From Hyaloraphidium curvatum SAG 235-1 (Eukaryota > Fungi > Monoblepharomycota), in assembly GCA_025558095.1 (NCBI GenBank), contig JAIVFI010000020.1, forward strand, positions 248,001 through 312,000: DNA of 64,000 nucleotides. Reading direction: 5' to 3'. Of the stretch, positions 1 through 64,000 are shown one piece after another. How positions within the stretch are numbered: position 1 is the first letter of the stretch; each line of letters opens with the position of its first letter. The position numbers and the translations under genes were made by a program. Under the pieces are notes generated by a model. The model did not search any database. It was not told the origin of the DNA and saw only the letters and a list, made by a program, of their open reading frames with translations.

Positions 1-1351
1 GCCTCCCCACCCCCACCCCGGTTGTCCTTGCCGACCCTGCCCACCACGTCATTGCGCCCCCCCAAGTGACGCTGCTCCATGCCGCCTGCATGATGGCGGC
101 CGTCGCCGCCCTGTTCGCACTGGACGCTGCGATGGACTGGCTGGCTGAGGTGCTCGGGGTGAGCGAGGAGGTCGGCTGGATGGGTGCCGTTGCCCGTTGG
201 GTGGGGTCGGCGGCGTCCCGGGTGCGGGAGTGGGCGAGGAAGAATATGGGCTGCCGGGCACGCAAGAACGGCGGATTTCCGGTCGCTCAAGTCGTCACAC
301 GCACCCTAGCCGCTTCGGCCGCCGTCATCGCCATCTTGGCCGCGATGAGGCGTGCACTGGGCGGATCCGTGACCTGGTCCAACCTGACCGACGCGGCCAT
401 GCTCCTCCCTATCGGCTTCTTCACCGTGACGATGCTCCAGTGGATCCAGGCCGATTCGGCGCCCCGCAAGAGCAAACAGCTTCGCCTTCTGCGCAGGTGC
501 AGGACCGCCAAGATCCTCAAGCCCTCCGCCGCGCCGCCCGGATTCGTCAACGTCGCCACCGCGACCGGACTCGTATTCGTCGCGGCGTTTGCGTACATTC
601 TGTCCTCTCCGTGGTTGCATTCGTTCCCGTTCGACGCCGGCGTCTCCATCCTCGTCGCGGCAGTCTTTGCCTTCGCCGACAGCCAGAGATGGCACAAGTC
701 GGACACAACTGGCCGCTGGATCTCGGACGTCAGGATGACCGTCGGCGACTGGGTGAATGTGTTGTCAGATCCGTGCCTCGTAACCTTTCGCAGCGTGCGC
801 GCCCACGTGAGCGAGGCACTGGAGCGGGAGCGCAAGCTACGCGGCCTCTCGCTCGTCGCACCGAACCGCCATGCCCGCCGGCGCACGACGCGCACGGCGC
901 GCGGCCTCTCTCGCCCAAGGCTGCTGCCTCGGGCGCCGCGATGCCGCCTGCTCTTGGCCGTCGCTCTGGGAGTGGTCCGCGTGCTCTTCGGCGCGCGGTC
1001 GCTGGTCGGTAGCATCACTGCGCTGGCAGCGCACGTGCTCGAGACCCTGTGGAGCTGGGCGGCCGAGGAAGGACAGAAGGCCGGCCCGCCGACGGTCCCT
1101 GGTGCCTGGATGGACACGGACGAGGGGCCAAGGCAGCGCCTTACCACTCTGCTCACCGGTAGGCACATGCACTCGGGTCGTTGGCAGAGCGTTCTGATCG
1201 ACGTCGTCCACTGAAGTCAAGGAGATCAACTGGTTCGTCCAGTCCGCCGCGCAACAAGGCTCCGACCACGATCAACTTGCACGCACCTTTACCTACCCCG
1301 CCTTCGCGGTTCAGGACAGACGCCTTTCTCATTGGCTCACGGGTTCGTCTA
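1..1351 (+). CDS. Hypothetical multi-pass membrane protein, 5'-partial; a late exon is interrupted by Fanzor element A
   Basis: The frame of ORF 66-1214 is open back to the window start and has several hydrophobic segments. Intron 1159-1216 (GTAGGC...GAAG) continues the frame as VKEINWFVQSAAQQG...WLTGSS up to the TA at 1350-1351. The frame resumes after 5085 (RIFIVAPQYG, then a GTGAGT donor). Confidence 0.5.
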
Positions 1352-4300
1352 TTCCGCTTCGGGCCACGCGCATTCTGATGAAATGCCCACAGTGGACCAG
1401 TTCCTCGCCGCCAAGCTGTGCCGCGCGTGGCTCCGCGCCCCGTGGGACGACGCCGCGCAAGCCTGGATGTCTGTCCCTGCGGCGGCGCAGAGCCGCTCGA
1501 CCCGGCGGCGGCGGCGCAGGCAGTTCGGACTCTTCCTCCGCCCCGTACTCGCGCTTGCCACAAGGACGGCTTGGCTCGCCAACGAGGCAACGCTGAGCAT
1601 AGATACGCAGACTGCGGAGCTCAACGGCGAGAATCCTGTGCTTGGAACGGACGACCTCCCGCCGCTGTGCCGCAAGACCCGCGAGGTCATCTTGGCCGAA
1701 ATTGCATTCCTGAGCGCTCCCAGCAGGTAGGCCACGGTGCTGTTGGCCCTTGGGGCGTCGGTCCTCATTCGTACCGTTTCGAAAGGCAAGTGCCCGGCTC
1801 CGAGGGCACGGCCAAGGGCAAGGGCAAGGCCAAGGCACCTCCTGGAGGAGCGGACGGAGATGGGTTGGAGCCGCCGCCGAGCAAGGTCGGCAAGGTGTGC
1901 GGAAGATGCGGGGGGGCCGACCATGAACGGGCCAGCAACAGGCTGTGTCCGTATCACAAGCCCACCATCAAGGCGACGGCGAAGAAGGACGTCGAGCAGG
2001 TTATTAGGGCCGTCGACCATCAAGCTCCCCCTTAAGGGCCTCTGCACCTCGTCACCCGCGTCTTTCGCATCTGTCCACGACACGCTCGCGCTGGCCTACA
2101 CGCCCATGGCAATCGCCGCCGCGCTGCTGCTCAACGAGGGCGTGGCGGCCTGGGTCACGGAGAACCGCGTGCTGCCACAGCTCAACCAGTCGCTGTTGCG
2201 CCGGGTCTTTTTCCTTTGCGCCTCCGGGGAGCTACGCATTCAGGCGAGCGATTCCTTACAGGGACAGGAAGAGTTCTTGCGGTCCTTAGAGCGCATCTGG
2301 CTTGGAGACGGTGGCACACCGGGTCTTCGGGCGAGCTACCCGGCGCGCTTTGCGGCGTTTCGGGCTCCAGGGGCTCGGGGGAGCGCGTCGCCGAACCGCA
2401 TGATCGACCAGTACTTCAGCTCCGAGTTCGACAACATCTACAACGCGACGTTCAAGGACTATCAAGTCAACATCGAGGTGCACCTGGAAAGCGCGGCGAA
2501 CCGCAACTTCAAGAAGCTCGCCGAGCTCCGGTTCTACAAGCTTCCCTGGTGGAACGCGGTGGTGGACGGCGACCCGGAGAAGGAGCTCCCTGCCGAGCGC
2601 AAGTCGGCGATCTTTGCAAGCCTCCTTTCCGCCAGCAAGAGCCGACGCCGGCCCCTCAAAATCTTCAGCCGCACCGCCGCGGCCGGGGATCATTACCTGA
2701 CGGAGCAGGACGTGGAGCTGGCTGTTGCCGCTGGCCAGTCTCTGACATACGGCTGGAAGACGCCGTCGATGCAGCATCACCGAAGCGCTGTGCTGGGGCC
2801 ACACTTTCTGGAGGCGCTGCTGCGTGATGTCCGCGCCGGGCGCGACCTCCACGTTTCCATGCGAGGGGAATTTGCGTCGTGGTTCGAGGAGGAGTTCGAG
2901 ACGATTATGGAGACCGTGGTGCTCAACAAGGTGGCGAGGGCGCAGCTGGCCAAAGACCTCGTGGCCCGCATCACGAGCACCGGTGCGCACAAGTTCAGCG
3001 CGCGGCACATAGCGTTGGGGGAAGGTCCGGCCGCCATCCCCTGGGATACATTGCAGGCCGCTGCGAACACCGGAAATGGCCTTCTCCTGGACCGTCGGGC
3101 GGGCAAGACGGCGGTCGTGCGGGACAGGCTGCAGCACGCCACGATTGTCCAGCTCGTTACCTTCCTCCAGGAGGCATGGGGACATCAAAACGATATCGAA
3201 AGGAACGGGATGCAAGGCGGCGTGAAGGACTGGAACACGCGGCTACGGTTTCTGCACAGGTCGAACTGCCTGATCGGTGCTCTCTATGACATTACCGTGC
3301 CTGCCGGGCCCTTTGATCCGCAGTGGCAGCCGCCCTTGCCGCCCACCTCGGCCCTCCTGCCCTACTTCAACTACCAGACCAAGCACGTCAAGGTCGCTAC
3401 ATTCGATGCGCTGCTGGAGGTTGTGAAACGCCACAAGCGCATGTTTCCCGCCGAGCACGCAGCCGTCATGGACGACCACTTTCCGTTCGGGGAAGAGTTT
3501 GACGAGACCAACGAGTACCACCGGCGGCGTCTGTGGGCTGCGGTCTACGATACGGACAGCCTGCTGCAACGCGAGGTCCGAGGCGGCTTCAGGGACAACT
3601 ACGTTGGGGACAAGACGCGCGCCTTCGCCTTCGCCGTGTCCTCCAATGGTGTCGAGGCTTCGGTGCTTTTCAACAAGGCGGTGCCTAACGACGACTTCGA
3701 GCCGGAGGGCGAGGCTCGCGAGGCCGGTGGTGCGGATGACGAGGCCAGGATCGTCCGCGAGGCCGCCGCCGCTGCCTTCCACGCGGGCCTACGCAGGGGC
3801 ATGGAGCGGGCGGTGCAGTTCGAGGACCAGGCGAGGCGCGGCGAGATCAAGCTGCACGTCCAGGGTCTGGACCCCGGACCGGGCGGCTTCACGCTGGCTC
3901 GGCGCACGGAGGATGGCGAGGCTCGGAGCAAGGTCTTCTTCTACTCGTTCAAGCAGTATCACTACGAGTCTGGCGTGACAAAGCGCCAACGGCAGCAGGA
4001 AGCCCTAACAAAAGCAATGCACGTGACCACGGCCGCCGGGCCGGTCTCTATCCAGACTATCATCAACGCCATCCCCGCGAGCACGATCACCGCCGTCGAC
4101 GCCATCCACCGCCGCAACACGTACATCCTCACGCATCTCGACACGCTGGTCGGCTTCTACAGCGAGTTCCGGGACGAGCGTTTCCAGAACTACCGCGGCA
4201 AACAGATCGCCCTCGAACGCATGGCGCAGGAGCTGCTCGCGATGGAGCATGAAAGCAAGACCGGTTCGCCGAAAACCGCGGAGACCAAGGCGGCGCGGCG

Positions 4301-5083
4301 GAACCGGAAGGGCTGGCGCCGGTGGTTCAGGAGCAAGAGGAGGAAGCGCGCCGGCGGAAATCGTCTGCCGGAGCGCTACGTGATCGTTTGGGGTAACGCC
4401 AAGGTCGGCAGCATGTCCTGGATCAAGAAGCAGATGCGCGGCCCGTTCAAGAAGCTCATCGCGCTGCTGGAGGCACGGCCCGACGTCGTGGTCGTCATGG
4501 AGGACGAGTACGGCACGAGCAAGTGCTGCCACTCGTTCGACCAGTGGAGCCTGGACACGCGGAGGTGCCGGCAGATGCTCAAGGAGCTGGAGCCGACGTA
4601 CCGGCCTCCGGTGGTGGCGGAAGGGGAGCAGGCGGAGGAGCGCAAGTGGCACGTACCGATGGTCATCCCGACCAAAAAACCCTGGTATGTGCGCTGGTGA
4701 GTGTGCTGGCTTCTGCTGCTTTTCTCGATCTGACGCCCGCAAAGGTGCTTCAACCCCGCCTGCCCCGTCGACCACATCCACCGCGACGTGAACGCGTCGC
4801 TGAACATGCTCCGCCTTTACGAGTGGCGCCTCTGGCAGTGGCGCACGGCGCCGGGGATCGACGTGGAACAGACGGGGCGGCCCCCCGGCCTGAGGCGCTT
4901 GTCGTAGAACTGCACCCATCATCTGGGTAACCCTCAACTCTTCAGAACTCCCATCGACCGACGGCGGCTCGCGAGGGCTGGCATACCCTAGGACCGAGCT
5001 CGGTGAACGATGGGATCTCATTGGCCGCTTACAGTCGGGATTCTCGAGGATCTCAGCATTCCGATTTGTAGTTGGAAGCGGAA
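1352..5083 (+). mobile_element. Non-autonomous Fanzor1-carrying DNA transposon (element A) with inverted termini and TA target-site duplication
   Basis: CTATTCCGCTTC (1349-1360) is the exact reverse complement of GAAGCGGAATAG (5075-5086). TA occurs at 1350-1351 and 5084-5085, and the reconstructed empty site is gtCTAGga. The interior holds only the Fanzor gene and a structured 3' region. Confidence 0.8.
1383..4907 (+). CDS. Fanzor1 RNA-guided endonuclease (TnpB/Cas12-like RuvC), about 1,140 aa, with N-terminal CCHC zinc knuckle
   Basis: RuvC-I VQGLDPG (D 3870-3872), RuvC-II VVVMEDEYGTSKCC (E 4506-4508) and RuvC-III HRDVNASLNM (D 4785-4787, reached after intron 4697-4744). Also SSNGVEASVLF, YHYESG, VGFYS, IVWGN and a terminal GRPP. 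Intron 1727-1785 leads to CGRCGGADHERASNRLCP. There is a frame discontinuity near 2000. Confidence 0.9.
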
Positions 5084-5102
5084 TAGGATATTCATCGTTG
5101 CG
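4908..5102 (+). ncRNA. Putative omegaRNA of Fanzor A (scaffold to about 5085, guide from the right flank)
   Basis: Stems: ACCCA 4914/TGGGT 4924; TCCCATCG 4949/CGATGGGA 5008 enclosing ACCGA/TCGGT, GCTCG/CGAGC and AGGG/CCCT; CCGCTT 5025/AAGCGG 5076 enclosing TACAGTCGGGAT/ATTCCGATTTGTA. The region overlaps the right inverted repeat. Confidence 0.7.
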
Positions 5103-5184
5103 CCTCAGTACGGGGTGAGTCAGCGGTGCCGCCCTGCCTTTCCCTGAGCTCAAACACCACACGCTTTCCGTGGACCTCGCACAG

Positions 5185-5227
5185 AGAGCATAGCCAATCA
5201 CGCTCACATAGAGCACAGCCAATCACG
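5185..5227 (+). promoter_or_regulatory. Tandem 18-nt repeat, each copy containing a CCAAT box (AGCCAATCA), just upstream of the HSP20 ATG
   Basis: AGAGCATAGCCAATCACG at 5185-5202 and AGAGCACAGCCAATCACG at 5210-5227. Confidence 0.3.
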
Positions 5228-6222
5228 ATGCCCGTGCCCGCAAACGAGCCGAGCGGCACAAGTGCCTACGCCCCCGTCAAGCCGAGCGACCAGGCGCGCG
5301 AGGCGGCGACCCGCGAAGCCGCCGCGACGGACGCCACCAAGGAAGCAACTGGCCTCATCTCCTCCATGATGAGCTCACTTCCTACCCTGCCCCGCTCGAA
5401 GGACGAATTGGTGGGCGCCATGCCTCCCGCCACGTCACGTTGCCTCACGCCCCACGGAATGGGACAGCTGCAGCAAATCAACCAAATCGAGAGCAACCTC
5501 AAGGCCTTCTACGACGCGATGATGGCGGAAGCGCAGCGCTCGTACCCCGAGCAGCTGGACAAGCTCAAGGGCATCGCCGCGGCGGGCATGGCCAACATCG
5601 AAAGCCTCCGCAACAGCATCCCGACCACGCTCGAGCAGGCCAAGGAGCAGGTCCAGGGCCAGACCAGCAGCTGGAAATCCTGGCCGAGGTGGGTCCGAAA
5701 GCCCCCGCACGGACCCGGACACGCAGCTGACCTCCCCCCAAAGCGACCTGCACACCCAGGCAGCCGCCAAGTTCCCCGTCCTCGGCACCCTCGAAGCCCA
5801 GGCCACCAACGTGCTCGCCAACGTCCCCCGGCTCGGCAGCGGGATCGCCTGGGCGCCCACGGCGGACCTGTTCGAGGAGGAGGGGGCGTTCGTCGTCGTG
5901 CTCGACCTGCCGGGCGTCGACAAGGGGAGGGTCGGGGTGTCGATCAAGGGGATGATGCTCACGGTCGAGGGGACGGTCGATCCGCGCCAGGGCGAAGCTG
6001 GGACGGCCCGCATGCAGGAAAGGAGGTGGGCGATCGCTGGTCCTGTGCGCTTCTCGATTTCTGAGCATCTGTCGCAGGAGCGGCAAGTTCTTCCGCTCCA
6101 TCGCCATCCCGGCCGCCGTGAGGGACGAAATGGCCGAGATCACGCTGGACAAGGCGGTGCTGGAGGTCCGGATGCCCAAGAGCGCCGCGGTCTCGGCCGG
6201 GAAGCAGCCCGTCAGGGCCTGA
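5228..6222 (+). CDS. Small heat-shock protein (HSP20/alpha-crystallin domain) with a long N-terminal extension; multi-exon
   Basis: WAPTADLFEEEGAFVVVLDLPGVDKGRVGV...ERR|SGKFFRSIAIP...LDKAVLEVRMPK; about three short introns. Confidence 0.8.
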
Positions 6223-6274
6223 AGAGCTCCGTAGCGATTCCATTTTGATTGGTTCCACGCCAACACGCTCATAT

Positions 6275-7213
6275 TCACCGGCTGCGCTTCTTCTTCTTCG
6301 CCGGTTTCGGCACCGAGTCGTTGGCCGCGATCCTCACCCCGGCGTCCACGAGGTGTTGCACGATCCGGGCGATGTTGCGCGCGTCGTCGATCCCGCAGTG
6401 CGGTTTCCCCGCGAACGTGAGTCCCAGGTTTGTTAGCATTCCGTCGAGGTTCAGCCGCGGAGTCTTGCGCGCCTCGGAAAAAGCGGTGCGGAGGTCGCAC
6501 CACTCGTTCATGAAGCGCGGCCGCTTGATCTTGGAGGTCAGGCACTGCTTCCGGAGAAAGTCGCGCAGGTCCCATGGCCCGTCGGTGACGAAGAGGATGT
6601 TCTCAAAGCCCGGGGTGGGATCGAACGTCCGCAGCCACGACTGGAAGTCCTCCAGCACGGTCGTGAAGGGCGGCGCGGCGTACACCACGTCCTGCGTGAT
6701 GCCCGTCAGCTTCACGCAGAATTCCGTCAGTTCCGGCTTGACCGTCGGCCGCACAAAGGAGCGGAATTCGGCCACGACGGCGTTGGTCCGCCCGCAGAGC
6801 AGGACCACGGGCCATTCGATGATCTCGTTGTCGTAGTCGAAGCCGCGGTTCTCTTCGCAGGTGGCCTCGACGTCCAGCACCGCGAGGAACTCCCTGGAAT
6901 GCCGCTTCTCCGAGTCGAGTCTGGTTCGTAACAGCGTTTCGATCCGCGACCACTCCTCGTCGTCGAAAAACTCTGTTCCGTCCGCCCTTCGCGGCCTTTG
7001 ATCGGTGGTTTCCTCTTCCAACTGGTCGGTCGGAGCCTCTGCAGTCTCGTTCAGCTCCGGTGCGGCCGGTGTGCTATTGAGCTGGGCTTCCAGCTTTTTC
7101 CTCTTCTTCTTGAGCCATGTCTTCAGTGTCCGCTTATTGCCCCTGCTCTCCAGGCCCAGATCCTGAAGAGTCTCCCGGAGATGGACGACTGGAGGCGTGG
7201 CCTCGGCCTCCAT
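6275..7213 (-). CDS. ERI1: ERI1-like 3'-5' exoribonuclease (SAP domain + DEDDh)
   Basis: SAP-like LRETLQDLGLESRGNKRTL; LAVLDVEATC, EIIEWP, TDGPWDL and PHCGIDDARN motifs. Confidence 0.85.
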   Translation of the reverse strand: MEAEATPPVVHLRETLQDLGLESRGNKRTLKTWLKKKRKKLEAQLNSTPAAPELNETAEAPTDQLEEETTDQRPRRADGTEFFDDEEWSRIETLLRTRLDSEKRHSREFLAVLDVEATCEENRGFDYDNEIIEWPVVLLCGRTNAVVAEFRSFVRPTVKPELTEFCVKLTGITQDVVYAAPPFTTVLEDFQSWLRTFDPTPGFENILFVTDGPWDLRDFLRKQCLTSKIKRPRFMNEWCDLRTAFSEARKTPRLNLDGMLTNLGLTFAGKPHCGIDDARNIARIVQHLVDAGVRIAANDSVPKPAKKKKRSR

Positions 7214-7405
7214 GTATGGGAACGGCGTGGACGGTGCCCGGAGCCCGCGGGCCCCGAATCGCGCTCGCGGCGCGATGCAGCAGAGCCGCGGAAGCTGCCG
7301 AAGAATCTTTAGAGCGCAGGCCGGCCCGGCATCCGCAAGCACCGCGGGAAGGTCGTGCGTTGTTGACGCCCACGCGTCATCACTGGTGTCTCCCGGCCTT
7401 CCGCC

Positions 7406-9607
7406 ATGGAGCTCGACCGGCAGGCGTCATTCAGCTCGTCGAATGAGCGGCAGCCGCCGTCGCTGCTCAATCTTCCCACGGAACTTTGTACAATAATCGT
7501 CTCCGCGGTGGTCGCGCCCGGCCGCGGCCCCGGACACGGCCCGACGTGGAGCACCGACCGGAGGCGCAACCCCGCGCCGCACGAACTCGACGTGGACTGG
7601 TTCCCGCTGAGGGACCGCAGGCGCGACGTGGTCAACCTGCTGCTGGCCACCGCTCGCCCCCGCTCGCGAGGCGCGCAGCCCAACATCGCCGAGGTCTGCG
7701 CTGACGCGCTGTGGGCCGTCGTCAAGATCCGCACCGGCGAGCAGGTGGAGATCCTGGACCGCGGGATCTCGCTCGCGGGCTTCGGCAACAAGAGCCGCGC
7801 ATCGAATCCTCCGTTAGGGGGCAGGGTCAGCGGGCTCCCCCTCGCGAGGAGCCTCTTCGGTGCCGTCGTTTCCCTCTTTCGAGGACCACAGCCCGCGGCC
7901 CAACCTGTCCAGGGCAAGTCTTCCACGGGGCCGCAGGGCCCCCCACCGGCCCCGCCTCTCTTTTCATACGTCGAGACCGTTCGGTACCTGCGGATCGACG
8001 CGACCCGGCCCTCGGAACTGCGCCGCGTCGTCTCGTTTCTGCGGCAGCTGAGGGTCCTGGAGCACCTGACTTTCGGCTACGCCGTGGACCTCCCCTCGGC
8101 AAGCACCCTGTTTGCCCTCCTCGAGGCGGTCAACGGCGGCACCCCCGAGGGGAGGGCGCGCATGAGGGGCCTCGAAATCCTCAACACCGCCATGTCGCCG
8201 GCCGAGGTCAGGACCGGGGACCGGGACGAGGTCGCCAAAGTGTGGACCGGCCTCTTTGACGTCCTGCCAAACCTGACCACCATTTGGATCCCGCACTGGA
8301 GCCCGCCCAACGACCCGTCGATCCTGCTTCGTGCTCTGGAGCGCAAGTGGACCAGCGGGGAGGGGCTGGGAATCGAGAGAATGTACGTGATCCTCAACGG
8401 CTATTCCCCCGAGAACATCCTGGAAGTCGCGAAGCGGCTGGTCGCCGCCGAGGACCGGCTTCCCGCGCTGCTGCAGCCCGAGGACGCCGGCAGGATGGTC
8501 GCCCGGGAAGCCCGGCCCCCGTTGACGGACTTTGTCCTCTACGCGCGGCCCGGGACGAACGATCCCGTGTTTGCCAAGCCCCTGGCCCGCACGCTCGTGG
8601 AGAACGTCGTCAACACCCTGTGCGCCTCTTCGATCGAACACTTTTCGTGCATGTCTACCTTTCCTGTCGTCACGCGCGACCAGCCCATCGAGCGGGGCAA
8701 CCGGCTGCCGAAGCTGACGGTCATGGGCTCGTTTGACATCGACACCCCCCAGATCCCCGACGTCGAATCGCTCGTCCGCTTCCTCTCCGTGCACAGCGTC
8801 GAGCAGCTCAACCTGCGCTACACGGCCTTTGCCCCTTCCAAGGTGGACCTGCAGTTCCTGGCGGGGGAAGGGCCCCTCCATTCGCTGCTGAAGTTGCAGA
8901 CGTTCTCGTGCCTGGGCGGGCTGTACGTCGCCAGCCCTGGGCCGGTCGGTCTCGACGAAACCGCCCCGGATCTTTTCGACTTTGACGCCTTCGATCTCGC
9001 GGCCGTCCCGGCTCCGCCGACGTCGGTGCAGACGCCGAGCGACTTTTTCGCCTGCATGGTGCACTTTTCAGCCGAAACCCTCGAGAGCCTCGAGATCGTG
9101 GACAACGCGGGCGGCGAGGACTGGTCGCGGCACGCGCTCCACCTGTGGCGGCACGCCGTGACCGTGCAGGTGCTCGGTGTCGTAGCCAGGCGGCTCCGCG
9201 GAACGGGGACGGGGAGGCGCGCGCTGCACGTGCGGGTCGGATCGCACGGGTTCGGGCCGCGGACGCTCGAGGGCATGGGCAGGGCCGTCGTGCGGCTGGC
9301 GGAGCGGGCGGCGGCGGGGGGCGAGCCGGCGAGGCTGGCCCTCAAGCTCGAGATCGACTGCCAGAGCTGGCCGTTCGACTCGAAGCGGGAGATATGCGAG
9401 GCGATGCGGGTTGCAAAGTACCGCAAGGTGCTGCCGCAGCAGGGGGCCGGGGGTAACGTATTTGCGCACTTCCCGCCCGTTTCGGACACCGTCGTCGGGG
9501 AGACGTTCCGGCTGACGATCGGGACGGACAGGCCGGATTCGATGGCAGAGTGGGCCGGGTTCATGTCGGCATGGGACTTGGTTCGCAGCCGACCGCGGAG
9601 AACGTAG
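7406..9607 (+). CDS. F-box-like/LRR-like hypothetical protein (733 aa)
   Basis: Long intronless ORF with N-terminal LLNLPTELCTIIV and leucine-rich repeat-like segments. Confidence 0.55.
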   Translation: MELDRQASFSSSNERQPPSLLNLPTELCTIIVSAVVAPGRGPGHGPTWSTDRRRNPAPHELDVDWFPLRDRRRDVVNLLLATARPRSRGAQPNIAEVCADALWAVVKIRTGEQVEILDRGISLAGFGNKSRASNPPLGGRVSGLPLARSLFGAVVSLFRGPQPAAQPVQGKSSTGPQGPPPAPPLFSYVETVRYLRIDATRPSELRRVVSFLRQLRVLEHLTFGYAVDLPSASTLFALLEAVNGGTPEGRARMRGLEILNTAMSPAEVRTGDRDEVAKVWTGLFDVLPNLTTIWIPHWSPPNDPSILLRALERKWTSGEGLGIERMYVILNGYSPENILEVAKRLVAAEDRLPALLQPEDAGRMVAREARPPLTDFVLYARPGTNDPVFAKPLARTLVENVVNTLCASSIEHFSCMSTFPVVTRDQPIERGNRLPKLTVMGSFDIDTPQIPDVESLVRFLSVHSVEQLNLRYTAFAPSKVDLQFLAGEGPLHSLLKLQTFSCLGGLYVASPGPVGLDETAPDLFDFDAFDLAAVPAPPTSVQTPSDFFACMVHFSAETLESLEIVDNAGGEDWSRHALHLWRHAVTVQVLGVVARRLRGTGTGRRALHVRVGSHGFGPRTLEGMGRAVVRLAERAAAGGEPARLALKLEIDCQSWPFDSKREICEAMRVAKYRKVLPQQGAGGNVFAHFPPVSDTVVGETFRLTIGTDRPDSMAEWAGFMSAWDLVRSRPRRT

Positions 9608-9643
9608 AGCAAAACTGTGAAGGAAGTATGTTTTGGGGGGAAT

Positions 9644-11074
9644 CTAGTGAATCTTTTCCTGCTCAGACGATTCCTTTTGGCACTTCGAGCAGTCGCACAG
9701 GAAAAAGTACTCGCTTGCGAGCTTGTTCCTGCGCTCCCCCAGGCGGTCGCTCACTTCCCCGTAGGCGATCGTCAGCTCCTCGCCCTCGGCAATGTCCCTG
9801 CGCGCGTAGAACTCGATCGCCTTCCCAGCCTGCATGCGGTACATGGCCGGATCGCACGAGTGGTTGAAGAAGGCCGCCGTCGGGTACACGGCTGAGCCGA
9901 GGATCTCGGATTCCTCGCCCGCGCCGGGCCGGCCGGCGGCCTCGGCGGGGTCCGTGGGCTCCCAGATGCCGAAGGTGTTGGCGCGCTCGCGGTACACGAC
10001 GCCCCTGAAGAGCTCAGCGGGTGTGAGGTCGGATGACGGGGCGGTCCAGAGCTTCTGGGGGAGGACCACGAGTAGCAAACGGAACGCCCTGACGTCCCGC
10101 ATGAAGGCATCCGATACGGTGGCCCGGGGCTTGCTGCCGGATCTGATCAAGTTCAACTGGCGCAACAGCACAAGACAATAGTCCCGTTCGCAGTTCCGCA
10201 GCAGCCAGTAATCGGCAAAGGATGGAACGCTGTCGTTGAGGCTGACGTCCGCAACCATCTCGACCCCGCCTTCACGCAAAGAGCTGTCCGATTCAACATG
10301 ACGGCGGCAAAGGGCGTACGTCACAGAACGCGCAACGTCCAGTTCGTCCTCTGTGGGCACATAATCCGGGCCGAAAGTTGCGGGTGACAGAGGTTGCTCC
10401 CACAGCAGAGCCCACTGGCTCAAACGTTCCTCCTCTTCCTGTGAGCAGCCGTCCAGCAGCTGTTCTGGGCGTGGCGACCCGTCGTCATCCGCAGGAGACT
10501 GCAATGTCCGGGCAGCGGCGGGCTCCGAAATGCTCAGCAAATCTAACCCGAGGTCCTCGACGGCGCTGTCCTCGTCCTTCCCAGCCTCGGTAGCGCGATT
10601 CTCTTTCATGACTCTTCTTTCCTCCTTTGACAGCGGCTCAATGTTGCCTCCGCTGGATCCCAGCCGTTTGCCGTCTTCCCCCGGCGCTGGACCCGCCAAG
10701 ACCTTGCCCTGTGGCTGCGATTCCCTGCGCTGCTTCAGTCGCTTCCTCCTGTTCACTTCATCCTCAATCTTTTGCAGGCACTCCTCGAGCAGATCGCACC
10801 ATGGCTCCTTCCGCGACTCCTCCAGGCACACCTCGCTGCAGAACCACCGCCTGCCTTTCGGGCTCTTGACCTTCCACTTGCTGCGGCCTCCGGTAAACAG
10901 GAAGCAGTTGGCACAGACTTCGGGTCTGAATGCGTTGCATATAACGGAGCTGTACGGGAGCGCCCGAAAGACGAGCGTCTCCTTGGGTATCGGGGCCGTA
11001 GCAAAGACAGCCCGCCCCTTGCCCGGACTTCGCCGGATTCGCGCCGGAGTGCTAGCCATTGAATCATTCAGCAT
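9644..11074 (-). CDS. SET-domain lysine methyltransferase with MYND-type insertion (SMYD/Set6-like)
   Basis: GKGRAVFAT, CANC...WFCSEVC, AAFFNHSCDP, EELTIAY and post-SET FLCDCSKC. Confidence 0.85.
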   Translation of the reverse strand: MLNDSMASTPARIRRSPGKGRAVFATAPIPKETLVFRALPYSSVICNAFRPEVCANCFLFTGGRSKWKVKSPKGRRWFCSEVCLEESRKEPWCDLLEECLQKIEDEVNRRKRLKQRRESQPQGKVLAGPAPGEDGKRLGSSGGNIEPLSKEERRVMKENRATEAGKDEDSAVEDLGLDLLSISEPAAARTLQSPADDDGSPRPEQLLDGCSQEEEERLSQWALLWEQPLSPATFGPDYVPTEDELDVARSVTYALCRRHVESDSSLREGGVEMVADVSLNDSVPSFADYWLLRNCERDYCLVLLRQLNLIRSGSKPRATVSDAFMRDVRAFRLLLVVLPQKLWTAPSSDLTPAELFRGVVYRERANTFGIWEPTDPAEAAGRPGAGEESEILGSAVYPTAAFFNHSCDPAMYRMQAGKAIEFYARRDIAEGEELTIAYGEVSDRLGERRNKLASEYFFLCDCSKCQKESSEQEKIH

Positions 11075-11272
11075 TGATATGGTATCGTAGATGACCAGAT
11101 GGAGCTTTCAAAGCTCATCGCGCGGTATGGACGTTTGTTTGGTCGCGCGCCAGCGGCGGCCCGTCGACCCAGCAATCGGCAGGGACCCTCTCCCGCGTGA
11201 CCCAGGCGACTCGGGCCGGAGGCACCCATCGGTGCAGCAGGACAGTTGGAAGGTGCACTCCCTCACCATCCA

Positions 11273-12662
11273 ATGACTTTGCGGGGTGGCAGCAGCCGGC
11301 AGAACGTAGGGCAGAAGTCCGATGAGGGTCCTGGTGCACCCGGCCATCGCAGGCGCAAGAGCAGCCCGGCGGTGCTCCAAGGCACCGAACCATGCGCATG
11401 GGAGCGACCTCAGCTGACCCTGCTTACTCCGACTGTCGGGCCGGTGGCTTCCGATGTGGAATGGGGTTCGGACATCGTTCTGGGTCTTTGGAGCGACGTG
11501 GAGGCCTCGTTGCTGGAATGGGACGCCAAGGAAGCGTTGTTTCCGCCTCTGAAGTCTCCGGGAGAAGGACAGTCTGCCGCATTATCAGAACCGCGTCTCC
11601 GCGATCGGGACGAGTTGCATTCGCCAAATCCAGCTACCCGTTTCGGCACAAAGGCTCCCCTTCGCATCGTCGACCTTCCGCAGGAAGTTCTTCTGAAGAT
11701 CATGTGGCATGTTGAGGACACTGACTTGCAGGTATGCCGTTGAGGCACGCCATTTAAGCACCAGCTGACAGTGGCTGCAGACGCTGGCTCACGTGTCGCG
11801 GCTCTTTCGAGCGCTCTCTACAGACCCCGTGCTTTGGATCCGGTACATCCTGTTCACGAGGAACCCGTGGCGTTTGCGCTATCATCTGAGCCTCCCCCAA
11901 CGACCGACCCGGGAGCAGCTCGTTGAAGCCAACATCCTGAAGTGTGGAATCGCCGCGGTCCGCGACGGGGTCTACATCAACGGCCCGCAGGCGGGGGTGC
12001 AGTACGATGCAAGGAGGAAGGTCTGGCGCTCGCTCGTCGAAAGGAGCTTGGGCCGGCGGCTGGCCAAGCGACCGACCATGGAGGAGCTGCGTGAGAAGAA
12101 CGTGCTGCCAGTGGAAGCGTTCGTCCCGATCGACTCACTAGCGAACTCGCGGCCTCAAGGCCGCTTCGTTAGGAGCGCAACGGTGCCTGCGCTCTCCGGT
12201 GACTCGGACGATTCGGACCCAACTCGCAGCCGGATGGACATGCCGTCTTCTCCCAGCCCCCCGCCCCGCATCTGTTCCAGCCCCTTGCTGCCGAAGGTCG
12301 TCCAGCTATCGCAAGCTTTGAAGAAAGACAAGTTGAAGCGACGCATGGAGGGCCGCCGAATTCTCGACGATTTGCGGGAAGGAACGAGCGTCGTACCGAT
12401 CGCCAGCAGATCCGGCGCGGGCGCTACAACAGGCTCGATCCGGATGAACGAGACCCTGCACCGCGTTCCGGCCTCTGCAGATCGTTACTATCCGTTTTTC
12501 TACCTGGATTTTAAGCAGTGTCGGCGGCCTACTGCCCCGCGCAGCGCGTTGGCAGACAGCATCAGATCAAGCGTTTCCTTCTTCGAATCGGAAGCCAGGA
12601 GGTACGCACCGCCGGCTCCGGCACCGCCTCGACACCGAATCAAGAGCAGCGGTCCGATATGA
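11273..12662 (+). CDS. F-box protein with RPEL repeats
   Basis: F-box IVDLPQEVLLKIMWHV|...VSRLFRALSTDPVLW across intron 11732-11780; RPEL-like RPTREQLVEANIL and LAKRPTMEELREKNVL. Start uncertain. Confidence 0.7.
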
Positions 12663-13237
12663 AGGGTGTAGTCGAGGGGCCAAGTAACTGGTGATGGGAG
12701 AGCAACCTGCCGACGCCATCTCTTCAAAACGTCCCCCCCGCGGCCACACACCCGTCCGTGTGAGTTTTCGCGTTGCGTAGTCGCGGATAGGGCCTGCCGT
12801 TCGCTTCTTGCGAGGCACAGCTTGCCGGGCGGCATAGCTCGGTGGCCTGAGTTGGGGGGGACGACGGGAAGGCGCCGTCGGAAAACCGCGTCGAAGGCCC
12901 GGAAGGACGCTCTCTAGGCCGGATCTGTCGTCATTGGCGCTTGCATGAATAATGCGGCTCGCATCAGTCGCGCTCTTTCTGACCGTCTTGCGCTCTCCGC
13001 CGCTCCAGGTCGCCCTCTCGACACGTCAACGGATCTCTACCGGGGAACTCGGCTCCTCGGGGAGTAGACGGCCACGAATGCACCAGTATCTATTTTGAAC
13101 TTTCCGCGCGCACATTCCGTTTCGTTGAGGTCGGACTGCCGTTCTGGAAGCACCTCTTCAAGACCTTATCAGTTGTTCCGCAGATGCTGTTCACCGGCTG
13201 CCCACATGTCGCGGTGTGAAGCGAGCCACAAACGGAA

Positions 13238-16200
13238 ATGTTGGCCTCGCGCGAAGAACTGTCGGCACAACCGGGCGCGAGCGCCGGCGGTCCTCCGTCA
13301 ACGCCACCTGAGCAAACTCCAGCTTCTGAGCAGGCGACAGAAGAACACGCTGCACAAAAGCCAAGTGCAAAAACCGTTCTGAACCCGTTGGCAGAAGCCT
13401 TCGATTTTGGGCAGGACCACCGGATCACACCATTCTACTCTGTGTCGGAGAGCGGCCAGGAGTCTTTAGGTGGCGAACTTCCGGTGCCCGTGCAGCTTGC
13501 ATCTCTCGACGATGGACAACCTGGGTTCAGCTCCGCAATGGGAGGCATGTCGGGGTTCTCGCCATTCTCTGGAGCGACCGAGATCTTCGTTCCGCCTTTT
13601 CGAGCGGATCGTGCGCCGGCGAAGTCCGAGTATGCGCAGCACGTGTCGGGCTCCACCTTCTTTCCGAATCGGACCGGCATTGGAAGTGACCGAGGCATGG
13701 ATTTCGGATTCGGTGGTCTCAGCAGCGCGCAAGAAGACGTCACATCGCCGGGCCTTCGAGGCATAAGGCCGTCGATGGTGGTCGCGGATCGAATGCAACG
13801 CAGGAGCGAGGCACCGGCCGGAGATCTCGAGGGCTACTTCTCTCCAACAGATCAGGAACGGCAGTTTTCAGAGCGCTCGAGCCGCAACATGGGGGCAATT
13901 GGGTATCGGGACGAGCCAGGAGCGCGTCCAGGATTCCGGGGGAGGTCACTTGCGGACGATTGGTCGGAGCTCGATCAGAACTCCTATGCTGCCCGCGGGA
14001 TTGCGAACTGGAATCGTTGGGAATCGGGAGGTCTGGATCTCAGTGGCGCAGAAGAGTCTGCTGACCGGTCTGCGGCCGCTGGATACTTCGGCCAACTCGG
14101 CGACGAAAGCAGCAACAGGCCCCCGCTATCGCGGTTCAGTGGGGAAGCCCGGGGCGAGCCGTTTGATTTCGGTGGTGCTCGTGCAATCCGGCGCGCTCCG
14201 GACGAGTTCTTCGACTCGAGGGGCAATCAGCTACACGGGCTCGGCGTCACGCGCCGGACAGCTCCGGAAGACCTTTCGTTTCGTCAACCTGCGATGTCTC
14301 GCGCCCAAGGCATGCCAATCTCATTGGACCAAGATCTTTTTCGTGCTGCGATGCCGAGACGTCCCCGACACCCCCCGGAACCGCCTCCGCCTGTCTTGTC
14401 AAGTGAGTTAGCAGCTCTTCTCCAGCAGACTGGCAGGGCGCAGAACAAGACGTGGATGGAGACGCATGGATCCGATGCAACGATGTTTGAGCCTCGCGGT
14501 CAACGGGTTTGGGACGAGCCTCGGTCACGCACAGCAGAACCTGGGTATGGATACGGGTTGGGATCTGGTGCACCATTGGCAGGTCGAGCGCAAAGTCAAG
14601 CATCTCATGCTGCGAGCATTGGGCAGCTTTCAGCGCGTGCGCCGGGGTCCAGCCCGTCCCTGAGCTCGTCGGGTTCTGTTGCTGGACGCTTTACCTCAGG
14701 CACTGCCACGGACGAACAGCTGCTGCTGCAGCAACTGAGCCAGTTGCCTCCAAGCCAGCGTCACCTTGCTCTGCAGCGCCTAGCACAGCGCCAGATGATG
14801 TCTCCGCCTCCGGCCTCGGACGACAGGGACATCGCCGGCAAGCTTTCAAGCCTATCCCTTTCTCCCTCCTTTTCCCAGCAGATCTGGTCTCCGAACCTAC
14901 CTGCGGCAGACCCCGCGGGCACAAGGCCCTTGGCTTCTCCGATTGACAGGTCGATGCCTGGTTTCGAAGCGTTCGAAGCGGCATCATTTGCGACGACGCC
15001 CGTCAGTGGAGAAAGTGACTCAACTCGGATCGGCTCGCCCACGGGCCAGTTCGGCCGTTTTGTCGAGCCAAGCCCTCGGCCATCGGAACGGTCGACAACG
15101 CTGCCGCGTCCGACGCCTTCACAAGTGCACGGCTTGTCCCGGACCAAGAAAGCAAACCTGGATTGGCTGCCACACAGCATCCTCCTCCGAGTTCTCGGTT
15201 TCCTGAAGCCTATCCGCCATCCGTTCTCTGCGGTGCAACCTCCGGCACCTTCACCGACAAGAGATCTTCACAGCTTTGCTCGCGTCTCGCGCAAGCTGCA
15301 TTTCGCAGCAGTGCCAGTTTTGTGGTCGAGGCTAGTGCTTCGCACGGATCCGCATGTGAGGTCGTGCATCGCCAGCGTTGCTCGGCGTGTACAGTGGCAA
15401 GGCCCTGGAGCGAGTTTGGCCGTTTGGACCAGGAGCATCGAAGTCTGGGCACCGGTCGCTTCGGAAGTGGCCGCCGCTCTGCGCGTCATAATCATGGAAG
15501 CGACCCGGGCTCCGAATGGCGGGATCCAGGAGCTGGCACTCACTTGCGCTCCTGGCATGGACGAGATCATACTCTTTCGAATGTTCGAAAGCTCGAGCCC
15601 GGCGATGCTCGAGACTTTGCGCCTTCGCGGGGCGGGAGTGACTGAGCGCTTGGCCAACACCGTCGTGATGTGGTGCCGGAACGTCCGGACTGTCGAGTTT
15701 TCTTCCGCAAACCTCGTCTCTGGTGAGACGCAACGTGGGGTGCCAACTGTATTCTCGTCTCACATTCAGTTCACCAGATCAAGTCATCGCGTACATGCTG
15801 GAGAATCTGAAACTCTCCAATCTGCAGCTCCACCGCTGCCTTCGAGTCACGGACCTCACGCTTCAGGCCGTCGCTGCGCACTGCAAGAAAATCGAAGCGC
15901 TGAGTTTGGACATGTCGGCACCGACGAACCTCGCGCATTCCAGGCTCGGGGCGCCGAACAGCATTACCGATCGGGGACTGGTCGAACTCGCGAGGACGTG
16001 CCGCAGGCTCCGGAGTGCAAGGCTCGTCGATTGCGACGTCAGTGACGTCGGGCTCGATGCCCTAGTCATCGCTGGCAGGGATCTGGAGGTCGTCGAGATT
16101 TCGACGACGGACGCGGCACTCAAGACCCTTGCAGCTCTTGCGACGTCCGGATCCTCATACGATATTCCGATGTTGGCAAGCACCCTTCCGCTCCGTAACC

Positions 16201-17052
16201 TCGGAGACCGTGCGTTGCAGAACTTGTTCCGAACGTGCCATGTGAGTTTCATAACACGAGTTCGCGGAAGGTCGCTGCTTATTTGGCTTGCTCGGTCAGC
16301 TGCTGCGGCGATTCAAACTTTCTTCGAGGCATCTGGCATACGGGGTTCCCAACGATTCTCTCATCCGACTTCTTCACAACTGCCCGTATCTCGAAGCGCT
16401 CGACATCTCCAGGACGCGCGTCACCGATCAAGCGATCATCGCAGCCTTCACTGCCGCGCCTTCGTCGGACCTGGTTCCGCTATCAATCGCAACGCAAGAT
16501 AATGCTAGTTCGCATCCGACGTTCCCGGGATTGCGCTACCTCCTCCTGCACGAGTGTTCCGAGCTCGGTGCCGGCATTCTGCCGGGCATCGCAGCTGCAT
16601 GCCCCAGGCTCAGCGTTCTGAGCCTTGCGAGGGATTCTGCTCCAGCTGCTCCCCATGCGCCCAACTTCACGGACTCGGCGATCGAATCTCTTGTCGCAAG
16701 CCGGGGCTCCGCTTTGCGGGTCCTTGATCTGGCGTTCTCAGCTGCTGGACCCGGCTCGATGAAAGCCATTGCGGCGCGCTGTGGGGCGTTGGAGGTCCTC
16801 AACCTGTTCGGATGCACAAACGTAGCCGTGGCGGATCTGCACCCCGTGATCGAAAGCTGTCCTCAGCTGAGGATCCTCGGATACGACATGCACACGGAAC
16901 AGGTCTTGGCGCTGATCGCCGCGAGGCGCGCAGACCAAAACAACGGAAAACATGCTCAGCTACGTCTGGCCAGGAACAAGCTGATCTGGGACCAGTGGAA
17001 CCTCGTGGACGAGCAGTCCGGCTACGCTGTGTTTGGATCCGACTTTGCCTGA
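13238..17052 (+). CDS. F-box/leucine-rich-repeat protein with a long disordered N-terminus; multi-exon
   Basis: F-box LDWLPHSILLRVLGFL followed by AMN1-type LRRs (VTDLTLQAVAAHCKKIEALSL, ITDRGLVELARTCRRL, LEVLNLFGCTNV). Introns near 15723 and 16242. Confidence 0.8.
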
Positions 17053-17280
17053 TTAGTTTCTACTTGCCGAAGAATACCCGATACCTGACGACTCCATAGG
17101 ACAACCTGAACATACGAAACGACGAATGAACATTCGAAACGACGAATTGACGGACAGCTTTGTCTTTCACCCTCTTCACCAATACCTTGTAGGCGTTCGG
17201 CCAGGAATGACCAGCAATGAACAGCTTTTCTGATGAATGTGTAGCAAATGATTTCTTTGAATGATAAGATACAAACTGAA

Positions 17281-17379
17281 CCATGGCCAAGCTTTGACGG
17301 ATGTTTGAATCAATCCGCATCGTTGGGAGAAATTTGCGATGCAGACGTCATGACGTCGAGCAAAGCTCCAAGCCAATGG
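17281..17379 (-). promoter_or_regulatory. SECIS element in the 3' UTR of the selenoprotein gene
   Basis: Minus strand AGCTTTG...ATGAC-GTCTGCATCG-C-AAA...CGATGCGGAT-TGAT...CAAAGCT: AUGA/GA core, 10-bp helix II and apical AAA. Confidence 0.88.
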
Positions 17380-17400
17380 AACAGTGAGGCAGCAAGATGC

Positions 17401-18092
17401 CTAGGCGCTGGGCTTCGGTGCCACCGATCGGACGGCGGCGAGCAAGTCTGACATAACAGAAACATCGTGAGCGTCAATGGCCGTGGCTCGGTACAGTAAC
17501 CAACCTTCCAGAGGCGCGTGGTCTCCGAACTCCTTCTCCGCATACGAATAGACGACTCCCTTGTCCTTGTCGTACACGCCGATGCCGCCGAGGATGAAGC
17601 CCTCTCCCTTCATGTTCCCCGAATAGCCCTTTGACTCAGCTCTGGCTGCGTTTTGCCGGAGGCTTGAGCCGAAGAGGGAGAAGAAAGAAGCCTTGTTCAA
17701 TTCTCCTCCGGCGACATCGCGGTAAAAGGCCTTGGACTCGTCCAGGAAGAGTTCCAGCGGTTCAGGCCAGAACTCGCGGAACCCCGCAATCTCCAAGGGC
17801 TTGTTCTCCTGCGTCGGGAGGGGTTCGCTTCGGACGGAGCACGGAGCCACGACAGCCACACCTTAATGACCGCCACCAATCGGACCCCCATGTTGCGAAT
17901 CTCCTTTCCGTGCTTTGAGGATAGCTCACCAGCTTCCTCGCGACACAACAATCAGCCGGGCCGGCGGACGGCGAGGACCACGCATGGCGCATCGGCCCAG
18001 AGCGACCCCGCGGTGATGGTTTCCGGCGGTTTCGAAAAGTTGGAGAGCGGCGCGGAGCTCAGCTTCGCCAGGCGGGCGAGCGGCGACGCCAT
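17401..18092 (-). CDS. SELENOU: Selenoprotein U / peroxiredoxin-like 2 (AhpC-TSA_2, PRXL2A/FAM213A family) with Sec in a UxxC motif
   Basis: From ATG 18092: ...CVVLAVRRPG-TGA(17954-17952)-LLCREEAGEL...; intron 17861-17809; GEGFILGG...EKEFGDHA. SECIS downstream. Confidence 0.9.
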
Positions 18093-18378
18093 CGTGTCCG
18101 GAGGGAGGCCGGGAGGGTGGCCTGTCCTTCGTCTGCAGAGAGAGGCAAAGTCCCTGGCCTGGGTCCTGTCCGCGCCTTGGGCACTGTCCGCGTCTCTAGT
18201 TGGGTTTCTTTAGCGCCCCGCGCTTTAGACGCGAAGGCGGCGGTCTCCGAGTGACTCGGAGATGTGGAGTAGTTGACCCGATCCGATCGGAGCGACGAGC
18301 CGCGCGAGTGGCTGATCCTGCCCATTCCACCATCCACTACCATCGTATTGGGCGCAATACATGCGTTACCACGTAATG

Positions 18379-20071
18379 CTACTTCTCAGTCCTTCTGGGG
18401 GGAAGTACATGGCCGGGATTGAGGATTAAGTTGGGATCGAGTGCCGCCTTGATCTTGCGCATCACCTCGATCGCCTCCGGCCCCAGCTCCTGCTCCAGAT
18501 ACTTGATCTTCGAGAGACCGACGCCGTGCTCGGCTGTGCACGTGCCTCCAAGCTCGATCGCGCGCGTTGCCAGCCGTCTCGAAAACTCGAGCGCCTTCGC
18601 GAGCTCGACAGGGTCGTTTCGGCGGATCGGCGTGTTACTGTGATGCGTAGCATCTCCCGCTGGCGTGCCCGGTCAACGCAGCCGTGAGTCCTCCTGCGAG
18701 AAATAGCTTACCATGCGCGAGTTGTTGCATTACGATCCCCAGCTCCTCCTTCCATGCTTTGGCCTGAGCAAAGAAGCCTGCAAGCTCCGAGCTCGGAACG
18801 CCCACGTCCGTGGTAAGAAGATCGAAATCCGAAGCCGGGCCATCGTCGCGAAGAGTGTAGACACTCCAAGTGAGGTTCCTTCGGCTTTCCCACAGCATAT
18901 CGTACTCTTCGTCCGTCTGCGCAGTTCGTGAAGAAAGCGCGCCCCGCTCCTGCGCTATCTGTTCGACCCGCTCCTTCTGCTCCTCCACGAGCCTTGGAGA
19001 TCCTGCATACTCGACGAGCAGAGTGGCCGTTTCCGGGTAGCTTGTGCCTGCGAAACGGTTCGCGCCCTTGATCGCATTCTCGTCCATCAGCTCCAGGCGA
19101 TTGATGGTCATGTTTGTCATGACAATGTCGTGCACCGCCTTTGTCGCTGAAACCACGTCCGGAAAGGCAAACACCGCAACGCTGAGCTTCTCCGGAATCT
19201 TGTGCAGTTTCACCGTGAGCTCGGTGATGATTCCAAGTGTGCCTTCGGAACCAATCATCAGGCTGGTGATGTCGTAGCCGGCCGAGGACTTGTTAGGTCT
19301 CCTCCGAGTCGTGACTATCTGGCCGTCGGGAAGAACGAAGCGCATCCCAACCACCTTTGACTTCATCGTACCGAGCCTCCACGCCCTCGTCCCGCTGCAC
19401 GAACAGGCGGCCATGCCTCCGATCGATGCACCCAGTCCGGGATCCGGCCCCAACATCAGACCGTACGGTGCGAGCTCCTCGTTCAGGTCATTCCAAGCTT
19501 TGCCTGCCTGAACCACAGCTTGCATGTCGTCGCGGTACACCGCAACGGTCGAATTCATTTGCGAAACGTCGATGACGACACCCCGCTGCAAGCTGGGCAC
19601 TGTCTGCCCTTCCAGGGACGTCAGGCTGGCATGCGGCACCACGGGCATCCGGTAACGATTGCAAATCTTGAGCGCGGTCGCCACCTCGCTTTCATTGGTG
19701 CAGAACACCACGGCGTAGGGCAGACTTGGAGGATGTATGGAGACATCCTTGGAACGCGCTCGCAGCAAGGTCTCATCGGTGGAAACGCCCCCCTCCGGCA
19801 TCGCCGACCGCAAGGATTCAAGGCATCCCGGCACGTCCAGTCGCGATTCCGCGGGAGACTCCGCGAGAACCTCGCGGCCGGCACTCGTCACGAGGAGAGA
19901 ACTAGCAATTCCGGCAAGCAAGGCTCCGAAGGCTCCGAAGGTCCTTGCGGGATGCAGACGAGCAGGTCTCACGTCCCCTGTAGCCCCGCGGAGCTGGAAT
20001 CGCGCAAAAGAACCAGATCGTTTTGCGAGCAGTCCATTGAGAAGGCCGAAACCGGCTCTGATTCGGCTCAT
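18379..20071 (-). CDS. DLD1: Mitochondrial D-lactate dehydrogenase (FAD-linked oxidase)
   Basis: Presequence; GPDPGLGASIGGM, KSSAGYDITSLMIGSEGTLGIITE; after an intron, GTCTAEHGVG...LDPNLILNPG. Confidence 0.85.
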
Positions 20072-20153
20072 CGTGGCCCTAGCGGGTGACGGGTCGGTGA
20101 TGGTTGGTTGATTGAGACAGCCGCCCCCGGAGCCCCTTTTTCCCACCGCGAAG

Positions 20154-21239
20154 ATGCGTGGCCACCTTGCACGCGTGTTCCAAAGACCGCTGCTCGCTGT
20201 GCGCGCTCGGTCGGTGCCCCCGGAGGGGAGTGTCTTTCCGAGTGCTGCGACATCGCTGCGTTCCCACGCGACGTCGGCGGGACCGGGACCCGCATCCTCG
20301 ACCATCAACCAGGCAGAGGTTAACAAATTCAGCAGGCTTGCCTCTGAATGGTGGAATCCGAAGGGGCCGTATGAGCTACTGCAGCTCATGAACCCTGTTC
20401 GGGTCCGCTGGATGAGGAGCGTGGTGGACCGCTTCCGAGCTCGAGATGAGGGTGGACTCGGGAGATTGGACTCTTCTGCACTGCCGTTAGAGGGACTGAG
20501 AATCGTCGATGTCGGCAGCGGGGGTGGTTTCCTGTCGGAGGTACGCTTCGGGCAGCTGTCAGACGAGCCCACGTCACCAACACCGCCTCGCAGTCTCTGG
20601 CACGCTTAGGCGCGACAGTCACTGGGGTCGACGCGTCTGCCGAGAACGTCAAGGTGGCTTCGGCACATGCCGCTCTCGATCCCGCTCTGGAGTCTGGCAC
20701 CGGATCTCTGCGGTACATCGCAACGTCGGCAGGCGAGTTTGCCCGCAGGCACCCAGAAACACGGCAGCTGATCCCATCACCTCAACACAGAGGAGCTGGC
20801 CATCACGGAATCTGGGCAGTACGACATCGTTTGCGCTATGGAGGTTGTCGAACACGTGGCGGACGTCGACCAGCTCCTTCGATCGTGCCGGGACCTGCTG
20901 AAGCCAGGCGGCTTCCTGTTCCTGTCCAGCATCAACCGGACCCCCTTCGCGTGGTTTCTGACCATATTCGTGGCGGAAACCGTGCTCGGCCATGTTCCAC
21001 GGGGTACGCACGACTACAACAAGTACATCAGCCCCAAGGAAGTGGAAAGGGCACTCGAACACGTCAGCGGCTACGATATTGTGGACGTCAAGGGAGTCGG
21101 GTACGACCCGTTGGGGAGGAGCTGGTTCACGATGGGGGCGAGCGATCTGGAACTCATGGCGAACTACTTCCTTTGCGCTAGAAAGAAGGCTTCCAAGCGG
21201 AAGGCAAGGTGTAGCAGAATCTGTGCTCGATCATGGTGA
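20154..21239 (+). CDS. COQ3: Ubiquinone biosynthesis O-methyltransferase
   Basis: EVNKFSRLASEWWNPKGP...LQLMNPVR, DVGSGGGFLSE, MEVVEHV and VPRGTHDYNKYI. Two introns, one of them GC-AG (20733-20790). Confidence 0.9.
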
Positions 21240-21426
21240 ATGAAATCTATTTCGATTCGTTTTCCGTCGGCGAGCGCGAGCGAAGTGCCGAAGGTCGGTC
21301 GATTGCGCCAGGTTGCGCCGGAGCGACGCGTCATCCACATTGAGCCTTGTCCACTTCACGAACACCGGCCGGCGCGGGTCCTCGCCAGTCCACGGACTTC
21401 GTCGATACTACCCTCCGCGTTCCGCA

Positions 21427-23214
21427 ATGAACGTGGGGGTGAGCAAGAGCTCCAACGATGTGGGTGGACTCGGTGACTGTCTTTCCGAAGCTGAGGCCTC
21501 CACGCGCTTCCAGATCCTCTTCGTCAACTTCAACCAGGAGTTCAGGTTAACAAGCCTGTATTCAACAGCGGAGAGGGTTTTCTGACGCTCCCTCGCTCCT
21601 CCATGGTTGCATTCGTCTCCGCCCTCCCCGGCCGCCCCTTGCTATCTCTCCCCGCCGGCATCGTGCGCTCCGCTGCAGCTGCATCTCGGTCGGGACGCGG
21701 CATGGCTACAAGATCTACAACTGCGACCCGTTCGGGAAATGCTACGGGAAATGTGGGGTCTTCGGAGGCAAGGCTCCGCGACGGACCTGACGCGTGCCGA
21801 CCCCGGCGACCGGTAGCCGACGGCGGAATCGGGATCGTGGAGATGCTCTTCTGCACCAGTTTGGTCGCCATGGTCGGGGCGGGAGAGCAGCCGGCGTTCT
21901 CCCCGCGGAGGCTCCAGCTCACCAATACCAAGGTGCCTTGGAATCTTTCGGGAGCGCCTCGGGGGAGCTGTTCATTCTGACGCTCCGTCTCGGACTCAGC
22001 GACAATCTACCATCTGCGAGCTGACCTTTGTCACGGCGATCCTGGCGGTGAAGCTGAACCGGAAGCGGCTCATCGTCGTCCTTGAGGAGCACATCTACAT
22101 TTACGACATCAGCAACATGAAGCTGCTTCAGACGATCGACACGAACCCGAATCCTACTGGTGGGCTTGCTTAGTTTCTTCGTTCCGCGCTGTACTTACCG
22201 GTGCGGCAAGCCCTCTGTGCGCTATCCCCATCGTCCGAGAACTCGTACCTCGCCTACCCTTCCGACACCTCGGGCACCATCTCCTCCGCCTCCACGCAAG
22301 CCGGCCCGTCGGCGGCGGGCGAGCTCCTCATCTACGACACCCTGAACCTGCAGGCCGTCTCCATCATCCGCGCGCACAAGACCGCGCTCTCGGCCGTCGT
22401 CTTCAACTTCGACGGCACGATGGTGGCGACTTCGAGCGACAAGGGCACCGTGATCCGGGTGTTTTCCGTGCCGGGAGGCGAGAAGCTGCACCAGCTCCGG
22501 AGGGGCACCTACCCCGCGCGGATCTACTCGCTGGCCTTCAACATGCTGTCGACGTTCCTGGCCGTCAGCTCGGACACGGACACGGTGCACATCTTTTACC
22601 TGGGAAGACCGGGCGGGGCGGCGTACGAGGAGCGAGGCGAGGACGGGGCGCGGCCGAGCGGGCCGGGACCGTTGGGCGCGAGCGGACTGGGGAAGTGGAT
22701 GCCGAGCCAACTTGGAGGCCTCGTCGGGTATGCTCGGATCAGCGAACTGGCACGTGGATGGGTTCTCATTCCTCTCTTTGACAGAAAACGCGGATCGCAG
22801 CTCATCTCGTCGATAGCCGGCGCGGCCCAGCAGGTCCTGCCGAATTCAATCACCGAAGTCTGGGAGCCGAAACGCGACTTTGCCTACGCAAAACTGCCGC
22901 CGGGTGCCAAGGGCTTCCAGAACATTTGCGCAATGGGGCAGTGGGTAGCGTTCGGTTGCCGAAATCGGCAACGGTTCTCATCCACCCTCTTTCAGCCAAA
23001 ACCTCTCAGCCGGGATGAATCAACCGCATAGCATCATGGTCGTCACGGCGGACGGGTACTTTTACCAGTACAGCTTGGACCCGATGAACGGCGGCGAGTG
23101 CCAGCTGCAGAAGACCTACAGGTCGGTGCCCTGTGCCGGGATCATACGGCACGCCTAACCTGCGTCATTCGCAGTCTGATCGACCTGGAAGAGGATCCGC
23201 ACATGGCACGGTGA
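21427..23214 (+). CDS. ATG18: Autophagy-related WD40 PROPPIN
   Basis: [50 protein letters not shown] and RDFA motifs across multiple exons. Confidence 0.9.
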
Positions 23215-23416
23215 TCATGTGTTGGGTGGAAGGAAGTGCTTTCGACGAGCGACGTCCCTGGACGCTCCGAGATACCCGAGAACTCTGGCCGTGTTGTTCA
23301 TTATTTTTGACAATTGAACCGATGCTATAGTACACCGATCAAAGCCGTTGTGGAGCTCGGGAAGCCGAGCAAAGAGTCCGCAGTCCAGATGCCGGCGTCT
23401 CCGAAAGTACGCCGCC

Positions 23417-23944
23417 TCACGATGCCTTGGCGTGCGATTCGGCAGACACCCCGTGGGCATGCCTGTGCGTCGAGTCGTTCTTCACGACCGTCACGGGCAC
23501 CGCGAGGTGTTGCAGCAGGTACTCGCTAACCGAGCCCAGGATCCACTTCCGGATGCCCTGCAGGTTCCTCGAGCCAACGACCACCATGTCGCAGTCCGGA
23601 TGAGTGGTCGTCACGTAGGCCTCAATCACCGGGCCGACCTCGCCTTCCCCTTCGACCTCGATGAGCTCGTACGAGACGAGGCCCTCGTAGTCCGCGAGCT
23701 TCTCCTTGCACGCCTCGATTTCGCGCTCCGCCTTCGACTGAATCTCCAGGTTCGCCGCCTTGTCGAGGTGGTCCAAGTACGGCAGCGATTGCGGCGGGTT
23801 CAGGGCGACAATGTACACGAGCAGGAGTCTATATGGAAGCTTCAGGGAGCGCACGAGCTGGACGGCGTGGTCCAGGGAATGCCATGCCTCCGGAGTGTCA
23901 TTCAAAGGCACAAGGACCTTGTACGGCTTTGCCTGGTCCGCCAT
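23417..23944 (-). CDS. Universal stress protein (USP) family
   Basis: MVVVGSRNLQGIRKWILGSVSEYLLQHLAVPVTVVK. Confidence 0.85.
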   Translation of the reverse strand: MADQAKPYKVLVPLNDTPEAWHSLDHAVQLVRSLKLPYRLLLVYIVALNPPQSLPYLDHLDKAANLEIQSKAEREIEACKEKLADYEGLVSYELIEVEGEGEVGPVIEAYVTTTHPDCDMVVVGSRNLQGIRKWILGSVSEYLLQHLAVPVTVVKNDSTHRHAHGVSAESHAKAS

Positions 23945-24302
23945 CGTGTAAATGAACGCAGCGAGAGCCGCTGGAGCGGGAAGAAGAGGAGTGACTCAAG
24001 CGGGGCAAGGGATCAGTGCAGACGAGGTCTCCGCCTGCGCGAGTCGATCCGCCGTCGCGTTCTCAGGCACCCCATCCGTCGCCGCGCAGCCGTCCAGGTG
24101 GGCGGTTCTGCTGCGAGGATTGCGGCGACAGCGCGCTGACACGGAGTGCTCCCGCGATTCCCCGTCTCCGTCGACGCGCGTGCGGCGTCGCCCACGGACT
24201 TCGCATCTCCGCGGCAAACGCACCCGCCGGCCCCTCCCCGCCTTGCCGCCGGCTCCCGCGCGCCTCCCTGCGCTCTGCTTGTGTGTTTCTGCGCGGCGCA
24301 GG

Positions 24303-25807
24303 ATGCTCGCGGCGCCGGCGTCGTCGATGGCCCTGCGCAGGGCGGCCCCGGCAATGGCCCGCGCGATGGCGACGACCGCCCCGCAGAAGACCAGCTACGG
24401 CGGTGCGTGGCGCCGTGCTGGGGGAGCCCGATTGCCGCTTACCCCCAGCAGGCCTGTCGGACGACGACAGGATCTTCACAAACATCTACGGCCGGCACGA
24501 CTGGGGCCTCAAGGGCGCCATGCGCCGGGGCGATTGGTACAAGACCAAGGAGATCCTGCTCAAGGGGCGGGAGTGGATCGTCAACGAGATGAAGAACTCG
24601 GGCATGCGCGGGCGCGGCGGCGCCGGCTTCCCGACGGGCCTCAAGTGGTCGTTCATGAACAAGCCCCTGGACGGCCGGCCGCGCTACCTGGTCATCAACG
24701 CCGACGAGGGCGAGCCGCAGACCTGCAAGGACCGCGAGATCCTGCGCCACGAGCCCCACAAGCTCATCGAGGGCTGCGTCATCGCCGGCTTCTCCATGCA
24801 GGCCAACGCCGCCTACATCTACATCCGCGGCGAGTTCTACAACGAGGCCAGCAACCTGCAGGAGGCCATCAACGAGTGCTACAGGCACGGTCTCATCGGC
24901 AAGAACGCGTGCGGGTCCGGGTGGGACTTTGACGTCATCCTGCACCCCGGCGCCGGCGCCTACGTGTGCGGCGAGGAGACCGCGCTCATCGAGTCGCTCG
25001 AGGGCAAGGCCGGCAAACCCCGGCTCAAGCCCCCGTTCCCGGCCGACGTCGGCGTGTTCGGCTGCCCCACCACGGTCAACAACGTGGAGACGGTCGCGGC
25101 CGCGCCGACCATCATGCGGCGGGGCGCCGACTGGTTCGCGTCGTTCGGGCGCGAGCGCAACCGGGGCACCAAGCTCTTTGCCATCTCGGGCCACGTGAAC
25201 GAGCCCTGCGTCGTGGAGGAGGAGATGTCGATCCCGCTCAAGGAGCTCATCGAGCGGCACGCCGGCGGCGTGCGCGGGGGCTGGGACAACCTCCTCGCCG
25301 TCATCCCCGGCGGGTCCTCCGTGCCGGTTCTGACTGCGCAGCAGGCTAGCACGGTGAGTTGTGTCGCGTTGCCCATCCTCGAAGACGACGCTGACGCCGC
25401 CGTAGGCGCTCATGGACTACGAGTCGCTCATCGACAACAAGTCGGGCCTGGGCACCGCCGCCGTCCTCGTCATGGACAAGTCCACCGACCTCGTCAAGTG
25501 CATCGCGCGCTACGCCGAGTTCTACAAGCACGAGAGCTGCGGGCAGTGCACCCCCTGCCGCGAGGGCACCACGTGGCTCGCGCACATGATGCGCCGCTTC
25601 GAAAAGGGCGACGCCAAGCTCGCCGAGATCGACCAGATGATCGAAATCAGCAAGCAGATCGAGGGGCACACCATCTGCGCGCTGGGCGACGCCGCGGCGT
25701 GGCCGGTGCAGGGCCTGGTGCGCAACTTCCGGCCGCTGCTGGAGGAGAGGATCGCGGGCTTCCAGGCGAAGAAGGCGGCGGGCAAGGCGGCCGAGGCGCA
25801 TGCGTAG
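24303..25807 (+). CDS. NDUFV1: NADH:ubiquinone oxidoreductase 51-kDa FMN subunit
   Basis: [50 protein letters not shown] and [14 protein letters not shown]. Confidence 0.97.
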
Positions 25808-26026
25808 AGGCGGCACGCGGGTGTACAAACGAGGGTAGACGATGATTCGTTCGTTACAGCTCAATCTCGCGTTGCAGAGTCCGCGTGTGCGTATACTATA
25901 GCCGCAGTCCCCCACGGCGTTTTTGAGACGGCGAGTCTCACGGGTCGTTGAGACTTGAGAGCAGGAACCGTCCTCAACAACGCGTTTCGTGTGCTGCGAA
26001 CGACGCTTTGCAGCTGCTTCCCCGCG

Positions 26027-27085
26027 ATGTCCGGCGGGGAACCACCCACCACGGTCCTCGTCACCGGAGGCGTCCTCCTGGACATCTTCCTCGGTCTGCC
26101 TCCCGCGGGCCTTCCCCCTCCCGGCGGCGCCGCCCTCGTCTCCACCATCCTCCCCGCCGCGGGTGGCTGCGCTGCCAACACCGCCTCGTGCCTCGCGCTC
26201 CTGCTCTCCTCCAGCTCGTCCCCCTTGCGCGTCCACGCGTGGGCGCGGAATGCAAAGGGCGGCGCGGGCGCGGTGGTCCGCGCCGAATTGGATTCGAACG
26301 GCGTGGATGCCGAAAAGCACTGGATCGACGATCCTCGGTGGCCGGTCAAGACGGCCGCGGTGCTGCTTTCCCCGGGAGGCGACCGGTCCTTCCTCAAGAC
26401 GGCCGGGATGGGCAACGCGATCTGCCGCGCGGATTTCGACGCCGTTGACTGGACCCGCGTGCGGCACCTGCACGTGGGCGGCAACCTCTCCCTGCGCAAC
26501 GTCTCCGGCGCCGACCTGGCGGAAGGCATCGGCGCCGCGCGGGCGGCCAACCCGCTGCTGACCGTCAGCCTGGACACGGTGGCGAGCTCGGATCCGGCCA
26601 GGTGGTGCGAGGTGCTGCCGTCTTTGCCCTTCGTGGACTGCTTTCTGCCCAGCCTGGACGAGGCGAGGGCGATCACGGGTGCGAAGGAGGGGGCGACGAG
26701 GGATCCGACGGAGGAGGAGTGCGTGTGGGAGCCGGGGGACGTGGCGAGGTGGTTCCATGCCAGGGGCTCCAAAGTGGTCTGCATCAAGATGGGAGCGGAG
26801 GGGGCGCTGCTGAGCGAAGCCCCGGACGGGGACGAGCCGAAGCAGGTCCGGATCCCTGCTCATCCCGTGGAGAGCGTCGTGGACACGACCGGGGCGGGCG
26901 ACGCCTTCTGTGCGGGGTTCATCCACGGTCTTTTGCACGGCCGGACTTTGGAGAATTGCACCGTGCTGGGCACACTGTGCGGGGCTGCGGCGGTTGGGGC
27001 GCTGGGGAGCACAAACGGCGTTAAGGACTGGACGGGCACGGAGGACGCGATCGCCGCCCTGCGCGGAATAAATCCATTAACTTGA
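26027..27085 (+). CDS. PfkB/ribokinase-family carbohydrate kinase
   Basis: GGCAANTA and VDTTGAGDAFCAGF. Confidence 0.9.
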   Translation: MSGGEPPTTVLVTGGVLLDIFLGLPPAGLPPPGGAALVSTILPAAGGCAANTASCLALLLSSSSSPLRVHAWARNAKGGAGAVVRAELDSNGVDAEKHWIDDPRWPVKTAAVLLSPGGDRSFLKTAGMGNAICRADFDAVDWTRVRHLHVGGNLSLRNVSGADLAEGIGAARAANPLLTVSLDTVASSDPARWCEVLPSLPFVDCFLPSLDEARAITGAKEGATRDPTEEECVWEPGDVARWFHARGSKVVCIKMGAEGALLSEAPDGDEPKQVRIPAHPVESVVDTTGAGDAFCAGFIHGLLHGRTLENCTVLGTLCGAAAVGALGSTNGVKDWTGTEDAIAALRGINPLT

Positions 27086-27174
27086 ACCGTCTGACATCCG
27101 TCCGCCTGTCCACTTTTGCCGTCCGCCCTGGCCGAATCCAGCACCAGCGATTCCAACCTCCAGGGAACAACCCA

Positions 27175-28362
27175 TCACTTGTCCTTTTTCGAGTCGCCCG
27201 ATTTCGACCCGCCCCGCTCCTTCAGCGAGTCCAGGCTGTCCTTCACGCCGTTCCTCCATCCGACCTTGGGTTGGAAGCCCAGCTCGCGCTTGGCGCGGTT
27301 GCTGGGAATGTCCCCGTCCACGAGCTCGCGGTGCATGCGCCTGCTCGTCAGCCAAGGCGCCTCGGCGTACCACCCCATCATGCGGTACAGCATCTCGAAG
27401 ATCCAGACGAGATAGTAGACGAGGAAGCCCGGGAGCGGCAGCGTCGGCGGCTCCTCGCCGATGCCCTTGGCCACGGTGGAGTAGAGGTCCTTCCAGGTGA
27501 GCTCCGTGTCGTCCCCGCACACGTTGTACACCTGGCCCTCGGCGTGCGGCGCGGCGGCGGCGAGCAGCACGGCGTCTGCGGCGTCGTCGGCGTGCAGCAA
27601 CCCGGGGTTCTTTGTGCCCCCGTCGATCACGAAGGCCCAGCCGCGGCGGATGCGGCGCGCGCACTCGGCGACCTCGCCGCCGCCGGGGCCGTAGACGGCG
27701 CCCAGGCGCAGCACGGTCAGCGGCAGCTTCAGCTCCATGAACTTTGCGGCCGCCAGCTCGGCGATGGTCTTTGAGTAGGCGTAGGGGATGCCGACGTCGT
27801 GCGGCAGCACGCCCTCCGTGGGCGGGTTGACGCGGTAGCCGTACACCTCGCCGGACGACAGGTGCACGAGCCGCCTGAGGCGGCCGCGGTCGCGCCAGCC
27901 CGATGCCAGGCGGAAGACGGCGCGCGCGACGTCCGCGTTGTCCTCGAGGAAGTCCGCGTCGCGCGCCCAGTCCGCTGCGCGCTCGTGCGCGTTGACTGCG
28001 AAGTCGACGTCGGGCGGCAGGCCGTCGAGCCGCGTGATCTGCGAGTGCACGTTGAATCGGTGCACTTTGGCGCGCGGGTCCGACGGCAGCCCGTCGAGGG
28101 CGGCGTCGGCCGGCGCGAGCACGTGCAGCTCCGCGACGTCCAGCGCGAGCAGCTTCGCCCACAGCGCGCGCGCGGCGGGCCCCGCGCCCGCAACGAGCAC
28201 GACCGCGCCGCGGAACGCGTCCGCCACAGACGGCACCGCAGACGGCGTCTCGAACGGGCCGAGCGCATCGAACGCCCGCTTCACAGCCGCGCGGTAGTCG
28301 CCGGACGAGCCGTTGCCGCTGCCGCCGAGCGCGCCGAGATCCTGCGGCAGGAGGAACGCCAT
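27175..28362 (-). CDS. NAD-dependent epimerase / 3-beta-HSD-like extended SDR
   Basis: LVHLSSGEVYG, YAYSKTIAE, LRLGAVYGPG, ADDAADA and RAKRELGFQP. Confidence 0.8.
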   Translation of the reverse strand: MAFLLPQDLGALGGSGNGSSGDYRAAVKRAFDALGPFETPSAVPSVADAFRGAVVLVAGAGPAARALWAKLLALDVAELHVLAPADAALDGLPSDPRAKVHRFNVHSQITRLDGLPPDVDFAVNAHERAADWARDADFLEDNADVARAVFRLASGWRDRGRLRRLVHLSSGEVYGYRVNPPTEGVLPHDVGIPYAYSKTIAELAAAKFMELKLPLTVLRLGAVYGPGGGEVAECARRIRRGWAFVIDGGTKNPGLLHADDAADAVLLAAAAPHAEGQVYNVCGDDTELTWKDLYSTVAKGIGEEPPTLPLPGFLVYYLVWIFEMLYRMMGWYAEAPWLTSRRMHRELVDGDIPSNRAKRELGFQPKVGWRNGVKDSLDSLKERGGSKSGDSKKDK

Positions 28363-28554
28363 CCCGCGAAATGGGGGACGAGGAGAGGCGGACGTGACGC
28401 GGCTGACCGATCGGCGGTGGTGAACAGCATCGATCAAAAAGAACAAGAAGGCCTAATGGCAGTTCCAGAGAGAGATTCCTTCCAAGAATCAAGACGTCCA
28501 AGATCCAAGCACATCCAGCGCAGCCATGAGAGAGCATGAGCGGTATCTCCGCCA

Positions 28555-29847
28555 TCACTGCCAAACATTCCTCGCCGCAGGGTCCTCGGCCCTGTTCGGT
28601 ATCATGGGCTTGTCCCTATCAATTCCGTACAGGTCGATGGCATCCTGGACGGCCGCGGTTAGCTCAGCGAAGCCAGATCGGAAACCGAACCCAACCTCCC
28701 ACATGTCCTGAGTCAGATTGACGAGAAGCTGACGATTGCCTTGCTTCGCCTGGTTATCGTCGGCCCGGTACCCTTCTTCGAGCTCGTGGTAGGTTTCTGC
28801 ACCGGCGTCCATGAGCCCGTCGCAAACACATGACCGACCGAACCCACCGATGTAGAGAAGGCCGTCCTCTTCCTTCACGAAGCACCTGACCCGGTTGTCG
28901 CGGACCAGAAAGGACACGTAGAATAGGTTCTCGACCGTCTGGCCGAACCCGCGCACGGGATCGGCGTTGGCGATGAACCTGATGAGGTCGACCGGCCCCC
29001 CCGCACGGTCCAGGCTCTTGTACACCTCCCGCACCAGCTTGGTGGTCTCCTGTGTCGCCTGCTCTGCTCTTTCCTGGTCGGTCAGCTTTGGAGTATAGCG
29101 CTCTCGGTCGGTGATCGGCCAAAGACAAAGTGCGCAACTTTTGCTCACCTCCTTGACCACGACGGCCTCCTCCTTCTTCTTGCGCTCCGCCGGCTTCCTC
29201 TTCTTCCGTTCTCTGGGCTCGAACTGCAGCGTCCCGAGCCTGAAATGGCCGCCGCGTAAGACAGCTGTCAGCTCCTTTTTCCAGCCGACTACGCCTGCAA
29301 CCCACATAAAACCGGTTGTCGGAGGTCGTCTGCAGAACCCAAACGCGAGCCGGCCCGCGCCGACCCATCCCGCACTCGCATTCCCGGCGCCCCACCCCTC
29401 GAGCTTCGCCCCGACGTGCCGCACGAACTCGTCCACGTTCAGAGAGACGTGCTGCCTCGCCAGCTTATCCGCCCGCTCCGCACCGATGTCCGCGACCATC
29501 TTGAGCGCCTTGGCGTCCAGGACGGCCTCCTGCGGCCTGTGGACTGGGAAGGCCGCCGCCGTCAGGTCCAGCTCCCTGTTGAGAGGGCCACCCCCCGGCG
29601 AAATGCCGACCTTCCTCGAAGAGCACATTCAGCTTCCGCACTTTCGGAGTCAGGCTTTTACCGTCGGCCCTGGACAGCTCCTCCTTGTCGGCTTTGGTGG
29701 CACCGTCAGCAAGGAAGAGCGCGGGGGGCAGAGACGCGCACCGTCGAGCTCCGAGATTTCGGCGCGGTAGGCGCCCCGGATCCGCCGGAGCGTGGCTTCA
29801 TCCTGCACGGGAAAGTCGACAGGCTCGTCGTCGTCGGACTCAGACAT
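28555..29847 (-). CDS. NSE4: Smc5/6 complex kleisin subunit Nse4; multi-exon
   Basis: EAVLDAKAL and FGQTVENLFYVSFLVRD (Nse4 C-terminal domain). Confidence 0.8.
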
Positions 29848-30043
29848 CGCCAGACTCAGAACGGAGATTCCGCACTCAAGTTCGTGTCCGCGCGAGTCCG
29901 CGCGATCACTCCCTTGGTCGATCGTCCGCGAGACATCTATAGTTCTGCTGCCTTCTCCCGGCTCTCGGTCTCTCCACGCGTCGCCACTCCTCCGTGTACC
30001 GGCTCTCCCCGCGCCCCACGCGATTCGCCCGTTCCCCGCCGCA

Positions 30044-30683
30044 ATGGCCGCCCCCGAGGTCGGCGAACCCCTGGCCCACCCCCGGCGTCCCTCACGCCCC
30101 CGCGCAGCCCAAGGGCTTCTCGCCGCAGGAGGTCGACGAGATCATCAAGGAGGTGCCGATCCCCGCGCTCCCCGGCCCGGCGGGCCAGGCTGACCCCCGG
30201 TCGCGCGGTCCCCCGCAAGGCCGTCGAGGCGACCATCCAGAACGCGCAGTACAACTACTCCAAGGTCGCGCAGTGGAATTCGAACATTGTGGAGCAGACG
30301 CTGAAGCGGCTGGCGGGCCTGAACAGGCCATACAAATACGTCGGTGGGTTCGCTCGAGTTCTTGTCGGCTTCGACCACTTCGCTGACAGAGACACACTCA
30401 CGGTGACCCACAGTGACGTGCTTGATAATGCAGCGCAACGGAGCGGGTCTGCATTGCGCGTCGTCGTGTTTCTGGGATAACTCGACGGACGGTGGGGGGG
30501 TCTTGCCGCACCATGTCACCTTCTCTGACGACCTCCGTACTTCATGGCTCATCCGCGCCCTGATCACGGCGGATCTCGGAATCTCCTTTTCCTTGGTGTT
30601 GTTGCCGGACAGGCTCGACCACGTATCGATGGGAAAACAAGTCGATGCACGTGATCGTTCACGTTTTCGGCCTCGCCATCTGA
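30044..30683 (+). CDS. DYNLT1: Dynein light chain Tctex-1; five exons
   Basis: [15 protein letters not shown]...PYKYV|[26 protein letters not shown]|[20 protein letters not shown]. Confidence 0.92.
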
Positions 30684-30808
30684 TGGGACGGCGACTACGG
30701 ACTCTTGGAGCGCGTACGATACGCATACTCATTCTCTTTCATATCCTATGTCTTTCCAATACCCTTGTACAAGCTACGATCCCCGAATGCGGGGTAATGG
30801 ATCTGCCC

Positions 30809-32876
30809 TCAGAGCTTGGCCGTCGCCGGCATCTTCTTCATCGCCTGCTTGATCCCCAGTGTTGCCTTTGGTGAAGGGAGGAAGAGGGTCAGCGGAGTGC
30901 ATTAACGCGCGGCGGGCCCTGCCCACCATGATTTCCTCGCTGCCGCCGTAGACCGCCGAGTGCTTGGCGGCCGAAAAGAAGGCGCGGATCACCCGCCCCA
31001 TGCCGTTCTTGGTGATCGCCCGCCCGCCAAAGATCTGCACCGCGTGGTCGGCGACGAGGTAGCCCGTCCGGGTCACCTTGTGCTTGGCGATCGCGATCGG
31101 CCCCGCCAGGTGCTCGCTCATCCCCGCGTAGTCCATGGCGTTCATCTGCCACGTGAGCTGCTCGATGAGCGCGTGGTCCGCCTCGATATTGCCGACCATC
31201 TCGGCGAGCTTCGTCTGGATCACGGGCTGCTCCACCAGGGGGCGGCCAAAGACCTTGCGGTTCGCAGCCCACTTGAAGCACTCCTCCAGGACCACGCGGC
31301 ACATCCGGTGGTGGTTGATGAGGATGGCCCAGCGCTCGTGGTTGAAGTTGGAGAGCACCACCTTCATGCCTTCGTTCACTTTGCCGAGCACGTTCTCGAC
31401 GGGCACCTTGACGTTCTCATAGGTCACGTAGGTGGTGCCGGCCGAAGTGCCGTACGACGTGTGCATGATCTTGGTGTCGAGGCCCTCTTGGCGCTCGATG
31501 AGCATCATGGTCAGGCCCTTGTCCGTCCGGACCGCGGTCGAGAAGTAGTCGGCGCGGACGCCGTTGGTAATCCACTTCCTGGAAGCGAGACCGTTGTCAA
31601 CGGGGGTGTCTGGCGGTCATCCGCGGCCAACCCACTTGTGCCCGTTCACGATGTAGTGCTTCCCGTCCTCAGTCAACCGTGCCGTGGTTTGCACGCCCGC
31701 GACGTCCGACCCCGCCGTCGCCTCTGTTGCGAAAGGATTAGCACGAGTGGCCACAATCCAGGGCCGAGGTGCTGAACCAGCCTGTGATCGCCAAACAGAT
31801 GTTCTTCTGCCCCGAAAGCACCTCCTTCATCACCCGGCGAGCCAATTCCGGCGATCCGAAGTTGAAGGTCGGGGGTAGGCCGATCAAGATGCCCGTTCCC
31901 AAAGCATCGAAAAAGCCGGGAGCCCCAGTGCGCGATAGTTCTTCCGCAACGATCTTCTCGTGGAAGTAGTCCAGCTCGTCCGGCTTGATCCCGCACGGAA
32001 GCTTGAAGCCCAGCTCCGCCGCCATGTGCTGGTGTTTCCCGGGTCCCAGGCGGACCAGAAAGATGCCGGCATCGGCGCAGCGCTTCCACAGCTCAGGTGT
32101 AGGACCCTTCGGGTCGTCGTCGCGCTCGATGGCCTCCGGGGTCACGTAGAGCTCGACAAACTCGCGCATGAAGCAGCGAAGGGCGCGGTGCGAGTCCTTG
32201 TAGTACGGCGAAGGGAAGAAGCCCTCCCGCTCGTCCATGGTCTCGGCGTAGGGGACCTTGCTCCACTCGAGCTTGGTCACGCGCCGCGGCGGAATCTTGG
32301 GCAGCTCGTTGGCAACCTGCCCCACAATCAGCCTCGGCCCGAACTTCTCCAGGACCTCGCTGCGATGCAGCCCGTAGAACTGCTCCGTGGCATCCTTGCC
32401 CGCGAGCTGCTGGATCGCGTGGGCGCCACCGGGGTGCTGCGGAATAGTGAGTAAGCGGAGAGCGGAAAACGATCGGGGAATAGGCGGGGGGCCAAAGGCC
32501 CAGTACAGAGCCGAAAATGGTGACCGCATTGTGCAGAGCATGCAGGAAACCTCCTTGAGCAGGCGGGTCTCCCGCGCTCGCCGCCCCGGTACCCGTCACC
32601 CCGCCTGGGACTGAAGACGCCACTGGAACCCACCAAATCCGCGAAGGTGGTGACATCGTAGATGAACGAGTCGATCGTGATCCCTGCAGGAAGTGCAGCA
32701 CCGACGCGCGCAGACGAAATCAGTTCCCCGGTGTGCCGGGAGACGGGTTCGGGGGACGCACAGGTCGAGGACGGAGTGTTGTGCTGCGCGACCTCGGAGC
32801 GCGCGTACACCTTGAGCGCCGCGAGCTTCGCAGGCGGGACTTCAAAGGGCAGCTGGTCGGCCACAACGAGCGCCAT
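30809..32876 (-). CDS. Cytochrome b5 domain + acyl-CoA dehydrogenase fusion
   Basis: [10 protein letters not shown]|HPGG...AGKDATEQF (cytochrome b5 domain); [22 protein letters not shown] and YGGSEEIM (ACAD). Confidence 0.88.
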
Positions 32877-33007
32877 TGCTTCGTTCGTTGGAGGTGCGGA
32901 ACTTCGCGCGGATTTGTCGTCGTCACGAGCTTGAGGGTACGATCGGTCCTTGAAAGACCCCGATCGATAGTACGCGAAAATCTGCGGTCAAACAACCAAC
33001 GTTGAAA

Positions 33008-34880
33008 ATGTCTGCGATCGGCCTGGCGTGCAAGCGCGCCCTGCGATCCACGCCCACGCTCATCTCGGTGCTGGCACTATTGCCACGTATCGCTCAGGCG
33101 CCTCGGTTGCCTGCTGCAGCCTCGCCGGCTCTCGCGAGCCACGTGCAACTGTCTCAGAGGCGGGCGGCCGGTCAGGCGACCAAATCTCGCAGCAGGCCGT
33201 CATGTCCCGGTGCGTTTGCTCCTTGATGATATTTCATCTTCCGCAAGCTCTGATCGTGTGCTGCGTTTGCCTCTTGGGGTCTCACCCGGCCACGAATCAC
33301 GCGCCTGCCCTCCAGGCTGTGGAGCCCGATTCCAGCACACGGATCCGGAGGGTGCGGGCTACCAACCCCCGGTGCGCTCGCAGACACGCCCATCAATCCA
33401 TGCCCGGATAGCCTCGCGGCTCAAGGATCAAGGGCCGTTGAACGCCGCGACCGAGATCCCGGACGGCGTCGAGCACATCAACCCCGGGCAGCTCAGAAAG
33501 CTGCTCAAGGCGCGGAAGGAGGCAAAGAAGCTCGGACAGCGTGTGCCTGATACGGATACGCCCATTGCCGATGTGGAGGCGGCGGCGGCGGAGCGCAGGA
33601 TCTGCCGGAGATGCCACGCGCTGCTGCACCATTCCGAGGAGCCCACGCGGCGGTTCCCGGACCCGACGCGGTCCTTTGCGGAGCTGCTGCTGACGCCGAC
33701 CGGCATCGTGGTGAACGTGCTGGATGCCACGGACCTCCCGGGCAGCCTGGTCCCCGAGCTTCGAAAGATGGTCGGGAACGATAAGCGGGTGATCCTCGCC
33801 GTCAACAAGATCGATGCGATGCCTGCGGGATGGGATCCTTCGACGCTGGAGGACTACGTGGACAACGCGGCGAGGAAGGCGGGCGTGCAGGTCGACGATG
33901 TGGTCCTGGTATCGGCCTCGACCAAGGAGGGGATCCCGGAGCTCGCGGCCGCGGTGAAGGAACAGATGGCGTCGCTGCGGGCGCGCGGCGAGGACCCCTC
34001 GATCTGGTTCGTGGGGAGGACCAACGTCGGCAAATCCCGGCTGCTCAACACGCTCGTGGACGTGGCCGTGCGGCGGTTCGGAGGTGGCCCGTTCGAGGCC
34101 CTGTCGACCATCGCGCCCCTGCCGGGGACGACGGTCGACCTCGTGAGGACGCCGCTGGAGCGCTATGGAACTCTTTTCAACGTCGACGAGGATCCTGCCG
34201 CGGGTGCCGCGACTTCGGCCGCAGAAACCCCACGGGGCAAGGCGAAATCGTCTCCCGCTCTCGTCGATACCCCCGGCCTCCCCCATCCGACCAACCTCCT
34301 GAACCTCCTCACCCTCTCCGAATGCCGCTCCGTGGCACCGAAACGCGCCCTCTCCCCGCGCGGGTACATCGTTCAGGAGGGCAAGACCCTCTTTATCGGC
34401 GGGGTCGCGCGGCTCGACTGCGTCGAGGGCGAGATCGAGGCGGACGTGTACGCTTCGAGGAATGTCACGACGCACAGGACGGACTCGGAGAGGGCCGCGG
34501 AGCTTTACGAGCGACACCTGGGAGGCCTGCTCGTTCCCCCCGTGCCCGCTGGGGAGGTTCCGTCTGAACGAGACGACGAAGCCGGTGCCGAATCGGCAAT
34601 CGATCGGAAGCTCCCGGAAGACGATCCACGGCTGGCGGCATTCCCTCCTCTGAAGCCGGCCCTGACCTTGGACGTGCCCGCCGGGCCCAAGAGCGCCGCG
34701 GGCACCGACGTCGTGCTTTCGGGTCTCGGTTGGGTCACGCTCAGGAGCCGCAACGGTGCTACCATCAAGGTTTGGAGCGCCGGGGGCGGTGGCGTCGGCG
34801 TGCGGGAGGGCGTGGTGCGGGGCGGAGTCGGCGAGGTCGTGCTGCCGAGCGGCAGGCGGAAGAGGAGGGACACGCGCTGA
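33008..34880 (+). CDS. Circularly permuted YqeH/NOA1/Gep3-like mitochondrial GTPase
   Basis: CPPGCG...CRRCH zinc finger; motif order NKID (G4), GRTNVGKS (G1), PGTT (G2), DTPG (G3). Confidence 0.85.
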
Positions 34881-35071
34881 ATTGACTGATTGCTGGTCAT
34901 CAATTGCCAATAAACTTGAACAGATCGTTTGAATTCCAGTGTCCCGCAGAGGCTTCATTTGCGCCACAATTCCGCATTGCCGCCCGGTGCAGGTTCGTGT
35001 CACCGGCGCCCCAACTCCGCCCCACACAGCGCGCGGTCCTGTCTGCGCCCCAACCCACATCCCCCGCAAGC

Positions 35072-36073
35072 ATGGCGGCGGCACTCTCACGCCTCCTCCT
35101 CCTCCTCTCCCTCTCCTCCGCCTGCCTCGCACAGCTCCCCCTGGACCCCACCGCCCCCAAGCCCGACTTCCAGCCCGACGCGCTGCACCTCCGCCGCTCC
35201 CTGTACGTCGACCACCTCGACGCCGGCACCCCCGCCGCGCCGCGCGACCCGTGCATGATCCGCGAGGGGTGCTTCGGCGGGTGGGGGAACAGGACCGTCG
35301 TGCGGTTCGGGACGGCGATCTGGAACAGGGGGGCGGGGGACGCGGTGCTCGGTGGGTCTTGCGCTGCTCCAGGGAATCTCGGAATCTGATCGGGATCTGA
35401 CAGGACTGCCACCGGAGGACTGCACGCCCGACATGCCGGAGTGGTGGGAGTTCGATCTGGTGCGTGGCAGGGTTGCGCCCAATCGCGGTCGCACGGGCGG
35501 TCTTCTGACGCCGAGCTCGTCCGCAGTGTCACCAGCACTTCCGTGCGTATCGATGCCGCTTTCGGCGCCATTACGTTGAACCTGACGCCGGAATAGATTA
35601 CCAAGGCTACGCAAAGTACCAGCTGTACAAAGGGAACGACGCCGTCGCCGTGGGCCACAAGATGGGCTTCTGCCTGGAAGACTCGTTCTGCCCCCCGGGG
35701 ACGGACGGCAAGTTCAACTGCGCCTGGCAGGGCGTGACGTCCGGGTGCGGCGATCTGTACGGGGACAACCTGGCCTGTCAGGTACGTCGCGCTGCCGATC
35801 GACGGGAAGGAGCTGACAATTTCGTGCCTGCAGTGGATCGACGTCACAGACTACGTCCTCTCGCGATCGTTCGACCCCGAGGCCGAGCTGACGCTCACGG
35901 TCCGGGTCAACAGCGACCGGCGGTTCCCGGAGGAGGACTACGACAACAACGTCGCCGAGGCCCGGTTCAGGATGTCGGAGCTGGAGAGGCGGGCGACCGA
36001 CACGTGGAGCAAGCCGCGGCACGGGCCGGTTCCGCCCGGCTGCCGCGCCCTAGACGCCCAGGGCAGGCCTTGA
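35072..36073 (+). CDS. Secreted lysyl oxidase (LOX)-domain protein
   Basis: Signal peptide; VVRFGTAIWNRG; spliced WWEFDLCHQHFH (Cu site); GHKMGFCLEDS; GCGDLYGDNLACQ|WIDVTD; EEDYDNN. Confidence 0.85.
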
Positions 36074-36394
36074 CAGGTTGAAGGACCGTGACAGGTTGTG
36101 GGACCGGGTGAGCTTGAGAGGTCGAAGCCTTTCCAGCAGGGCAAACCTGTAGTGAACGCTCGCAGAGTGTCTTTCTTGGTAGACTGATTGCGCGTATGCG
36201 ATGCCGTGGCCCCTTCGGTCCTTCGAGATTCGTGGACGGTGTTGACCGGGCTGGCCGGCGCGCCGAAGCCCAACTCCACTTCCGGACTCGTTGCCAGCCT
36301 CTGACTGCTATTTGCGGGCCGCCCGACAGCCTTTTGCGGCCTCCTCTTCCTGCAGCTCGTTTTCCTGGCGCGCATTCCGCAGCCAGTGGTGCGA

Positions 36395-39300
36395 ATGCTG
36401 CGTGGCGACGCGTCTCCGCTGCCGGGCTCGTGGGGCGCGCCGCGGTCCCGCCGCGGCCGTGCGGAGCGGCCGTCGTGGGCGCCCGAGCCGCCGTCGTTTT
36501 CCGCGCTCGACCGCCTCGGCGAGGAGTTCCTCGACGCGCTGGAGGACCTCGGAGGCCCCACGGCGGGCGCGCGCGACAGAGACCCCCGTCCGAAGCACGG
36601 CCCGCCCGCGAAGCAGGCCCGCCCGCCGGCGTTCCAAGCGGCCGACGACCTCTCCGACGCGGGAAGCCGTGCGGAACGGCCCCGCCCCGCGCCCTCGCGG
36701 TCGCCTTCAACCTCGCCGCCCCCGGCCGCGTACCGCACCCCGCGCGCGCGCCCCGGCGAGCGGCTGGCCGCGCTGCTCGAAAAGGCCGGCGACCCGGGCT
36801 CGCGCTATGCCACACCGGCTTCGGCCTCGCGCTCGCGCTCGCCGGATGACGAGTTTGCAACGCCTTCCGCTCGCAATGACAGGCCACCAAAGACGCCCTA
36901 CTACACCCCCGGGGCCGCGAAGCCGCGGTCCACATACCACACGCCGCGCGCTCACCCCGCGGGCTCCGAGTACGGAACACCCATGGCCGCCCTGGGAGAG
37001 CCCGACGGCGACTTTTCGGACGGATACGACAGCGAGGACGGTTCGGCGCGCGGGAGCTCTTCCGCGGCGAGGCGGCGGGACATCTTCCACACCCCTGGAA
37101 AGGGGATCCCGCGCGAAGAACGGGCCGCGCGGCCCGAACGGACCCCGCATTCGCGCCGCGACGCGTTCCCAGGGACCTACCCCGCTTCGGCGCCCCGCGC
37201 GGAACCCGCTGCCCGTCGCATGGAGCGCTCCCCTCCTCCCTTCAACGACACGAAGGAATGGATGCGCTCCCCCCCGCTGTCCAGCCGCAAGGAAAGGACA
37301 TCGCCCCCGAGCTCCCGTATCCTTGACACGTCGCCTCCCTACGCCGCTCGCGGGGAAAGGTCGCCTCCACCTGCCGCCCGGCGCCAGCTATCGCCTCCAC
37401 CTGCCGTACGGCGCGAACGATCGCCTCCACCTGCCGTGCGGCGCGAGCGATCGCCTCCATATGCCGCACGGCGCGAGCGATCGCCTCCGCGAACCGTCCC
37501 GCGCGATCGATCCCCTCCGCGCTCCATCCCGCGGGAACGATCCCCTCCGCGCTCGAGCAGGTGCGCCCGATCGCCGCCTCAGGTCTTTTCCTCCCCCGCC
37601 GAGCGGCCCGATCGCCGCCGCTCGCCCATTCCCTCCGTCCGGCGGCCCCGCTCGCCGCCCTCGGCGTACTCTCCCTTCCCCTCTTCGGCCCGATCCCGCG
37701 CGCCGCGGCAGCCGAGCTCCCTCCGCCGCGAGATCCTGCCCTCGCCGGCTTCGGGCACGGCCAGCTCGCTCGATTCGCCCTTCTTCTCACCCGACTCGCG
37801 GGACGGCCGCAAAGGTTGGTCATGTCGAGCCTCTCCCTGCGCCGGTTGCTTATATAGTTCTCCCTCACAGTCCGCTTCCGCTCCACCGTCTCGGAGCGCA
37901 CCCTTTCCTACCACTCCCCCGCCTCCACCTCCCCCTTCCGCTCCCCCGACCGCTGGGACCCCTCGGAACGGGACAGCTCGGACGACGAGGCCCTCGGACG
38001 GGTCCTGGCCGAGGTCGGCGGCGTGGAGATGGATCTGGAGCCGTTTGAGGACATTGTCCGCGGCGCGCGGGAGCCGCCGCGGGACAGGGAAGCCGAGGTG
38101 GACATCGGGAGGCCGGATCCGGACGACGAGTACCTGCGGCGTTCGAGGAGCTCGAGGGGTTCGGGGTCAATGGATGACCGTAGGTGCCGCAACGCTGCGC
38201 TCGATTCGCCTTCTGACATTCGCGACCCGAAATAGCCGAGGAGAACGCATTCTGGTCCACGCCCTCGTCCCGCCGCCACGCTGCACCCCGCTCCCCGCCG
38301 CCGGCGCGGTCGCGGTCCGAGTCGCCCCCCGGCAACGGGCCCGGCATGGCCGAGATGTACGCCCGCGCGGTCGGGGACAGCCCGGCGCGGGACGACGTCT
38401 GGGGCGACGGGTTCGTCAACTTTGACGAGGGTAGCCTGGGGGAAGACTGGCTCCCCGCCGCCGGGGCGGGCGAAAGTGGGTACCCTGATCCTTCGCCGGC
38501 GGTCACTCTGATCGGCGTCCTTCCAGGCCCTGCAGACGAGGGCTCGATCTCGGGCGCGAGCATGCACTCTGATCGCTCCATCCTCTCCGGCGCCCGCTTC
38601 CCGGAGCCGCAGATCGTCACCCCCTCCATGCCCGAGGTCGTAAAGCCCGCCGTGCTCCCCAGCCCTGGTGCGTTCTTCGCCTCGAGGTCCGGCGCGCTCG
38701 GCACCCTGGAGGAAGGCGGTGCGACGCCGGGCTCCAGGCCGAGGTTCTACACCCCGCAGGCAGGCGAGTCTCCCACCGCCGCGGCGGCGCAAGCCAACGC
38801 GGCCCAGGAGCCAGAATCGGGAGCTGCCCACGCGCAGGTGCGTCCTCATATGCTGTTCCCGTCCATATGCTGATCCGCGTTCCCAGGCTTTCTTTGCCGC
38901 CGGCGCACCGTCTTCCGATCCGGCCGTCCCCGTGATCTCGCTCCGCCCCGCCGAGGGCGGCTTCGTGCTCAGCCCGCCGCCGCAGGTTCCCGAAGGACCC
39001 AGAGAGATCCGGCGTCGCGCCGCGGGCTGGACGTCGGGCCTCGGCACCCCGGTCGCGGGCGCGGCGGACAAGCCGCCGATCGCGCCGCAGGTGCCCAAGG
39101 AGCAGGCGGCGGCGCCTTCCAAAGCCGAGGCCGCGCATACCACCACGCGGGAGCAGGCTCGTTCCCCAATGGGCGACCGCACCGCACGGCCTCCCCCTGC
39201 GCTTTCGGCTCCGGTGCCGCAGCCGTCGCCCAAACCTCCTGCGACCGCCCCAGCCCCGAGCCCGAGGCGGGCGGGTTGGGCGACGACGCAACCGGAACCT

Positions 39301-40764
39301 TCGGCGCCGGCTCTGCCGAGCTACGTCCCGGAAACGGAGATGGCCGAGCCGGCGAGGCACTTTGGGCCAGACACCGCGACGAGGGTTTCCCCTGGCAATG
39401 CGGCACCGCGGCGGACGCCACCGCGGGAGGCTGAGTGGCCCGAAAGGACCCCGCGCGAAACTATTCTGCCGTACCACCGCAAACGGTCTCCAACCCCCGA
39501 CCTTCTGAAGGAACCGATGCCGTCGGTGACAGGTCGCGACTCCTTGCCCAAAGATGCGACTCCGGAGCAGATCGAACGATGGCTCGGGCCGCAAATTCCC
39601 CCCGAGGAGCCGATATCGGAGCCTCCGCATCGGGAGCACTCATCGATCGACGATTCGGCGACGGCCCGCGGAACCATGACCTCGCCGGATTCGGCGGCTT
39701 CGCGTGGCAACCCGGTCATCATCCTCCCGGCGACCCAGCTCGCCGCTCCGGGCCGTTCGTCGCCGGCACCCGTGGCGATGGTCAGCATCAGGCCCCCGGC
39801 AACGACGCCCGGCGTTCCCGCGCGGCTCCGCTGCACCCTCGTCAACCCGGCAACCACGTCTGCGCCATGGCTCCTCGTCCGCTGCGGCAGCGCCCGCGCG
39901 CGGGTGCCCGAGATGCCACCCGAGGAGGGTGCGATCGCCGCCGGCGACGACGTGTTCCGCTTCGCCGAGGAGCGCGGCGTCGTCCGCGGGCGCGACGCCT
40001 CGCTGCGGCTTACGTTCCTGCCCACCTTCGTGGGGCGGTACCAGCAGACGTTCCACATCCGGTGCCGCGGGAGGATCGTCGTGCTGGACGTCGTCGGCGT
40101 CGCGGTGACCAAGAGCGGCCTCGGGATCAGCGCGAGGAAGATGTGGGAGCTCCAAGGGGCGCCGGCATCGGCGCCCAACCCCGTCGTCGATGCCGATCGG
40201 CACACCGGGCTCCGTGCGGAGCCGTCGACGCCGTCCGGTCGGCTCTTGGATCGGCCCGGTGCGCGGCTTGTCGACGCACCGGCTGCAGCGGCGGATGCAA
40301 AGCCGTTTCGCCCTACTGAGACGTCCGCTTCTGCTGTCAAGGCTGAAACAGCGGAACAGGCAAGGTCATCGGCCACTTTGCCATTCAAGCTCGAGGTCCT
40401 GCGGAGGCCGACCGGCTCTGACCCCCCGATTCTGCGGAAGCATCCAGCGCATGAAGGGGAACACCAGCAGGTCCTCGATTTTGGGGTCGTGCGCGCTGGT
40501 GCCTCCTCGAAAATGACTCTGCGCGCCTGCAACGCGGGAACGCGGCCCGTCTTGATCCGCGCGGCCGTGGCCAACGGCGCGCGAGGGTTCGCGCTCCCGT
40601 TCAGGTCGTTGCTGGTGCCCAAGACCTCTTTCGTGCCCTTCCCCATTGCGTTCGAACCTTCGTCACCGGGCACGTACGAGCAGGAAGTGACCCTCGAGGC
40701 GCCGTCCGATGGCTCCACGGGCAAGCTGTATCTCTTGCTGACCGGCACCGCCACCGGGACGTGA
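36395..40764 (+). CDS. Large Pro/Arg/Ser-rich protein with two C-terminal ASH/Ig-like domains (CEP192/SPD-2-like); multi-exon
   Basis: LRLTFLPTFVGRYQQTFHI and LDFGVVRAG...LRACNAG...FPIAFEPSSPGTYEQEVTL...LLLTGTA; long low-complexity N-terminus. Confidence 0.5.
37331..37580 (+). repeat. Coding minisatellite, 30-nt period, about 9 units (RRERSPP-like 10-aa repeat)
   Basis: TCGCCTCC/TCCCCTCC recurs every 30 nt from 37331 to 37571. Confidence 0.85.
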
Positions 40765-40787
40765 AGGAGCCGAGAATAGAGTCATGT

Positions 40788-42186
40788 CTAGCGACGTCGC
40801 ATCCTTTGCTCCGTCCACTTCGCGAGCGTCTCGGCGACGGTCACGTCTTGCACCAGGTTGCTGGGTTTCCACGGCATGCCGTAGGACAAGTAGGTGCCAG
40901 ACGGATGCTTTTGGGAACAGATGAGCGCGGCATCGTTTCGGATCGCAATGTACTTACGTCACCAAGGCACGCAGCAAGCACCGTCCAACTTCCTTCCACC
41001 TCATCCAGCATGACCAGCCTCAGCAAGAGTCGGAGAATGGGCGTCGATGCAAACGCCGCAAACAGTCTTCCAAGCCCGACGGGATTGTGCGCGTACAGCT
41101 TGGTAGGAATCAGCCCGGGATGCGCAACAAGGACGTCGACTTCGCCCCGAAGAGCAGGTGCGAGAGTGTGCACCGAGTGAATTGCAACGCAAGCCTTGCT
41201 TTGTGCGTAGTTTCCGAGGCGCGAATATGCGACACGCGAATGAAAGGATAGAAGTCGAATCGTTGACGCTGTCTGGGTTGTCAGAAGAACATCGTTCCCC
41301 CTTACGGTTGAAACGCACCTCCATAGTGTGCACTGGAGCCCACATTCACAATCCTAGCTCCGCGCTGGGACTTCAATTGTCCAAGTAGAAGCTCGGTGAG
41401 TCTTGCATGCCCCACGTAGTTCTTGCAACGTGTCAGCAAAGTGCCAGGGAAAGAAAGCGCAAATGCCCACCACCGATGTCTGCATGTCCACGTTCTGTGC
41501 GTCGCGCGAGAAAGGAACGTCCATGAGGCCAGCATTGTCTGGCAATCGCGGTTATCATGCGTTGGACGACCAGGCGTTCGAGGAACCCACTGACTAGCAG
41601 CGAGACGGAACCCTGGGGTTCTCTCTGCCGAAATCGTTCGACAAAGGTGTCGATCGAGCTGTAGTCACTGAGATCCAGTTCGACGTGGTAAACCTCTGTG
41701 CCGTGCAGGTCCGCCTCCGGCGCGAGGTCCTTCGTGGCTTTTTCGCCCGCGTCACGCCGGTGGGAAGCTAGTTCAGTGTCGATGAAAGGCCAACAGCATG
41801 GTCTTGAGTTTCCTGGGAAAACGGGAATTTCATGCGCTTACCGATGCAGACGCGATAGCCGGCCCGTAGGAGCCCGCGGCAGACTTCGAAACCGACGCCC
41901 GAATCGCCTCCTGTGACTATCGCAAGACGGTTCGAACGTCGGGTTCCGACGCGTTCTTGGTGCGATGTAGCGAGACTTTCAAGAAATCAGATGGAAGTCT
42001 CCGGAATCGGGTTCACGCCCACCTCTCGACCTCGCGGCGCGCATCGACCCCTGAGTACACGTGCCACAGCACGATGAAGACGATCTCGAGCACCGCGACC
42101 AGGTAGACTTTGAAGTACGCAGGCAATGATTCCCAAGCCGAGATCCGCACTTGGGCGGCCTGGAGAGCACGGGCCGGAGGCCACAT
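40788..42186 (-). CDS. Short-chain dehydrogenase/reductase (retinol dehydrogenase/WWOX-like) with N-terminal TM; multi-exon
   Basis: AIVTGGDSGVG, NAGLM, NYVGH, RIVNVGSSAH, YAQSK and AHPGLIPT. Confidence 0.8.
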
Positions 42187-42405
42187 GCGGAGTGATGTTT
42201 GCTGGCGTCGCTGGGTAGTCACGGGGCAGGCACGAATCTGTCGTCCGTTCCCGCCTGAAGCACCGGAACCGTCCGTCCGAGAGCAAAGCAACGAAAGGAA
42301 GCGAGCAGGCACGCTAGTTGAAGGACCACTGCCGACTTCATCGTACAAATCTCCCGCGGTTGTGTCGGGCGGTGTTTGAAGCTCCGCCGCCCTTGGCTTT
42401 GCGAC

Positions 42406-43467
42406 ATGGCCCGCGTTGCTCCTGAAGCCGAATGCGCCGAAGTTGCCGATGCCTCGGCCATCGTCTACTCCGCTGGGAAGGACTCGCTCGGTCGGCCCAT
42501 TCTGGTCATCGCGCTCGCGAACCTGCCGGACCCTGCCCGCGTCCCGTACGATCTGTTGCTGGACGACATGGTTCGTCGAACGTCGGAGTTCGTGAGCGGA
42601 GACTACGTGCTCGTCCTCTTTGCCAAGGCCGGCACGCATTTGCCGACCACGTGGTTCCTCTACCGCGCCTATTCGACGCTCGGCCGCGCGGTACGCAAGA
42701 ACGTCAAGGCGGTTTACGTTGTGCATACTTCGACCTGGATCAAGTGGCTCTTCCACGTGTTTGCCGCGATCGTGAGCCCGAAGTTTGCGAGGAAGCTCGT
42801 CTGGATCGATCGCTTGAGCAAGCTTGCCGACTACTGCGTCGTCACGGAGATTCCGGAGGCAGTGCTGCAGTACAACAAACAGCTCGAGGATTGGGCCCCG
42901 CAACGTGTTTTCGGCACCGAACTTCCCGCTCTTGGCCTGCCGCGAATCGTCGAAGATGCTTGCGCTTCCATTGTCGAAAACGGACTCGAGATCGAAGGCA
43001 TCTTTCGGAAATCTCCGAGCGCTGCGAGAGTGCGGTCGTGGAGGGAACGTTACGAATCGGGCACGGTGGAGGGCGATGCTTTCGACGGAGATGCCAACGT
43101 CGCAGCCTCGCTGCTAAAGGCGTACGTCCGAGAAATGCCGCGGCCCATCGTCTCCAAGGACTCGTACTCGAGCCTCGGCGAAGCTTTTGGCAGCGGTGGC
43201 TGGGATCGCTTTTGGACGAAGGAGCTTATCCCAACTCTGGATCAGTCTCGCTTGAACCTGCTCACCAGACTGCTGCTGGTCCTCCATGAGGTTCAGAAGC
43301 ACGCTGGTGTGAACAAGATGTCGGCCTCGAACCTCGCTCTGGTCTGGGCTCCGAATTTTGCTGGGTCGGACATGACAATGACGGCGCAACTTGCCGAGGC
43401 GTTGGCTTTTGCCATCGAGGACCCGTCCCGTGTCGGGATCACAGAAGAGGGGTATCATCAGATCTAG
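42406..43467 (+). CDS. BCH/CRAL-TRIO + RhoGAP protein (ARHGAP1-like)
   Basis: GKDSLGRPI...RKNVKAVYVVH...VSPKFARKL; GLEIEGIFRKS, ASLLKAYVREMP and NKMSASNLALVWAPN. Confidence 0.9.
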   Translation: MARVAPEAECAEVADASAIVYSAGKDSLGRPILVIALANLPDPARVPYDLLLDDMVRRTSEFVSGDYVLVLFAKAGTHLPTTWFLYRAYSTLGRAVRKNVKAVYVVHTSTWIKWLFHVFAAIVSPKFARKLVWIDRLSKLADYCVVTEIPEAVLQYNKQLEDWAPQRVFGTELPALGLPRIVEDACASIVENGLEIEGIFRKSPSAARVRSWRERYESGTVEGDAFDGDANVAASLLKAYVREMPRPIVSKDSYSSLGEAFGSGGWDRFWTKELIPTLDQSRLNLLTRLLLVLHEVQKHAGVNKMSASNLALVWAPNFAGSDMTMTAQLAEALAFAIEDPSRVGITEEGYHQI

Positions 43468-43539
43468 TGACCAAGTCTACAATGAAAGAGCAGCAACACT
43501 CTGCCTGCCAGTATTTACAGGATGATCTGTGCTGTTGTG

Positions 43540-44992
43540 CTATCGCACCAGCACCTTCATCCCCGCGTGCCCGTCGTCCTGGTGAAGGATCTGTCCGTTG
43601 CCCTCCACAAAATTGCTCCTCTCCCGGGTCGGGCTCATTCGCTTCATCTCGCTGACGGCGGGCGACATGTACCCGTTCGGCGCCGAGACGACATTGACTG
43701 GGCTCTCCTTGGAGTGCATGACTAGCAACCGCTGGGACGCCTGCTTGCTTTGCAGGTCCACGTAGCTGTAGTACGCTCCGCCGCAAAGCGTCAGCACAAT
43801 CCCGACCCCGTTTGTGCCGGTGATGTGGAGCGAGAAAACGGTGACGGCAATGAGGATCGAAAGAACCTGCTTTACGTTCCCTGTGCGACAAAGGACTGTC
43901 AAACGCTGACTCTTGCGGAACGAACGGCACCCCTTACCCGCAACGCCCATCGTAAGGGCACTGGTCTTCTTGTTGGCGGTGAAGCTGACCAAGTTCATGC
44001 TGAACGCGAGGATCCCGTTTCCCCCCAGCACCAAGCAAGCATAGGGGGTCCACTCGAAGTTTGCGGACATCTTGGCCAGCTCCCCGGTGTACCAAGAAGC
44101 AACAAAGGTCTGAATGCAGCCCAACGGAGCCATCCGCATGAGCAGGTCCATTGGGTGGAGCTTCAGCTCCCCGACCTGGACCTGGTTGGTCACGACGCCC
44201 TTGAGCGCCGAAAGGACGGTGCCGAGCACCGTCAAAAAGAAACCCATCATGGTGAAGTAGTAGTCGCCGTAGGTGGCGATCGCGACACCAAGAATGGTCT
44301 GTGGGCGAGACTGGACTTAGAAGGACACACGGAGCAAACAGAATGTCGACCCACGGGAAGAAGAGACACCAAAACCCTCTGCGATGGGTACTTGCTCAAC
44401 CACAAAGCGTTGATTCCAAGCACCCAAACGGGGGTCGTGGCCCGGATAACTGGGTAGGCAGGCCGCGGGATCAGTCGCCATCCCCGGGCCGGAAAGCAGG
44501 CCGATACCCACTTTGGTGAAACGGCACCGTCACCAGGTTCAAAGAAACGTTGCTCATAGCAATGTTGATAGTATAGAGGAAGCTGAATGCCAGCATGATG
44601 TAGTTTCCTCTCGGGCTAAGCTTCGCCGGCTTGAATGCCCCAGTGCTGAAGAGGATGTAGCACCCAACCGCCGAAAACAGATTATGGATCCCAGTAAGTG
44701 CCCAAGGGTATTTGAAGTTGAGGAATTGCATCGCCGCCTGGGTTCCGAATGGGACCGGCGTTGAGCGGGGACGAGTCACGGGCAAACGGCGCCACGCACC
44801 TTGTTGTAGATTGTGAGGATCAGGCCATTGAAAAAGTACGCAGCAAGCCAGAGGTAGCTGGCAGAGTGAGAGAGTTCGCCGGCGCGGGCAGGTGTCAGGA
44901 CAGCAAGGCGGGACAGGCAGAGACAAGCACCTTGTGTCCACACTGTACCGGCTCCCGCCGACACGGCCGTCCACCGCCGCGAAGACCGCCAT
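43540..44992 (-). CDS. Triose-phosphate/nucleotide-sugar transporter family protein (SLC35E-like); multi-exon
   Basis: LTIYNK, FKYPWALTGIH, SNVSLNLVTVPFHQ and KKTSALTMGVAG|NVKQV. Confidence 0.85.
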
Positions 44993-45615
44993 GACCTCGG
45001 AAGAGGTAGGCGGCGGTCGCGCGGTGCAATCGCCGGGATTAGGGGCACAAATCGGTTGTCCCAACAAGCAGCTTCGAGTGGCAGGTGGGCTGGTCACCGC
45101 CGTCAGCCCAAATGCGGACGCCCGCCCTTCACACAGGATTGATCTCCAAAAAGCCGGACTGAGACTGTAAGCCACTATGAATTGTTATGAATTGTTCGAT
45201 CTGAACGATCTGTTGGTACCCGAGGAGAAGCTCGTTGGTGGGGTGACTCGTACTGATTGTCCACTAGCAAGCAACCAGCAACCACGATCTAATCTAGTCA
45301 GCCGCTAGAGTATCCAACCTAACACGCCGTAGCACCATGCAGGATGAATAGGTCGCGCGAGTTCGCCACTTCCATCCAAGGTCCACTTGCCGGCCAACCC
45401 CGTGTTCCCGCGTCGACTGCAACCATGTTAAAGCAGTCCATGTCCGAGCTCTGAATTGCAAAGGGCAGACACGTCACTTCCTGCCTGCCAATGGTACCGA
45501 GAGAGAGAGAGCTCAATCCGTCAGACACATCTTTGGCTGAATGAAGTAGTCCACGCGAGATCCCCCAACTCGAAACGCTCCACAGCACGTCCGAAGTCAA
45601 AACAATCAGTCCTCA

Positions 45616-45952
45616 TCAGTCCTCGAGTTCGCCGTCGTGTACCACGTTCATCTCTTCTTCCGTGAACTTCCTTTCCCGCATCGGCCGTGCCCGGAACCTC
45701 TTCCGCATGTCCCACTGCGCGTACGAAGCCAAGTGAGCGGCAAATCGAGATGCTTCGGACCAAGAAACCCACCATTGCCCGCTTGCAGTCCACGAAGGAG
45801 CGGAAGTAGCGCAGGCACTGGTCCGGCACGGTCCCGTCGTACTGGCCGGTCTTCAGGCACTCCTTGACGGTCTTGCCGTCCCGCAGCACGCAGTCCGACT
45901 TGAGGACGCACTCGATGACGTCCTCGCGGAGATCCTTGCAGCTCGCCGGCAT
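45616..45952 (-). CDS. COA5: Cytochrome c oxidase assembly factor (Pet191/COA5)
   Basis: MPASCKDLREDVIECVLKSDCV...VKECL...CKRAM|WDMRKRFR. Confidence 0.88.
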
Positions 45953-45982
45953 CGCGCGAGGCTCTCACACAGGCGGGTGAAG

Positions 45983-46025
45983 TTTGGTTGATGTTGGGCG
46001 ATTGGGCGAGGACGCGCCTCCCTGT
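45983..46025 (+). repeat. Left copy of the ~43-bp direct repeat bounding the Fanzor B island
   Basis: TTTGGTTGATGTT-GGGCGATTGGGCGAGGACGCGCCTCCCTGT. Confidence 0.9.
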
Positions 46026-46643
46026 CGATGTTCGCGGCGCAGAGGAGGAAACTCGCGTCTCCCAGCATCGTCCGCAAATGAGGGCCTTGACCATCAACCA
46101 TTCCGACAAGTTGACCCCCCGAAAAGGGCGGAATAGGTAGTCTTTTGCGATGGCAAGGACGCCCCCGGCCCGAATGGACGTTGATCTATTGGTCCGTCCG
46201 CGGTAGGAAGCCAGGACCGTGGGCAGAGGCATCAACGATAGATCCGCTCCCACTGTCAATAGATCCGAGATCTTCATGAAGAGAGAATCACAAGAAGAGC
46301 ATCAGATCTCCCTCTTTGCTGGGTGATTGATCCGCCTGCTTCCGGGAGACAAGTGAGCCTCGCTTCGGCATCCGGTGGCAAGCCGGGTCGCGATTCCGCT
46401 TCATCACCCCCTCGTCGCACGCGCGCATCACGGGGCGCTCGTGCGTCGGGCCGTGCGGCTCGCATTCTACGGAATCGCCTTTGTGCGCGCTGGGCCGCGG
46501 AATCTTGGCCGGGCCCTCGCGGGAGGCCCCGGAAGCTTTGGACGCGACATTTCGAAACCGGCCCGATACGTGGCCCCGGGGCTGCACCGGCGCCGGAACG
46601 CGCGTGATTTGCCTCTTTCCTCGTCCATTTGCTGCTCTTGAAC

Positions 46644-49600
46644 ATGCCCTTTGATGCGCGGAACCCGGACCTGCGATGGGAGGGCCACCGGGCCGGGCGA
46701 TTCGCCAACATCATCAGCAGGACCACGTTCCAAACCGGACTGGAGCAACAGGCAGTAGTCTTTGTCATTGAATGCCTGCTCAAGTGCGTTTCCATCGCCC
46801 GGGACCGCGCCGTGCCGCATATGGCTTTCAAGGGAGCCTACGAGGCGGACCGTATCCTCGCGCACCCCGACGTTGACATGATGAGATATGATCACCAACT
46901 CGGCATCCTCCGGCCGACGGGTACGTTATCTGAATGCAGCTCATCGTCCCAGACCGCGCTGACGACGCCTCATTCGCAGATTTCAGCCCGCTCACCGGCG
47001 ACGTGGAGTACGCCGACAACTACATCGCCACATCGGAATTTCAGATGTTCGGCGACTACGACCTTGCCTCGTGGGATCGCGACGGCCAACTCCTGTCGGG
47101 ACACTGTGAGAGCCGCTTTGGTCTTGGCTTCAGGTCGCTTGCTGATGACCGATCACGCGTCAGTTCGGGACCCGCTCGAGATCCCTCCCCACTTGTGGGA
47201 GATGATGAGGATAACGGACAACGATCAGGACTTTGCAAAGGCGCTGAGGGTCGAATGGCCGGGGCGGCCATGTAGGTTTCGGTTGCTTTCACGGCTGACG
47301 ACAGTTGACATTGCGCTGCAGGGGTCTCGGAAAGCAACAAGCCGCCGTCGCCCTTCGAGACGTCGTACCGAAACTTCCGGGAGCGGTTCATCGTCCCGGC
47401 AATGCACGAAGACTACGGTCAGGGTCTCAGATTGCCGCTTGCTTCCGACATGCTGACGTCTTCCCCCCGACAGATTGGCCCGACGGAGATCGCGCACCGC
47501 GCTTCGACGTCCACGCTACAGAAGTGGACCCCTCGCCGGCACACCTTCGCTGCATTCCATACCTGATGGGTCACGAGATTGTGCAAGACATCGGTGCAGA
47601 ACTGGAGACCAGTCCGTCCATCATGCGTCTTGCACTCTTCCTCAGACTGATTCCTCCTGTAGGCTCTCGAGCACTTTTCGCCGAAAACTTCATCGACTAC
47701 CTGGATCGATTTTTCAAATCGCTCGTGGACGCCTGTCCGCACACGCAGAACCTCCACCCGGATGACCGCAAGCGGCTTCGTAAGCACTTCATTCTTGATT
47801 GCGTCTGGTTGTCTGACGGGCTCCGCATCTCTCTCGCAGTCAAGCGTATGCGGCTCCTGGTGTCGCCACGCGTGGTCAAGAGTCGCATGCTCTTCTTCAT
47901 GATGTTATTCTCGTCGGCATTCCTGTTCGAGGGGATCCACTTCCCTTCCGACGTCGCGCCGTACGTCAACGCCCGGCGCGCAATCGCAGGCATGATTTTG
48001 TGGGCGCTTGAGCGTTGCTTCGATGACTACGTCGTCCCTGATTTCGCTCCATCAGACGTGCTCGGCGATGGCTTCAGACCATCGCCGATTCCATTCGCGA
48101 CCTCGCTCCTTGGGATCCGGAGGTCGCTCCGACGGAGGAGAACCTTTCGTCGCGCGTTCATGCCGGCTTTTGGGGATACGTATTCGAGAATGACATGCTC
48201 GCCGCATCGCGCGCGCGTGGCTTCGTCCGGTGAGCTGCATCGTGGTCATCTCGTATCCACTTTCTCAATTCTTGCAGGTTCATGTCCTTCGCCGTGCCTC
48301 CACCGGTCAAGACGCACCCCAAGGCCAAGGTCGACCCGCCAATGAAGCTCTACTCGTCGCACTGGAACTTCACCGTCGGTGAGCTGTGATGTGCGACAGG
48401 CCGATGGATCTGTCTCTCACGCCCGTTCGTCACCAGATTCTATCGACATTTCGGGAAATACGGCGGCTCGAATCCTGGCCTTGCTCCGTATTGCCGTGAG
48501 CTGCCTTCTGCCGATGCCTTCGGCAGTCACACATCATCGCGTGCCCAGGACATCCCATTCTTGCCAGCAGGCTGGCAGCAGCCGGACCTGCCACCTTTCA
48601 TACATCGAACCAAAGCTCGTACGCAAACCAGTGGCTTTTTCATCACCGCCAAAGGCACTCCTGCCAAAGGCGACCAGCTGGTCGGCATGCAGCTTCGCAG
48701 CCAGGCGGAACTCTTTGAGCTCGAGCGCAACAAGGCGCTCGTCATGAACAAGCCTGCTTTCGCCGACCGTCGCCGGATCTTCTCCAAGGCTATCACCATG
48801 TACATCAACAAGGGCAACGAGTGGCGCGACGGTATGTCGTTTGTGAGGTTCGGCAGTTGCGGGTGATGACGACGGTGCGGCAGGAAAACCGAGCGAAGGA
48901 CCGATCCCCGTCAACCACTACCTCATAAACACCAACTCGACCGATGCGTTCCACTTGTATCGGCTCAACACAGGCGGCCTCTTGAAGTCCGACCCGTTCA
49001 AGAAGCGTGAGTTCCGTGGCTGCTTCGCGCCCAGCTCTTCTAATTCCCCGTCACGTCCCAGGGCGCCACACCACGTGGCAGGAATTGAACGGCCCGCGGT
49101 TCCGTCGCCCGCCGCGGCACTACACGCCGCCGGATCCGGCGCTTGTTGACGGGCAGTTCAACGACTTCACTCTGCAGCCAGTCACGCCACACGAGCAGTG
49201 GTACCAGCCGGGGCAGACCAATCTTGGGGCCGATCTCGGTGAGAGTTTGACGCCGTTGCACCACCGCAGACCGCTGGCTGATCGCGCTCGACTTGCAGGA
49301 TACGCGTTCGGTGCTGTTCTCGTCAACCTCAACCTCGTCCTGGACCCGCCGGACCCCGTCGGCTTCTACGACGTCGCTGGTCGGGCGAACGCGAAGGAAA
49401 CGCGACGCGAGAACGTGCGGAAGCTCCGCGGCCGGACGATTCAGTGGGTCTTCGTCGACCTTCTCTTCGGACATCTGAGTTGATTACTTTGTACAGGAAA
49501 GTCCAAGGTGGCCAACGGTTCAACGCCCTCATGCGAAGGCACAAGACCGACGAGATCAAGGGCAAGTAGCGGACCGTGGCCTGATTCTCTTTCTCCTCAC

Positions 49601-51262
49601 ACCCCCCAACAGATGCCGAGGACTTCCTCGAGGGGCGAGTCGTCGAGTTTGAGCACGGCGCGTCGCTGGAGTCCATGGGCTACTGGCTCGCCAAGCGCCA
49701 CTTTGTCGCACCCACGTGAGTCGCCTATCGCTCACGCGAGTCGAAGCGTTGACTTTGTTTCGGCAGCCTCCGCGAATACTACATGTCCCGGCGCCACCGC
49801 GCCATGCTCTTTGAGCGTCGCACAACAAGGCAGGCCACCAACTACGACCTGCAGCACCACCTGCTCAAGACCGGGGTTCGTCACCTCTCTTCCCCGCACA
49901 CCAATGCGACTAAAGTCTGCTTCTCGCCTTTCACAGATGCCATTCACCCTCCGCCAGCCTCGGCCGGGCAACGCGCGCGAGGAGGCGCAGGGATACCGCT
50001 ACCTACCTTTTGCCTGGCCGTTTGCGCGCCGCCAGGCGCCCAACGGCAAGCGGCACCACACCGCCAACCGCAAGACAAAGCGAGCGGATCGAAAGACCTG
50101 GAACGACCCCTCGATCGTCGACAGCCGGTTTCGCGCTCCGGAGTTCCAGCGCCCGCGCGGGTTTCCGAAACCGATCCGCATCGCCGTCGGCAAGGGCGGC
50201 ACGAAGCCGGACAAGCGCTACCCGCCCATCGGCGTGCGGGTGAGTTTGAAGCTCGCTAGTACTCTGCAGCATCTGAGCGTCGCACCGACAGGCAATCCTT
50301 CGCACGGCCATGTTCGAGGGTGTTCACCTCGATGGCATGACCGAGACCGGGACCACCGGCACGTGCATGCCGGCCGTCGTCGCAGACGGAGGCACCGGCC
50401 ACAAGATGAAGCGAGCAGGAGTTTCAGCACGAGCAGTCGATGGAGGCGCTCGTGGTTCCTGCATCCCACGCTCGCCCGGCGCTACCCGGATGTGCGCTTC
50501 GTCCCCGATGCCATGGTGGTGGACGACGGCTCCTGCCTCACCGGTGCCGCGGCCATGGCGCAGGGAGACGTCATGCTGGCGCTGGTGCGCCGCGTGGCAT
50601 CGCCCGAAATCGCCGACCTGACGGCACGCTGTCTTCAATGAAGGATGTGTCCTTCACCGCATTGCTTTGGCCCATCTGCAGTTGTTGTGGAATACGCACC
50701 GACGTCGTCGGTACGGCAACATCACCATCACCATTCACGACTCCGATCACCAGTGAGTGATCGCCAGACGCCTTCCGCCGACTCTTGCGCTGACCATCTG
50801 ACGGTGTGGCCAGGACGAGACGCCGGAACGACGGAACCAAGCACCATAGCAAGCGGTTCTGTGTCACGGAAAGGGTTCCTGTCTCGCAGTGCACGACTCG
50901 CGATGAGGAAGGTGAGCTACGGCGCTCTGGATCTTCTTTTGCGCCGACCCAATGATCTCCTTCCCGCTTTAGAGGTCAGCACGTGGCGGCTCTTGGTCTG
51001 CGGGGGGCCGCAGGCCCAGCAGCACGACCACGGCGGTCACCGGCACCTGATCCTTCCCCGAGCCCAAGGGAGGGACGAGACGGTCTACAACCGCGACGTG
51101 CCCTCCGCGGGGCTCATGATCTACAACAACCTCTACGCCACCGAGAACCGCGGCGCCCGCCCGCCGTACAACCGGAACAAGTGGTATCGCGGCCCCGTGC
51201 CGCAGCGGATCTGGGAGGGCCACCCGCCCAACCAGGAGCTCGACGCCGCGGGGATTGGGTGA
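46644..51262 (+). CDS. Divergent intron-rich Fanzor1-like nuclease (roughly 1,100 aa, about 18 introns); probably disrupted near 50450
   Basis: Phase-consistent splicing gives NSTDAFHL, RuvC-I NLGADLG (D 49232), GGQRFN...TLREYYMSRRHRAMLF...RQ, IRIAVGKGG, RuvC-II HLDGMTETGTTGTC (E 50343), and WRLLVC...RuvC-III YNRDVPSAGLM (D 51095)...ARPP. Confidence 0.78.
50450..50638 (+). pseudogene. Intronless fragment resembling the DJ-1/PfpI domain of bacterial GlxA (AraC-family) regulators
   Basis: SWFLHPTLARRYPDVRFVPDAMVVDDGSCLTGAAAMAQGDVMLALVRRVASPEIADLTARCL. Confidence 0.65.
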
Positions 51263-51600
51263 GTCGCTCGATCCCCCGGCGTCGGGCCGGGGGCGTCGAT
51301 ACCCTTATACCCGCGATACCCCTCGGACTCTCCTCTATACCTCCGGCCCGCGATGAGCTGGTCGTTCGATACCCCTGGTCGTCCGATACCCTCCTCTCCT
51401 TATTGATAGAGTAGACGGCTCTCGGGAGCCGGTGCTAACCCGTGGATGGGCTGACCATAGCGATCTGCGGGCGGGGCACCATCATCTAGTTCACGCGCGA
51501 GATGCAGACGGCGCCGCATACAACGGCGTGTGATCAACGTGTCATCGCATGAAGTGTAGCAATACATTTGGTTGATGTTACTTGGGCGATTGGGCGAGGA
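51263..51600 (+). ncRNA. Putative omegaRNA region of Fanzor B
   Basis: Hairpins at 51273-51293, 51416-51431, 51431-51480, 51512-51528 and 51552-51569 (GCAA tetraloop), directly downstream of the RuvC-III exon. Confidence 0.5.
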
Positions 51601-51613
51601 CGCGCCTCCCTGT
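51567..51613 (+). repeat. Right copy of the direct repeat (contains an extra ACTT)
   Basis: TTTGGTTGATGTT-ACTT-GGGCGATTGGGCGAGGACGCGCCTCCCTGT. Confidence 0.9.
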
Positions 51614-51634
51614 TCAGTCACCCCATTCCACAAA

Positions 51635-53103
51635 ATGAGCTGGAAGGGCTTCAAAAAGGCGGTCGAGCGGCTGCCGCACCAGGTCATGGGCGGCGGCGCG
51701 ACGACGGTGGACGAGGACTTCAACGAGCTCGAGTCGGAGCTCAAGCACCTCGAGACGTGCGCGACGAAGCTGCGGAACGACGCGGAGAAGTTCAAGGAGG
51801 CCGTGCATGCGAGCCTGGACCACCAGGAGAAGATGGCCCAGGTCCTCTCCGAGGTGCGGCCGACCGGGGGAAGGCGCGGCGCGGCCCTGAGCACCCCGCG
51901 CAGGCCTACCAACCGATACCATCGCGCGTGCTGTCGCCCACGGGTCAGCAGCGCGAGCTGACCCAGGCTTCGGAGGAGTCGCAGAGGACGGTGCAGGAGT
52001 ACGCGGATTCAATGCGGCGGGCGAAGGAGGAGCTTATACCCGAGCTGGTCTGTGCCCGAGCGCAGTGGACCGCCCTGTTCCCTGCTTTATCCATTCGGCC
52101 GTCTCCAGGATCTCATCGACCGGCGTATCGTGCAGCCGACCAAGGATTTCCTTGAGATCATCGGGAACATCAAGAAACTGATCGTGAAGCGCGGCCACAA
52201 GCTGCTGGACTACGACCGGCACCGCCTGGCGCTCCAAAAGGCCAAGGAGCGCAAGGACCGACAGGCCGCGGACGAGCGCCGGATCGCCGAGCTCGAGCAG
52301 AAGTTCGAGCAGGCCACGCGCGAGTACACCACCATCAACAACGCCCTCCTCTCCGAGCTTCCCACCTTCCTCCAGTACCGCGTGCACTTTGTGGACCCCT
52401 GCTTCCAGACCCTCTTTGCCGTGCAGCTCCGCGTGCACCGCACCATGGCCGACACCTTCTACCGGCTGGCCCAGAACACGTGCGACCTGACCACTTCGCC
52501 GCTGGAGGGCTTCGAGCGGCGCAAGGGCGAAGGGGAGCAGCTCCTCGGGGAGCTCACCATCCTCAAGGGGTCCTGGAAGACGGCCGCGGGCGGGCCGACG
52601 CCGCAAGGGTCCACGGACGACCTGGCGTACGGGAGTCCCGTGCGGAGCAACGCGCGGGGGTCGCAGGACGGGCTGGAGGAGGGGCAGCAGGCGCCGCCGC
52701 CGTACGAGTCGGCGAAGCTGTTCCCGGCGCCGCAGCCGGCGGCCGCCGGGCCCGCCGGGCCGAGGAAACAGGCGCCGCCGCCACCTGCGGCGAAGAAGAA
52801 GCCCATGGTGCAGGCGCTCTACGACTTCGAGGCGCAGCAGCAAGGGGATCTGAGCTTCCGGAAGGTGGGGCGAGAAGGCGGCGGTGTGGTTCAGCGGCTC
52901 ACATTTCTTCCGCTTGCCTTTCCCAGGGCGACCAAATCGAGATTTTGGAGCGCACGGCGGACGTGAACGACTGGTGGACAGGGCGGATCGGGAACCGCGA
53001 GGGCCAGTTCCCTGGAAACGTAGGTCACCGCTCCTGCTTGCCAAGCTCCTCTCTCTGACCCGGCCCCGGTTCGCAAACTCGCCAGTACGTTGCAGAATTA
53101 TAG
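51635..53103 (+). CDS. RVS167: BAR + SH3 amphiphysin
   Basis: MSWKGFKKAVERLPHQ, IVKRGHKLLDYDR; SH3 ALYDFEAQQQGDLSF...WWTGRIGNREGQFPGNYV. Confidence 0.9.
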
Positions 53104-53311
53104 TTTCTGCTCTCGTTATTTACAATTCAGGAGGAGTGCTACGTATACAAAGCGTGAGCCCAGCCCCGCCCCGTCCTCTTCGCATTAGCGCCCCGGCGCC
53201 CCATCATCCACATTGTGCACGGCATCACCGCCGGCGGGTATCGGAAAAGGCATCTCATCTCGTCGCTGCGCGCCGGCGCGCGCGGGTATCGGCCCCCGGC
53301 GGACGCGCGGC

Positions 53312-54959
53312 CTACTTGCCGCCGCGCTTGAGCTGCCCGCTGTTTTCGGCCGAGCTCTCCACCGTCACGTGGTGCCGGTGGTCCGGCGCCGCGCGCTGCC
53401 CGTAGTGCTGCATGACCCCGTGGATCACGCGGGGGAACATCGAGTCGGCGAGGAAGCGGTCCTCGAGGTGCTCCGAGGGCCGGTAGAGCTCCGTGCCCTC
53501 CATGAACATGTCGCACAGCTTGGGGCCCTGGTCCTTGCGCCAGCTGAAGGTCATGTTGGCCAGCCGCGGGTCGTTGGCCTTTTGGAGGCACTCGGAGTAG
53601 GAACGGGTGAGGTAGTGGTTGAGCCGGAGCGGTTCTACGAAAGAAGGTCAGCTTCTGGAGGAAGCAAAGCGCCGCGGGGCAACCCACCAATCACGACGCG
53701 CTCCCTGTGCTCGTAGTTCCACGTGTTGTGCAGCGCATCCACCGCCTTGTTCCCGTCCGCCGGCTCGATGCGGTGCGGGTTGGCTACCCGCTTGGTCCCC
53801 GCCAGGTTGAAGAGCCCCTTGCCGGCCTGGTTCTGCTGCTCCTTGTAGATCGTCAGCTTGCGCCGCGTGTACGACTCGATCGAGAGCAGGTGGCCCGGAC
53901 GCATGGCGTGGCCCGAGGAGCCAAAGTCGGAGCGGAAGAGCATGACAACCGATTCGTTGCGGGACTGGGACTCGGAGAGGAAGTAGTGCAGCGGCGAGCC
54001 CCACAGGCCGTTGAGGATAAAGTCGGGGTTGAAGTCGTGTGGGAGGTAGGTGATGAACTCGTCCACGTCGATGATGCCGACCCTGGAGGGTTGGGTGGCG
54101 CAGGTGGGGGGATCGTTTAGGGATCCACTCCCTTCGCAAGCCGCCCGCGGCCACATACCATGTGGACTCGTCGCGCCGCGTGATGTTGACGCAGTGCGCG
54201 ATGTGCCGCTCCTGCGCCAGCCGTTTGGGGCCGGGCCAGCGGAAGACGGTGGCGATGCCGATGTCGACGAAGAGCTTGAGCTTCTGCCACGTCTTGTCGG
54301 TCGACTCGTTGTCGTAGAGGTAGAAGTGGTGGACCCCGAGCAGATAGTGGTACCAGATCCACTCCTCGATGTAGTGCTGGGCGGGCAGGGCGGGTGAGCG
54401 GGGGATGTGGCCGGCGGGCGGGGTTGCCCACCTCCTCGTTCCGGACGATGGCGCATATCGAGAGGTAGTTCCGCGGCGGCTTGGCGTAGGGCGAGGTGAC
54501 GACGGCGGTCACGTAGCGCTTGACCAGCTCGTCGTCGAGGTGCTCCTTGCCCCAGTGGACGTGCACGGCGGTGGTCATCTTGGAGACCCACTGTATGGGC
54601 GGCGGCGTCGCGCGCCGCGCCCGCATGTCCGGCATCATCAGCATGGTCGAGAGGAAGATGATCGTCATGAGCAGCGCGCCGATGACGAACGGGCGGAAGG
54701 TCTGGGGGATGTGGTGCAGGCCGGCGATGGGGCCGAAGGGGGATGCCCTGCCGGGCGGCGGGGCAGATAGCCGCTTGATCTTGGGCGCGGCGACAAAGGG
54801 CAGCTGGGCGTCCGGCTCCAGCTTGTTGTAAGGCGGCGGCGGCTCGTCCACATATTCGTCCGAGGTCGTCGGCGACGGGATGGGCACGGGGATGCCGGCT
54901 CGGGAGGGGTCCGGCCCGTTGTTTGCGGGGCCTGCCCCGGGCAGGGGCGGCGGCCCCAT
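53312..54959 (-). CDS. Type II membrane glycosyltransferase, GT92/DUF23-like; multi-exon
   Basis: TM segment; YLSICAIVRNEE|HYIEEWIWYHYLLGVHHFYLYDNESTD; IIDVDEF (DxD); RLNHY. Confidence 0.8.
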
Positions 54960-55531
54960 CGCGGGCGCGGTGCCGGGAGGGCGGCCCGGATCCGTTGCGC
55001 GCAGGCCCGCAGTCCGGGGGCGTTTGACAGGCGCCGCGGTGGGTGCCCGAAATGGGCACGCCGCAAACTCTGCTGCGGCACTGCACCGCCCGGCGCCTCT
55101 CCGCCTCAGTAACCCCGGGTTACGGCGATCGCCCGGCGCTCGCCATGCAGCCCGGCTCTCACGGGGCCGGGCAGTCTGGAAAGCGAGGGGCGCACCGGGA
55201 ACTCGGAAGACTTTGTGACTCGGTGCCCGTGCGAGTGGTGGGGCGTTGCACCAGCCACCACAGCTCTGATTGACTGACTTTTGATCCCGATTCCTCCCTT
55301 TCTGCCTGCGGTCCTGCGGGATATGCGCCGCCGGCTCGGGTCCGCGACGCGCAGAAGATCGCGGAGGACCGCCCCGTGAAAGGGCGGGCCGACGCGCTTC
55401 AGTCGCCGCGTTGCCGAACCCAAGCCCTCCTATCTGCCCTTGCTCGAAAGGGCGAGGAGTCACTCTGCTGGTGGCCCTCGAGGCAGAAACCAAGTCCAGG
55501 CGTGGACTGATCCTTTTGGACCGAGCGGGAC

Positions 55532-57022
55532 ATGCTCGCCGCCGCGGCGTCGCGACGGGCCTACGCCTTCCTTGCGTTCGTCGCGGATCCCCGCCGCACC
55601 TCGCGGATTGTGCTGGGCGTGCTGCTGGCCGCCACCGTGGCCTTTGCCATCTGGCACACGCGGATCCCCGCGTCCCACCTGGACCCCGCCGCGCCCGCCG
55701 AGGCCGGCCCACTCGCCGCCCAGGATGCCGCACTGCCGCTGGCCGTCGCCGCCGCAGCGGGCGCCGTGGGCTCGCACTCCAAGGACTTTTACTACAACCT
55801 GCTCAAGGAAAAGACAAAGGGCGAGCTCATGGGCGAGTGGAACACCAACCTGCTCGTGCCCCTCCTGGCGGCCTTCTACACGCACCAGCGGCAGAACAAG
55901 GTCATTGGGAAGGGGAACATCTTTATCGACGTCGGGGCGCATACCGGGTGGTATTCCGGCCTCGTGATCGACTACTTTTCGAACCACCGATGCCGGAAAA
56001 TCCGGAAGCGCAACGGAGCGCTGCACCCGTGGCACTGCGAGGAGATGCACGAAGTGTTTATCGCATTTGAGCCGCTGGAGTCGAATCTCCAGTACCAGGT
56101 GGGGAGAACCGCCGCCGACGACGAGGAATTTTCTGATGGCTCCATTTTCGGGCCGTTGTCAGCGACTACGGGCGCAGGCCGAAGAGTGGAGCTTGGCGCC
56201 GTGGATCGGCGTGAAGGCCGCAGGTGGGCCCCGCGTTCCGTCCCCGCCGTCCGGCCACTCACCCCACCTTCCAGTCTCGGACCGCGACGCCAACATGAAA
56301 ATCTACTCCCGTTCCGTCGGCCAGCCCGGCCCGCCCGAAGCCCCGCGGATCGACCGCCAGGCCAGCCTGGCCCCCGCCGCCGCGCGCGCGGCGGAGAACG
56401 ACAGCGCCGATGTGCGCAGCTTCCGCTTGGACAGCTTCCTCTTCCGCGGACCCCATTTCGCGGGCAAAGAGGGCGGACTGCTGGTGCCGGAGCTGATCGG
56501 GGAGGTGGAGGTGCTGCAGGACGCGATGAAGATCCCGGACTGGCAGGTGTACCTCCTCAAGATCGACGCCGAGGGGTTCGACGGGTGGGTTGTCAGGGGG
56601 ACCGAGGAGCTGCTGAGGCAGAAGAGGGTCAAGTACCTCGTCTTTGGTGGGTTGCTCCAAAGCCCCCAGGCGAGCCCCCGTTTACGACGTCACCCGGCAG
56701 AGTACAACCCCAAATGGTTCGAGACGGGGCGGCAGATCACGCTCAAGGAAACGCTGTCTTTCTTGGACGGGCTCGGATACATCTGCTACTGGATCCTCAA
56801 GGACGTGGGTGTCCTTTGCCCCATTTCGGCGCGCCCCCCGCCTAACGGTCCGCCCGGCCGCCGCAGTACCTCATCCCCGCATCGGGGACCTACTGGGTCG
56901 ACGCATACGAGGACAAGTCGTGGTCCAACTTCTTCTGCGGGCGCAAGACGGACCCTGAGCTGGCCATCGTGCTGCGGCTCTATTCCCATGACCTGTTTAT
57001 CGGTCCGTTGACGACCGCATAG
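55532..57022 (+). CDS. FkbM-family (Methyltransf_21) SAM-dependent methyltransferase with N-terminal TM
   Basis: FIDVGAHTGWYS, AFEP and LLKIDAEGFD...RG. Confidence 0.8.
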
Positions 57023-57242
57023 CGGGATGTAATTCCGCAGAGCGAATATCAGCGATACCCGTGTGTTTGGACCCCAGCGCGGCGTTGCGCGCAATACCAC
57101 GCCGCTTTGGGGTCTGCCCTGGATGTTTGTGGCGACGCAATGCCAGCCTCGTTCAAAGCCGCCGCAGTCTGTTGTTTGGGCCGCCGAATCAACTGCAAAC
57201 ACTGAACTTCCCTCCCGCGCCGCCACTGCAATTCGCCGCGCA

Positions 57243-59036
57243 ATGGAGAAGAAGCAGAGCGAGAAGGCCACCGCGCCCGCCGCGGCTGCGCCGCCGGCGC
57301 CGTCGCGGTTCACGCGCGCGGGCCGCTGGCTCGCCTACGCATTCGTGCCGCTGCTCGCCGCGCTGCTGTATCCCCACGGCAGCAGCATGCTCGGCGGCGT
57401 CGAGAACGTGCGCGTCAAGCGCGCGCCGCTCATCCCCGTCTCCGAGTTCGGCAACATCATCAGCTACACCGGCGCGCCCGAGACCGAGGTCATCCTCTAC
57501 TACTTCGGCACCAACGCGACCTGGGAGCAGCTCGCCACCTCGCCCTTCACGCTCATCTACCTGTGCTTCGGCGTCATCGAGGAGGCCAACCTGAACCTGC
57601 TCACCTGGCCCGAGTGGTGCGACAACGGCAACCCGCTCAACCCCGACAAGGACTGCGAGCTCGGCGTGTCGATCCTCAAGAAGTACGGCAAGAAGGTCGG
57701 CATCTCCATCGGCGGCGGCGACGGCCAGCGCAAGGTGCCGCGCGTCTTCACCAAGGGCTACGAAGAGTGGAAGCGCCGGGGCCGCGGCCACGACATCATC
57801 GAGAACTGGGTCAAGGGCATGCTTGCCTTCGTCAAGGACCACGGCATGGACGCGCTGGACTTTGACAACGAGGAGGCGCACACCTCCTGGACCGGCGGCA
57901 CCAAGCACGACACAACCGAGGTCGAGGCCCTTTCCAGCCGCGGGGTGAGTGTTAGCGATGATCAGGAGAACGCCGCGCGACGCGCGTCCATCCTGCCGTC
58001 GGCCTGCACCGTGGATGCAGTTTCTGATGCATGCATTTCCGCCCCACTTCAGGGTCTTGACTTCATGGGCGAGCTCCAGGTCGAGCTGCGCAAGCAGGCC
58101 GGCATCGAGTTCATCTTCACCGTGTCGCTCCAGCCGCCCTTTTACTGCCCCGTCATCCCTATCGAGGACCCTGGCGCGCGCACCGGCGACCCGAACAACC
58201 TCACGTTCCCCGTCGAGCCCCGTGCGCCCTGGTACAACAACTACATGTACCTCTTCGAGGCCCACCCGGAGTCGTACAACGCCCTGACCTACCTCATCTT
58301 CATGTGCGTCCGCTGCCTCCGTGCGCATGCAATGGTGCTGATGCTTGCCGTGAATTCTAGGTACTACCCGTTCGAGAACATGTGGGAGTGGGTCAGCTCC
58401 ATCGAGTCAATCAGCCGCAACTTCTCGATCATGGAAGGCCAGACCAAGTACGCCAACCTCTCGGCCATCTACCGCTCGCAGATCAACTACGACATGAAGG
58501 CCGGCACGGTCGGCAGGCTCGAGGCCAAGAAGATGATCATCGCCACCCAGACCAACGAGCCCACGGCCGACAAGGCCTGGATCCCCCGGGACATGCTCCG
58601 CGACCAGCTCCGCACGCTCAACGGGCGGGACAGGCCTGCCGGTGTTGCCGTCTGGTCTCACCCCCACTCGATGTCGGAGGCCAGCTGCGGCTTCCTCGCC
58701 GCCGCATGCGAGTTCTCGAAGCAGTGCGCCACGGCGGAGCAGCTCATCTGCCCGCCCAAGCAGGGCCTGGCCCAGGTGAACCCCACCCCCGGCACCAACG
58801 GCAACGCGGGCAACGTCAACCTGACCCAGGCCTACGACTGGGGTCTGAGCCCCCGCGCGGCCTCTTCCTCCTCGACGGCGAGGTCGACGGCCACTCGCAC
58901 TTCCTCGGCGGGCGCCGTGCCCACCTCCGCCCCCAGCGGCACGGACAACACCAGCGCGGCAGAGCCCGCCCACGGCGCCTCTAGGGCCGTGATGGCGATG
59001 CTCATGTTCGTCTTGGGCTGCCTTTTCCTGCTTTAG
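57243..59036 (+). CDS. GH18 chitinase-like glycoside hydrolase, probably GPI-anchored
   Basis: KVGISIGGG and DALDFDNEE (DxxDxDxE); Ser/Thr-rich tail and hydrophobic C-terminus. Probably contains in-frame introns. Confidence 0.75.
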   Translation: MEKKQSEKATAPAAAAPPAPSRFTRAGRWLAYAFVPLLAALLYPHGSSMLGGVENVRVKRAPLIPVSEFGNIISYTGAPETEVILYYFGTNATWEQLATSPFTLIYLCFGVIEEANLNLLTWPEWCDNGNPLNPDKDCELGVSILKKYGKKVGISIGGGDGQRKVPRVFTKGYEEWKRRGRGHDIIENWVKGMLAFVKDHGMDALDFDNEEAHTSWTGGTKHDTTEVEALSSRGVSVSDDQENAARRASILPSACTVDAVSDACISAPLQGLDFMGELQVELRKQAGIEFIFTVSLQPPFYCPVIPIEDPGARTGDPNNLTFPVEPRAPWYNNYMYLFEAHPESYNALTYLIFMCVRCLRAHAMVLMLAVNSRYYPFENMWEWVSSIESISRNFSIMEGQTKYANLSAIYRSQINYDMKAGTVGRLEAKKMIIATQTNEPTADKAWIPRDMLRDQLRTLNGRDRPAGVAVWSHPHSMSEASCGFLAAACEFSKQCATAEQLICPPKQGLAQVNPTPGTNGNAGNVNLTQAYDWGLSPRAASSSSTARSTATRTSSAGAVPTSAPSGTDNTSAAEPAHGASRAVMAMLMFVLGCLFLL

Positions 59037-59698
59037 ATCTTGACACTTGATCCCGCGGAGCGGCATACGCGGCGGACGGCGATTCCCCATTCCCGTCACT
59101 ATACCCGTACTATAGCTACACAGGAGGACTTGTATTTGCGTGAAAATGAACTGTATCTTGGGTTTCTCATCGTGATTCGGGAAGCGCCTCCTGTCCGCCA
59201 CCATTGTAGTCAGACGCAGCAGTGCGGATCCCTTTCGTTTTCTCCCACATCTGCGCATCGGGCCGCAGGACACAGGAATCACGTCTATCCCATCTATTTT
59301 GGCGACTTTCACATCGTCGCTTTACGCGTCGTGCGGACCCTGTCCCCTCGGACCCTCCAACTTGCGGGTGAGTCTCCAGAGGCCACGAGCGGGACGGAAC
59401 GACTTGGGATGCCATGATGAGGCAAATCTTTCACCAATCGCAATGCTATGTCGGAGGACATCAATGACGATACCGAAAGAACGGCCAGCTGAGCTTCGCA
59501 GCCGGGGACGGGACCTTTGGCTGGTTCCAAGCTAACGCACATTCGCATAGGCAGGTGGCAGGCACAAGAGGTCTCATCGGAATCAGGTCCGTCTTTTAAG
59601 TTTCATCATCAACGATGTACAGAATGGGGATATACAACGAGTATCGTATCAGAAAGTCATCATTCGACGCAGAGATCAATCCTGCAGCCTTCAAATCT

Positions 59699-61043
59699 TC
59701 ACATCGAGCGAACAAACTGGCACGCCGAGCACATCCTGAAGCGGTCGTCGGGGTTGTGTGCGAGACAGTTTGGGCAATACCATCCCGTGGCCAAACTTGG
59801 TGCCGGTTTGTTCGCAGGAGTTGCAGCAAGCCCGGGCCTCAGCGAGTCGCAGGCATCGCACCTCGTCTTGGTGGCCGGATTCCGCAACGTGCACGCCGCG
59901 CAGCTCCATCCGGTTTGCTGCCCGGATTCCGGCCGCGGCTTTGGCGGGGGCCGATACACCGCGCCTTCATCGTCGCTGTCCAAGCTGATGACCTCGACCG
60001 CCCCTTTTGGCTGAAGCCTGTCCTTCGCGCGCGCCGGCTCCTCCTTCTCCTTCCCGCCCTGGTCTCCGTCCCGTTCGTCCGCAGCCGGCGATGGATTCCT
60101 TGCTGGCGCTGGCAACGATGCCGACGATGCGCTTGCCTGCACGGGCTCGCCGGCCCCATCATTCCCGCTGTGCTCGTGCTCGTCACTCCCGCACCAAATA
60201 CGATCCTGCGCCGCACGCTTCTCCGCAGCCATGGCAGCGAGCTGTCCCGGGTTGTAGACCCTCTCCAGAGATTTGAGGTCGCTGGAGCCGCCAAGCTTCT
60301 GCCCCGACTGCGCCGTCCCGATCCAGCCGTTGTACCTCAAGCGTTTCTGGGCAGCTTCCACCGCTTTCTGCCTCGCCAGATGGGGCGGCGGATCGTGAGA
60401 AACGCCTTCCCCGACCCTCTTCCCCGGTGCGTCGAAGCCGTCGCCCTTGAATCCGGAAGCGAGGAGGCCGTCGTACTCCTTGTTCAGCTCGTCCAACAGC
60501 TTGTAGAACTGGGCATCGTGCGGACCGCGAACGATGTGCACAAGCTCATGCAACATAGTGCCAAGGCAATGGTCAAAGTCGTAGAACCTTGTTCGACCCC
60601 GCATGAATCCTCGAGAACAGAGAATTGACGGAGCGGGGGCACTCACGACTTCTCGTCCCCGCCGTGCCGCAGCCGGAGCAGAATCTGCTGGCCTCGGTTC
60701 ACGTTGAGCCCGTGTAAGGAGTGATTGGCCGGGTAGAACTCCTTGAGGGCTCCGACGAACCAGCCGCGCTTCTTCATAATCGGCCGGACCTGGGTCGCCC
60801 GTCACCAGTGAACCATGAGCCGTCCGCGCCATCGACAGTCTCAGGCCCACCTGCGATGCAATTTTGCGGAGTATCGCTGCTGCCTCCTCGTCATTGTGCT
60901 TCCCCAGCGTCGAGAAACTGCCAATGATGTCCTTGTACCTGTCCCGACATCAGATGCCTGTGTCGGCCCATTCGCGAAGGAGATCCCCACTTGTTCTCCC
61001 CTGGAGGCGCCCGCTGGGCAGAGTCCTTCCCGCCCTTGGCCAT
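59699..61043 (-). CDS. WSS1: WLM metalloprotease with C-terminal RanBP2-type zinc fingers
   Basis: PIMKKRGWFVGALKEFYP, GLNVNRG, TMLHELVHIVRGPHD, WSCAACTLRN and WYCPNCLAHN. Confidence 0.88.
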
Positions 61044-61162
61044 CCCGGCAGACAATGGCAGGAGCAACCTCGGGCTTGCGCAACCGCTCCCGAAACGGAA
61101 GTGCGCAAATCCGACCGTCTCAGAGATTCCGGGAATAGCGGCGCACCGCCGATCCGCACCCG

Positions 61163-62271
61163 ATGGAGGACCTTGCAGACCGCGTTAAGCGGCGAAAACG
61201 GCCAGCTGCCCACGGCGATGGGGACGAAACGGAAACGGACTCGCTGGGGAGGCACGGCAGCGTGGAACCAATCACTCCCGCGTCGGCGGTGCCGTCGCTG
61301 AAGCCGTCCGAACCTCCTTCGACGAACGACGTGCTGTCTGCGTGGCAGAGGATGTTTGCCAAGCTTCTGCAACTGTTGGATACCGTAATGTCTAAGTCAC
61401 TGGACCCCATCGGGCTGCTGGAGGACGAGATCGAGTTCGCCCAGCATCGATTCCGCTACGCGAACTTTGAGAACTTGAACGCCCAGAAGAAGCTGCACCT
61501 GAAAGGCCTTGCACCGGACTCCTTGACGAACGATATCCTTCCTGAGCTGCCGCCGGCGTTCGGGGCGAATGCCGAGGTGGACGCCTACTTTCGATCATTC
61601 TTCGAAGCTACTCGCCTGGCGCAAGTGCTGCTCGAGATGAAGAAGAAGCTCGAGGCGGAAAAGCTCGCGGACCACAAGGAGCGTCCCGAGTACGAACGCG
61701 CCGAAGCCTTGCGTGCCAGCGTTGACACAGTGAGGAAGGAACTCTCTGCAAGCGTACAGAACTTTTACCAACGTGGGTTGCCATCTCGGTCGCAGGCCTA
61801 ATGGGGTTCTAATCTTTCGCAGCATTGCAGAAGCTGAACTCCTCCCTAGCCAAGCCTCCGGACCTGGTCATTGCTTCTCATCCCGATGCCGTCTACGATC
61901 TCTCCACGCTTCTGCAGGCGCTACTGAGGCTATTGCTGGTCACGTTGACTGAATCACAACGACGTTTGGCCCACGAGTCGCAGCTCGTCATGCGATTGAT
62001 TTCGCACAACCTGAGGCAGCTGGCCAAAACGTGCGACCAGATTTCGGTTCTGCTGGCCAAGCACGAATTTGCCACGGAGCCGATTGGGGCTTGGACCGAC
62101 GTGGTTGCCATGTACGAAAAGCGACTTCGCCTTGCGGACGAGGCCAACCCGGGGTTTCGGCGGACAAAGCTTAGGGACATGTCGCAGAGGACGGCGGAGA
62201 TTGTTGCGTGGGTCGACAGTGTTGCCGCTCAAGCGGCCGCCGGCGCAGGACCGAATGTGGGTGCCACTTAG
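61163..62271 (+). CDS. Hypothetical helical/coiled-coil protein; two exons
   Basis: ORFs 61163-61801 and 61825-62271 joined by a probable intron at about 61774-61822. Confidence 0.5.
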
Positions 62272-62387
62272 GTTGAGATCAGAGTTATCAGATTGTACGA
62301 GATCTAGCTACAAGAGGCATATGCAATGCAAAGTCTATCATGCTTCAATCAAGATCCAGAACCACGGAGCATTCCAGCATTCCTTGT

Positions 62388-63243
62388 TCACTCCAGATCG
62401 AGAACGACCACCTCTGCCCTCACGTCGCCGACGTTCTCGATCCTGAGCTTGCCGTTGAAGTCCGTCACGAAGGCGCCGTCTCCCTTGGCGAGCGTGAGGG
62501 TCTGGCCGGAATCGTGCTCGATCTTGACCTTTGAGTCCCCGGTCATGACGTTGTGCACGTACAACCGGCGGCCGGCGTCGCCGAATGCCTGGTGCTCGAC
62601 CGCCTTGCCGGGATCGAGGAGCGTCGCTTCCATGTAGAGGTCGGCATGGATCTTGATGGGCGCCTCCTGGCCCGCGGGAGCTTTGGCGGGATCAAAGTCG
62701 TCGGGAGCCACGATCAGCGCAAGTTTGTTCTCCTTGACCGAGTCCGGGAAGTGGCCGGTCTGGTAGCCAGGCTTGGGGACCTTGATCCTGGGTTCGGCCC
62801 AGCTATTTGCAAGTGTCAGAGAAGGCCAAAAGTAGGTCAGCGAACAAAACTCACAGCTGAAGGAACCTGACCGGCGTCGAAGGTGAGACGTTGTATTCGG
62901 AGTGCCGAATTCCTGTCGAAGTGTGCGTCATCTGGACGCCGCCGCGGGGAATGATCTCCCGAGTACCCAAGGAATCCCGATGCTCGAGCTCCCCGGAATA
63001 CACGTAGGAAAAGATATCGAACCGGGAATGCCCGTGGGTCCCGAAACCCTCCATCGGCTCGACGTGGTCCTCGTTCAAGACCCGGAGGCTTCCGAAGGAG
63101 GTGTAGGCCTTATCGTAATAGTTCGCAAATGAAAAGGTGTGGTAGGTGTCGAGCCAGCCGTGGTTGGCGTGGCCCCTGGTCGCCGAAGGGCGGAGCGTGA
63201 AGGTGGGTGTGCGGGTCATGGTCTTTCCGATGCGAGAGAGCAT
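62388..63243 (-). CDS. Pirin-like cupin (YhhW/quercetinase family)
   Basis: RGHANHGWLDTYHTFSFANY...LRVLNED...GFGTHGH...LEHRDSLG...GIRHSEYN. Confidence 0.92.
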
Positions 63244-63475
63244 GTGTGTCTCGATGAGTCTGTGATGACCAGAGTCCGAGCGGGGCTCCATCCTTTTATA
63301 CTCGAGAGGCTGTTTGTAAACGAATCGGCGAATCGGAATCGGAGGTCGGATCCGGGATTCCGGGGGGTTGCCGGTTTCGTTGTTGGTGCTGTGATCGATC
63401 GACCCGCAGCTCCGATTTTCCGATCGGTGATCGGCGGCCACATCCACGAGCGTCGCGCTTGGCAACTCGGAGAAC

Positions 63476-63945
63476 ATGGTGTTCTCGCTCGGCCAGCTCC
63501 TTTATGCCACCGTGCTGTTCGTGAACGCAATTGCCATTCTCCACGAGGAGCGTTTCCTGGCGCGAAGTGGGACCCAGCGCCGGCGGACCCCGACGCGTCT
63601 CTCATTGGCTCCTCTCGGCAACGGCATGACTTTTCCAGTCGGCTGGTCAACCTCGCAAGCCTTCCAACAACAGGATCGATTTGGGAATGACGGAGGAGGG
63701 CCCTCGATAAAGGCCAGACTAGTCGCCCTCATCAGCGCGGTCCGGACACTGCTTCGATGTGGGTGGACCGAACGCTTCGCCCGTCCTGGCACGAGGTCTT
63801 ACCGAGCTCAATCACTTTGTGCTGTTGGCGTGAATGTGCTCCTGACTCCGCACCTTCGGACCCTCTTTTCCCCCTGCCACGCGACCCAGTTCCCCTAATC
63901 GCCCTGAACATTCTCATAATTGTCTACGAGCTGATTCTGGGTTAA
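63476..63945 (+). CDS. YOS1: Yos1/IER3IP1 ER-Golgi transport membrane protein; three exons
   Basis: LFVNAIAILHEERFLAR|...IKARLVALISAVRTLLR|PLIALNILIIVYELILG. Confidence 0.92.
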
Positions 63946-64000
63946 TGATGGTCTGCCGCTCTCGTAGAGCGACAGGGGGTGGTGGGAATATGGTTGAACG

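Follow-up and report, generated by a model that had tools for sequence, protein, structure and literature searches.

The window analysed here is a 64,000-nt stretch of contig C20 of Hyaloraphidium curvatum, an early-branching fungus. Close to its left end, a 987-aa open reading frame (1737-4700) resembles an RNA-guided nuclease, and the question is what kind of element carries it and whether the copy is complete and functional. The initial annotation described a complete Fanzor1 element at 1352-5083 with an intact catalytic triad. In our reading, to which we give a probability of roughly 80%, the locus is a degenerate copy of a DNA transposon of the Tc1/mariner-IS630 type that is young and non-autonomous and inserts at TA, and its passenger is an oversized Fanzor1.

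Profile searches, structural models and RNA contigs supported the assignment to Fanzor1. The 987-aa frame contains GLDPG (D3870) and DEYGTSKCC (E4506), as first described. Removal of a 48-nt intron at 4697-4744 (+; GTGAGT...CTGAC...AAG) adds a last exon that translates to CFNPAC...HRDVNASLNM...GRPP and carries D4785. This intron is spliced in an RNA contig (a skip of 48 with a GT..AG joint) and in the NCBI model P0004, and the three triad codons read D, E and D. In Fanzor1, the glutamate of RuvC-II stands six residues before the first zinc-finger cysteine, and the motif D-X(125-275)-[TS][TS] is found (PMC3627910, PMC10711439). Here, E4506 is followed by six residues and then C4527, and the D-to-T distance is 215. 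GLDPG aligns with the DP of SpuFz1 and has the DPG of the RuvC-I motif (PMC10711439), and the RD of RuvC-III (D4785, in exon 5) lies within the 5-50 residues after the finger that are expected of a Fanzor1.

When the 987-aa frame and P0004 were searched as single sequences with phmmer, neither had a significant match in the PDB or Pfam; the Fanzor identity is detectable by profile or fold only. A profile of the relatives (A1) matched SpuFz1 (E 1.4e-16), PpFz1 (2.4e-12) and a mimivirus Fanzor2 (7.8e-5). The fold evidence comes from a C-terminal model of the window copy (P0004; pLDDT 78) and a 948-residue model of a sister protein (P0003), and SpuFz1 was the top Foldseek match for both (E 1.4e-8 and 1.7e-10, respectively). 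The sister model reached a VIA Z of 17-20 to Fanzor1 structures, with 6.7 as the next best, and its WED-REC-RuvC-TNB fold is closest to Fanzor1, not to Fanzor2, TnpB or Cas12. In the C-terminal model of the window copy, the first D of the triad falls where a strand ends, the E in the loop behind a strand and the second D where a helix begins (pLDDT 89-94), the kind of positions at which RuvC catalytic residues are found (PMC11423790). About 460-500 residues align to Fanzor1 structures, and ~350-400 residues of the model are unaligned with SpuFz1; the latter are insertions, apparently mostly in REC. The description of a protein larger than SpuFz1 with extra inserted segments is in line with this (a core of ~1,030 aa vs 633 aa). 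Between most pairs of copies, dN/dS of the core is 0.2-0.33.

The element itself is larger than first described. Four dispersed copies are present in the genome (C20, C18, C2 and C12), 95-97% identical, and their alignment runs over 6.9 kb, from C20:246160 to window position 5083. The element is 6,924 bp long (G000:C20:246160-253083); its left end lies 1,841 bp outside the window, of which it occupies 1-5083 (+). It is bounded by 25-bp imperfect terminal inverted repeats (TIRs) with 21 of 25 positions matching; the right one lies at 5059-5083 (-) and was matched to the left TIR in C18. TA flanks both ends of all four copies (5084-5085 on the right side in the window), as expected of Tc1/mariner-IS630 elements, and the left flanks read TTA, GTA, TTA and TTA. 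No DDE transposase lies inside: none of 38 DDE_3 matches falls in the four copies. In the C12 copy, ~120 bp are inserted into the left TIR (G000:C12:399820-399961), with repeated GAAATC.

Of the two ends first proposed, the right one (5083) stands and the left one (1352) does not. A complete 3.7-kb element inserted into a host exon had been suggested by a perfect 12-nt inverted match flanked by TA (1349-1360/5075-5086). However, 1352 and the left arm of this match sit in an intron that is spliced out (1343-1392), and the sequence common to the four copies continues for a further 3.2 kb to the left. The true TIRs differ, the 12-nt match is absent from the ends of the sister copies, and it needs a C>A change that is private to the right end of the window copy. 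The match is accidental, and the 3.7-kb element, refuted by the copy alignment, retains practically no probability.

The 6.9-kb copies are mosaics: exon 1 of the C20 copy is near that of C2, and its core is nearer to C18. This patchwork points to gene conversion or recombination among the copies, but is not proof of Fanzor-driven repair. No ghost elements were found by a DNA or TIR-pattern search of the genome. On its right side, the element ends ~30 bp before the RNA-supported 5' intron (5114-5184) of a neighbouring small heat-shock (HSP20-like) gene at 5226-6222. A further open reading frame at 6275-7342 (-) resembles an ERI1/DEDDh 3'-5' exonuclease in its motifs.

Copy comparison and RNA contigs gave a structure of five exons. 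The ATG of exon 1 is at C20:247793 (208 bp to the left of the window), and the exon extends to 1158 (1-1158 in the window, +). It encodes a hydrophobic orphan region in which about six segments look membrane-like, is open in all four copies and is present in the NCBI models P0034-P0035 and the database protein P0033. Intron 1 (1159-1216, +; 58 nt) is removed in P0033 and P0035, and the loose end of an RNA contig joins 1158 to 1217; a 1-nt indel between copies falls within it. Exon 2 (1217-1342, +) and exon 3 (1393-1726, +) are supported by RNA contigs and copy comparison. Intron 2 (1343-1392, +; 50 nt) is spliced in the NCBI models and in two RNA contigs joining 1342 to 1393. The start codon first assigned to the nuclease (1383) is inside this intron, and the window copy does not yield the proposed length of ~1,140 aa. 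Intron 3 (1727-1785, +; 59 nt) is retained in the NCBI models and removed in a C12-type RNA contig with the joint 1726-1786. If it is kept, a TAG at 1728-1730 ends an upstream protein of ~600 aa; if it is removed, exons 1-3 join the Fanzor frame.

Exon 4 starts with a basic low-complexity linker and a CCHC-type zinc knuckle (CGRC...H...C) at 1786-2004 (+), for which alignment A3 gives the true frame. The Fanzor1 body follows at 2013-4696 (+), with WED, the enlarged REC, RuvC-I, RuvC-II and the first zinc-finger pair (C4527; F4536). After the 48-nt intron 4, exon 5 (4745-4907, +) supplies the second zinc-finger pair (C4746, C4761), RuvC-III, a C-terminal RP motif and the stop codon. The three sister copies are open over all five exons, from the ATG to 4907, which amounts to 1,624-1,633 aa as the summed lengths of separately translated exons. 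All frame-changing indels between copies are intronic, except one at 2005.

This exception belongs to the window copy. It consists of a net 8-nt deletion with a complex scar (2003-2012, +), private with respect to all three sisters, through which the frame with the zinc knuckle stops at 2033-2035. As a result of the deletion, the first ~92 aa of the 987-aa frame are a wrong-frame reading: they have no match to the relative P0002 (best E 12), whereas the zinc-knuckle frame matches it with an E of 5e-11. An 8-nt intron at 2000-2007 was considered and rejected as too short. An assembly error at 2005 could produce such a frameshift, but the change is a complex replacement and the copy has two other private lesions, which argues against an error. 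The zinc finger is altered as well. Its first pair reads CHSF in the window copy (Phe at 4536) and CHSC in the sisters, and close relatives all carry Cys at this second ligand. The C4 finger and the open frame are both lost here and both present in the three sisters. The Phe lowers the likelihood of an intact protein, but not that of a Fanzor1 origin. The ends are damaged, too: the terminal C>A in the right TIR is private to the window copy, and the left repeat has a 3-nt duplication.

Given the frameshift, the zinc-finger Cys-to-Phe change and the damaged ends, the window copy is probably a pseudogene and most likely makes no working nuclease. It could still encode a working core if translation began at ATG 1859 or 1923 (brought into frame by the frameshift) or at a private ATG at 2106 and a neighbouring Cys or His replaced the lost ligand. 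The body is open from 2013 to 4907 with the triad present, NCBI annotates an 819-aa protein at this copy, and the first ligand does vary in relatives (His in P0007, P0008 and P0010). However, the spliced transcripts begin far upstream, so that the first frame ends at 2033, and it is the second ligand, invariably Cys in close relatives, that is lost. Moreover, the body has 12 private replacement changes vs 13 silent ones, and no contig diagnostic for the window copy was present among the RNA contigs listed. The corresponding values are 5/18 in C18; C12, however, has 9/1, so that the private changes are no clean test. Taken together, a working core is very improbable. The word 'intact' therefore does not apply to the window copy, nor can this frameshifted copy serve as the ~1,140-aa candidate nuclease; the candidates for activity are its sisters.

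A separate question, apart from the main reading, is how the hydrophobic region relates to the nuclease. About six stretches of 19 residues are hydrophobic in the upstream region, and its GC3 is 0.83, as in the core. Its membrane character over ~600 aa is a prediction, and GC-rich frames favour Ala, Val and Leu. Without splicing of intron 3, the ~600-aa region would be translated by itself; with splicing, it would form the N-terminal part of a ~1,630-aa protein. The intact sisters may make a ~1,630-aa Fanzor1 with a ~600-aa multi-helix, membrane-like N-terminus, and intron 3 may act as a switch that gives just the membrane protein when retained and an RNA-guided nuclease tethered to a membrane when removed. 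We regard this as a tentative and rather unlikely proposal. In favour of a fusion, the intron-3 joint is found in a deep contig (depth 1,365), and every junction keeps the frame in three copies.

The hydrophobic frame may instead be a separate passenger gene, with the Fanzor made from its own shorter transcript and the intron-3 splice being minor, a possibility that we rate a little short of even. NCBI splits the locus in this way: a protein of 602-646 aa terminates at the TAG of intron 3, and a Fanzor of 981-987 aa follows, but the start ATG of the latter sits in intron 3 and is missing from C18 and C20. The relatives P0002, P0008 and L061 begin just before the knuckle. The splice junctions were seen one by one, and no listed contig spans exon 1 to RuvC. 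In exon 1, only in-frame indels occur across the four copies; dN/dS in this exon is 0.5-0.8, and under neutrality the absence of stops would by itself arise with P=0.12. No relatives of the exon 1/upstream protein outside the four copies were found in length-limited searches of the protein database, Pfam, the ESM Atlas and the host genome, a result that does not establish novelty, and exons 1-3 had no Pfam match. The metagenome relatives and a second H. curvatum family (family 2, below) showed no match to exons 1-3, several of the contigs being too short to tell.

As to mobility, the analysis found no transposase that shares these TIRs. A relative encoding P0006 (45% identical; L061) lies just downstream of a DDE_3/HTH_Tnp_IS630 gene, and one copy of family 2, on C15, is continuous with a DDE gene. 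Because of these two cases, mobilisation in trans by an IS630/Tc1-type transposase appears likely. From known Fanzor1 biology, a transposase of this type elsewhere in the genome would move the element. The omegaRNA would be transcribed from the right end and ~15 nt of the flank, and the protein of the intact sisters would cut DNA at a TAM ending in TA (mostly TTA, to judge from the left flanks) followed by the guide. The target would be the site emptied by excision, and the element would be restored by repair that uses the sister chromatid.

Work on other Fanzor1 elements (PMC10432273, PMC13565253) leads one to expect an omegaRNA that takes in the right repeat together with TA and continues into ~15 nt of guide, and a TAM formed by the left flank, which ends in TA. 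The candidate omegaRNA scaffold of the window copy would span 4908-5085 (+), with a predicted terminal hairpin at ~5017-5085 that includes the right TIR and TA. As the right end is so close to the 5' intron of the HSP20-like gene, the predicted guide overlaps the upstream region of that gene. The 178 nt after the stop codon fold into hairpins with a z of -1.4, not beyond chance when compared with shuffles, and predicted omegaRNA folds had z of -0.4 to -1.6. Five lineages have in common a TGTA...AC-T end and a short closing stem; one of the four closing-stem pairs is compensated, and the stem was not significant vs shuffles. Rfam contained no real match for the right-end RNA. A sister-type RNA contig runs to 5082, although contigs cannot show small-RNA ends.

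Relatives of the core were found in metagenomes and in the same genome. The metagenomic proteins P0002, P0005, P0006, P0008, P0013 and P0015, together with family 2, are 29-51% identical and share the insertions, the knuckle and the last-exon intron region. As the metagenome relatives (941-1,082 aa) have the same insertions, the large core marks a subgroup. Family 2 comprises three TA-flanked Fanzor1 copies (C7:327850-334140, C21 and C15; L024-L032) with 35% protein identity to family 1, the family described above. It has a different, low-complexity and intron-rich N-terminus and His as the first zinc ligand. Its C15 copy follows an interrupted IS630/Tc1 DDE transposase gene, an intact-looking relative of which (822-aa frame) is located on C5. 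Both families share the TIR core and a 640-bp upstream segment (~75%). This segment (L013:7000-7640, ~1,000-370 bp before the window) is shared at 74-87% with family 2 and loci on C37, C3 and C5. Apparently non-coding and more conserved than the proteins, it might be a promoter or a cis-element of a transposon. The genome contains at least six more Fanzor-like families, at ~25 loci on many contigs. In a 10-copy family (~99-100% identical, ending in TA) and a 5-copy family, a DDE_3 transposase lies ~7 kb upstream of each on the same strand.

Most Fanzor1 proteins have 600-700 aa (PMC11423790), and sizes of up to ~800 aa are recorded (PMC10711439). The enlarged subgroup, with a core of ~1,030 aa or half again the usual size, is apparently undescribed; a literature search returned no publication treating both Hyaloraphidium and Fanzor. 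Introns and nuclear signals were already known in Fanzors (PMC10530073). No Fanzor with such a membrane-like N-terminal module was found in the literature examined, and the spliced module, should it prove real, would place or restrain a Fanzor in a new manner. The subgroup includes recently mobile, transcribed and intact copies whose TAM can be predicted (TA at its end, mostly as TTA) and whose guides are defined, which makes it directly testable. The insertions in REC could change specificity. The large size is a drawback for an editing tool, and the window copy is the wrong one to test.

Fanzor1 proteins are known from mariner/Tc1-IS630 elements such as PGv-1, PUl-1 and PUl-4 (PMC3627910). 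The H. curvatum element is like these in its TA duplication and TIRs, and L061, its nearest relative, combines an IS630-type transposase with a Fanzor of the same subfamily behind it. In contrast, family 1 has no transposase, and the orphan hydrophobic frame lies at the position of the transposase of L061. Another close counterpart is Spu-1 of Spizellomyces punctatus, a 2.1-kb element with one 633-aa open reading frame (SpuFz1; PDB 8gkh, 9ceu-9cez; PMC3627910, PMC10432273). Both are multicopy and non-autonomous without an internal transposase, have TIRs of ~25-30 bp, a TA duplication and a short region from the stop codon to the right end, and share the Fanzor1 fold and motif order. The H. curvatum element differs in its length of 6.9 kb, its five exons, the ~1,030-aa core, the N-terminal zinc knuckle and the ~600-aa hydrophobic extension. 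Structural identity to SpuFz1 is 11-17%, ghost copies were not found in H. curvatum, and the window copy is broken. Compared with PpFz1 (9cf0) and GtFz1 (9cer; PMC11423790), the Z scores were 20.1 and 18.5 over 458-493 residues, and PpFz1, like the H. curvatum Fanzor1, also carries an insertion.

Follow-up and report, generated by a model that had tools for sequence, protein, structure and literature searches.

A real, unannotated fungal gene lies at positions 46644-51262 of the window, the 64,000-nucleotide stretch of the Hyaloraphidium curvatum SAG 235-1 genome analysed here, and comprises 20 exons separated by 19 short introns. It is the only gene of a low-copy repeated unit of ~5.2 kb, one copy of which spans window positions 46023-51566. 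Judged from its motifs and from a feature-based protein search, the protein encoded by the intact form of the gene most likely belongs to the TnpB/Fanzor superfamily of RNA-guided RuvC nucleases as a very divergent member, or branched off from it. The copy in the window is, as read from its reading frame, dead or truncated, whereas a sister copy on contig C19 is intact. The features are listed in Table 1.

Table 1. Features of the repeated unit and its gene, in window coordinates
Feature	Coordinates	Strand	Remarks
Left flanking direct repeat (43/47-nt pair)	45983-46025	+	Repeat finding, family D1
5' non-coding part of unit	46023-46643	+	C19 homology begins at ~46023
Exons 1-5	46644-46920, 46980-47105, 47164-47271, 47322-47417, 47474-47611	+	N-terminal region
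Intron 5	47612-47662	+	Donor GTCCGT, acceptor TGTAG; C19 equivalent L004:2713-2767, GTGAGT..TGTAG
Exons 6-12	47663-47999, 48056-48229, 48278-48378, 48437-48495, 48549-48831, 48884-49006, 49062-49238	+	Exon 12 terminates in LGADLG
Exons 13-17	49299-49443, 49497-49561, 49613-49715, 49767-49875, 49937-50239	+	FYDVAG, LREYY..RHR, IRIAVG
Exon 18, first part	50292-50411	+	Carries MTETGTTGTC
Insertion	50412-50711	+	300 nt, phase 0, disrupts exon 18; in-frame TGA at 50619-50621
Exon 18, second part; exon 19; exon 20	50712-50752; 50814-50911; 50973-51262	+	Cys/His-rich segment, YNRDV, GARP
3' non-coding tail	51263-51566	+	Conserved ~300 nt, up to fixed right end (...GAAGTGTAGCAATACA)
Right flanking direct repeat	51567-51613	+	Directly upstream of BAR-SH3 gene

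The initial annotation had proposed 18 introns, a model that largely holds: once spliced, each starts with GT (GC at 49562) and ends with AG, their lengths are 48-61 nt, small indels relative to the C19 copy fall within predicted introns, the exons of this pair show a dN/dS of 0.13, and nearly all introns that can be compared with a paralog coincide with its introns. The list had, however, missed intron 5, and its spliced product contains an in-frame stop (TGA). In the window copy intron 5 is 51 nt long, stop-free and in frame; it is nonetheless real, since its 55-nt counterpart in C19 needs to be spliced for the frame to hold, and the true count is therefore 19 introns and 20 exons. The junctions are also backed by homologs. 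Fourteen of the 19 window introns can be compared with the gene model of a 782-aa paralog with 34% protein identity (KAI9024605.1, hereafter P0001), and 13 of these 14, downstream of exon 5, coincide with its introns.

The full-length gene ends with a stop codon at 51260-51262 and has an intron density of ~5.8 per kb of coding sequence. For this copy, the NCBI collection yielded no product other than an unspliced 205-aa ORF from the 3' end, in keeping with the proposal that the gene is separate, unannotated and rich in introns. The initial annotation had seen a sharp contrast in intron density with element A, an ordinary Fanzor in the window; ~5.8 per kb, however, falls within the published Fanzor range, which extends up to ~9.6 per kb (PMC10530073). 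The heavy intron load of Fanzors is already published.

A genome check for intact sister copies yielded the C19 copy, which has an uninterrupted ORF of 1090 aa and is 88-91% identical to the window copy at the nucleotide level. Small indels between the two are confined to predicted introns, and the exons differ by only two events, a 300-nt insertion in the window copy and the unequal length of the missed-intron segment. Substitutions at codon positions 1, 2 and 3 number 56, 37 and 195, respectively, with a dS of 0.29, and exon 20 differs by merely 3.4%. In this pair, the gene is under purifying selection.

The insertion in exon 18 has no counterpart in C19 or in the distant paralogs (four of four other copies), and a whole-genome search returned no DNA or protein match to it elsewhere in the genome. 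It brings in a TGA, so that the window ORF is only 1017 codons long and breaks off past the second catalytic motif, ahead of the Cys/His-rich segment and of the third motif (RuvC-III). The initial annotation had all three catalytic residues kept; candidate motifs are present in all copies, but with the window ORF interrupted between motifs 2 and 3 the kept residues do not make this copy functional. It could still function if the 300-nt segment were removed from the transcript, or if the truncated 1017-aa protein had a role, both of which we consider very improbable. The length of exactly 300 nt in phase 0 and the 93-97% identity to C19 of the exons 3' of the insertion would suit such a function. 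Against it, the insertion carries the in-frame TGA and is missing from every other copy, its ends are not GT/GC..AG, and a search for a good donor, branch point and acceptor gave no plausible splice-site pair for in-frame removal.

The peptide landmarks reported previously are present, and in the order given. The candidate RuvC-I motif, LGADLG, closes exon 12 (Asp codon 49232-49234) and is followed by FYDVAG (49364-49381), LREYY..RHR (starting at 49768) and IRIAVG (50174-50191). The last of these would be the canonical RuvC-II strand with Gly substituted for Glu, while a candidate alternative RuvC-II Glu is found in MTETGTTGTC (codon 50343-50345). YNRDV is the candidate RuvC-III motif (Asp codon 51095-51097), with GARP at 51152-51163. 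A rearranged catalytic site has been described for Fanzors (PMC10530073), and a Gly at the canonical RuvC-II position together with a downstream alternative Glu fits that arrangement. At the level of motifs only, G[AN]D[LF]G, [ED]x[GR]T[ST]xxC and [YF]xRD[VT] occur in D...E...D order in all five copies, with Asp as the acid residue of the second motif in one of the two subfamilies (subfamily 2, below), and the motifs are both conserved and colinear between subfamilies with 34% identity. At the position of the TNB zinc ribbon, between RuvC-II and RuvC-III, there are no CxxC pairs, and the canonical CxxC...CxxC is absent; a stretch of ~100 aa takes its place, in which four Cys are conserved and a GHxH motif occurs.

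Five full copies exist in the genome, in two subfamilies with 34% protein identity between them: the window and C19 copies form subfamily 1, and copies on C12, C41 and a second C20 locus form subfamily 2. The paralogs are 782-aa NCBI 'hypothetical proteins' without a Pfam domain. A search of 1.84 billion proteins with a profile of the C-terminal exons returned the family itself and low-complexity matches, with none outside the H. curvatum genome, and a protein homologue search with P0001 as query returned P0001 alone. When P0001 was aligned with the window exon fragments using MAFFT, the fragments were scattered.

We compared the exons and P0001 with known nucleases by several routes. Searches of Pfam, NCBIfam and PHROGs gave no match, even at E values up to 10; TnpB/Fanzor models (PF07282, PF01385 and NCBIfam TnpB) and solved Fanzor, TnpB and Cas12 chains gave no significant match; and chance matches were all that PDB sequence searches gave for P0001, for single exons or for the exon profile. 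PF07282 run over the whole genome misses every copy of the family. Domain detection found none in the N-terminal region encoded by exons 1-5; for exon 1, the distant paralogs contain a weak colinear match. An AlphaFold2 model of P0001, built from the single sequence only, had a pLDDT of 33.4 and a pTM of 0.22, too poor to tell its fold.

A feature search of the ESM Atlas (7.7 million clusters), which scores resemblance and not alignment, gave P0001 a score of 0.96 with 181 of 256 features shared. The best 30 clusters, from giant viruses or fungi, were almost all PF07282 Cas12f1-like_TNB or DUF8286, and four had no common family. Residues 320-782 of P0001 alone returned the same families and a C2c1 RuvC-like cluster (score 0.94). 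For the whole of P0001 the recognition value, 2152, does not reach 2300, and the tool accordingly grades the match as weaker evidence. Comparison of the family with a six-sequence alignment of RuvC regions from same-genome Fanzors by hhalign gave a marginal local P of 0.045, a score reached by two of 120 column shuffles; the extended alignment is partly colinear overall, and colinear at the FY helix, RuvC-III and GARP. The thin Fanzor profile A4 was negative for the family in hhalign, whereas it detects element A, an ordinary Fanzor in the window, with 94.6% probability. Ungapped, YNRDVPSAGLMIYNNLYATENRGARP matches WNRDINSARNMLYLFWHQLLFDGARP of the PF07282-positive Fanzor L008 at 11 of 26 positions with equal spacing. 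Pairwise low-gap alignments with Fanzors were not significant, save for a z of 2.35 against one Fanzor, and tblastn at low stringency against seven further Fanzor loci produced largely out-of-frame noise. Alignments with reference Fanzors are too unreliable for a tree, which leaves the Fanzor1 label tentative. The Fanzor reading of the initial annotation is thus favoured by look-alikes, a marginal hhalign score and conserved motifs, but has no HMM, profile or PDB sequence link to TnpB/Fanzor. We consider the Fanzor identity of the gene family probable though unproven; the protein would then have a RuvC fold and nuclease activity.

The repeated unit has sharp boundaries and a fixed right end, and the flanks of its copies are unrelated. 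The right terminus is common to both subfamilies and is shared exactly by two solo right ends elsewhere in the genome; leftward, the copies extend for anywhere between 132 nt and 8.7 kb. In the 5' non-coding part, the block 46115-46410 is 80-90% identical to C19 and contains several short ATAGATCC-like repeats. Parts of the 3' tail are 97-98% identical to C19, in copies with a dS of 0.29, and the subfamily with 34% identity has retained the terminus and blocks of the tail. The sequence GG/GTGAGT, which resembles a splice donor, overlaps with the stop codon, a YAG lies 7 nt ahead of the unit end, and we consider the tail a candidate guide-RNA scaffold and/or terminal intron. RNAalifold returned a covariation term of -0.32 for the tail, that is, no convincing covariation, with a fold z-score of -1.7, and an Rfam search of the tail gave no match. 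No transposase or terminal inverted repeats were seen in the unit; a 16-nt perfect inverted repeat (46158-46173 / 51282-51297) was set aside, being without a counterpart in the second subfamily. The 43/47-nt repeat has only two copies genome-wide and flanks the window copy alone, and the other copies have no flanking repeat of at least 8 nt beyond chance. The ATG of the BAR-SH3 gene lies at ~51641.

Two other readings of the family need to be weighed. It may be a lineage-specific duplicated Hyaloraphidium gene with another fold, its Fanzor-like motifs being chance resemblances picked by eye, which we think unlikely. The alignment-based tests, all negative or marginal, would agree with such a gene, as would the missing zinc ribbon and the profile search that was empty outside this genome; the independent feature search, however, twice returned exactly the family proposed beforehand out of 7.7 million clusters, the motifs are kept colinear across 34%-identical subfamilies, hhalign aligned RuvC-III correctly at its P of 0.045, and the unit acts like a fixed-end element in a genome rich in Fanzors. 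It is quite unlikely, in our view, that the gene descends from a Fanzor but no longer encodes an RNA-guided nuclease, and belongs to a family of host genes, domesticated or repurposed, that purifying selection maintains, that is not mobile by itself and in which another segment has replaced the zinc ribbon. Sharp unit boundaries in unrelated flanks, solo right ends with the exact same terminus, a non-coding tail conserved above the coding sequence and candidate D/E/D residues in all copies argue against domestication, even though the dN/dS of 0.13 at a dS of 0.29 between copies, the mere five full copies, the atypical Cys/His segment and the lack of a transposase are compatible with it, and the 13 of 14 comparable introns shared with a 34%-identical paralog suggest long residence in the genome.

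The intact gene on C19 (L004:1745-6078, 19 introns removed) encodes 1,090 aa. If the protein is a divergent TnpB/Fanzor relative, as we favour, these include an extra N-terminal region of ~300 aa. Its active site would comprise the RuvC-I Asp (LGADLG), the alternative Glu (E.GT[ST]..C) and the RuvC-III Asp (YNRDV), with the Cys/His-rich segment of ~100 aa in place of the usual CxxC zinc ribbon. By analogy with Fanzor/TnpB elements, the 300 conserved nt that follow the stop codon, ending exactly at the fixed right end, would provide a guide-RNA scaffold, and the unit may be mobile. A bolder scheme, which we regard as a long shot, would have a transposase-less Fanzor-derived element copying from its fixed right end, with the 300-nt tail a terminal intron that doubles as guide-RNA scaffold. 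This putative intron, from GG/GTGAGT to TGTAG (51259 to ~51559), would have a donor overlapping the stop codon and an acceptor 7-8 nt before the element ends. It would link splicing and the production of guides to copying anchored at the right end, and the variable left ends, solo right ends and 43/47-nt duplication would be by-products of that copying.

Should the Fanzor link be true, the family shows how far eukaryotic TnpB descendants drift (1,090 aa, 19 introns and no zinc ribbon) and, being invisible to Pfam-based mining, represents lineages that surveys of Fanzor diversity would undercount. The fixed right end, solo right ends and intron-like tail bear on how Fanzor elements spread without a transposase. 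The material for testing would be the C19 copy, being intact, together with its 3' tail; the window copy is disabled.

Compared with Fanzor1 proteins (SpuFz1, GtFz1 and PpFz1; PDB 8GKH and 9CER), the family has the same order of motifs (GxDxG, a Tyr-rich helix with HRR-like basic residues, a Gly-substituted RuvC-II, E..TS..C and NRDV..A), a similarly rearranged active-site layout, acquired introns, multiple gene copies and a conserved non-coding stretch from the ORF to the element end. It differs in the length of the protein (1,090 aa against the usual 600-700), in having a ~100-aa Cys/His-rich segment and no CxxC zinc ribbon, and in its spacing, with ~260 aa from D to E and ~110 aa from E to D against 158 and 65 in SpuFz1; HMM similarity is not detectable, and no associated transposase or terminal inverted repeats are seen. 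PpFz1, with a ~100-aa domain inserted in RuvC, offers a precedent for large insertions in the nuclease lobe (PMC11423790). The ordinary Fanzors of the same genome (element A, window 1737-4700; L010 on C14; L008 on C2) share matches to NRD[VI].SA..M.Y...GARP, FY..AG and the FYG..HRR-like motif with this family, but they have long ORFs with few introns and are recognised by one another or by the PF07282 profile, neither of which this family matches. In homologous-protein searches, the L010 Fanzor returned three relatives and the L008 ORF none. In contrast with IS200/IS605-type TnpB elements and their omega RNA, the element described here is eukaryotic and intron-rich, with no TnpA or subterminal hairpins demonstrated, and its left extent is variable with the right end fixed. 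Like them, it has no target-site duplication on insertion (in four of the five copies) and consists of a single large gene, here a candidate for the RuvC type, followed by a conserved non-coding right end.

Splicing the gene at 46644–51262 at the 18 introns proposed in the initial annotation, each 48–61 nt long with GT..AG ends and a single GC donor at 49562, kept the exons in frame, but the product contained an internal stop, and ~100 codons at 50412–50711 resembled out-of-frame sequence. That annotation had also suggested looking for an intact sister copy, and one turned up on contig C19 when the whole genome was searched with the largest exon; its identity to the window copy is 88–91% across 46023–51566. 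Aligned globally, the two copies differ inside the gene by 17 small indels, all of them in predicted introns; exons make up ~78% of the length, yet just two events lie in them. One is a 300-nt insertion in the window copy (50412–50711), in phase 0 and carrying a TGA at 50619–50621, with no second occurrence in the genome at DNA or protein level. The other, a difference of 4 nt, gives C19 a GTGAGT donor and thereby exposed a 19th intron, overlooked initially. With 19 introns, every one in the C19 copy being GT/GC..AG, that copy has an unbroken ORF of 1090 codons; the window ORF stops after 1017 codons. The window copy is disabled by the insertion, and the intact gene is the C19 copy. Differences between the two are distributed 56/37/195 over codon positions 1/2/3 (dS 0.29, dN/dS 0.13), and the predicted gene model holds up in most respects, with good support.

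A search of 1.84 billion representative proteins with a last-exon profile retrieved KAI9024605.1 (P0001; 782 aa, ‘hypothetical protein’), a spliced gene model for a distant paralog that lies on C12, with 34% protein identity to the window product over 677 residues. Mapped onto DNA, P0001 has 13 introns of roughly 55–65 nt, and in an exon-by-exon alignment the range common to both contains 14 window introns, of which 13 coincide with those of P0001, providing independent support for the predicted intron positions. Also among the matches was P0002, an unspliced ORF of 205 aa (50645–51262) and the sole product found for the window copy in the NCBI collection; the gene was thus fairly described as hidden from annotation.

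The window and C19 copies constitute subfamily 1. Subfamily 2 comprises three full copies, on C12, on C41 and at a second C20 locus, which are ~92% identical in DNA among themselves and whose exons are each colinear with those of subfamily 1. A stretch of 8.67 kb is common to the copies on C12 and at the second C20 locus; the C41 copy shares 5.17 kb. The extra segment, reaching ~3.5 kb further left than the C41 copy, is confined to the C12 and second C20 loci, and none of its ORFs matched Pfam. The window and C19 copies are homologous from ~46023 to exactly 51566 (...GAAGTGTAGCAATACA), with unrelated flanks. The subfamily 2 terminus (...GAAGTGCAGTAATTGCA) is alike, so the right end is conserved across subfamilies with just 34% protein identity. 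The right-end motif also occurs at two loci, on C16 and C23, where just the final 132 and 163 nt are present; the terminus (...GCAATTGCA) is unchanged, the flanks are new and unrelated, and there is no coding homology upstream. Copies of the unit have a fixed right end and a variable left extent. A direct repeat (45983–46025 and 51567–51613; 43 and 47 nt) that occurs nowhere else in the genome flanks the window copy only; it far exceeds the usual length of a target-site duplication, and the other four copies have no flanking direct repeat. No transposase-like ORF was found inside the unit.

Locations of features of the Fanzor-like units and their neighbours
Feature	Location	Strand	Details
Subfamily 2, C12 copy	G000:C12 about 184383-193056		
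Subfamily 2, second C20 copy	G000:C20 about 585392-594417		
Solo right end, subfamily 2	G000:C16:618401-618532	-	132 nt; 95-98% identity
Solo right end, subfamily 2	G000:C23:130618-130780	-	163 nt; 95-98% identity
19th intron	window 47612-47662	+	51 nt, in frame, stop-free; C19 counterpart 55 nt
Donor-like site and YAG end, window copy	window 51259-51264 and 51555-51566		
Donor-like site and YAG end, subfamily 2	L007:5113-5120 and 5402-5417		
TPT-family transporter-like ORF	window 44471-45175	-	Upstream of Fanzor-like element
BAR-SH3 (Rvs167/amphiphysin-like) gene	window 51641-53000	+	ATG ~51641, ~75 nt past Fanzor-like element

The host genome, that of Hyaloraphidium curvatum, is 31.9 Mb with ~62% GC, and in the window (C20:248001–312000) ordinary eukaryotic genes adjoin the Fanzor-like gene, the unit occupying the intergenic or promoter region between the TPT-like ORF and the BAR-SH3 gene. 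Further along, an ORF at 59702–60850 (-) resembles Wss1/SPRTN and combines a WLM metalloprotease domain with a RanBP2-type zinc finger.

Over the 300 nt past the stop codon, the window and C19 copies are 97–98% identical across two long blocks, and exon 20 differs by 3.4%, against about 9% in other exons (dS 0.29), suggesting that a non-coding function under constraint overlaps the 3′ end of the gene. Blocks of the tail can be traced in subfamily 2, a GGCTC/GAGCC hairpin among them; RNAalifold gave no convincing covariation for the tail and an Rfam search no match. In both subfamilies the stop codon lies inside a donor-like GG/GTGAGT or GG/GTAGGG, a YAG lies 7–8 nt ahead of the unit end, and GTGAY is found 22–27 nt upstream of the YAG, so the tail may be a terminal intron of ~297 nt. 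A perfect 16-nt inverted repeat, GACGCCCCCGGCCCGA / TCGGGCCGGGGGCGTC (46158–46173 / 51282–51297), has one arm in the conserved 5′ block and the other in the 3′ tail; C19 carries both arms unchanged, and subfamily 2 has no counterpart. Short subterminal repeats are also present, four ATAGATCC/TTGATCC-like in the 5′ non-coding block (46180–46340) and five CGATACCC in the 3′ tail (51296–51400).

The initial annotation assigned the gene to Fanzor1. Homology tests were run per exon or via P0001, with frames and stop codons checked by script. Neither the exons nor P0001 matched Pfam, NCBIfam or PHROGs, PDB sequence searches with them returned nothing relevant, and a genome-wide PF07282 scan matched 17 places, none of them a copy of this family. 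The family lacks the canonical CxxC...CxxC zinc ribbon, and between its E..TS..C and RD motifs lie ~100 residues that include four conserved Cys and a GHxH motif. In the ordinary Fanzor L008, the PF07282 model covers E..TS..C to RD.NAA inside 47 residues, and the ~100-residue gap is why it cannot align here. A thin profile of a canonical same-genome Fanzor (A4; the L010 ORF with P0006–P0008) recovers element A at 94.6% probability (E 7e-8), but hhalign of the family against it was negative, so the family is far more divergent than ordinary Fanzors of this genome are from one another. Element A, a 987-aa ORF (1737–4700, +) without a Pfam match whose GLDPG RuvC-I motif is included in the A4 match, is an ordinary Fanzor1-type gene with no detectable relation to the Fanzor-like gene. 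The proposed fold-model check, run on P0001 without an alignment, failed to yield a usable model (AlphaFold2, pLDDT 33), and as the searched databases hold no relatives of the family, no deeper alignment was possible.

Against these negatives stand feature similarity and motifs. Of the 30 best ESM-Atlas clusters for P0001, 26 were Cas12f1-like_TNB / DUF8286 and four had no common family, the top match scoring 0.96 with 181 of 256 features in common. The matched clusters are giant-virus and fungal ‘transposase’ clusters, corresponding to Fanzors. Residues 320–782 by themselves gave the same families and a Cas12b RuvC-like cluster (0.94). The family returned is the one proposed beforehand, and its members are very unlike the GC-rich P0001 in composition. 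A shuffled protein attains 0.95 about once in 100 tries, and as the recognition value of 2152 is below the tool's mark of 2300, we treated this search as a strong lead, not proof. Using a family alignment with every window exon as its own row, hhalign against a more diverse RuvC-region alignment of six Fanzors (L010, P0006–P0008, element A and L008) gave a local score of 23.2 (P 0.045), reached by 2 of 120 column shuffles. The extended alignment paired the Tyr-rich helix, RuvC-III and the following G.RP motif correctly, leaving RuvC-I and the E..TS..C block unpaired. Short colinear matches to individual Fanzors are consistent with this picture: FYDVAGRANAKETRRENVRKLRGRTI with YYHEAGYT--EQTRKLNVRKKRDRII right after RuvC-I, MTETGTTGTC with IHEHGSSQKC, and, at identical spacing, YNRDVPSAGLMIYNNLYATENRGARP with WNRDINSARNMLYLFWHQLLFDGARP. 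The candidate catalytic motifs G[AN]D[LF]G, [ED]x[GR]T[ST]xxC and [YF]xRD[VT], all held to be kept, are indeed present in 5/5 copies, although the window ORF is truncated.

Fanzor ancestry explains the data best and is fairly probable, on the grounds of similar features, conserved motifs and marginal profile statistics. Two defining features failed, as no HMM matched the family and the canonical zinc ribbon is lacking, so we call the gene Fanzor-like and do not file it under Fanzor1. Its intron load, ~5.8 per kb of CDS, is inside the published Fanzor range, which extends to about 9.6 per kb (PMC10530073). Fanzors have a rearranged active site, with Gly or Pro in place of the canonical RuvC-II Glu and an alternative Glu downstream (PMC10530073), and IRIAVG followed by a downstream Glu in the Fanzor-like gene has the same layout. 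For large insertions in the nuclease lobe of a Fanzor1, PpFz1 provides a precedent (PMC11423790).
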